Part shown: piece by piece, positions 1 through 64,000 of the stretch
Layout of the letters: every line of letters starts with the position of its first letter
Position numbering within the stretch: the stretch's first letter is position 1
DNA from: Heptranchias perlo
Taxonomy: Eukaryota
NCBI RefSeq assembly: GCF_035084215.1
Contig: NC_090327.1
Location: forward strand, 90,954,001-91,018,000
Direction: 5' to 3'
Length of the DNA stretch: 64,000 nucleotides
Notes under the pieces: generated by a model
Seen by the model: only the letters and a program-made list of their open reading frames with translations
Told to the model about the DNA's origin: nothing
Databases searched by the model: none
Position numbers and translations under genes: made by a program

Positions 1-12197: not shown

Positions 12198-13499
12198 TGT
12201 TCCCCTCTGTGATCTAGTGTAGGTGCCTGTGGCGCAACACTATGTTGTGGAGCTACAATTGGCGGAAGTGCACGCCGTGCCTGGCGAGGATGGTGATGTT
12301 ACTCATCCTCGGATGTAGTGATGAATGCAGCCATCGCGCCCCCCTCCCCCATCCTGATGGTGTCAGTTTGAGGGGGTCCGAAAAGTTGGTAAATATGTGT
12401 AAACAGAACAATTCTGAGTGGAAACCAAGAATTTTCAGTCGAAACACAAAGATCTCTCAGCTTAAGATTTGTCTGAGAGAACGGGGTGCCCTTCTGCAAT
12501 AACTCACCTTTTATCCCCATTTGTCAAACAAGTATTTAAATGTCCAAATGGCTGCCGGCTGAAACACGACTCCTTCACCATGGCGTGTTTCACACAGCAT
12601 GGGAATCACGCTGAGGCAGCAGTGAAATCGCTTGCCTTCAATCTAAATTACATTTATTCATTTTTTAACGACTTTAACTAGTTGATTTAATGGTTTAAAT
12701 ATCGTCCCGCCGGCTTTAATTGCCGGCGGGACTTCCGGGTTCGGGAACGCCGCGCGCACCTAGATGGCTCTGGGTCGTGAGCGTTCTTCAGCGTGTTGGA
12801 GCTGGGATTTCTGCCCGCTCCAAAAACACACAATTTTCTTTGCCCCCAGCGCACCTGGATTTTGCTTTTAAAATTGAGCCCATCGCGTTTCACAGAGGAT
12901 TTATGGCTAATGAAGGCAATTACTGTAATAACAGTTGTGAAGTAGGAAGCACGAAAGTAGTGATAAAAACCTGCATTAGAATACAGTCATCAGTTTAACT
13001 AAAAAAAGAAATGAATCTATTATCATTCAACAAAGTGTATAACAAACATTATGAAAGTTCTCTCTGTTCTCAGGGTACCTTTCTAACATTTACCTCAATT
13101 TAATCTATTGAACCCATGAGACATTTACCTCATATTCAGTGTATTTAGCTCTCTATTCTAAGTCCAGTGATTTGTGAACTTTGCTGATAACGGAGAGCTT
13201 TCCCTGGGCTTAGCACTCACAGTGTTTCCCAAGCTGAATTCTGTGCCTTCAGTTAATATTCAAGAGATGGATGGAGCAGTCAATTCGGAAACCTCTACCT
13301 GAGTTCCTCCCTCGCATCTCCAGGGAATCAACACAGCCTATGAAATACTCTTCATTTCAGAAACACAGTGAACTTATAATTTCATTTATCATTTGACAGG
13401 CATCATATTACAATGTCCAACCTGATTTGAAGAGGAAAGTTTAAGGACCAGTTTACAGATATAATTGGTTCTGGAGAAACCTTGATGACAACAGTATCT

Positions 13500-13593
13500 A
13501 CACTTCAGAAAGTACTTCTTTGGCTGTAAAGCGCTTTGGGATGTCCTGAGGTCATGAAAGGTGCTGTACAAATGCAAGTTCTTTCTTTCTTTT
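13500..13593 (+). mobile_element. 3' tail fragment of a Deu-domain SINE
   Basis: tggctgtaaagcgctttgggatgtcctgaggtcatgaaaggtgc...aaatgcaagttctttcttt, the same tail as 30640-30724. Confidence 0.75.
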
Positions 13594-13877
13594 TCTTCAT
13601 TACAAACTAATGTTACTATCCTCAAGATGCTAATATTTCAAGAAGGTCCTTGAAAGTTTTTAAAGGGATTATGCCACAGTACCATAATTTGATTTACAAG
13701 CAAGCCTCTTAGCTGCAAGCACTCTAAATTGGTGCATTTTCAGAAACCAGATTAATCAGTGTCCATTGTTTTAACCGGATTTTTTTTTGAAAAGACTTAG
13801 GTTTGGAAGATTATAAGCATTCTATCTGTGACACATAATTGTGCTTAAACTCAGTTTACCAGTGAGTTAATGATGCT

Positions 13878-14235
13878 CTGATAGTGTAAATGTGTTGCTT
13901 ATCATGGTGTTGAGCCAAACAGACCAAGATGGCTTGATGCCTGGATGGTCTATTATTTTGCTAATCTCAGCCAGAACAGGTGTAGGGGTGATACAATTGC
14001 CTGTAATCCAGATCAACTAATCTTGATTGCATGTATAAGGGCATCAGGCAAGAGAAGAATGGGGCTCAGCTATGATGCCCATTCAGAGAGGATTAGTGAA
14101 TCAGCACTCCCTGTCTTGGTTTGCACATAAAGAATAGCCCAGATGTATGAGATTCCAGAAGGCTTGCAGCATTCACAAAACCATACCCAGCTGACAGCAC
14201 CTATGAATCGATACCCAATCAGGAATCAGCAAGTC
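13878..14235 (+). mobile_element. Old tRNA-derived SINE-like repeat, related to 54820-54958 (-)
   Basis: Shares gctaatctcagccagaac.ggtgtagggg...caattg with the reverse complement of 54860-54905. Degenerate. Confidence 0.4.
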
Positions 14236-14496
14236 AAGAGAAGAGGGAACAAAATTGGCAAAAAAGGAACATAAATTTGCTTTGCATGGAGAAGCATCTT
14301 TCTGAGGAGGTTTTCTCAAGGGTGAAAGCTATACCTGAGGAGAATGTACCTTTTAAATGGTGAAGGACAGTGTACTTTGTCCTTCCTCTCAAATGACAGT
14401 CTTAACTGCAGAGATAGATTTTGGAAATACTGCTCATAAAGTACTTCAACTCTATTGCCTTGTTCATAAGCAAGCTACCTGTGACACATCCAAGAC

Positions 14497-15600
14497 AGAA
14501 AGAAGGAACTTTCATTTATATAGTGCCTTAAGAAGGCATACGGGATACTTCCCTTTATTAGCCGAGGTATAGAATATAAGAGCAGGGAGGTTATGCTGGA
14601 ACTGTATAAAACACTGGTTAGGCCACAGCTTGAGTACTGCATACAGTTCTGGTCACCACATTACAGGAAAGATGTGACTGCACTAGAGAGGGTCCAGAGG
14701 AGATTTACGAGGATGTTGCCAGGATTGGAGAACTTTAGCTATGAGAAAAGATTGGATAGGCTTGGGTTGTTTTCTTTGGAACACAGGAGGCTGAGGGGAG
14801 ATTTAATTGAGGTATATAAAATTATGACAGGACTAGATAGAGTGGATAGGGAGGACCTATTTCCCTTAGCAGAGGGGTCAGTGACCAGGGGACATAGATT
14901 TAAAGTAATTAGTAGAAGGATTAGAGGGGAGCTGAGGAGAATTTTTTTCACCCAGAGGGTGGTGGGGGTCTGGAACTCACTGCCTGAAAGGGTGGTAGAG
15001 GCAGAAACCCTCAACTCATTTAAAAAGTACTTGGATGGCCACTTGAAGTGTCGTAACCTACAGGACTGTGGACCAAGTGCTGGAAAGTGGGATTAAGCTG
15101 GATTGCTCTTTTTTCGGCTGGCACGGACACGATGGGCCAAATGGCCTCCTTCTGTGCCGTAACTTTCTATGATCCACAACTTCAGGAAGTCTTAAAACAC
15201 TTCACAGCTGATGAACCACTTATGAAGTGTAGTCACTGATGTAACGTAAGGAAACATCACGGCCAATTTGCGGATAGTAAGGTCCCACAACGGCAATGAG
15301 ATAAATGACCAGATAATCTGTTTTAGTGATGTTGGTTGGCGGATAAATATTGGCAAGGATAATGGGAGAACTCCCTTATTCTTCTTTGAAAAGTACAGTA
15401 GGATCTTTTACATCCACCCGAGAGAGCAGATACGGCCTTGGTTTAACATCTCATCTAAAAGACAGCATCTCTGCCAGTGCTGCACTCCCTCGGTACTGTA
15501 TTGAAGTGTCAGCCTAGATTATGTGCTTAAGTCTCTGAAATGGGACTTTAACTCACAATGTTCTGACTCAGATTCAAGACTGCTACCATTGATCCAAGGC
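14497..15600 (-). mobile_element. Deu-domain SINE (SacSINE1/AmnSINE1-like) interrupted by a CR1 fragment
   Basis: Tail agaaagaaggaactttcatttatatagtgcctt at 14497-14529 resumes at 15173 (ccacaacttcagg). Deu core ggatctttta catccacccgagagagcagatacggccttggtttaacatctcatc. Confidence 0.8.
14528..15172 (+). mobile_element. CR1 LINE 3' fragment
   Basis: ORF 14593-15096 (LYKTLVRPQLEYCIQFWSPHY...FFTQRVVGVWNSLP) and 3' end ttctatgat. Confidence 0.92.
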
Positions 15601-17779
15601 AGATGATTTGAAAATATTTCTCCTTGGAAAAATTAAATATGGTAAATTGTATGTTATTTTCATAATATGACCACACTGCAAACTAAGGATGTGTGATCTA
15701 TATCTGAGTGAATGAGATGGGTGTGATTGATTGAGTGAGTGAGTGAGTTGTGGGGAAACTGCTGTAAAATCCTGAGGTTTTAAGGTTCTGATACACCACA
15801 CTTAACAAATGCTCAATTAGAAGCACTATCCACTAGGTGTGCTTCATAAGAAAAAAGTTACCTGTTTGGCATTTGAGAAGCATTTAATATACAAACACCA
15901 CAACCAAGCTCCAGCAATAACACTTAGAACCATGTGAAAGGTTAAAAACTCAAGAACTGGATATTTACCTCATGCTTCAATGTACAGTGAAGGATACTTT
16001 TTCTCACCTTGTTTGTCTACAGCACACAGAACATATTGCAATAGCATTTAGGACACAGAACCTAATATAAATGATGCATGATAATAATTTGCCCCAGGCT
16101 TACTATTTATGATTTTAATCACATGGTAACTGTTCTTTTGAGCCTGAACTTGGTAGTTACAGTAAGATTTAGTAGAAAAACAACATTTAAGAACTTAATG
16201 TGACAATAATCTTATTTCGTAAATGATGAAAGCTAATTCTATTTCCTAATCACTGTGAGTGAGCAGTTAAAGAATGTGATTTGTATAAGTGTCTTGATTA
16301 TTTTCAGCACATGATTATATGAAAAATTGTTTCTTCACAATTTTAATGATTTTTCCACTACTCAAAATTATTTCCTGTGTCAGTTCATAATATTGACTAA
16401 AAATGAATTGCATTTCTGACATTGCATTAAGCATGCATAATAGTAGATCATAAAATATTGCCTCATGCATAAAAGCAATTTGCTGATATTAACGTACAAA
16501 CCATATTTCTTCAACAGATGGCAGCAGTTTATAAACACACGGTCTGAACCGGTCTATGTTGAAAACTGCAAGGGATTACTATTGTAAAAATCCAAATGAA
16601 CAATAATGTGTTGTTTAAGTATATCTCTAAGGTTTTAAGTGTATCTGAATCCTGAACCATTGAAATTAAGAAATCAATAATCATTCTAATACTGTCTTTC
16701 AAAGCTCAATCTAGAAAGCTCCCTTTGTTGGTAGAGGCAACTTTTTAATGATATTCCATATACAGCAGCTTCTTTGAGACGGTCTAGAGATATAACATTT
16801 TCATCTTAATTTGTTAACATGGCTAAGAACTTGCAAAAAGCTGCTGACTCATATTTAGTCTAAGCATTTCATGGATACTATAGATGAACAATCATAGAGA
16901 ACAAGATATACAAATTAATTTCATGTATTGAGGCGATGCTGCAAATGTAGCCAGAGACTGCAGAAGCACAGAAAAGAAATCAGAGATTTAGCAATCTCGG
17001 CAAAAATGGAGCCTGGATTGCTGTGTTCCCAAGATATATTGCGTATGCGAAGGGCAAAACTGATTGCTGGATTCCTTAAGGGCAGCTCATTATAATTGTT
17101 TGACTGTGCTCCCTGCACGTTATTCACAAGCACACAAAACACAATGAATGGAATAGGTCAGGGAATCATGGAAGCAGCAGCTCTTAAAAGTCTGGTGCTC
17201 CATTTTAATACAGCTGTTCATTTTGGCTGCACTGATAAGCAGTGATGGCAGGTCAGCCAGGGCATATGGGCTGAACTGCTCCCTTCACTGATGAGAGTTT
17301 GCTAAAAGCTGTGTGGTTCGTGTATTTTAAAAGGAGAAGGCTGCACACAATTGTAGAGACAAACTAGACTTGTGGTGGGCCTGCCAACATCTGAATTCTG
17401 AATCAGAAAGTGGAGGTAGCCCTTCAAATTATAGGTGTCAAGGCAGCTGAGAGTGCACCAGCAAAGGCTTGGCAGCTGCCCAACAAAGCAAGTATCCTCT
17501 AACAACTTCTTCCTCCCTCTTAAATTCACTAACTAACATGTGGGTACATCTATCCTGTCTCGGCATGGCACTGGGCCTAGGTGCCTAACCACTCCATGCA
17601 GTTACTATGGTAACACATGTTCCTTTTCTCTTTGTATAAGCGTCTCTCAAGATGAGCAGGAAGCCAGGCCATCTCACGACCATCCATCAAACAATTTAGA
17701 GCACACATGCACCATCTCAGATACAGCCTGTTTATACAGATAATTTGGATACTTTGTTAATGCTATAGAGCAGCAGGCA

Positions 17780-18480
17780 TGAACATTATTGTATCTGCAT
17801 TTGACCTCTGATGGAGTTTCTCAATATGGTCATTAGCTAAGACTGCAGTGGGTATGCTTGTTCCCCCAATAGTCAGATATCCAGTATGCCTGTTCCTTCA
17901 AATTCTAGTCGCTAGGCAAACTAGTACAAAATGAAGGTATCATGGATACTGTCAGGAAACTGTACATTTACTTGTATCATTCCATTCCTGTGATTCAATA
18001 CCAGCTACTAATTCATGGAATGATAGCTTTTGCTATTCACATGTGTCATGGGGCTTTTTCTAGGGGCCAAAATGGTATGCTTGGGAAAAGTGCTGTGCCG
18101 TGTCATGTTGTTGCCTCTTTCCACAGGGAAAGTGATGAGTGTTTCCCTTGGCCAGAAAGACTTTCACTGTTTTATGCAATGACAGATAGAATACTGACTG
18201 ATGTGGCAAATGTCACTGATGGTAGCTTGAAAGGATCTGGTCATGTAAAAAATGTAATGCTGCGGAAACTTTCACAGCCACCAACAGGGCTGTACCTAGG
18301 TAAGATCTTATTTTGGAGGTTGGCCTCAAGGTGACAGCACAATTCTGCAACAGCCTCCCCCATGATGTACAGTTGGTATTGGAAGGTCTGTTCAACATCC
18401 CCATGTAGGTTCGTGAGATGAGCCTCAGTAGGTGAAGATATTGGTGATGCAATTGCACCTGTCTTTGTTCCCCCAACATG
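17780..18480 (-). pseudogene. Ancient Harbinger transposase remnant
   Basis: TALLVAVKVSAALHF followed by a frameshifted GSFQ-like segment matches the HARBI1-type motif TALPVAVKVT.ALNF.ASGSFQ seen in the other copies. Possible Myb-like remnant at ~19110-19290 (+). Confidence 0.55.
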
Positions 18481-21129
18481 AACGCTTCTTCCTCCTCCAA
18501 AATCATCACTGCCCTTGGGATGCCCAGTGGAACTTCCATGCTAAAAACTGTGGTTGCTGCCGATGAAGTAGCTGCTATCAGCAACATACCTGCAAAAAGT
18601 AGCCCTATAAAGCAAAAATGTAGCAGCAAATAATGCACCAACAATAATGCAGATGCAACTTTGCAAAAAGCACACAATAGAGAACTTTAAACACAAAACT
18701 AAACAGTCTATTACTCCTTTAAAAAGCATAATAAGATCACACAGTCCATGTGAGGCCTCCAAGAACTTAGAAAATGTTTTATCCACTGAATTTGGCACCT
18801 CTTGAATCAGATGCTCGGGCCTAATTGCCAAATTCAGTGAAGCACTTCCCTGGAATACGAGTGTGTGCTCAATGACATGTGCTTTGCATATAGCATAGTT
18901 CTATGGCTCCTCTGCCAGTGTGTCATCCTGGGATAGCAGGATTGTGCAATATCTGTTATGCTTATGGTCTAGCAGCAGATCGAATGTAAAACCTGTGTGA
19001 AGCTCAATAAGCACCTGTATCAACTCTCACTAGGCGATACAGAAGTAGACAATTCCAGGTCTGCTTCCTAGGTCAGCTTAGAAGAATCCCCATCAAAGTG
19101 ACAGCACTGAGCAGAGGATCAAAAAGCAAGCATCTCAGGTTTCAGATACCAAGCTCACAAATAGTGTAGTGAAGCGAAGGGTACAAAATCCTCCAGACTG
19201 TCTGATCTGTAATGTCCTCAGACAGTTGTGGCTTTGTCTGTTGAAAATTGGCAGCTGTTAATGTACATAGATCATAAATTTACATTACACTGCAAAAATA
19301 TTCATGACATTCAAACCAACCTGTGATCTTTTGCCACTGTCGAACTTCTTGAAAATTGAGATACTAGGTTTCTGAATTTCTTTTAATGGACTAAGTAGTG
19401 AACAAGACACTTGGCTATACTTTCTTTCAACAGAACTGTGGCACAGATGGTGGGTGAGTTGCCCTTTTTCTAAGCAAAGTTTGGAATGATTGTAGGTTAC
19501 ATTTGGAAACAAGTATCTTCAAAGCAGTTTCCCACAAGTAGTGGGAGGTCTTTTGGCAACAGCTTACCACTGACCATCTGCCAATGATTCCATTTTTTTG
19601 CCTAAGAAGTTCAATCAGCTATCCTTAGCTGCTCCATTTTACTGATTAACAATTTCAACTGATTCCACAAAGACTGCCTCAGAAGCAAAAACAAAAAACA
19701 GATATGATGTGTTCTCCTTCATAGTCACTAACAGGCTTAACCAACATGATTACTTTCCAATGAAAGATAATGCCTAATTAGATCTAACATTGACCAACTT
19801 CCCTAGTCACCTAAAAGCACCCAGCAAGCAGGAATTGGCACTTCTGACAACAATCTGTTCTGCAGCCAAGTGCCCTTTTGTTCGTATTTTGGAAAGAATA
19901 CCAAGTACAAGATTTGACTGTATAAGAAGTCTAATTGGAACAGCTTCACACAGGGAGACTCAGACTGATTCCCATCCACCAGTCAAAATATCTAAGCTTC
20001 ATCTGGTCTCAGATCAAGCAGGGCACATCTCATGCTTCAGAGCACTACATCCTGCCCAGCACAGAGTCCCAATTTACTGAGAGAATTACTGCAGCATAAG
20101 CAAAAGTATGCAAATGCTTTGGTAGATTAGGAAGATCACATAGCATGTTCTCATTTGAGAGTTAGAACATCTATTGACACTTTCCAAACACAAAGCATTT
20201 GTGGAAATTCACCACTACACTATTCTTTCATCCTAATTTTATTTGTCAGGATCAGAAATATTCCTTTTTTTCTCTAAATGAACATTGCACTTTCAACGTT
20301 TATATATATGGGGGAATTATGGTGCATACAAGATCAAATAACACTCACAGATTATATAGGGCGTAGGAGGCTTGAATTTGGGGTGCAAGTCAGAGTTACT
20401 CTCATTCTAAAATATATATTAAATTCCAGTGGAATTCAGGACTGGCAGAAGATGCACCTACTCAAAGTGGTGCACATATGTAAATAAAAGAAGTCATTCC
20501 TGCCATTTGTGATAGAATTGTATATAATTTAACATAGGCCTGTCGAAATGAGAGATAAGTTATCCACATGACTTGTCAAGCCAGGAAGAGGGTGAGTTCA
20601 CAGGCTTTAACTGTCCGTAGTTATTGTTTAAAATATCAACTTTGACTGAAGAATTTTTTGTCAGCTGTGTTGCTAAGAAAGGATTCTGCAAATTGCCTTT
20701 TAGCAATTTCAGAAAAGGAATTTGTTTTCTTTCCATCCTTACTATGGGGTTCAGTATGGCCATTTCCATCTATGCCCTGCCATGGAGACAGAACTTGAGC
20801 AGGAGGAAGAGGATTTGAGAGAGGCGCTTAGATAAGACTATTCCAAAGGATAAGACGACCAACTAGGAGTTATCTTTCCACCAGTGTCTACAAACTGCAT
20901 GGCTCCCTCAATGATGGATCCAAAGTGATCTGCTTAAGAAGGTAACAGTTCATTAAGGAGGTAAAGAAGGAACTGCATTTCACATTGCAAACTTATCTCC
21001 AAACATCCTCTCAAAATACAAGAACCCAAATAAAAAAACTGACACAACATGAGAACACTGAACTTTATATCAAAAGTGGTTTTATTGTGCACAATTGTGT
21101 GTTCAACTGATGCAACTTGAGGGCTAGGA

Positions 21130-21900
21130 CAAAAGTATTGATTAGCTTTGATGTGCTATCATAAGTCTCTTAGGATTGAGGTGGGTCTCATTTAAGGGCT
21201 CCTGAATCCTAGGAAGACTCTTTAACAGGGTATGTTGCCACTGCAGATGTGTTGGCAGCCTGGTTCTGAATCCGACATGATCAAGTGTTCTGGCTGGAAA
21301 AGTCACATATGCTGTCATCAGGAGAGAAGATGTCATCATGAAGGATGGACTCTAGCCACGCTGCTTGTGCTGGGTCCTGGATCTGAGTGCCCACTGACCA
21401 GCAGGAGGGCAGATCTGATGATATTAGTTAGATCCTGAGAGATGGAGCCTTGAATTTCTTGGATACCGTTGCCATCATTCTCTCCAAACTGTCCCAGAAA
21501 GCCAGTGGTCAAAGCATTCATGTGAGATACACTGACTTATCTGGCGGCCTCTCTATCAGATGGGATTGATGCAGATGGTCCTGATGCTGCTAATTACTCC
21601 AGGTAGCATTGCACTGTTTTAGAACCTTTTCAAGTATTAGCCTGAGGATGATATTAGAATCCACCATGACCCTTGTAATCTTTCTCAGAGGGCTGAGATA
21701 ATCCTCAGTGTCCCCATATGAGTTTGATGCTCATTCAGCATCCTCCTTTTTAATGTAGGACCCTAGAAAACTGAGTCTGCATACTCTAGAGGCAGGGGTT
21801 GATTCCTACGGAGCTCCTCTGTCATATCCCACTTTTAACTCTAACTGTTCTGAAGCCTTCGAGTGTTATGTCTCATCTAGTGAAAACCCCTCATTGAAAT
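21130..21900. repeat. Old dispersed repeat, homologous to 47400-47900
   Basis: 21330-21437 (catcatgaaggatggactctagccacgc...ggatctgagtgcc.actga.cag...atattagttagatcctg) aligns with 47438-47540, with further blocks downstream. Probably a decayed Harbinger interior. Confidence 0.55.
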
Positions 21901-24900
21901 TTACCCCGGGTAGATTCGCCAGACAGATGAGTGAGAAAGGGGAAGCTATGGCATTGGGGAAGATGTGACTGGTTAAGCAGAGGTGGAAGGCCATTCACCA
22001 GGTTTTATATTCTGCTGCTGCACCAGGCCTCTGCCTCTCCTCCAGCTGTTTTCCACCCTCCCCCGCCAACCATTCATGGAACACTTGGGACCCAACTCAC
22101 ACCTCTGAACATTTTTACAGCCCCCTCTGTGTATCTGAGGCATTGCAGGCTGGATTTACAGAGTTTGCACACCTCTTCATATTTAAATTCTCTCAGCACC
22201 ATGACACCATACCTGGTGGAAGTCCTGTCTCACCTCACTTCCAGCCTTACTACAGGTGAACACTGAGCATAAACAAGGTAGGTGAAAATTGCACTCATTT
22301 ACAAGGAAGCAATGTTTTTTTTTACTTGGGTAGAATTCAGCATGGGCTGGTGCTTCAGAATTTGTATGCAATATCTACCTTATAAAAACTTCTTCAGGAA
22401 TTCTTTGAAATGTCAAAAAATAAATGGGGTGGGCTTAATGGACCAAATGGCTTTTTTCTCATTCAAACTTTTATGTTATAGCTCAGCAGAATCACACAAC
22501 AACATATAACTTAAAGAGACAGGTGCCTCTAATTTGGCCAATGACCTAAATTCATTTTCAGAATTTGAAGAGATTGAATGCGGATCAGTTTGAATTTCTG
22601 CGTTGGATCTGGTGATTATTCTGAATAGACAAAGTTATTTTATAATATTTCACAAACTAGACTGATTGTGGCTGTGAAAAAAACATGTATGCTATTGTGA
22701 ATGTTTAAGCAATCTGCAATAACAGTTGACAGGAGAATTACACATTATGTACTCACTCTTTGGATCACAATGGCCATTCACCAATTTGTAGACTGCAAGT
22801 GCTGCATCAATACTTCATGCCAAAATATATTGGCAAAGAGCAAAGATGAGGTGTTATGCTGCGGTGCCATTGTGAACATCCGACCATGTTCATAGTCAGC
22901 AGTAATCTCCCTCCAATGTAACATTTACATCAGCCTTCACACCAAACCTTTGCTACCTACAGTTATCCAGCTGGTATACAGGAGTTACTGGCACCCACTC
23001 AGTTTTTACAGCCCACAGTACTTTAGTTTCAATATAACATTCATGAGGCTTCTTAAAATTGGCAGAATTGCAACACCATGTTTATATTATGCAAACAACT
23101 CAAAATGTGTGGAGAAATTATAATGGCACACTTTGGGCAGGGAGCTTCACCTACTGGGAATGCAACATCATAAACTTGGCCCTACTGTGTCAACAGTAGG
23201 AATCGAACTGGGTTTCAATCCTTCAATAAATTTTACAACAAGAATACAAGAAAAGTTTTAATTATTGCACAATGAACAAGGTCACTTTATATCAATATCA
23301 TTGGCTGCTGCTGAACAGATTGTGCTGCACTTGAGTGACAGACAAATGTCACTATAAGAAGGACAGGCTGAGGCAGGGATTTGATGGGTTTCAGTTTACC
23401 TAATAATGGGAGCTACTGCTCTCCTAATTACCATCAATGCCACCTCATTTTTTCAGTCGTGCTCAAAATTGCTTTTCTCACTTTAGTTCACACTATCCAG
23501 CTCCCATTCATCAGATCCCTGCTTTTTCAACTCCATTTACTCACTTCCCTACTGATCATCTGAGACTGTTCGCCTGGCTCTTGTTGTTCATGTCCTTGCA
23601 CTCCTATTAATCATGTCCCCAGTTTGTTACTTCTTAATATTCTGCTCCCTCCTTCCCAACCTTTTTCATGAATGGAGCTGCTGTCTTAAAGCAAATACTT
23701 TATTTGATGTGAATAAAATTATTATTTGAATTCATTTTGTATATTTAGCATTAATAACTATTCACAATCTGTTTAAATGTTTAATTATAATAAATTATAT
23801 TATATTGCATTCAATTATATTATTTGCCAGAGTAGGGGTTGAATGCTAGGCTCCAAACTCAAGGGAAGCAGTAAGATGTCTGCAAGTGATAACAGCAGGG
23901 GTAAGTATCTGTCTGGGACCAGAGCAGGGTCACAGTAATCCAGGTTTACAGTGTACAAAATTATCGTGACATGCCACAATGAATTATAAGAGAAGTCCAC
24001 TTCACTGATGGGGTCTTGGCAATTCTGTTCTACAGAATTTTTGAAATACTTAATATATTTTGACTGAGAGAACACCAAAGTCAAAGAGCATGACAGTATT
24101 TCACAGATAGGGCCAACTGGGGGTTGATCACCATGAGAATGTGTAAGGAGGGCAGGAAGAAGTATCATGACTTGAAAAAGAACACCATGGTGAAGCAAGT
24201 GTATCACCCTGTGTTTAAGTGGAAACAGAAAACGTATATGGGAAAGGAAGTTACATCACTGCTGGAACTAACAAGTCAATTTTGTTCATATTCAGCCCAC
24301 TCCCATATAATTCAACATGGTTTTCCCATGACTAGCCTTTTAGATGCCCTCAACAAGCAATTTTGTTTGGAGGGGTAATTTTCATAAATACATTATAACA
24401 TGGCAGCAAGACTCTGGGCAAAGGTTAAGAAAAACTGTACCATTTCCTCGCAGGCTTGCTCCTTTGTTTACTCACATTATAAGGGCTTAAGGAAATATGG
24501 GCTGAAGGATTTGGTTGAATTCTGCAGGGATTGCCCATTTCTTTGGAGACTGTCAATTGCTGTGGCTTTCTTGAACAATGGGTGGATTTTTAACCTCAGA
24601 GAAACTAACTTCCTTTCTCTATAAAGGCTTCATTTGCAGATAGCTCATTGGTATTAAAAATGTACTGCTCACAAAATAAATACTTTTTATAAGGCAGCAT
24701 CATATTGCAAATATTCTCCAACAAACTCAAAGCTAGTTTTGAGAATATAGTGATTTATTCAGAAAAATTAATTCCATCATTAACAGTAAAGAAAAGGAAG
24801 TTTAAACAACCCCATGACCAATTTGTATCTGTACCTAAAAAGATTAATCTTTTATGAACAAGCCACTGAGTCAGTCCTTGTAATTCCCCAGCACTGACCC

Positions 24901-26000
24901 AGGGAAAAGTAGCCAGGTTGTCATTTTTGTTAAACAAAGAAATGAAATGCAAAAAAATACACTGTATACAGATAACCCATTTGTCTTTGTAATCAAACAA
25001 GATCATTATAAACTTGTGAAAACTGGCAAAGTGGTTCTAATCAGAGTTTCATGTCATCAAGATGAGAGCTTCTTTGCTGGATCCCTAATCAGATTAATGG
25101 AAAAGTTAGTTACAGTGACTGGTTAGTAGAAACCTTTCACTTATATACTCTTGCATCCAAAAAACAATTCACACACAAATACTAGAATTTGAAAAGCAAA
25201 GCACTAAATGGCTCACTTGGTGTATTATCTCCCACCTTGTTACACATTTCATTCAAACTACTGATAGCATAAAAAACACATTGTGGCTCTGCGGTTGATT
25301 TTAGGCTATAATGCACACACTGACCTTTCCTGACACTCTTTTAAAAGTTGCCTTGTACATCACAGCATACTTTTGTCACAGTACAAGACTCAGCACTATT
25401 ACAAGTTAAGATGAAGTACAGAAATAAAATAAGTACAGGAAAACATACTCGGGCATCTTTACTATGTTATTAAAAAAATATGATTCCAGAGGCAGGGCAG
25501 CAAGGGAAGAGGTAAAGAAGACAATGTCCACCTGCTCAGAGTAATATCTTCCCTCCTCAAAATTTCAGACATCAGACTTAGATATCTTGAAGGGACTCGA
25601 AAAAGAAAAAAATTCAACAGCAGGAAGTAATACTGGACTGAACCTGAATATTGTTTTACCCCCATGGAAATAAATACACACACTAAAGTCTACAATTAAT
25701 AATGTATGTTGATGAAAAACATCTTATGTCACTGTTTTAAGCAATATTTTATGCCATTGTGGTGATATGAAATTTAAGACACTATGTCAGCTAAATCAGG
25801 TACGCTTTTAGTGGCAATTGATTTTCGCAGTACTCTGTTGGCATTGAGTTGTGTTTAAATCCGGCCTTTTGGGTCAGGGTGAAGGGCTCTCAGATGTGCA
25901 TAATCTCGGCTGTGTTAGATTATGCCGTTGAGTACTAAAAATGTAACAAGTATCAAAGAATTGTTTTACGCAATGTATGTAACCATGAAATGCATTTATT

Positions 26001-26764
26001 GGGCCAGGAAATACTCACCTGAGGACGCCGCTCCATAATGGCGTCCTCTTCAACCGCCGGCGAATTAATTGTGCAAGTTCACGAAAACGCACAAGCACAG
26101 TAAAACCCCGAAATCGCGGACTTGCTCCCAATGGTTTGCCGGTTTGACAGTTACGAATTAAAGGGCCACCTACGCTACAATCAATAAAATCAGGAAACAT
26201 TTAAAAACTTACCCATCTGCCCAGCTGGAACGAAGATACTTATGCCACCAAAAGATACGCTGGAAAATACCAGCCCTATACTACTTTTTAAAAGCGCGTT
26301 GACTGTTAATGACTGCGAAACAACAACAAATTAAATTTTAAAAATGTGGAATATCAAATTACTCTGATTTTAATATTTTTTGATCATTAAAAGAAAATTA
26401 AAAAATTAAAAATTTGATTTTTTTAAACTTTTAACTTTTGTAAGCTTCATTACATTAAATCATTTGCTTGGCTTTTTATAAGAAGGTATGTTACATTTTT
26501 ATTTACACTGACATAGACAAGTTCACTTTAAATGAATAAGTTTTACTTGCCTGCTTGTGGGCGGGACTTCTCTTCTTGACAGATTCTGTGGGCGTGGCTC
26601 CCATTCCCACAGAGTCTATCGGTATGAAGGAAGGTGCACAGATATCACAGCGCTGAACTGAGAAAAAACTTAAAAAGGAGCAAATGGATGTCGGAGACCA
26701 TGAGGTAAGTATTTTCATTGTCTTTGTCTGCAGGATCTGTGCCGGTCGGAGCAAGTTCTGGCCC
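26001..26764. mobile_element. Non-autonomous Harbinger-type MITE
   Basis: Termini gggccaggaaatactc / gagcaagttctggccc. Internal blocks shared with 36880-37647. No clean TSD. Confidence 0.7.
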
Positions 26765-26965
26765 AACAAATCGCCACACGTATTGTATTAATCATACGTT
26801 TGTATTAACCACATTTATTTTAGGTAACCACATTTATTCAGTATATTAAAGTAGTTAGCTAGGACAATGTGTATTTAATCCCCACAGTTCACACTTTATT
26901 TGAGTTTCATAGACATAGAAGAATGTGGCATGACTCGGAAAAGGCAAGCTACATTCCCCAAAAGA

Positions 26966-27755
26966 TTTTTTTTTTTTTTTATTCGTTCACGGGATGTGGG
27001 CGTCGCTGGCAAGGCCGGCATTTATTGCCCATCCCGAATTGCCCTTGAGAAGGTGGTGGTGAGCCGCCTTCTTGAACCGCTGCAGTCTGTGTGGTGACGG
27101 TTCTCCCACAGTGCTGTTAGGAAGGGAGTTCCAGGATTTTGACCCAGCGACAATGAAGGAACGGCGATATATTTCCAAGTCGGGATGGTGTGTGACTTGG
27201 AGGGGAACGTGCAGGTGGTGTTGTTCCCATGTGCCTGCTGCCCTTGTCCTTCTAGGTGGTAGAGGTCGCGGGTTTGGGAGGTGCTGTTGAAGAAGCCTTG
27301 GCGAGTTGCTGCAGTGCATCCTGTGGATGGCACACACTGCAGCCACAGTGCGCCGGTGGTGAAGGGAGTGAATGTTTAGGGTGGTGGATGGGGTGCCAAT
27401 CAAGCGGGCTGCTTTATCTTGGATGGTGTCGAGCTTTTTGAGTGTTGTTGGAGCTGAACTCATCCAGGCAAGTGGAGAGTATTACATCACACTCCTGACT
27501 TGTGCCTTGTAGATGGTGGAAAGGCTTTGGGGAGTCAGGAGGTGAGTCACTCGCCGCAGAATACCCAGCCTCTGACCTGCTCTCGTAGCCACAGTATTTA
27601 TATGACTGGTCCAGTTAAGTTTCTGGTCAATGGTGACCCCCAGGATGTTGATGGTGGGGGATTCGGCGATGGTAATGCCGTTGAATGTCAAGGGGAGGTG
27701 GTTAGACTCTCTCTTGTTGGAGATGGTCATTGCCTGGCACTTATCTGGCGCGAAT
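26966..27755 (-). mobile_element. CR1-group LINE family B, 3' fragment (young)
   Basis: Poly(T) at 26966-26980. Near-identical to the 3' part of 45801-46846. ORFs 27482-27730 and 26987-27463. Confidence 0.92.
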
Positions 27756-27771
27756 GAAAGGGGAACATTAT

Positions 27772-29781
27772 GGGACCGATTTTAGCAGGGCTGCGGGTTC
27801 TCGGCGGATGGGCTAGCGGGCGCGTGGGTAACGCGCCCGGTGAAATTAGTGGGTTTCCCGCGCGATCGTAGCAGGCGAACCACTAATTGGATTCACTTAC
27901 CTGCTCCTCCGGGTTCCCCGATGCTGATCTGTGCGTCGGGCGGGCTGCGCATGCGCAGTAAGATCTGTCAGCTGGAGGCGCTCTATTTAAAGGGGCAGTC
28001 CTCCACTGACAGATGCTGCAACCAATAGCAAAGATGACTGCATGGAGCAGCCCAGGGGGAAGGCTGCTCCCAGTTTAATGATGCCTCACCCCAGGTATCA
28101 ATACATGGGGTGAGGAGGAGGGGGAGGACAGAGAACTTCCACCCGGCGGGCGGGAGGAAGCGGCCCGCCTCCGCCACCAGGAAGGCCTGGCTCGAGGTGG
28201 CAGAGGGGGTCACATGCGCCACCAACATATCGCCCACCTGCACACAGTGCAGGAGGTGGTCCGATGACCTCAGTAGGTCAGCCACAGTAAGTACACGTAG
28301 TCTTTCCCCTACACTCCGTCTGCCACATCACTGCCCCCACCCCACATCTCCTTCGGCACTGCCAACACTACTCTGTCACATCACCCCTCATACCCACTCA
28401 AACCCCATCCTCATCTTACCTCCACCTACTCACCTCGCCAGTACTCACCCCGCCACTACCACGCAACCCAATCCTCATACAATCTCATGGCTCTATTTCA
28501 TACTCACCCTCTCGTGCATCTCTCTCACGGCCAGCCTCACTCAACCTGCCACCACCCGTGCTGCAGCCACAGGGCATGCATCACATATGTGCAGTAGGCA
28601 GCGTAAGGCAAACGTGTCGTGAGCATGAAGGGGATGCACAAGAGTGTTTGAGGGTTTGTCATGGTTGTTACTTATATTGAGTTTCAGAACAACTCATCTC
28701 ACACATTATATTGGCACCACTACTGCCATGTCTTCGCGAATCATGTCCGGTTTGTGCAATAATGCCCGCTCCTGGGTATCACTATGGGGACCCACCACTG
28801 ATGCCACCCATTGTGTCACTGCAGAGTGGGTGTAGGTGTATTTGCAGGGCTCTTCTGCGCAGACGACTGAGAGACATTGGGGATGTCCCCGGTTGCACCC
28901 TAGAAGGCTGCGGAGGAGAAGTTCGGGAGGGCAGTGGTGACTTTGACAGCGACAAGTAGGAAGATGGTGCACGGGCCAGCCAGGAGCAGCTCGGCATGAA
29001 AGAGGCTGCAGATGTCCACGGCTACATGTCGAGTGACTCTGAGCCTCCGTGTGCACTGCTGCTCAGAGAGGTCCAGGAGGCTGAGCCTCGGTCTGTGGAA
29101 CCTGTGGCGAGGGTAGTGCCCTCTGCGACGCATCTCTCTCTGCGGTAGCCCTCCCTCCTGCTGTGCAGGTGGATGTGTCACAGCACTCTGTTGTGTCAGA
29201 GGTGGACGGCGTGGATGGCGAGGCTGGTGATGCTGTTCGCCCTCCGAGGAGCTCATGACCGCAGCTACGGCAGCCCCCATCCGCAAGATGTACATCTGAG
29301 GGGGTCCGCAAGCTAGGTACATGTCTCCGGACCCCGGGGTAAGTGTGCAGGTTGGTGACTTTGACCATCAGGAGGAGGGTGGTGGAGGCCAAACTTTGTC
29401 CCAAGTGACAGAGTGGCCTCCTGCAATGGGTGAGGGTTTCCCCCCCCACAGGCTGACAGCTGCAACACGTCCATTCGAGCTGGGAGTGTTTCCCCCAGTG
29501 TGGGAAACAGTCCCATGTTGTTCCAAAATCCCACATAGTCCCTTAATCAGGTCAGTTAATGACCTGAAATACCTAACTAAATATTGTCAAGTGGCATCCC
29601 GCTGGCTTTAATTGCCTGCGGGATTCCCACCAGCGGGGGCTGCGTGCGCATGCCGGCGCGTCAGCGGGGAACCCGGAAGTGGGCGGGATCGAGGTGGGAT
29701 CCGGTCCCGCTCCTGGATTTCCCGATTTTCGGGCCCCCCCCGCCGAGAACGCACCCGATAGCGGGTCGTAAAATCGAGCCC
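27772..29781 (+). mobile_element. Non-autonomous Harbinger element with convergent Myb/SANT (+) and transposase (-) stubs
   Basis: TIRs gggaccgatttta / taaaatcgagccc with TSD TAT at 27769-27771 and 29782-29784. Myb exon ~28042-28286 ends in GTAAGT. Transposase N-terminus RPRLSLLDLSEQQCTRRLR...VAVKVTTAL (ORF 28900-29322). Confidence 0.88.
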
Positions 29782-29796
29782 TATGTGTCTTGCCAT

Positions 29797-30343
29797 TGTC
29801 TAGGACACGTTATTGTTATCGGCCTAATCTCCTCATCTAAACTGATGAGACTAAGTCTGGCCTCCTCATCAAATTGATAATGTTAAATTAGCGTACCACA
29901 TGATCCTGAGCCACAGTGTATAAAGATACAGCTGAAACAAAAGTTCAGAGTAGACGGTGCAGACTAGATTTGTTCAGGCAGATGGAAATGCTAGCAACAG
30001 CCTGCTGCCTGTGTAGTCTAAGACTAGATTTGCCCAGGCGGACGTAAATGCTGGCAGGAGTCTAACACCTGTGTCGTCTGAAGAAGTCTGCAGAAAGTAG
30101 GATTCGCGGGATCCGAGGGATGGGACCGCGAGAGGCAAGAGGCCAAGGCACAAGATCTACCCAGCGAGGAAGCGGGTAATATATCTCCAATTTCCATTCT
30201 GTAAACTGCTGCTTAAATACTGAGTGTACTGAACTGTTCTTTGCAATAAAGTACTTGCCACTGTAACCAACTGGTGTCAACTCAAATTTTTCGGAACTGG
30301 GACGTAAGTAGCGGAGCAGGGGCTCCCTAAATGGTCCTAGACC
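29797..30343 (+). mobile_element. Probable solo LTR
   Basis: Inverted ends tgtctaggac...gtcctagacc, flanks ccat/ctat, TATAAA at ~29919, 60-bp tandem duplication at 29961-30079, AATAAA at 30245. Confidence 0.55.
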
Positions 30344-30355
30344 CTATTCCCAATA

Positions 30356-30724
30356 GCTGACACTCCAGTTCAGTACTGAGGGAGTGATGCACTGTTGGAG
30401 GTGCTGTCTTTTGGATGAGACATTAAACTGAGGCCCCGTCATCCCTTTCAGGTGGACATAAAAGATCTCAGGGCACTATCTTAAAGAAGAGCATGGGAGT
30501 TCTCCCCAGTGTCCTGGCCAATATTTATCCCTCAACCAACATCACTAAAACAGATGATCTGGGAATTATCAAATTGCTGTGTGTCAGACCTTGCTGTACG
30601 CAAACTGGCTGCTGCGTTTCCTACATTGCAAGACACTTTAAAAGTACATCATTGGCTGTAAAGCACTTTGGGACATCCTGAGGTAGTGAAAGGTGTGATA
30701 TAAATGCAAGTTCTTTCTTTCTTT
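30356..30724 (+). mobile_element. Deu-domain SINE (SacSINE1-like), 5'-truncated
   Basis: cagtactgagggagtgatgcactgttggaggtgctgtcttttggatgagacattaaactgaggcccc...tcaggtggacataaaagatc Deu core and a (tctt)n tail. Confidence 0.85.
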
Positions 30725-32385
30725 GCACTTGAGGCAGGGAACTCACAGGATGCCAGAAGTTATCACACAATTAGCATCTGTTCAAGTTAAACATGGCCAA
30801 GTCTAAAACACTCATTCTTGCCCTTGCTGAGGCAACCTCGGAAATTCTACTCCATTACGGCTGGGCCTACTTCTCTTTCTCTGATTATTGCTAAAACCCT
30901 GGCATATTCAGGGGTTTTACAGCAGCAGTAACACAATTGTAGCCAACTGCATGGAACTGAGATGAGAAGAATAGAGTTACTTTCTGTACAACAGCCAACG
31001 GCAGCTTTGTTGGCATAGTCACATTTAATACTTCATCCCAATTAAGAGGATTTTCAATGGTGTGACATCTGGAGATGAGAGCACCAACAGGACACAACTG
31101 AGACTATGAAAGCACCTCCCATAATTGTAATAATTCCTATTAAATTGAAACAAAATACCATTTAAGTGAATCAATTTTAATTAAAATCTTTTCTGCGATT
31201 GCATAAACTAATTAATGATGAGCACCAAAATACTCAGTTTGTTCCAATTATGAAGAAGGCTTTCATAACCCACTTAGTTCGTTCATTCAAAGCAGAATGA
31301 TTCAGTTGTTAGCACACTGTTGTTTACCCTCCGTGACCTACGTTAGAATCCAATCCAGACTGATAAAACAAAATCCTCTTCTCAGGCTCACAGCACAAAA
31401 AAGCTGACAATAGTTCCGTCTAAATTGGCAATCCCACTCATGGAGAGGATAATGTAAAACATGAAAAAAGCCACAACAATGCTCAAGGGATGTCTCTCTG
31501 AAAGTGAACTTGAGGCACATTGCTGGTGCACAGACATCGACATGGCGGACCAGATTCTCTGCCTTGATCCTGCCCCACATCAGGTAGGATAGTGGCAGAG
31601 AATGAGGGAAGGTTTGGGCAGTGAAGCCTACCACTGCCTCACCACCCGGCCTGCATTACCCTCCCATCGCCCCTTCTACAACTGCTGTTGTCCACGCCTT
31701 CTCTGCAAATGGTCACACCTGTGACTGAGCGTGGGTCCCTGGCAGTTTTCCTTTCCATCTGCCCATGTTACCGCTGATTCCCGGAGTTGCCATGGGGGAG
31801 GTAGTGGTAGACCCTGGGAAGTGGCAGTAACAGTTTTAAGATGTCCCGAAGGAGGGAATGGGCCTTGTCTCCTTCCATTTCACCCTCAGCACTTACCTGC
31901 TGATCGCTTCAGTCTCAGCTGAGGACTTCAGTGGGACATCTCTTGCAATCTTCAGGGCACTCCCGCCCCTTTAATGCTACTCTCGTCTGGTCTCACTGCA
32001 TCACTGGCCGAATGTTCCTCTTCTGCAGGATGTGCTCTTTCTCGGTGGCAGCGATACCACTGGGAGCCCACCCTACATGTTAACCGACTTTCACCCCAGG
32101 AATCCGGACAAGATTATAGTAGAGTCACTATGGAAGGTGGAAGTCCTGCCCTGCCCTGCCAGCACACTGCTGCGTGGAGGAGAATCCGGGCCAGAGTGTA
32201 AAAAAGTGTTTTGTTTCCTAGACTAACATTCCTCACTTTGAAGAGCAAAATAAGTTGGATTATTATTACTAATCTAGTATTTGCATCGTAAATTTATGTA
32301 ACACAAGAGCTGATATTTCTCAGGACATTCATTTAATAAATACCTGATGGCTGCCTGTATAATCTGCTGTTGGCCAACTCACCGA

Positions 32386-32808
32386 AGAAAGAAAGATCTT
32401 GCATTTATATAGAGCTTTTTATGACCTCAAGATGTCCCAAAGTGATTCACTGCCAAAGAAGTACTTTTGAAGTGTCGTCAATGTTGTAATGTGGAGAAAC
32501 GCAGCAGCCAACTTGAGTGCAGCAATGAGATAAAATGACCAGATGTTTTTGGTTGAATGGATAAATGTTGGCCAGGATACCAGGAGAACCCCCTTGATCT
32601 TCTTTGAATAATTCCATGGCATCATTAATGTCTACCTGAGATGGTTTAACAGCTCATCCAAGAGACGGCATCCCCAAGAGCGCAGCACCCCCTCGGTGCT
32701 GCATTGAAGTATCAGTGTAGATTATGTCCTCAAGTCTCTGGAGTGGGACGTGAACTCACAACCATCTGGTTCAGAGACAAGGGTGCTAACAATGAGCCAA
32801 GGTTGACA
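32386..32808 (-). mobile_element. Deu-domain SINE (SacSINE1-like)
   Basis: Reverse complement of the same core and tail, with a tRNA-like head at ~32740-32808. Confidence 0.82.
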
Positions 32809-33370
32809 CAAATTAATTGGATGGTTATGTTGTTTGGTCCATGCATTGTATAAATATATCACCATGCCAGAAATCATAGAGAACCATTTATATATTAAAT
32901 TGCATCAACTCAATTGTTCTTCAGGAGCAAGTATTTGTGATTTGAGGTGCAAGTATTCATAATAACTATAATTTTAGACCTCGACCAAGCCATGACTGAT
33001 GTAATATCATGCGGTAAAATGCCTTGCAATACTCCGTATGATAAAGCAGCCACAATTGTCTGACTGTTCTGCCGGACTTGTGCTGAATGCTGTTCTTCAT
33101 CTATGCTGCCTTGTACTTACAGTAAAATGTATATTCTTCAATTACAAATAAAATTGAATTAGTGCTGATTCTCAGATTGCCATCAGACTTTTATTGCTGC
33201 TTCTGTATTTTTCCCCTGTGTTTTGGGGGTAATTTCCCTGAAAATGCTCTGATACCCACACAACTGAGAATGTACAATGAAACACATGAAAAAATATATA
33301 TTTTGATCCAAAGTTTGCATTCACAGGAAAATCAAGAAAATACTGAAAAACACAGTGTTTAGCAAAAATG

Positions 33371-33920
33371 AATACTGGATGGCCGAGTTGATTAAACACC
33401 GTCCTATCACCTTTGAGATCTTGGTTCAAGTTCAGCCCAGAATGATGGGCAATCTTTTATGTTTTTTGGCTGTAAAGGGTTGTAAAATGAGTTTGATCAT
33501 TAATAGGAGGCTATTAAGTGAAATTCACACAGGATTAAAATTCCTATAGTAGCCAGAAGCTGGGGGTGATGTACATTACAATGAGATGAAGCAGTTTACT
33601 AATTGATGCCTCGCACGTACCATACCAGCTTGAGACAACGAAGGTCGTTAATTCTTCCTGTGGCCCACCAGACCCATTATGCGAGGATGGGTTAAGTCAT
33701 TTGGGAACAGCAGGAGGACTGGTAGCTCTAATGGCCAGCTCCCAGACAAGAATATGGTCAGAGGTCTATGCAGGGCTCCCCACAGTTTGTAACAGGATGT
33801 ATGGAGACGATTAGTTTGCATCTAACTGTGCTATACCTGACTTTGGGATATATGATGCTGACTCCATGTGCCTGAAATGTGAAAGTATTCAATTTCTCAG
33901 CACTAAGAATTTTCAGCTGT
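33371..33920 (+). mobile_element. LF-SINE-like ancient SINE
   Basis: Head actggatggccgagttg..cctatcacctttgagatcttggttcaagttcagcccag..aaatgagtttg and 3' gtgctatacctg resemble the recalled LF-SINE consensus. Confidence 0.45.
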
Positions 33921-36360
33921 AATTTTTTTTTATAAATTGGCCAAAAAAAAATTGAAAATTGTACTCAATTGCATTTGGTTTAATTATTTTCAAATTAAAT
34001 TTTCTGGGGCAAGATTCCTCTGATCAACCCTCAGAAATACATCCAATGATGGAAAGCTGAAATAATTCACATTTCAAAACAGTTCTAAAATATTGACTTG
34101 TGCTATTTCTGTGTATATATTCAAAATATAAAATACCCTCATTTATCTACGTGTAACTGCCAGGTATTGAATTTATTCAATCCCACTAGGCACCAGGGAT
34201 TGGGAACATTTTTTGTCCCACACACAATCCCACCCAACATCACCAGGGACTGGAAAGCTGTGCTCTCCGACATGCATTCCCAACACAACAGCATCAAGTC
34301 CTTGGATACCTTAAACACCAATCTTCCAGTGGTCATCAAATGGAGAACATGATCTAATACGAATGAGGATAAAAAGCACCTACATTTTTTCCTCTAACTC
34401 CAGCCTCAAACGCCAACTTCCAGCTATGATTTTGGGAAATTGAAGCAAGGCATTTTTTTCCTTTTACATGCGTATGCAGTATTTTTAAAAAGAAGCATAA
34501 AAAGGCAGGCCGGAGCGAATTGAGCTCAGGCAACCAACATGGCAGCCCAATTGTGCAAGTCGGGCCTCAAACAGGCGTTAGGCCTCCATTTGCATATGCA
34601 AATAGGGGGCCTAACATCTCTTTCAGCCATAGGCCTTGGACGCGTCGTTTTCTGCCTTCAGCAATATAGCGGGTGGTGCACTTCCAGCATATAATAAACA
34701 TGAGGGCCTTGCTCGCCATATTGGGTGCTTAGGTGTCAGCTTTGTGCCTGATGAATGGACGTGACACCACTGAATTTCTAGGCCACTAGGTCCATGAAAA
34801 TCCTGAGCCATTCTGACCTATTTTGACCATAACCAGTCAAATCAGACGTACCAGCTAACATGGGAAAAATACTCCTTTTATAATAAAATCGTGTCTATTT
34901 TGACTCAGCAACAATAATACAACAGAAGATCTACTTATCTTTATAATAAAATGTTTTGTGTCTATCAAGTATGTTGTGACCATCAAACCTTTTCTTTTCT
35001 TCCACATTGGCTAAATGTTGAAGTCTCTTTGTTTTACTACTTACTAATTGGTCCACCTTTGCCACACAATGCAAAACCTGCAAATATTTTAGCCAATCAT
35101 GTTTCAGCAAAAACAAATTCTCCTAGAAACAGCCATCATAACAATACCCTCGAAATAAAATTTATCACAAAACAAACCCATAAAAATTTGGAAATGTAGG
35201 AAACAAATTCCAAATTTATCTATTAACATACTGATTCCATCTTCCAATTATTCCAATGCCTGAATTTCCCTGCTTCCTCCACCCTGCTTTTCACACATCC
35301 TGCCCCCAGTGTACCAGCCCAAAACTTCACACATTCCCACTATCTCCTGACCCAAGCCTGATATGGCTTCCTTCCCCATTTACAAGATGGCTCTCCTGAT
35401 TAGCAATTTCTCCTCAAGTTGCTTTGTCTCACCTTAAAAGCTTTGCCTCAGTGCTGCTCCTCACTCCAGGCATGGTTCCTGATGCAGCCTAGATATCATC
35501 ACTACCCTTCTTCCTTCCTTAGTCTTTTAAAAGTACCAGGGCTGAATTTCAGAGGGAGGCCTTTTGGGGATTGATCTGGGCCGGGGTAAAACTTTTGGCT
35601 CTCTCTAATCCCATTCCAAATCCAGGAATTAGAGGCATTTATGTACTGTTGGTGGGCACAATGAGGTGCTAAACTCACTATGGTGCTCTACTGCAGTGCA
35701 AGAGTGCTTGCCTGAACTTTCAGAAAAAAGTTTGCCGAATAGACCAGTTTCCATAAAAGTGGTTAATTGCAGTGGGGAAGCGCCAGTCTTTTAAGTGTTA
35801 AATACTTCCGACACCCTTAGCAACACTTGGATGCCTGGGACACACAGGCACCGCATGGGCTGGGATATCTGTCGGGCAGAAAAAACGGATGAAAAATTTG
35901 GAGTAACCAGTCCCACTTCGGCCCACCCAGAGAGCACTTCATTTATGACTCCAGGGCCATGGAATTTCTGGACTACATAATGATTGCTGTTCGGGATAAG
36001 TACATAATTGAAAAACATGCAAAGATAAATATAACAATCACATGAAAAAAAATTCAGAAAAACATATTTACCCATAAATTTATCCATCGTATCTTGCAAT
36101 TGCCCCCCATGAACAACCTGATGTAACCTCTCTCCCAACAAGTTTTGCGAAATACAAAGATAAATGTAATTTTGCAGAAGTAAACATTCCTTGGAGCAAT
36201 GAAAGGAATCGCAACAGGATGATAATTTCATCGAGTGCAAAAGTAAAGGAAGCATCTCAAGCCAAATTTTAGAAGAAAGGACATTTTAAAAATTGATATG
36301 CAAAGCAAACAATACGCAAATATTTAGGGGATAACGTAATTGATTATTTTTAATAAGAAT

Positions 36361-36575
36361 AAATACTGGAAATCTGAAACCAAAACAGAAAATACTGGAT
36401 AAAGAAAATAGGTCTGTCAGCATCTATAAAGATAAGGTACGTAAATGTTTTAGGTGTAAGTCATTTATCAGAACTGAGAACTTCCTTATTTCTCAGTGAG
36501 GTTACACGCAAACCATTAACCCACTTTTTTTTAAACAGAGATTGCCAGACCTACTATGTATTTCCAGCATTTTCC
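36361..36575. mobile_element. Old hairpin-shaped Penelope pLTR derivative (second family)
   Basis: Degenerate inverted arms (aaaatactggata..taggtctgtcagcatct vs agattgccagacctactatgtatttccagcatttt) with an extra left tail. A related half-copy lies at 60428-60527. Confidence 0.55.
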
Positions 36576-36879
36576 AAGATTATATATAATACTCTGTTTA
36601 ATATTTTTGTTCATGAGTAAAACCACAGGAGATGAACTCGTTTTTCTTAAGGATACAAAGCTAAACGCATTATTACGTTGTCTCTTAATGTTAACAGATT
36701 AATTATACTAAATATGGTGTAAAATCCAATATTCAATCACTATGGAGGACACGCTAAAAGCTTCAATGCAGATATCAGACAGTGATGAAGCAGTTCTTTT
36801 ACTTTCACTTCAATTCTAAAGCACTGACAAAATGATGTTCTGAAATGTCACCTAATCAACCATATGCTTAAAATATATG

Positions 36880-37647
36880 GGGGCACAAATCACTCCTGAA
36901 ATAACGTTGTTAGTGGTGAATTGGAGGAGCAAGTTCCGGCTTTTGCACATGTGCAGTGAAACACGGAAATCTGGAACTCGCTCCCAGTGGTTCACCGGCG
37001 ATAAGGCAGCTTCAAATTAAAGGGCCATCACACGCTGCAATTAGAGAAATCATTGAAAAAGCGCCAACTTGCTTATCTGCCCAGCTGGAAAGTAATTATG
37101 CCACCAAACCGGTACGCTTAAAAATACTAGGTCTAAACTAAGTTTTAACAGCATGGTAAGTCCTAATGACTGCCAAACAACTAAAAATTAACTTTTAAAA
37201 ATGGGGAGTCTCATATTACTCCTTATTTTAATAATTTTTGGCCATAAAAAAAAATTTAAATTAAAAAATAATTTTTAAAAAACTTTTCCCTTCTGTCTCT
37301 TTAATTTAATTCAATTATTTCTTTGGCTTTTTAGAAAAAAAATCTAAAATTTTTAGTTGCAATGACATCCAGAATACTAACTTTAAATGAATGGAGTCTG
37401 CTTGCCTGCTTGAGCAATGACTCCTGAATCTGTCGGCGTGTCTTCTCCTCTCTCAGACTTTTCCAGCCGCGGTAACTCACGCTGCTCAGAGGCCGGGTTG
37501 ATCGCGAGTAATTCTTTTAAAGTTCAAATTCAAGCAATTTGATGCCATAGAGCCCACGGTAAGTAATTTTGATAATTTAATTTACAGGAGCTGATTTGCA
37601 GGAGCAGCGGTGACCGTTGCCTTGCCGCTCGGAGCAATTTCTGGCCC
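36880..37647. mobile_element. Non-autonomous Harbinger-type MITE
   Basis: TIRs ggggcacaaatcactcc / ggagcaatttctggccc and TSD ATG (36877-36879, 37648-37650). Homologous to 26001-26764. Confidence 0.78.
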
Positions 37648-38404
37648 ATGATTTTTACCACTTCATTTTCATAAAATCGGGATAGCTAAAACATTCCCTT
37701 TTATGCAGTGTCCCCTTCATTAAGGTCAAAGCATCGAGAAAAGTTTGCCCAAAAATAAATAGCTATAATTACCTACTGTTGCAAACTACTATAATTGGCC
37801 CTGGCACTGGTCCTGAAGGAATCTTTTATTTTAGAGTATGCTGGAAAATTTAGCAAAATTATCCTTTTTTTTTCTTCTTGTGAGTCAGCGTACATTCCAG
37901 ATTATTATTTTGATAAAATCAGTAATATGAAGAGTGAACTTTTTATATTCTCTGCTACTTTAATCCTCAGGCTATCAGCAGATCCTGGGAGCTGGCTGTT
38001 TCCTTCGGGTGGCCGGTTTTATAAGTTTTCGCCTAAAATACTGTACCGGACAATGACGCGAAATTCCACTGGGGTTCTCCTGGCCTACCCCCATAATTTC
38101 CGTGGGAGATTAACACACCGCCCCGAGAGAAACAGCGTAAACAGCTGCAATGTTTCTCTGGGAGTTTCCCAGGTCTCCTGCCAAATTTATGGTAAGAAAC
38201 AGGGAGAACCCCCATGGAATTTCAGAGCCATTATGACGGTCAAGTTTCTCCAATCTCATGAGTAGCATTGTTACTGTAATATTGACAACAAGGAGAATGA
38301 CAGCTTTATTTCTGATCAATTTTTCATCTCTTTGACCACACAAATCAACATCTCGCATTTGTATAGCACCTCTAAGAGGTGCAAAACATCCTACGGGGCT
38401 TCAC

Positions 38405-39580
38405 ATTTCAGAACCAAATCTGATAGGAGAAGGAGGGAGGATGGTCAAAGGCTGAAAAGGAAGGCTTTAAGTATGATTCCGAGATGAGGGGACACGTAGC
38501 AGCATGAAGGAGTTTCGGGAGGGAGTTCCAATGTGTGAGGGCAAGATGGCTGAAGGCTATGCCATGGATTGTGGAACTCAGGCAGCAAAGCAGTGTTGGA
38601 AGGCTGGAGGGTACTGGCAGGGATGTAGGACTAGAAGATTTTGTACAGATAGGGAGGAAAGCCATGCAGGAATTTGAAGGCAAGGACAAAGATTTTGAAA
38701 TCCATGTGCTGAGGGATGGAAGCCAATGGAGGTCAGCAAGGAAAGGGGTGATAGATTAGCAGGACCTTGCGTAGAACAGGTGAAGTACTGGATGAGTTGG
38801 ATTTTATGTAATGTGGAGCTCGGGAAGCAAGCAAGGATTGTATTGATAAAGTAATGCCTGGTAATGATAAAAACATTGAGAGAGTTTCACTGGCAGTGAC
38901 AGTTGTGCTCTGTCACCTTGAGTTTGAGTGGGCATTCAGGAGGGGAATGGGATTGGGGGTGGGTGTGTGGAGCTTGTGTCAAGTGTCAAACATGACGACT
39001 CCAATTTTGCCAGTGTTAAGCTGCAAAAAAATTGTGGCTCATTCACAACTTGGTGTCTGAAGGGCAGTATGATAGCGAAGCACAGTCATGGAGAGGTAAA
39101 GCTGGGTATCACTGGCATACATGTAAAACCTAACACCCATTCTTACAGATAATGTTGCCAAAACATATAGATGAGAAATGGGAGTGAGCTAAGGATGGAA
39201 CCTTGGGTGTACCAGAGGTGACCATATGGGATGGGACAAAAAGCTATTGCAGGAGATGTGCTGGCCATGTTTGGAAAGGTAGGAATGGAACCATGAGAGT
39301 ACAATTTTACTGAGAGATACCGCAAAGGAGATGTTTTGGAGGATGCTGGCATAGTTAATGGTGTCAAAAGTGGCACAGAACTCTAGGATCTGAGGATAAC
39401 CCACCATGGACACAGTCAAACAGAGTGTTGTGGTCTCAGTGTTGTGAGTGGAACGGAAGCTGGACTGAAGCTATTCGGGTGAGAGAGGTGGAATTGGGTT
39501 GCAATAATTCATTCGAGAACTTTAGAGAGGAGGGAAAGTTAGAGATGGAGTGATAGTTAGAAAGGAAAAAGGACATGTAG
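38405..39580 (-). mobile_element. Degenerate L2 LINE
   Basis: Broken frames give NYHSISNF, ATFDTINYASILQ..LSWFHSYLS, QGSILSSLPFLIYM and AFSHLALTHWNSLP. Confidence 0.75.
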
Positions 39581-40870
39581 CTAAAGGAGTGGTGTGGGAA
39601 GGAGGGGTTCCATCTCATGGGACACACTGGCACTAGTAATAGGACAGGAGGGAGCTGTACTATTGGAATGGGCTGCAGTTGAATCGGGCCAAGGTCCTAG
39701 CAGAAAGGATAAATAGGGTGGTAAAAAGGACTATAAACTAATAAATGGTGGCAGGGGAAGTGGGCTTAGTCAGAAACAATTGTACAAATGATAGTTTAAA
39801 GATAAATAAAAAGATCAGAGCAAAGTTCAGGTCACAAACAGTGATATGAATACTCCAGGAGAAGGGAATACTAAAATAACTAAAGTAGTTATAGCAGGAG
39901 TGACAAATAAGAAACATGTTAAATTACATGGTGTGAGAAAGACAGCATCAGGGCAGAAGGACAGGTTCAGGTCTCTTGCCCAAAAAAACAGCGAAAGTAA
40001 GACAACAAAGATAGTAAGAGCTGCAAAAAGGGAAAACGAAAAGAAACTTACGAGGGCTATCAAGAGTAACACAAAAAGTTTTTCAATTACATTCGAAGAA
40101 AAAGGGTAGTCAAGGGTAATGTGGGCCTTTTAAAAACAGATGGGGGTAATATTGCAAATGAAAATAAGGAAATGGCAGACTTGTTGAATAATTACTTTGT
40201 GTCAGTCTTCACAGTAGAGGAAGAGGATAATATATCTGACATTCCAGGGAAACTAATAATGAATCAAGGACTGGAACTCACTAAAGTTAACGAAAGCAAG
40301 AAAACAGTATTAAAAAATAATAGCACTGAAGACTGACAAATCCCCAGGACCTGATGGTTTCCATCCCAGGGTATTAAAGGAAGTAGGTAAGGAAATTGCA
40401 GATGCTTTAACCATAATCTTCCAAAGCTCTCTCGATTCAGGAATTGTCCTTTCAGATTGGAAAATTGCAAATATAACTCCATTATTTAAGAAAGGTGAGC
40501 GAGGGAAACCAGGAAATTATAGACCTGTTGATCTAACATCTGTTGTGGGGAAGTTATTGGAATCTATAATTAAGGAAAGAGTGACTGAGCACTTGGAGAA
40601 ATTTGAGCTATTTGAAGAGAGCCAACATGGATGTGTAAAGAGTAGGTCATGTCTAACAAACCTAATTGAATTTTTTGAGGAAGTAACTAAAGTAGTAGAC
40701 TGGGGAATGTCTATGGATGTAGTTTATATGGACTTCCAGAAGACATTCGATAAGGTTCCAGATAAGAAATTGCTAGCTAAAATTAAAGCGCAAGGAATTG
40801 AAGGCAAATTATTTACCTGATTAGGAGATTTGTTAGGCAGTGGAAGGCAGAGAATAGGTATAATGGGTAT
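39581..40870 (+). mobile_element. Internally deleted CR1 LINE (ORF1 remnant plus ORF2 part)
   Basis: MADLLNNYFVSVFTVE, ESQHGCVKSRSCLTNLIEFFEEVT, DFQKTFDKVP. Similar to 7300-8140. Confidence 0.85.
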
Positions 40871-41146
40871 AAGAACATAAGAAGTAGGAGCAGTTATAAG
40901 CCATACAGCCCCTCGAGCCTACTCCGCCATTCAATAAGATCATGGCTGATCTTCTACCTCAACTCCACTTTACCGCCCTATCCCCATATTCCTTGATTCC
41001 CATCGTGTCCAAAAATCTATCGATCTCAGTCTTGAATATACTCAACGACTGAGCATCTACAGTCCTCTGGGGTAGAGAATTCCAAAGATTCACAACCCTC
41101 TGAGTGAAGAAATGTTTCCTCATCTCGGTCCTAAATGGCCAACCCA

Positions 41147-41815
41147 CAGTGGATAGGGTGGTGAAGAAGGCATTCAGCATGCTTGGTTTCATTGGTCAGA
41201 ACATTGAATACAGGAGTTGGGATGTCTTGTTGAAGTTGTACAAGACATTAGTAAGGCCACACTTGGAATACTGTGTACAGTTCTGGTCACCCTATTACAG
41301 AAAGGATATTATTAAACTAGAAAGAGTGCAGAAAAGATTTACTAGGATGCTACCGGGACTTGATGGTTTGACTTATAGGGAGAGGTTGGATAGACTGGGA
41401 CTTTTTTCCCTGGAGAGTAGGAGGTTTAGGGGTGATCTTAAAGAAGTCTATAAAATAATGAGGGGCATAGATAAGGTAGATAATCAAAATCTTTTCCCAA
41501 AGGTAGGGGAGTCTATAACGAGGGGGCATAGATTTAAGGTGAGAGGGGAGAGATACAAAAGGGTCCAGAGGGGCAATTTTTTCACTCAAAGGGTGGTGAG
41601 TGTCTGGAACGAGCTGCCAGAGGCAGTAGTAGAGGCGGGTACAATTTTGTCTTTTAAAAAGCATTTGGACAGTTACATGGGTAAGATGGGTATAGAGGGA
41701 TATGGGCCAAGTGCAGGCAATTGGGACTAGCTTAGTGGTATAAACTGGGCGACATGGACATGTTGGGCCAAAGGACCTGTTTCCATGTTGTAAACTTCTG
41801 TGATTCTATGATTCT
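41147..41815 (+). mobile_element. CR1 3' fragment with 6-bp TSD
   Basis: ORF 41104-41730, (attctatg)n-type tail, TSD aaccca at 41141-41146 and 41816-41821. Confidence 0.9.
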
Positions 41816-41894
41816 AACCCATTATCTTGAGACTATGACGTCTAGTTCTAGACTCTCCAGCCGGGGAAATAGTCTCTCAGGATCTACCTTGTCA

Positions 41895-42413
41895 TAGGAA
41901 CATAAGTAGGCCAGTTAGCCCCTCGAGCTTGTTCCGCCATTCAATGAAATCATGATTGATCTGTGACCTAACTCCATATTCCCACCTTGGCCCAAATCCT
42001 TTCATACCTTTGGTTAACAAAATTCTATCAATCTCAGATTTAAAATTAATAATTGAGCTAGCATCAACTGCCTTTTGCGGAAGAGAGTTCCAAACTTGTA
42101 CCACCATTTGCATGTAGAAGTGTTTCCTCACTTCACTCCTGAAAGTCCTGTCTCTACTTTTTAGACTATGTCCCCTGGTCCTACACTCCCCAACCAGCAG
42201 AAATAGTTTCTCTCTATCTGTTCTATCAGTTCCCCTTAATATCTTGAAAACTTCAATCAAATCACCCCTTAATCTTCTAAATTTCAGGGAATACAACCCT
42301 AGTTTGTGTAATCTCTCCTCGTAATTTAACCCTTGGAGTCCAGATATCATTCTCGTAAATTGAATGGTGGATCAGGCACGAGGGGCTAAATGGCCTACTC
42401 CTGTTCCGATGTT
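41895..42413. mobile_element. Double-tailed CR1 insert: 41895-42360 (-) joined 5'-to-5' with 42361-42413 (+)
   Basis: Left end taggaacataagtaggcca is a reverse 3' tail. Right end tggcctactcctgttccgatgttcc is a forward 3' tail. ORF 41892-42350 (-). Confidence 0.75.
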
Positions 42414-42529
42414 CCCTCTAAGAATTTTATACGTTTCAATGAGATCACCTCTCATTCTTCTATAAGCACCCTCAATACTTACTTCCAATAGATGTGAGGA
42501 ACTCATAAAGTTCTTTGTTTCCAGAATCA

Positions 42530-43800
42530 CGGTTATTCTTTCACTTGCCTTTGCCTCACCGACCCCAGCCCCTCATTGCTCCCAGCACCAGCCCCCAGCC
42601 TCCATCGCACTCACACTCTTCAGCTTTTGCCTGCACTCCCCACCCCCCCAGCCCTGTCAAACTTATTTCCGCCATGAAGCCTACTCTCTGCTTCCTCAAG
42701 TTCTTTTTGACAGAAGTTTTAATGACATGACTGTCCCTTCTTAGTCCCATGCTTGCTAACATTCTTAACCACTTTCAAAATCAACTTGATGACCGCACTT
42801 CTTAAGAGTCCAACTTTGAGCCCTCTGTCTTCTCAAACTATTATCCTTTGTTTCATCCACTCTTGAACAGATCATTATTACCCAACAACATGTTCAACTC
42901 TTTCACCATTTCCTGTTTGAATCCCCCAGTCTGGTTTAAATACTCATCTATATCATCAGTACTATTCCTGGTCAAAGTTACAGTTAACAACTAGTGTGCT
43001 GCAGCAGCTTGCTGTGACTTCTGTTTCTCCCGACTGTCTTCAACATTGTTAACCATTCTAATCTTCTCCACTGTCTCCCCTCCATTGCACAGCTCTGTGG
43101 CTCAAGAATTATATAATGTTATAGTACAGAAACAGGCCTTTCAGTCCATCAAGTCTGTGCTGGTGGTCTATTCCCCACATGAACCACCTCGTCTAATCCC
43201 GCTCTCCTGCTTATTCCCCATACCTTTTAATATCCCTCTTTATAAAGCAACTATCAAATTACATTTTCAAAGTATTTTTGGACGGTGCTTAAACAATGGT
43301 TTCTGGCAGAAAATATCACATTCTCATCACCCTCTGTGTAAAAAAAAATGTTCTAACCTCCTTTTTGGTGATTTTCTTAAATTTGTGCTCCCTTCTTAAT
43401 GTATCGCTGACCAGGGGAAACAATCTATCACAACTTATTATAATTCTTCACAATCTTGATTCTCTTATCTGTGCTGTCATCACCTCAAGAATCAATTTCT
43501 CAAATGCTCTTCTTTCTAGCATACGAACATACGAAAAAGACCTTAGAAACATCCAGCCTCACTACCTCCACCCTTCACAAACTTCAGTTAATCCATTATG
43601 TTGTGGCCCAAGTCCTCCTGTGCATAAAGCCTGTCAGCCCTATCCCTGCCAAGCTGCATTGCTTTTCTCTGGTCTCGTAAATTTATGTCAAATTGATCTT
43701 CAAATCCCTTCACAGCCATGCTGCACCCTATCTGGGAAACCTTCTCCAGCCATATACTTCAATCCTGGTACTCCTGATTACTGCTCGTTTAATGCAGAAG
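42530..43800 (+). mobile_element. Very degenerate L2 with an old CR1 3' fragment (-) at ~43108-43455
   Basis: CAVITSRINFSNALL and TLHKLQLIH resemble L2 ORF2. 43108-43455 resembles a CR1 3' end in reverse. Confidence 0.55.
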
Positions 43801-44383
43801 TTTCAGCCACCACATGCCTGCCTTCTGCAATTGTGCTCCAAACAAAATTCACCTTATTGCACCTAACTGTCATTATAAAGCCTCCGCAAAACCTGTTTCT
43901 TCGACTCCTCCTTTGGTCTCCCCATAACCAAATTAATTTATTTCCCCTTGTATATGATGAATGGTATACAATTGTAAATTCGTGTTGAGTATTTTCATCC
44001 ATATGTGCTAACCCTTTTCTTTATAACTGAGTCCACACTACACCAGAATTCCAATTATTTGCATGCAAAATAATGCGAAAGAGACTAACTATATGGATAT
44101 GCATTCATTTTGTTATTTAATTTATGCTTTGATGGTCATGGTGATAGTAGGTCTAAGTATTTTTTCCTGATTGGCCATCATGGTGATGGAGACCAATGAT
44201 GAGTGTGCTGTCAATGTGGGAAAACATCCATACTAAAATATTAATGATTGTGATGTAATCACGACAAGTTTATCAAGTGATAATCCACAGTTGAAAAATG
44301 GGAGAGGGGCGGGGGGGGGGTCAAAGAACTGCTCTGGTTGCTGTGACATTGATGCCATAAACATGTTGGTCCTGAAAGATTTT

Positions 44384-47381
44384 GGGCTCCATTGTAGCAC
44401 CCGGTATCGGGTGTGTTCCTGGCGGGGGGGCTCCGAAAATCGGGGAATCCCGGAGTGGGTCGGGAGCCAGCAATTAAAGCCAGCGGGGTGCCACTTAACA
44501 ATATTTATCTAGCTATTTCAGGTCATTAACAGACCTGATCAAGGGAATATGTCAGGAGGGGTGGGATTTTAGAAACAACTGGGACTGTTTCCCAAACTAG
44601 GGGAAACACTCCCTGTTGAAATGGACGTGTTGCAGCTATTAGCCTGTGGCAGCTGCAAAGGTCCATTTGACAGGTGTGGGGGGAGACCCTCACTCATTGC
44701 AGGAGGCCACTCTGTCACTTGGGACAAAGTTTGGCCTCCACCACCCTCCACTTGACAATCAAATTCACCAACTTGCACACTTACCCTGGGGTCCAGAGAC
44801 ATATACCTACCTTGCAGACCCCCTCAGATGTACATCTTGCGGATGGGGGCCGCCGTAGCTGCAGTCATGACCTCCTCGGAAGGTGAACAGCATCACTAGC
44901 CTCGCCGGCCAAGCCGTCCACCTCTGACACGTGGAGCTCCACAACACAGTGCTGTGACACATCCACCTGCACAGCAGGAGGGAGGGAAACCGCAGCGAGA
45001 GACGCGTTGCAGGGGGCACTACCCTCGCCACAGGGTCCACAGACCGAGGCTCAGCTTCCTGGACCTCTCTGAGCAGCAGTGCACACGGGGGTTGAGCGTC
45101 ACTCGACATGTAGTCGTGGACATCTGCAGCCTCCTTCATGCCAAGCTGCTCCTGGCTGGCCCGAGCACCATCTTCTTACCTGTCGCTGTCAAAGTCACCA
45201 CTGCCATCAACAACTTCTCCTCCGCATCCTTCCAGGGTGCCACCGGGGACATCACCGACGTCTCTCAGTCGTCTGCACAAAAGAGCCCTGCAAATACACC
45301 TACACCCACTCTGCAGTGACACAATGGGTGGCATCAGGTGTGGGTCTTCATTGTGATCCTCAGGAAAGGGCAATATTGCACAAACCAGACAAGATTTGCA
45401 AAGACGTGGCAGTAGTGGTGCCAACATAATATGTGATGTGAGTTGGTCAGAAATCAATAGAAGTAAAATCCATGACAAACCCGCAAACACCCTTGTGCAT
45501 CCCCTTCATGCTCACAACACGTTTGCCTTACGCTTCCTACTGCACATATGTGATGCATGCCCTGTGGCTGCAGCACAGGTAGTGCCAGGTTGAGTGAGGC
45601 TGACCGTGAAAGAGATGCATGAGAGGGTGAGTATGTGATAGAGCCATGAGATTGTATGAGGATTGGGTTGAGTGGTAGTGGTAAGGTGAGTAAGTGCAGG
45701 TAAGATGAGGATGAGCTTTGAGTGGGTGTGAGGGGTGATGTGACAGAGTAGTGTTGGCAGTGCAGAAGGAGATGTGGGGTGGGGGCAGTGATGTGGCAGA
45801 TGGTAGTGGTTGTTGGAGGCCAATCATCTCAACCCCAGGGCATTGCTGCTGGAGTTCCTCAGGGCAGTGTCCTAGGCCCAACCATCTTCAGCTGCTATAT
45901 CAATGACCTTCCCTCCATCATAAGGTCAGAAATGGGGATGTTCGCTGATGACTGCACAGTGTTCAGTTCCATTCGCAACCCCTCAGATAATGAAGCAGTC
46001 CGAGCCTGCATGCAGCAAGACCTGGACAACATCCAGGCTTGGGCTCATAAGTGGCAAGTAACATTCGCGCCAGGTAAGTGCCAGGCAATGACCATCTCCA
46101 ACAAGAGAGAGTCTAACCACCTCCCCTTGACATTCAACGGCATTACCATCGCCGAATCCCCCACCATCAACATCCTGGGGCTCACCATTGACCAGAAACT
46201 TAACTGGACCAGCCATATAAATACCGTGGCTATGAGAGCAGGTCAGAGGCTGGGTATTCTGCGGCGAGTGACTCACCTCCTGACTCCCCAAATCCTTTCC
46301 ACCATCTACAAGGCACAAGTCAGGAGTGTGATGGAATACTCTCCACTTGCCTGGATGAGTGCAGCTCCAACAACACTCAAGAAGCTCGACACCATCCAAG
46401 ATAAAGCAGCCCGCTTGATTGGCACCCCATCCACCACCCTAAACATTAACTCCCTTCACCACCGGCGCACTGTGGCTGCAGTGTGCACCATCCACAGGAT
46501 GCACTGCAGCAACTCGCCAAGGCTTCTTCGACAGCACCTCCCAAACCCGCGACCTCTACCACCTGGAAGGACAAGGGCAGCAGGCGCATGGGAACAATAC
46601 CACCTGCACGTTCTCCTCCAAGTCACACACCATCCCGACTTGGAAATATATCGCCGTTCCTTCATTGTCGCTGGGTCAAAATCCTGGAACTCCCTTCCTA
46701 ACAGCACTGTGGGAGAACCGTCACCACACGGACTGCAGCGGTTCAAGAAGGCGGCTCACCACCACCTTCTCGAGGGCAATTAGGGATGGGCAATAAATGC
46801 CGGCCTTGCCAGCGACGCCCACATCCCGTGAATGAATAAAAAAAAAGACGGAGAGTAGGGAAATGAGTGTACTCACTTTGGCTGACCTACTTAGGTCATT
46901 GGAGCGCCTCCTGCACTGTACGCAGGTGGGCGATATGTTGGTGGTGCAGGTGACCTCCTCTGCCACCTCAAGCCAGGCCTTCCTGGTGGCAGAGGCAGGC
47001 CACTTCCTCCCACCTGCCGGGGGGAAGATCTCTGTCCTCCCCCTCCTCCTCACCCCATCTAATGACACCTGGAATGAGGCATCATTAAACTGGGAGCAGC
47101 CTATCTCCTGGGCTGCTCCATGCTGTATTTTTTCCGATTTGTTGCAGCATCAGTCAGTGGAGGACTGCCCCTTTAAATAGGGCTCCTCCAGCTGACAGAC
47201 CTTACTGCGCATGCGCAGTCCGCCCGACATGCAGATCAGCAGCGGGGAACCCGGAAGACCAGGTAAATGGATCCAATTAGGCTGCGATCGCGCGCGGGGC
47301 AGACTGACTTCGTCAGGCGTGTTATCCACGTGCCCAATAGCCCCCCCGCCGTAAACCCGCAGCCCTGGCAATATCGAGCCC
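44384..47381 (-). mobile_element. Second copy of the 2-kb non-autonomous Harbinger, inverted relative to 27772-29781, with a LINE in its Myb intron
   Basis: TIRs gggctccattgta / caatatcgagccc with TSD TTT at 44381-44383 and 47382-47384. Transposase stub on + (44954-45319: VAVKVTTAINNFSSASFQGATGD); Myb exon on - (~46876-47121). Confidence 0.88.
45801..46846 (+). mobile_element. CR1-group LINE family B, 3' fragment with an uninterrupted RT C-terminal frame
   Basis: ORF 45779-46783 (PQGSVLGP, FADD) and aatgaat plus A-tail. Inserted at ggcaga|cggag of the Harbinger intron. Confidence 0.93.
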
Positions 47382-48293
47382 TTTGTCTCAGTGTTCGCAG
47401 GGTCAGCCAGAGAGTATCTCATTTGTCATCAGGACGACATCATGAAGGTGGATTCCAGCCACGCCATTTGTGCTGAATCGTGGATCTGAGTGCCGACTGA
47501 TCAGTGGAAGAGAGGGCCCGATAATATTAGTTAGGTCCTGCCGACCCTGAGAGATGTTGCCTCAAATCTCTCAGAAGCATCCATGTTGAATGCACTGACT
47601 GGTCCAGAGGCCTCTCTATCGGGGAGTAGAGCTGCAGATGCTCCTGGTGCTACCACTTCATTGTGCCAAATCCTTCTCAGTTATTGGCACTGAGGATAGC
47701 ATTGGACTTCATTGTGACCTCTGCCATCTGTCTCAGGACATCAGAGGTTGTCCTCAGTGCCTCTATGTGAACGTGATGCTCATCCAGCATCCTTCTTTTT
47801 TGAGCAGGACCCCAAAGGGCTGTCTATGAAGTCTCCACTTCCCAATGACAAACCCCACTTTCATCTCTGACTCCTCTGGCAGCAAGAGTGTAACGAGTGA
47901 AGGAGTGTCGAGCATTTGAAAAAAAAATTGCAGAAAGGGTGAGCAGGTAGCTTTCCTTGGCTACTCTGGTGAGGTGGATAAACATTTTTGTGCACTGCAA
48001 AGGAATCCTGAGGATCAAGGAAGTGCCACAGCAACCTGCATCCACAAAGCATGAACCACATTCTTAGCAGGGCTCTGGCCCCTGACCTCCAACCCTAAAC
48101 AAACTGTTCCTTCCTGATCAGTGTCTCTGTTATGAGGACATGCAGGTTCCAGGTCCCTGAAGTTTGCCACTCATTTCATCAATTTGGCTGCTAACCTTCC
48201 TTCAGTGCTGCCATTTTTCCTTTAAACAGCAGCAGATTTTACATCCACCACTTACGAGGAAATGTATTGATCTTTAAAATACAGGGGGGATGT

Positions 48294-48480
48294 GGGGAGA
48301 ATTTCAACCTATCCGACCCAGTGGGAAACTGACAGGATCGGATCAACCGCCCATTTTACACCATGACTGATTTTACTTTCCATTGAAATCAGTGCAATGT
48401 AAAATCAAGCGGGGTGTAAAACGGACGGTTGTCGGATCTTGTCAGTTTCCCGCTGGGCCAGAAAGGTTAAAATTATCCTC
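48294..48480. mobile_element. Palindromic MITE (~187 bp)
   Basis: Nested inverted blocks across the whole length: cccagtgggaaactgacaggatc / gatcttgtcagtttcccgctggg, ttttacacc / ggtgtaaaa, tgattttac / gtaaaatca. Confidence 0.75.
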
Positions 48481-50099
48481 TTGATATGTTTGCTTATTCA
48501 AAACAATAGGATAGACTTTCATTTGCCCTGCACCTGACAGATCAACATTCCCAGCTACAGGGAAGAAAAAAATGTGAGGGAGCTCCCTTACATCAGGGCC
48601 TAGAAATTCAACAACGCAGCGCCCATTTTTCGGGCCTGTTTGAAGCCCCCTCTTCAATATTGGTTTGCCCTGAGGCGGCCAGCACCGGCTGTATTCAGGA
48701 TAACCAGGTCTACATATGGCCTAACAGGCAGCCCTTAAAGGAACCGCTGCAGGCTGCCGCCTACAAGGTTCAGTGTTTAAAATAAAGTTACCTGGATGTG
48801 AATACACCCAGCGCCTATCTAATTTGTAGGCTCATGTCTCCGCTCCCAATCCAATCCAATGGCCCAGCGTATTCTGCAGCTTTTCCACAATGCCTGAGCA
48901 TTCACCTATAAATGAGGTGGGAGAGGGCATCCCTAACTTCCTCTAACTCAGCTCAGTGGGCTCCCCATCAGAGGGGTGACGGTTGCTTCCCCTTAGGTGC
49001 AGCAGACCTATGGCCACCTGCACATTTTGGGTGCCCACGGAGGAAAATTACCCTAAATATTTTCTTTAAAGAATATTTTTTGCTATAGCTCATTAGGGAG
49101 ACTGACTTGGAAGCACTTATTGAGCCCCTCTGAATGACAACACACAGTTGAAGCATATTGGGCTCATGCCCACAGCTATGCTGATATAAGTTCAGTTCCC
49201 TCACTTTATTCGGTTTAAAAACTTCTGCAAGCTATTTACACACACTGGGGGCAATTTTAACTTTTTGTAACTGCCATCAGTGGAGCAGAAATGGCCTCAA
49301 AATGGAGTTGGTAGCCTTATCGCCCCACTAACCCTGACGATGCGGCCGATGCCATTTTGAAAGAAGCCTACTGCCTGCTTTACTGCCTATTAATATGTAA
49401 ATCAGGATCCTAGGAGCCCAATTGTCATTCTAGGTTAGAACTGGGAGTGGTGATCCACGGGCGATAAAACCAAAGAGACCCAGCAAAGGTACGTTTGAAA
49501 TTATTTTCATGGAACCTGCAGGTGTGCTCCTCCGAGCCCTGCAAAAGTAATCTGGGCCCAGACTACTCCGAAAGTCAAAACTGACCCTACTGTCTAAACA
49601 GCTTTAATAAAAATCAAACAGATACAAAAGAAAGAGGAAGAATGCTGAAACTAATCACAATCCTACTTTTTTAAAAAATGCTATTAAGAATAAATACCAA
49701 ACCTTCAACAAAGAAATTTAATTAAAAAGACAAATTTAAGCATTAGATAAATAAGAACTGAAACATACCAAAATATTTTGCTGATAAAATTTATGCAAAC
49801 ACAACAAAAATATTAACTAGGGAAAATGCAAATTATCCACTGTGTTAACTTTGTGCAGATGCTCAAATAAATTAGTTTTGGTTTTAAAATGTATTTTATT
49901 TGCTGGAAAAATAAACTGCAAAAGAGCAAAACCGAATCTCAAAAAGAATTTGTTTAAATGTAATTTCAACTGCACATCAAAATGAAAATACTTCTTGACT
50001 GCTTACAGCGTAAAGACATTCACATCTCAATAGATCTCCAGAAGGTTCTGTAACTGGACAGTCAAAACCAAAAAGTGCTAAAATCCCAGAAAAAAACTT

Positions 50100-51150
50100 G
50101 CAAATTATAAGAACTCAAAAACAAATAATGTGAGGTACTGATGTGATAAGTCAATTGATCCTATATTGTGCATTTAAAGGCAAGTGTTTAAATAGTTTGC
50201 ACCTTGGTCCCATTAACAATGTAATGCTTGGTGATTGGGAAAGCAACATTCAGGGAGGTAGTGAGAGGAATTACAGGAGGAGAGGGAATGGATTACAAAT
50301 CCTACAAGTGGGTGTGAGTTGGTAACATGGAAAGTGAGAACTAATGAGGAAGAGCAGAGTGGTAAAAGTCTGCACAGGAGAATCAGTAAGGCATAGAGGT
50401 GTGGTGGGACAGCATAAAGATGCAAAATATATCACAGAACCAGCTTTGGATAATGGGTCCAAGTCAGTTTAGCTTCTTGTTAAGGAATAATTATGACATA
50501 CTACCAACTAGGTTGGATTTGGTGAGCCGTCAGGGTGCGAGGTTCAGGGAACATGTCCAATTTAGGAAACATCCTGTTGGCCTGCTATGCTTCAGTAGAG
50601 CTATACACTTGGTACCAGGAATTGGCAAGGATGAATTGCAGCAGCAGATCAGTGAGGTAAAAGACAACCACCAAAAAGGACAGGTCTTAATTGACTTTGT
50701 GAAGGAGGGCCAGCAACTGAAGAGTAGCAGAAAAAAGAAAAAAGGTGAATTGTCATAAATTGTGAAAGATTAGAGACCGACAGCAGAATTTGGAAACAAG
50801 ATATTTTTCTCTTGAAGGTTATTAGCACCAATCTGATAAGTGTTTCTGCTCAACATGTTAAGGATCAAGAACTGGTGACTCCATGGGAGAGTAAGATAAA
50901 ACAAGTGCATGAAAGAAAGCTGCTGAAATATGTAGAGTGGGTGGCTGAGTACAGACGTACAGGATGGAAATGTGAGGTTAATGCCATGGAGATGGGATAT
51001 CGGGGACTGTGGGAGAATGATTGAGAAAGTTCTTAAGAAGGCTAGGATTGAGTAGATCTAGGACCAGTAGTGTGATCATGAGGATTGAAAATGCATTGGG
51101 AAGGTCATTGCTCACTATCTCATGAGAAACAGACTAAGACAAGAATGACT
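50100..51150 (+). mobile_element. HERO-clade (RLE endonuclease) non-LTR retrotransposon, 3' remnant
   Basis: LWIMGPSQFSFLLRNNYDILPT, LRPD, ELVTPWE..VHERKLLKY...GWKCEVNAMEMGYRG match RLE motifs (RPD, ELTVPWE, ERK..KY, VEVG.RG). Confidence 0.72.
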
Positions 51151-52351
51151 GTGGAGGGACACCCCCACTAAATAGCTTCTTAGGTTGAGTGGGATTGTAT
51201 TGAAGGCTAAAATTGCTGTGATGCCTGGCAACACCTGATGACTTGTAGGGTGAGGGAAGCAGCAGTTTGTCCAATGCAGAACTGTGATTCTGCCATGAAA
51301 ATTTGCACATTATTCCCTTTTCTGATCCAATTTGAACAGTGCTGTAAATATCAGAAAATACTGCTGTCTTGGTTGACTCTGATCAGCTGTGCTTTTCCAG
51401 TTATTGGTTTGGCTATACCTTCGTAAGGAAGCCAATTTCTGAAAACAGCTTATGGATCTATTTTTATTTATTGAAGACTATGCTCAATGTGACTTGGGGT
51501 AAACTTTCAATCCATATAATGGTAATCAAATGTTTTGACTGTAGGATTTACCTATAGGTCAAGCTTCAAAACTAAAAATATAATAAAAAAATCACTTGGT
51601 AGACTCAAGTGGAAAGCTGTTTGAATGTTGTAGACTAGTTCATAGAAAATTATTTCACAGGCAAGTGTGACAGAGAAGTTTATAATACAGGATAACTCAT
51701 CCTAGGTTGGAAGAATAGAACCACAGTTCCCACCTATTTGAGATGGATATGGACCAAAGAAAGATTATTCCTTCAAAAACTATGTAGGAAAAATAAGCTC
51801 CCAAAACAAAGTTTGTTACTGTTATATACTGCAGTATTTGCACTTTCTATGTAACAGTGAACAACCCCGAAGCTATGATCACTGCATGAAATCACTAGAT
51901 AATCTAATTTAAGTGCATTCAGAAACACTTGATGAATTATGATCACCTTGACCATCCCAATGGTATTTCATTTACAGCTTCAAAATGGCATATGTTCAAG
52001 GTTAAAAAAAACAAGTGTCCTGAGAATTTATAATAGAAAATACTACAATATTCCCCCAAGCTTTAAGGTTCAGGTCTGCCTTGTGAGGAGATGGCCTAAT
52101 GTGGACATCCCGAGCTCAGCTGGGGACAAATTGTTGAGGGAAGTTTGAAGTGAGACAGATGTTGCTAGATGCAACACTTTTATGCATTATAAATTTAATG
52201 AAACTTGTACGAAATCCTATTGTCCTGTTTTCAGTGTGTCCTTGTGCAGTCAGAAGCTCAGTGTAGAAGTCAGCTACTAATGCAATCAGCACTATTAATA
52301 AATGATCTAAAGAAATAATGATTACAATGTCATAATGAGAAATTTACTGAG

Positions 52352-52474
52352 AAACATAAGAACATAAGAAATAGGAGCAGGAATAGGCCCTTTGAGTCTG
52401 CTCCACCATTCAATCAGATCATGGCTGATCTTCGACCTCAACTCCACTTTCCCACCTGATCCTCATATCCCTTG
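52352..52474 (-). mobile_element. CR1 3' tail fragment
   Basis: aacataagaacataagaaataggagcagg..., the same tail type as 40872. Confidence 0.8.
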
Positions 52475-53235
52475 CCAACGTACAGTTGAGTCTTCCTAAT
52501 TTGTTTGACATACAAATATTACATTGGTGTAAATGATCAATTTGAGGTGCAATGATGCTGATGTGTGGGGTTGAATTATGTTCTTATGGAAGCCAGTCTT
52601 CATCAGCAGAAAAAATATGCTGTATGTAATTCATCTGTAATTGATGAGATGAATATGTTGAACAACTGTACAAGGCAGGAAAATAGTCCAATAAATTCAC
52701 ATCAAACAAAAGAATCTATCAGACGTCACTTCAGGTTAGTAAGCAAGTGCTGAACATGAAAGTGCACTTGATACTATGTCCAGTTAATGCAGGGGAGTGT
52801 GTCAGACACACTGCAAGGTATGATTTATTTTGCACTGATTGTTGGTTTATAGTGCAAACCTTGTTTCTGTAGTTTATTTGACTTGAAGGAACATTGGCTG
52901 CTGAAAACATCTGCAGACTTTTACTGCATTTCTTGAAACTGATTGGCTCACTTTGCTCTTCACATCATTATAACTCTTTAGTTTAAAACAATGGTGATGT
53001 GGACAGTCATCCTTTTAAAACTATGGCAAAGAATTGAATCACACTATGAAAATCCTGCAGTAACTTTTTGTTCCAATTTTGGAAATAACATTTTCATTGA
53101 GATTATTTTACTCTCAAATTTATTTTTTTTGTAGCGGAGAGACAAGGAATAAAAACTAGTGGTACTTGTCAGTTTTGTCATCGGGATCTCATGCTTAAGT
53201 GACACATTGATATAGTACGCTATTGAACTGGGTTT

Positions 53236-53575
53236 GGTAGTGTTATGGTTATGTCACTGGACTAGTAATCCAGAGAATGTGCATTCATATCCCACATGGC
53301 AGTTTGAGTTGAATTCAACTTTTAAAAATCTGTAAACAAAAGCTGATACCAGTAAAAGTGACCAAGAAGCTGTCAGATTGTCGTACAAACCTTCCGTCCT
53401 TACCTCGTCTGACCAATATGTGACTCCAGTCTCTATATGTGACTCTTACCTGTCCACTGAAATGGCCTGGTCAGCCACCCAGACTCCTCACAGCCCACCA
53501 TCACCTTCTCAAGGACAACTAGAGATGGGCAGTAAATGCTGGCCTTCCCAGCAATGTTCACATCCAAGAATTATT
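53236..53575 (+). mobile_element. tRNA-headed SINE carrying the 3' tail of LINE family B
   Basis: Head tagtg..gttatgtcactggactagtaatccagag. Tail caccatcaccttctcaaggacaactagagatgggcagtaaatgctggcctt matches LINE 3' ends at 4947-5010 and 46757-46830. Confidence 0.72.
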
Positions 53576-54052
53576 CAATTTGTGCGCATAAACTAAAGAA
53601 AAAAGACTTTTGAAGCACCTTTTCTTAAAGTCAGTAGCCCCTTTAAAAGTCAGTTCTTGTACAGTAAGATTGAAGAGATTATTAAGGGTGACTGAGTCCA
53701 GGTATCTTGAACACGTGCAATTGAAATGGCTTTTAAATTACTATTTCCAAAAATGAAAATGTCTATTATGTTTTCTTGCCATGCTAAATATACACTGCCT
53801 ATAGGGGCTGGGTACAATACCTTCTACTTTTTCAATTCTTTTAATTTTTGGATTTCTGTCATGGGTTATTGATACAAGATATATTTTGATTCTGCACGTT
53901 GCAAGGCACTTCACACTGGGTTATCCAGAATATCAGTACTCACAGCTTGCTTAGATTAGAATTTGTACAATATGTGCAAAAGTTAATGTCATTGAAACAC
54001 ATCAATGAAAACATACCATACACATAACTGTTATGCAGGATGCTTTTCATCA

Positions 54053-54217
<165 letters not shown>

Positions 54218-55446
54218 TCAGTTTACTAATGTTCAATTTCCAAAGTGACATTTTCTTTAAAATAAGGATTTGTTGAACCTAAAACAATTTGTGTTACAGT
54301 ATTTTAGTTCTAAAACAATCTGTACCTAATTGTAACAAAGGATGATGCTAATGAACTATACATTCATGATATGTAAAGAATATTTCAGTAGTATCACAAT
54401 ACAGTGCTGCAGAATACCCTCAGATTGTGAATCTGTGTAATCGACACAGAGTGATCAAGGGATTGAGACGAGGCTGTAACAATTAGAATGAAGATCAAGC
54501 TGTTTATCAGTATCAAGCAAATCCCAAAATTCATGACAAGCTTTTAATATCTTGCATATTGTTTTCCCAGTGTTGTCCCTTATCCCTCCTCTTTTGAAAG
54601 CAGTGTAACTTAGATTACAGTACATTTGTTATGCATCAGCCGCTCTCTAGCACCTCACTCAAACAATCAGGCTTTATATGTGAGCCTGGGTAATGTTGGT
54701 AGATATTTGACCATGGTGGGGTTTGGAGGGGGGGGGGGGGGGAGGTGGTATCCTCACCTCACCACATATCCACATGTGCACTTTCTGGCAAACGTTACTG
54801 GACAGAAATAGTAGTGAAAACGCTAACTGATTTTTCCCTTCCCAGATCAGGGGTTCAAAGGGCAACAATTTGCATCCCGACTGCCACCCTGGCTGAGGTC
54901 AGCACACTCCACAGATACTGGCTCCATACCAAATAGTACATTACCCACTGAGCCAATTAAACCAGTAGCACAATTTTGTTTTTGGCATGAAGTATGTTCT
55001 AGTTGCTTGGTCCTGCATTTGGAAGTTGTGTGAGGCAAGGAATCAGCCAGCAATTTTTATGTTAGCAATTATTTTCCTTTTTTTCCCCTATGCTGTAGTT
55101 CCACTCCTCTTGGATAATAAGTATCCAAGAGTAATAAGAAATGAGGATTGTCAGAAGTTGTATTTTTTGTGTTTTAAGTATCATTCTTTTACTCCTATGA
55201 AGTAAATGGAGAAGCGGGAATGGTGCACTTTGACACTCACAGACAGTAATTTAAGATCTTTGGGATGTCTTTATTGTAGGTTTACAGTTTACTAAGCATT
55301 CTTTGGCCAGTAGATGATACTGAACATTTTAAAAACTTTTCATACTTCACACATTGGCACAGAATAAAATAGACGGCTTAATTAACAAACCTTTGCTGAT
55401 ACCAATTAACAAACAAAACTATTCTTTGACTTTGTTAAAGAAACTA

Positions 55447-56005
55447 ACATTTTTTAAAATGCCTTTCACAACCTCAAAGTGTCCCAGAGTACTTCACAGC
55501 CGATAAGGCACTTTTGAAGTGCAGTTAGTCACTGTTGTAATGTGGGGAAACCTGGCAGACAATATGTGGACAGCAAGGTCTCACAAACAGCAATGAGATA
55601 AATGACTAAATCATCTGTTTTAGAAATGCTGGTTGAGGGATAAATTTGCCCAGGACAACAGGAGAACTCCCTTGCTTTTCTCCAAATAGTGCCATAGAAC
55701 CTGTTGCATCCACCTGAGAGGGCAGATGGTGCCTCGGTTTAGCGTTTCATCTGCAAGATAGCACCGTTGACAATACATCATTCCTTTAGTGCAATACTGA
55801 AGTGCAATACTCTGACTTCTCCATTTACTGCATAGGAGTAAAAGAGTGATACCTTAAAACACACACAAAAACATAACTTCATCAACCCTTGTTTTCTTAT
55901 TACTTTTGGATAAATATTATCCAAGAGGAGAAGATTATGTGCTCAAGTATCTGGAATGGAGATGAACTCACAATCTTCTGACACAGAGGTAAAAGAGACC
56001 ATGGG
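55447..56005 (-). mobile_element. Deu-domain SINE with an ~130-bp interruption
   Basis: Core at 55460-55800; head resumes at ~55931 (agattatgtgctcaag). Confidence 0.72.
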
Positions 56006-56044
56006 TCAGTTATCAACATCAAGGGCAAAAATAAATAAAGTTAT

Positions 56045-56345
56045 ATGTGCACAGTATGGTACAGCACAGAAGGAGGCTATTCGGTCAATCCTCCCTGTAC
56101 CAGCTCCACATAACGGAGAAGGTTGGTGAGGGTAGTGCGGTTTATGGACTTTCAAAATGCATTTGATAAAGTACCACATAATAGACTTCTTAGCAAAATT
56201 GAAGCCCTTGGGATCAAAGGGACAGTGGCAGCATGGATACAAAATTGGCTAAGGGGCAAAAAGTAGAGTAATAGTGAACAGTTGTTTTTCAGACTAGAGG
56301 GAAGTATACAGTGGTGTTCCCCAGGGATCAGTATTAGGCCCACTT
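56045..56345. mobile_element. Short CR1 fragments
   Basis: Reverse 3'-tail piece at ~56050-56108 and forward RT piece (MDFQNAFDKVPHNRLL..GVPQGSVLGP) at 56115-56345. Confidence 0.7.
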
Positions 56346-56643
56346 TGTGATAGTATTCTGACCGATTTCATTGCCTGAAGACATGCGGAGATCAAAAGAG
56401 TCACTCCAGCATGAGACCAGGCACCTATTTACATGTCACTGCACTGATATGTAACAAAAGCCCAATCTGGAAGTGGTTTCCTACAGGAATTATATCAATG
56501 TGGCTGTGTGATGGAGGTAGGGGAAAAGGGAATTCCAATGCCAGGATGACTCTGAGGACTGATCCTGCTGGAATGACTCCCAACATTTGCTTGGATTTGC
56601 AAGCAAGGTATTGGTGAAGGAAGCTCTGAATTGAAAAAACAAG

Positions 56644-56814
56644 ATGTGGAGATGCCGGTGATGGACTGGGATTGACAATTGTAAACAATTTTACAACACC
56701 AAGTTATAGTCGAAAAATGTGGAAATTCACCTGAGGAAAGAGGAAGCCTTCGAAAGCTTGTGGATTTTAAAATAAAATTGTTGGACTATAACTTGGTGTT
56801 GTAAAATTGTTTGC
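56644..56814. mobile_element. Mini Penelope derivative (tail, partial inverted arm, hammerhead arm)
   Basis: Starts atgtggagatgccggtgatggactggg like 1734 and 61494. TSD aattgaaaaaacaag at 56629-56643 and 56815-56829. Confidence 0.9.
56727..56763 (+). ncRNA. Hammerhead ribozyme motif (slightly degenerate stem II)
   Basis: tcac CTGAGGA aagagg aag ccttc GAAA gctt gtgg. Confidence 0.6.
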
Positions 56815-57462
56815 AATTGAAAAAACAAGGAATGGTAGATCAGCAAAAGGCTGGAAGGTCAATGAAAATAAATCAAAAGGAGTAAAGATTTAGAAACACC
56901 TAAGGTTTTCAGAAAAAAGGATGAGGTTTATGAATGAAGCTCTAATAGTCTAATCATTTTGGAAAATGATTAACTTGTGTTGAATGGTTTTGCAGAAAGC
57001 CAGTGAGAAGGAAGAGTTACACAAACCAAGCTGCTTCTTCACTGGAGGAAGAAGGATGTAAATACGACAGTCACTGAATTTTTTCTCCAGTATTTGAACT
57101 TTCATCTGAATTGGATATCCTATCAATTCAGTGCTGTCGTTCTTCTGCTGTAGATTTGGGAGTAATTTCCAATTTCGCTGCCTGGGTGGTAACCTGGGAG
57201 AGCAGATTGCCCACCCTTTAGAGAACCCAGTAGAAATCAATGGATGACCAAAAATCAGGGAGGTTCTACAGTTGTGTTGGCAATCCATTCCTCCAGGTTA
57301 CTGTCCAGGCAACAAAGTTTAAAATGACCCCCTTTATATTGATTATTTCATACTCAATCCTGCATTCTGCCAATGCACAAAGCCCTCGTGCCAATTAAGG
57401 CATTTCTAATGGACCTCCCTTGATAGCAATAGCATGGAAGTGACAGAGAATTAAAAGAAAAA

Positions 57463-58862
57463 AAACTTTTTCTAATCTAGTTCAAGCATGTGTGAATATA
57501 TGTGTGTTGACAGTCTGAAAGGATTTATTTGGGATATGTTCTTCCAGTTCCTGAGCAAACTGAAACAAATCTATCCAGACTTTCTGGCAGCAGAGTAGGA
57601 AATCTTAAGTCCTATCTCTCAGCCAATTGTTTGGTAAATGATTATTTGGGGTTATTTCCCATTTCTCAAGCGGCTTAATGCTTTTTGTCAACATCGGTTT
57701 CTCCAAGTTTCTCACCACGCTTTCAGTTAATTGTCCTAGTTCTTCCACTATCAATCACTTTTTGTCTACTATGCCAAGTATCTTGGAATGTTTATTACAT
57801 TAAAGGTGCTACATAAAAGGTTCTGTTGTTTTCTCCTCTCTTTTTCTGGTGAGGTGATGAGTGAGTTGCGGAGAAAATGGATGATAATCTCAAAGCTCTT
57901 GCCACGAAAAGAAAGATGATAGCAAGGAATCAGATACATATTGAGGTTCTGCATGGCCTCTCTCAATATGTGTGGCAAGTGGCACGCGGCCGTGTACCAA
58001 CATCCAAGAGAGGTTTAACTCATTGCAGGGCAGCCTGGAGGAAATGACGGATGCAGGATTATCTGCAAATTTTCTCCAGCATTATGAGAGATCCAGGCAA
58101 GTCAGTCAACTCAATGTGGGAGACACTTAACAAAAGATTGCAGGCTTCAGGGGACTGTCTAAAAAGGTCAACGTCAACTGGATTAGAAAGTATACAGGGC
58201 AACATTTTGGAGGGACTAGAGGATATTTGGTTGTTTCTCTCTCTGGGGTTTAAGGATCTTTCTGATTTAGTGAATGATTTCTGGTTACCAGAATCCTTTT
58301 CCCAGTACCATGGAAAAGCTGGTGTGAGTGCCTCAGAGACCGCTTTACTCACAGCAGCACAGAAGAGCACTCCATCAGCCTCTCATGGAAGCCTTTCCCT
58401 TTGCAGGAGCAGGCTGCCAAGGAGTCCATGACAAAGCATCAGTCTGTCCCATGTCTATCCCCAGACTTGGGGACCCTGAGAGAAGAGCTGCCTCCATCCA
58501 AAGAGCCTCATAATATTTCACATCTCAAACCCCAGGCCTTCAGATGGCATCCAGAAGAAATATTAGAATAGGGCAGAGAAAAGCTTTTTCTAATCTAGTT
58601 CAAGCATGTGTGAATACATCTGTGTTGACAGTCTGAAAGGATGGATGCAGCTTATTTGGGATATGTTCTTCCAGTTCCTGAGCAGTCTACTGAAACAAAT
58701 CTATCCAGACTCTCTGGCAGTAGAGCAGGAAATCTTAAGTCCTGTCTCTCAGTCAAGTGTTTGGTAAATGATGATTTGGGGTTATTTCCCATTTCCCAAG
58801 CAGATTAATGCTTTTTGTTGACATTGGTTTCTCCAAGTTTTCACCATGCTTTCAGTCAGTTG
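57463..58862. repeat. Pair of ~275-bp direct repeats (57463-57733 and 58581-58862)
   Basis: Both run tttttctaatctagttcaagcatgtgtgaata...ttcttccagttcctgagca...gctttcagt with scattered substitutions and small indels. Confidence 0.9.
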
Positions 58863-59049
58863 GGTGAATTGATCACAAGGGGTGTACATGGTGACAAAAT
58901 CAAATGATTTTTTAAAAAAGAGTTGTAATAAATCGCTGGAATAGTTGAGGTAAGAACTATTTGGTTCTCTTGTATCACAATAGGGAATGGGCAATGTGTT
59001 GATGTTGAGGCTCAGGAGTAGGATGTGATGGTTAACTGTGAGGTGCAAG

Positions 59050-59620
59050 GACTTCACATTCAAACAACTATGCCCGTCATCACAAATGAGCTGCATGGTT
59101 AGGGAATGGAAGCTTTTGTGGTTCATGTGAATATGGGGGTTTACTTGGGTGCAATCCATAGGCCTGACAAACCTGGGAAAATCCAATAATTCTGACAAAT
59201 TTGATGGCATTCTCTATAATCAGCATTGGAGTGCTGTTAAATTGCACAAATTGACCTGACCTGGCAAAGAGGGCATTGGTAACTTGTCTTATGGAGGAGT
59301 GCACAGCAAATTGGCTGAACTGACAAAAGACCCCTATGGCTCCCTGAAATAAACCTGTGGCAATAGAGTTGAGGGCTGTGGTCACTTTCTCTGCCACAGT
59401 CAGTGCTGTGGACCATTTCTGCAAATCTGGCTGCGGCAGCGAACAAAGCTCTTCCAAATGTTCATGATTGAAGCACAGCTTGGTGGGACACAGCTCTCAA
59501 TAGATGGCCAAAAGTCTCCACAAGCAATCTTAATTCAGCAGTGTCCCATTAACAAAGTACTTCCACTTTGATGTACAGGTCCTGGCAAACTGCGGATTCT
59601 AAACAGTGGCGTCCATTCTC
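59050..59620 (-). pseudogene. Decayed Harbinger (HARBI1-like) transposase
   Basis: EELCSL..TALTVAEKVTTALNSIATGLFQGAIG..SQFAVHSSIRQVTNALFAR..IGFSQV, then in another frame MDCTQV..NHKSFHSLTMQLICD, the region of the first DDE Asp. Confidence 0.82.
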
Positions 59621-60772
59621 AAGGGTGGATGGGAAGGCAGAAGTTATGGGATTTAGGATCGATGATGTCATCCCATCCTAACTCCACCGTTTACATGTGG
59701 CTGCTACTGAGAGGGCAGGCACTTCTTCAGTACACTCTGAACCAGAACCAAATTTATACTGGTGTACATCAGTTCCATCAGAAATTCCTGGTTCCAGAAA
59801 AGCATAATTGCAGACTTACACCCTCTCTCAATTCAGCAATTTCTGGGCTCTGGCTTTTCAATCTGGAATGAAGATATCTGAGACATGATCTTATAGGTGT
59901 GTATGCTAGGAAATGGTATGAGAGAGGTTAATCTGGAATATTACTTTAAATTTAACAGTGGGAGGACAAGGGACACATGTTCTTGGTAACTTTAGAACAG
60001 GAAGTTCTTCTTCACGCGGAATGGACTTCCAAGCAGAGTGGTGGAGGCAAAAACCCTGGAATCAGTTAAAAACTAGATGCGGCAATGGGTGGAGTGTAGG
60101 GTCATTCTGAGTGGATGATTTAAGATAGGGCAAATGGCCTTCCGATCTGTAAGCACCTTGTGACCTTTCTCTTGGGCACTCCATCCCCTTTGGTTGGAAC
60201 ATTGACTTCAGCAACTTCAATCCTTAGGTATCCCTTCTTTTCCTATTAGTTTCTCCCATTCATATTCCATTATATCCCCTTCCATTTTAGAGCTGTTCCA
60301 CTCAACTTTTGTCTTTCCAATGTCTTTTCACCATTCTGACAGGACATCATCCAGCAACCTTTACTTGTTGTTCTTCCCTCTTTGTTTTAGTCAGTCCTAT
60401 AAAGGAACTCGCTATCCTTCATTTTCAATTCTGACAAAGGTTCCCACCCAAAATGTTAACCTGTCTTTTCACTTTTCAGATGCTGATTGACCTGCGGCAT
60501 ATTTCCAGCATTTTCTGCTTTTGTTTTGCAAATATATTTCTTTGGCCTGGTTTACTTTTATTCAGGTCTCAAGTTCAGAGACATTACACAAGTTTGCTAC
60601 GGGATACTTTGTTGCATCTACCATTCAAAATTCAGTATTTAAAAAAATAAAAATGAATGTGTTTGGTGAAGTTTCTAATCATTTCAACTGCGCCCTTGTG
60701 AAAATAATAATCCAAAACATTTGTTTAAAGTAGATGATTTTATAACAGATCCAATGGTCAATAATGCACTTA

Positions 60773-60877
<105 letters not shown>

Positions 60878-61580
60878 CTAGTGTTAAAAGAGATAAGACA
60901 AGGACAGAGCATTTAGCATAGAAGTTGCAAAAAGCCAAAGCATCAGGTCCTTTGTATTGACTATGTTTAATTCATAGCCAAAGAATGCCACTCTTTATTT
61001 TGCTCAATACAAGCACACAGTACCACTCATAATAATTTATTTGTCTACTCAAAATGTATCAATATTTTCCTGGCCTTTTAAAAAATTATTACATTTAAAA
61101 TGATATAGAAGGTAGATTGGATGTTCACTCCACCATAAATTCCAATATAGCGAATTATAATCAGTAGAACACTTAGGATGCCACAGATTTTCATTGTTTA
61201 CTGAATTATGATTGCACCTGTCAGATTATAAAACATTTGAGTGATATTTGTGACACTCTGCCTGCAGTGAAAATGAAAGTATAGTGCAAATTATATTTCT
61301 TATAGGGCAAGAGGCCCCCCCCACCACCACCACCCCGCCGCGACATGCCTAAGCTTTTGCATCTGGCAACACTAATTCCTTAAAAATGCTGCAAATAGCA
61401 CTGAATGTAGTGGCCATCATATAATCTCTTTGCAGACCATCAAACTGCTTTTACATTGTACGTATTGTAAGAGCACAATTTTAATCTGTGTTGATGTGGA
61501 GATGCCGGTGATGGACTGGGGTTGACAATTGTAAACAATTTTACAACACCAAGTTATAGTCCAGCAATTTTATTTTAAAT

Positions 61581-61617
61581 TCACAAGCTTTCGGAGGCTT
61601 CCTCCTTCGTCAGGTAA
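61581..61617 (-). ncRNA. Minimal hammerhead ribozyme motif (csmd3 sense strand)
   Basis: ttac CTGACGA a ggagg aag cctcc GAAA gctt gtga on the minus strand. Confidence 0.8.
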
Positions 61618-61621
61618 ACAT

Positions 61622-61658
61622 TTACCTGACGAAGGAGGAAGCCTCCGAAAGCTTGTGA
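61622..61658 (+). ncRNA. Minimal hammerhead ribozyme motif
   Basis: ttac CTGACGA a ggagg aag cctcc GAAA gctt gtga. Confidence 0.8.
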
Positions 61659-64000
61659 ATTTAAAATAAAATTGCTGGACTATAACTTGGTGTTGTAAAA
61701 TTGTTTACAATTAATCTGTGTTGTAAGTGTTTAATGTTGGAGTTTGCAATCAAAGAAGAAAGCGTTAAAACAGTTGTACATCATAATGTGGCAATCTATA
61801 AGCAAACAAATAGGCAGCCAGGTTTTAAAGATAGGAAAATCATTGGAAATCAAACAGTTAGAGTTTGCCGGTCTTCTGAATTCTACTTTTACCAACAGAT
61901 TCCTGGCAGGAACAGAATCGCAGAAAGTTACGGCACAGAAGCAGGCCATTGTGTCCATGTCAGCCGAAAAAGAGCTATCGAGCTTAATCCCACTTTCCAG
62001 CACTTGGTCCGTAGTCCGTAGCCCTGTAGGTTATGGCACTAACCTATTTAGGAACTATTTACGGAACCTATTTAGTTAATTTAGCATCAGGCCTAACTTT
62101 CTTCAAACATCACTTCTGATGCAGAAATTTGTGTTTGGCAGGCGTAAGTGATGAAAGTACATTCCTCAAACGATGCAACAATGAGATGTCACGCTGTCTT
62201 CTTTCACGCTCCAACACATCTTTTAGCAGGAGGTCATAAATGTCATCTCTGTGGAATATCAAATTGGGAGAATGTAACGGTCTCCCAGTTGACTGTGATC
62301 ACAAAGCTTGTGAAAGTGTTAAGGTTATTTGAGAAATATACTCAGGGTATGAGATGCCACATAACCTCACTGAACCAAGACTTTCAAATTATGCAGGTAT
62401 TCCAGTACATCATAAGGTCCAGTCACGTAACACAGCTTGTGCCAACGCGAAGTGGTTTTGTCTTCTTACTGACACAAACTGGGTACTGTTATTCAGATAT
62501 GAAGTCACCTGAATTGAATTTCGGAAAGCAAAGTGAAGCTTAGCTTGTTTTCTTTACACTTCTCAATCAGATGGATTGAAGAAGGGTACAATCCAGACCA
62601 AGAACTAATGTTGACAGTACTATATATTATTAGATAATCCCGTGTCCCCAAGAGTATGGCATATTAACACATAATCCTGTGTTCCCACCCTCCACCCATT
62701 CCAAATCAAAACTTTCTCTCTATACCCAGTTATGTGCAACAACCAAGCTTTCCCAACCACTACTGATTCTAGGTCTCAAAATGTTTATATTACCTAATTT
62801 TCATATCTCCAAGAAAGAGTGGTGTAATTTAAATAAGAACCCTTTATGCCTAATGACACTGTTCATACAGAATGCGATCAGTGCACAGGCCAGTCAACAT
62901 TCACACATAGACCTGTTATATAACAAATATATGTAATTTCACTGATTTTTGGAGGGGTTTGTAATCCCCTTTTTCAATATGCAATATATATGGCTACATT
63001 TAGAAGAGGGAGAGTGGCTATAAATATGAGAAGGCAATTGTCTTGATTTTCCTCGTTGGGCTGCCAGATTTCAGGGATTCCCAGGTGGCCAACAGAGGAA
63101 CATTTAGGTGGGGCGGAGGATGAAGATCAGCGATCAGGCCTCCATACTAGAAATATCCTGGTGGATTTTCCTCTTTATCTCTTGCAGTTCGACTCGCAGC
63201 ATGTTTACGATGATAGGTGGAGGGGCCACATTTGGGCCACATTTCCCTCTCTTATCCCTCAGCAGCCATCAAAGGTAGAGAATGCCTGAGGGGAAGAGGC
63301 CTTATGGATCTGTCTACAGTGAGCTCTATCTTTGAAGACCTCAAGGGATGCGCAGTAGCCTTAAGATAAATATTTAAATTTTATTACTTAAGTTTTTCAA
63401 ACTTTAAAAAAAAGTTTTTTTTGAGAGTTTTATGAAGTTTTACTACATATCTTAAACATTTTTTAAAAAAAAGCTTTTTAAGTATGTAAAAAGTATATTT
63501 AAGAATTTTAAGTATTTTTAAAGTTTTCATGGTGTACATTCACTTTAATCTTGGGGACCAGACCTCAGGAATGAATGGGATCTTCTTTAGGCCTCCACCT
63601 ATTCCTCTGTTTTGAAGAGAAAGAGAAGGGGCGAAGGGGATCAAGAAGCCAAGGCAAACAGGCGCCACAAATGGTCTTGGGGTCCCTGATGTTTCTTCTT
63701 GCAGGAAAATCCCTCACCTTGTCCCAAACCATTTGCACACATCCCATCAATGACAAAAACATCTTACTAACAACAAATCTGACATCTTTCTTACTGTGTG
63801 AGGCTGCAATGGCTCCTCTTGGTGCTTACTGGTAGGTCCCATTTCAATCATAGCCTCTATTTCGCCTACAGTAGCAGGAATTTCTGATGTATTTGACTTA
63901 TGATTTGCAGCAGTAACTTTGGCGGAATTGAGATGGTATTTTCTTTTCTTTGACTGTGGGCTATTTCCCCTTTAACAAGAAAGTAGAGTCTGAAGACTCA

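Follow-up and report, generated by a model that had tools for sequence, protein, structure and literature searches.

The window analyzed here is a 64,000-nucleotide stretch of the Heptranchias perlo genome, and near its end, at 61481-61723, lies a short hairpin insert flanked by a direct repeat (Table 1). An inverted-repeat search of the window found two 92-nt arms (61527-61618 and 61621-61712) that are 100% complementary and stand 2 nt apart. This is the sole perfect long hairpin among the nine inverted repeats in the window that are at least 25 nt long and have arms no more than 400 nt apart. The direct repeat, TTAATCTGTGTTG, occupies 61481-61493 and 61711-61723 and encloses 217 bp (61494-61710), made up of a 33-nt tail followed by 92, 2 and 90 nt. 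The right 92-nt arm and the right target-site duplication (TSD) share 2 nt, the TT with which the TSD begins. Re-measurement reproduced every part of the geometry given in an initial annotation of the window (92-bp perfect arms, 2-nt loop, 33-nt tail and 13-bp TSD).

With an inverted pseudo-LTR (pLTR), a tail of 30-40 bp at one end and a TSD, the insert has the layout of insertions made by endonuclease-bearing (EN+) Penelope-like elements (PLEs). It is not a MITE, which would be bounded on either side by terminal inverted repeats and by a short TSD of fixed length, whereas here one end is an unpaired tail and TSDs are 11-18 bp long. Nor does it have the head-to-tail tandem repeats with one hammerhead per unit of a non-LTR retrozyme; it is single and head-to-head. 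We numbered the source element from the first A of the untailed arm (+1). On this scale the insert, hereafter a stub, is +5..+129 reversed, then +1..+94, with an overlap of 2 nt, and 61619-61620, which look like a 2-nt loop, correspond to +3/+4 of the untailed arm.

Table 1. PLE-derived features of the window, with positions relative to +1 of the source element
Feature	Position	Strand	Description
Long PLE insertion, another subfamily	1735..4305	+	inverted tailed arm 1735-2104, 5'-truncated RT/EN ORF, untailed arm ending at 4305
Second, older PLE stub	56631..56829	.	13-bp TSD, tail, short tailed arm, filler, one complete hammerhead arm; asymmetric
Left TSD, 13 bp	61481..61493	+	last 2 nt (TG) also match element +130/+131
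PLE tail, 33 nt	61494..61526	-	+129..+97 of the 5'UTR; stops 2 nt before the ORF ATG (+131)
Tailed arm	61494..61618	-	exact reverse copy of intact element 5'UTR +5..+129 (125/125)
Minimal type I hammerhead motif	61579..61619	-	core CUGACGA starts at 61613
Junction	61617..61618	.	2-nt microhomology AA common to both arms (arm overlap 2)
Untailed arm	61617..61710	+	exact copy of +1..+94 (94/94); first base is the putative transcription start
Minimal type I hammerhead motif	61620..61660	+	stem I 61620-61625/61655-61660, core 61626-61632, extra A 61633, stem II 61634-61646, GAAA 61647-61650, GCUU 61651-61654; predicted cut after 61654 (+38)
Right TSD	61711..61723	+	first TT also matches element +95/+96

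The TG that the left TSD shares with the element is likely a priming microhomology, and the tail would, by analogy with a related element discussed below, be the stretch between two start sites of reverse transcription. The untailed arm begins 30 nt after the TATA box of the parent copies, and the TATA box itself is absent from the hairpin.

Other repeats surround these features. The long PLE copy sits inside a LINE-type repeat with a TSD of about 12 bp, and fragments of LINE type occupy 6191-9074, 10926-12189, 26971-29781 and 44384-47376, with frames at 6191-9074, 10926-11813 and 45752-46783 that encode endonuclease or RT domains. Degenerate hairpin repeats (70-83%) at 48296-48478, 57158-57332 and 38060-38223 are unrelated to PLEs and possibly old and MITE-like.

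The initial annotation had the hairpin mobilized in trans by the PLE family at 1735-4305. We ruled this copy out as source or helper on three grounds: it is only 86-88% identical over the hairpin's region, it is truncated at its 5' end and it has a stop codon at 3231-3233. The source is found instead in intact copies elsewhere in the genome. At two loci (L292 and L294) a 3,066-bp unit carries an uninterrupted frame of 902 aa, and the leader of this unit matches both hairpin arms at 100% identity. The annotation's view of the insert as very young, derived from Penelope, flanked by a TSD and made by PLE machinery is supported. Pfam assigned RVT_1 to the 902-aa ORF (E=3e-10) and returned no GIY-YIG match in it; we recognized the GIY-YIG motif (VVYLI..WYIGET) by eye, and on this reading the source element has an RT together with a C-terminal GIY-YIG in one ORF, as an EN+ PLE does. 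A CxxxxCxxC linker (PCHGNLCKTC) precedes the EN motif. A Zn-finger-like linker between RT and EN marks the Neptune or Nematis clade (PMC8557442), and judged by this motif the source is a PLE with a linker of the Neptune/Nematis type.

Long copies have the order TATA box, hammerhead, arm end, tail, ATG and ORF. In source coordinates, the TATA box lies at -30, the hammerhead at +4..+44 with its core at +10 and a predicted cut after +38, the arm end at +94 and the ATG at +131. Intact 902-aa frames occur at L292, L294 and L285-L288, either single, with a pLTR and an inverted arm, or in tandem arrays of 2-3 units of 3,081-3,085 bp. The stretch from -45 to +30, with the promoter spacer and stems I and II, diverges strongly between subfamilies, while that from +31 to the ORF start is near-invariant. 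Both core variants occur with each promoter type, which suggests exchange or strong constraint.

The hammerhead that the annotation placed in each arm is present on both strands as a sequence motif. Each strand has a 6-bp stem I, CUGACGA, an extra A, a 5-bp stem II, GAAA and GCUU, and the palindrome AAGCUU replaces helix III. On the minus strand the first base of stem I is supplied by the other arm and pairs as G-U. Across 457 natural arms stem II runs through a G-C / G-U / A-U series and 5' variants of stem I still pair; together with this covariation, the core, helices I and II, the extra base after A9 and the helix III palindrome are those of a minimal PLE hammerhead. Rfam returned no hammerhead match for the hairpin, only sub-threshold models that were mostly miRNA precursors, and nothing at all for a single 5'UTR. 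This silence is expected because the motif has no helix III. Within the native leader, the hammerhead stems have predicted pair probabilities of 0.77-0.99. When the whole hairpin is folded as one transcript, the predicted hammerhead structure lies about 64 kcal/mol above the minimum and its pair probabilities are 0.0.

The cut site of the hammerhead sets no arm ends. An apparent excess of ends there was dropped as a candidate: 152 matches end at the predicted cut and 225 and 200 at neighboring positions, and after point variants were removed by eye (about 21, 44 and 50 of the first 100 of each) the estimates became about 120 at the cut against about 125 and about 100. The annotation's description of a ribozyme-only unit overlooks that the arms are an mRNA leader with two putative RT start sites.

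We searched the 3.25-Gb genome for related sequences. At least 19 places are identical across all 217 bp (DNA search, among the 40 scored of 786 candidates), and the 30-nt junction has 91 matches genome-wide. A single arm motif has 9,239 matches, with many different fold-back points among the first 100. Two facing hammerhead half-cores lie within 30 nt of each other at 9,149 places, and the first 50 of these show more than 40 junctions by eye. The hairpin is one of about 9,150 double-hammerhead stubs in the genome, and probably does not form a separate family.

To define where arms end, we examined 97 of the first 100 of 576 matches to the tailed arm in the hairpin's subfamily (contigs C1-C3; the last three listed were left out). 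The last letter of the search pattern drops some arms. The pattern also forced arms to reach +5 and excluded ends 3' of it, so only the upstream edge of the distribution is unbiased. This edge is sharp: 47 arms end at +1..+5, 2 at -1 and 6 at -4..-11, while 29 end at -15..-1445 and 13 run out of the locus. The short tailed arms number 55. An inverted partner accompanies 43 of them, and of the 12 that stand without one, 11 stop at -1..+5. The initial annotation had also considered the hairpin a repeated product of extreme 5' truncation; the repetition holds, and random truncation does not, given a sharp stop 29-30 nt after the TATA box.

A second set, drawn from other subfamilies, comprised 83 arms at loci from the first 100 of the 9,239 matches, 26 of them long and 57 short. 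Its main subfamily accounts for 35 of the short arms, which extend beyond the hammerhead edge by 16 nt in 10 cases, by 15 nt in 6 and by more in 3. The first two groups, 16 of 35 ends, fall at TATA positions 30-31. The arm edge is thus 29-30 nt from the TATA box in both subfamilies, whereas its distance past the hammerhead is 15-16 nt in the second and 8 nt in the hairpin's own. Because arm ends keep the TATA spacing and not the hammerhead distance across the two subfamilies, +1 is probably the transcription start of the element, as read from motif spacing and cDNA ends. A TATA promoter is not universal, since Penelope of D. virilis is described in PMC2377424 as having a TATA-less internal promoter. 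The C found after +1, a candidate for a cap-templated base, equals the parent base in one subfamily and is mixed in the other. In a set of 40 stubs of the hairpin's subfamily, several copies have an additional T following +1. In contigs of putative RNA runs, loose ends near +1 proved to be a one-base variant, not a fold-back, and were set aside.

The two arms of an insertion belong to the same length class. Two-arm insertions comprised 43 short-short and 19 long-long pairs and no mixed ones (Fisher p 2e-16), so that stubs are 43 of the 62 resolved two-arm insertions in the sampled subfamily. In the long pairs the arm ends correlate (rho 0.59, p 0.008), with 8 of 19 within 15 nt of each other, although alignment breaks may shorten some arms.

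Considered together, we think it likely that the hairpin, two exact head-to-head copies of a PLE leader, is a dead-end by-product built anew at each landing by run-off of reverse transcription at +1. The element protein would nick both target strands, 12-13 bp apart, and each nick would prime a cDNA; the two start sites used would be separated by about 35 nt, one near +95 and the other near +130 at the ORF start. Among copies with the same junction as the hairpin, 1-4 nt of target homology is often seen at the priming positions. On a linear RNA template that begins at the TATA-driven site, both cDNAs would reach +1 and run off once 94-130 nt had been copied. End joining by the host would then anneal the terminal TT of one cDNA to the AA four bases into the other. 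Longer templates would give, by the same chemistry, the known copies with an inverted pLTR plus tail. The hammerhead would be carried along uncut because it lies within the leader, and the stub is predicted not to propagate because it has no promoter and would fold into a 92-bp duplex.

Part of this scheme has a precedent. For a Poseidon PLE, PMC11167929 describes nicking and extension of both strands, reverse transcription from two internal sites that bound the tail, uncut RNA as the main template with 5'-shortened RNA giving shorter products, and a protein predicted to be a dimer. Two-site priming would have to carry over between clades, from Poseidon to an element with a Neptune/Nematis linker. 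Both cDNAs may come from one RNA molecule, against which stand hybrid stubs with arms from different subfamilies, at L040 and at G000:C1:10761516 (one clear case, by eye, among the first 50 of the 9,149 places).

The alternative that survives best, though we regard it as unlikely, is self-priming, in which one cDNA or an antisense template loops on an end stem of 2-3 bp and copies itself. The junctions are tiny palindromes, the arms agree in class and sequence, and the junction with the tail on side B can be depicted as a short loop closed by a 2-bp stem; such palindromes are the basis on which Arkhipova et al. 2013 (PMC3846280) argued for self-priming on an antisense template. The letters of the junction do not separate the two readings, since fold-back in cis and annealing in trans are expected to give identical ones. 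The shapes of the insertions do, however, speak against self-priming. A self-primed copy cannot exceed its template or add a tail, yet of the 19 long pairs, 5 have an untailed arm that exceeds its partner by more than 40 nt and 6 have a tailed arm that does so. Genome-wide, same-junction copies have their tail on one arm in 32 cases and on the other in 33. Arms can be hybrid, as at L040, and both outer ends lie at defined element positions beside the TSD. A mixed course, with two primings and a fold-back at the join only, may also apply.

That the stop near +1 reflects stalling of RT at an RNA structure, either the base of stem I or an upstream 10-nt palindrome, seems to us quite unlikely. The position would suit it, as +1 lies 3 nt from stem I and beside the palindrome, which three stubs of the hairpin's subfamily use. 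In the second subfamily, however, the edge is 8 nt further from the hammerhead with the TATA spacing kept, and whole-unit cDNAs (below) traverse the site unstopped in 32 of 32 cases, plus nine times within the array at L289.

Very unlikely, in our judgement, is a self-propagating MITE- or retrozyme-like family in which a 217-bp unit is copied from a master hairpin. The initial annotation had raised such a family and had taken many identical junctions as a sign that the unit itself is copied. The 91 exact junctions and the 19 or more full-length identities fit it, and copying of hairpin RNA from both start sites with loop mismatch repair could even give the 1:1 tail side. The identical junctions are thus there, but the inference from them fails. 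The 40 subfamily stubs have 22 junctions, of which the type at 61481-61723 accounts for 13, split 6 to 7 between the two tail sides, with 3 for each of the two that follow, and the three commonest are 2-nt microhomologies available from ends at +1, +3 and +4. The hairpin's join also recurs in two other backgrounds, where both arms carry the variants of that background. In 57 same-junction copies the tail end ranges from +127 to +140, running into the ORF start; 12 of the 55 with a TSD have 4-8 nt more tail than the window copy, reaching the ATG, and at L018, L024, L139 and L144 the extra tail reaches later codons (second or third). No substitution is shared by any two of the 57, a comparison of low power because the copies are almost invariant, with only six single substitutions seen overall. 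Apparent shared variants at L148 and L160 were noise of ungapped alignment from short duplications and were rejected. The copies have neither fixed ends nor a master-like structure, the hairpin has no TATA box, and in its RNA the start sites and hammerhead are predicted to be buried in a duplex of -155 to -166 kcal/mol, with zero probability for the hammerhead stems. A junction variant with CG in the loop occurs at L028 and L029. Perfect palindromes can arise in sequencing libraries, and an assembly fold-back had been named as a refuting case, but we give it almost no credence because 55 of the 57 same-junction copies carry their own, unique TSD of 11-18 bp (mostly 12-13), next to an unpaired tail and fixed element ends at a structure found in 9,149 places.

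The run-off reading accounts for the stubs; long copies point to another kind of template. We examined 60 loci in which the leader runs into the ORF (30 of 121 and 30 of 577 matches), and 32 of them continue at least 300 nt into the ORF. Thirty of these 32 keep the upstream TATA box and 2 end a few bases upstream of +1. No whole-unit copy starts at +1 (0/32, against 49/97 tailed arms; p 2e-8), although some of the 32 are array neighbors and most belong to sister subfamilies. Since none stops there, the long copies would need a template that does not end at +1. Full units in arrays of 2-3, and a 9.5-fold array of a 404-bp unit, likewise pass +1 seamlessly. The long-copy template may be a hammerhead-cut ligated circle, a multimeric read-through RNA or the result of jumping from one terminal repeat to another. 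A circle formed by hammerhead cutting and ligation is the proposal of Cervera and de la Pena (PMC4209133).

We tentatively suggest, as a possibility that we hold to be somewhat doubtful, that two template classes exist. An uncut linear RNA would give 'strong-stop' hairpins by the thousand, which would locate the transcription start with single-base precision. A transcript longer than a unit would be cut by its two hammerheads and ligated into a circle, around which RT would roll, with a dimer making both cDNAs from a single RNA. If this is true, a circular template would explain the regeneration of the pseudo-LTR and of its upstream promoter, and would give the hammerhead a function.

Two loci add detail on arrays and jumps. 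The 404-bp unit at L289:1357-5183 (G000:C2, near 21.27 Mb) is repeated 9.5 times with 0-1 differences per unit inside an 11-bp TSD. It is an internally deleted PLE with a TATA box, a leader with hammerhead, an ORF start and a 3'UTR, in a retrozyme-like array. One variant is common to the two 3'-most units, which argues that arrays also change after insertion. At L091 a tailed arm reaches +1, continues with +135 of a second template and then folds back, a three-arm stub with a template jump.

The origin of PLE inverted repeats, tails and pseudo-LTRs and the role of the hammerhead are stated as open questions in PMC8557442, PMC2377424 and PMC7761336. Schostak et al. saw no evident way in which pseudo-LTRs could be regenerated (PMC2377424), and the hammerhead's role is called unknown in PMC7761336 and in PMC7229834, which defines retrozymes as tandem repeats. 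The inverted-plus-tail layout, TATA/Inr motifs in pLTRs and dual minimal hammerheads on opposite strands have already been published. In the literature searched, which was in part accessible and lay outside subscription papers, Repbase and Dfam, we found no description of run-off stubs at the start site, of the pairing of arm classes or of evidence for two templates, and the parts of PMC5753468 and PMC8969392 at hand contain nothing on such hairpins. What appears new is the sequence-based evidence that stubs terminate at the transcription start and that the long copies derive from a second class of template.

Minimal products of natural origin, about 9,150 in number, stand in this genome beside intact 902-aa copies and a 133-nt leader, which make two-primer run-off and the choice between linear and circular templates directly testable. 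Each stub inserts a perfect 92-bp inverted repeat into the genome, and such stubs would lead repeat annotation to a spurious MITE-like or miRNA-like family; that 91 copies share an identical junction does not prove self-propagation.

The closest relatives in print are EN+ PLE insertions. As described by Craig et al. 2021 (PMC8557442) and Arkhipova et al. 2013 (PMC3846280), these have head-to-head arms with an inverted pLTR that is truncated at its 5' end, a tail at one end, a TSD and a hammerhead, like the hairpin, and their pLTRs have TATA/Inr-like motifs, a layout also found at 1735-4305, L292 and L294. The hairpin differs from the published inverted-pLTR PLEs in that both arms are leader only, have no promoter and end at a sharp edge. 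PAc, a Poseidon PLE of Anolis (Frangieh et al. 2024, PMC11167929), resembles our model in having two RT starts that bound the tail, nicking and extension of both strands, uncut RNA and AT-rich targets. In PAc the ORF starts at stem II and reverse transcription begins 111-118 nt into it, whereas here the ATG (+131) lies at the end of the tail. PAc also differs in clade by the linker motif, and the consulted main text of PMC11167929 is without run-off stubs.

Minimal PLE hammerheads, as described by Cervera and de la Pena in 2014 (PMC4209133), are like those of the hairpin in having no helix III, a palindromic 15.2-16.2, an extra base after A9 and G10.1-C11.1. The same source reports dual minimal motifs on opposite strands 100-700 bp apart, probably truncated PLEs; in our hairpin the cores start 13 nt apart and the origin is traced to a leader and a start site. 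Non-LTR retrozymes, described in PMC7229834 (Cervera and de la Pena 2020), are likewise short, non-coding and hammerhead-bearing with a large TSD, but they are head-to-tail repeats with canonical hammerheads and circles, while the hairpin is single and head-to-head with a minimal hammerhead.

The 9.5-fold array at L289 is far closer to a retrozyme than the hairpin is. The stub may also be likened to the minus-strand strong-stop DNA of LTR retroelements, a short cDNA copied from a primer site inside a terminally redundant RNA up to the capped 5' end of that RNA. This likeness is an analogy only: for the stub, target DNA would prime at two sites, and the product would be captured in the chromosome.
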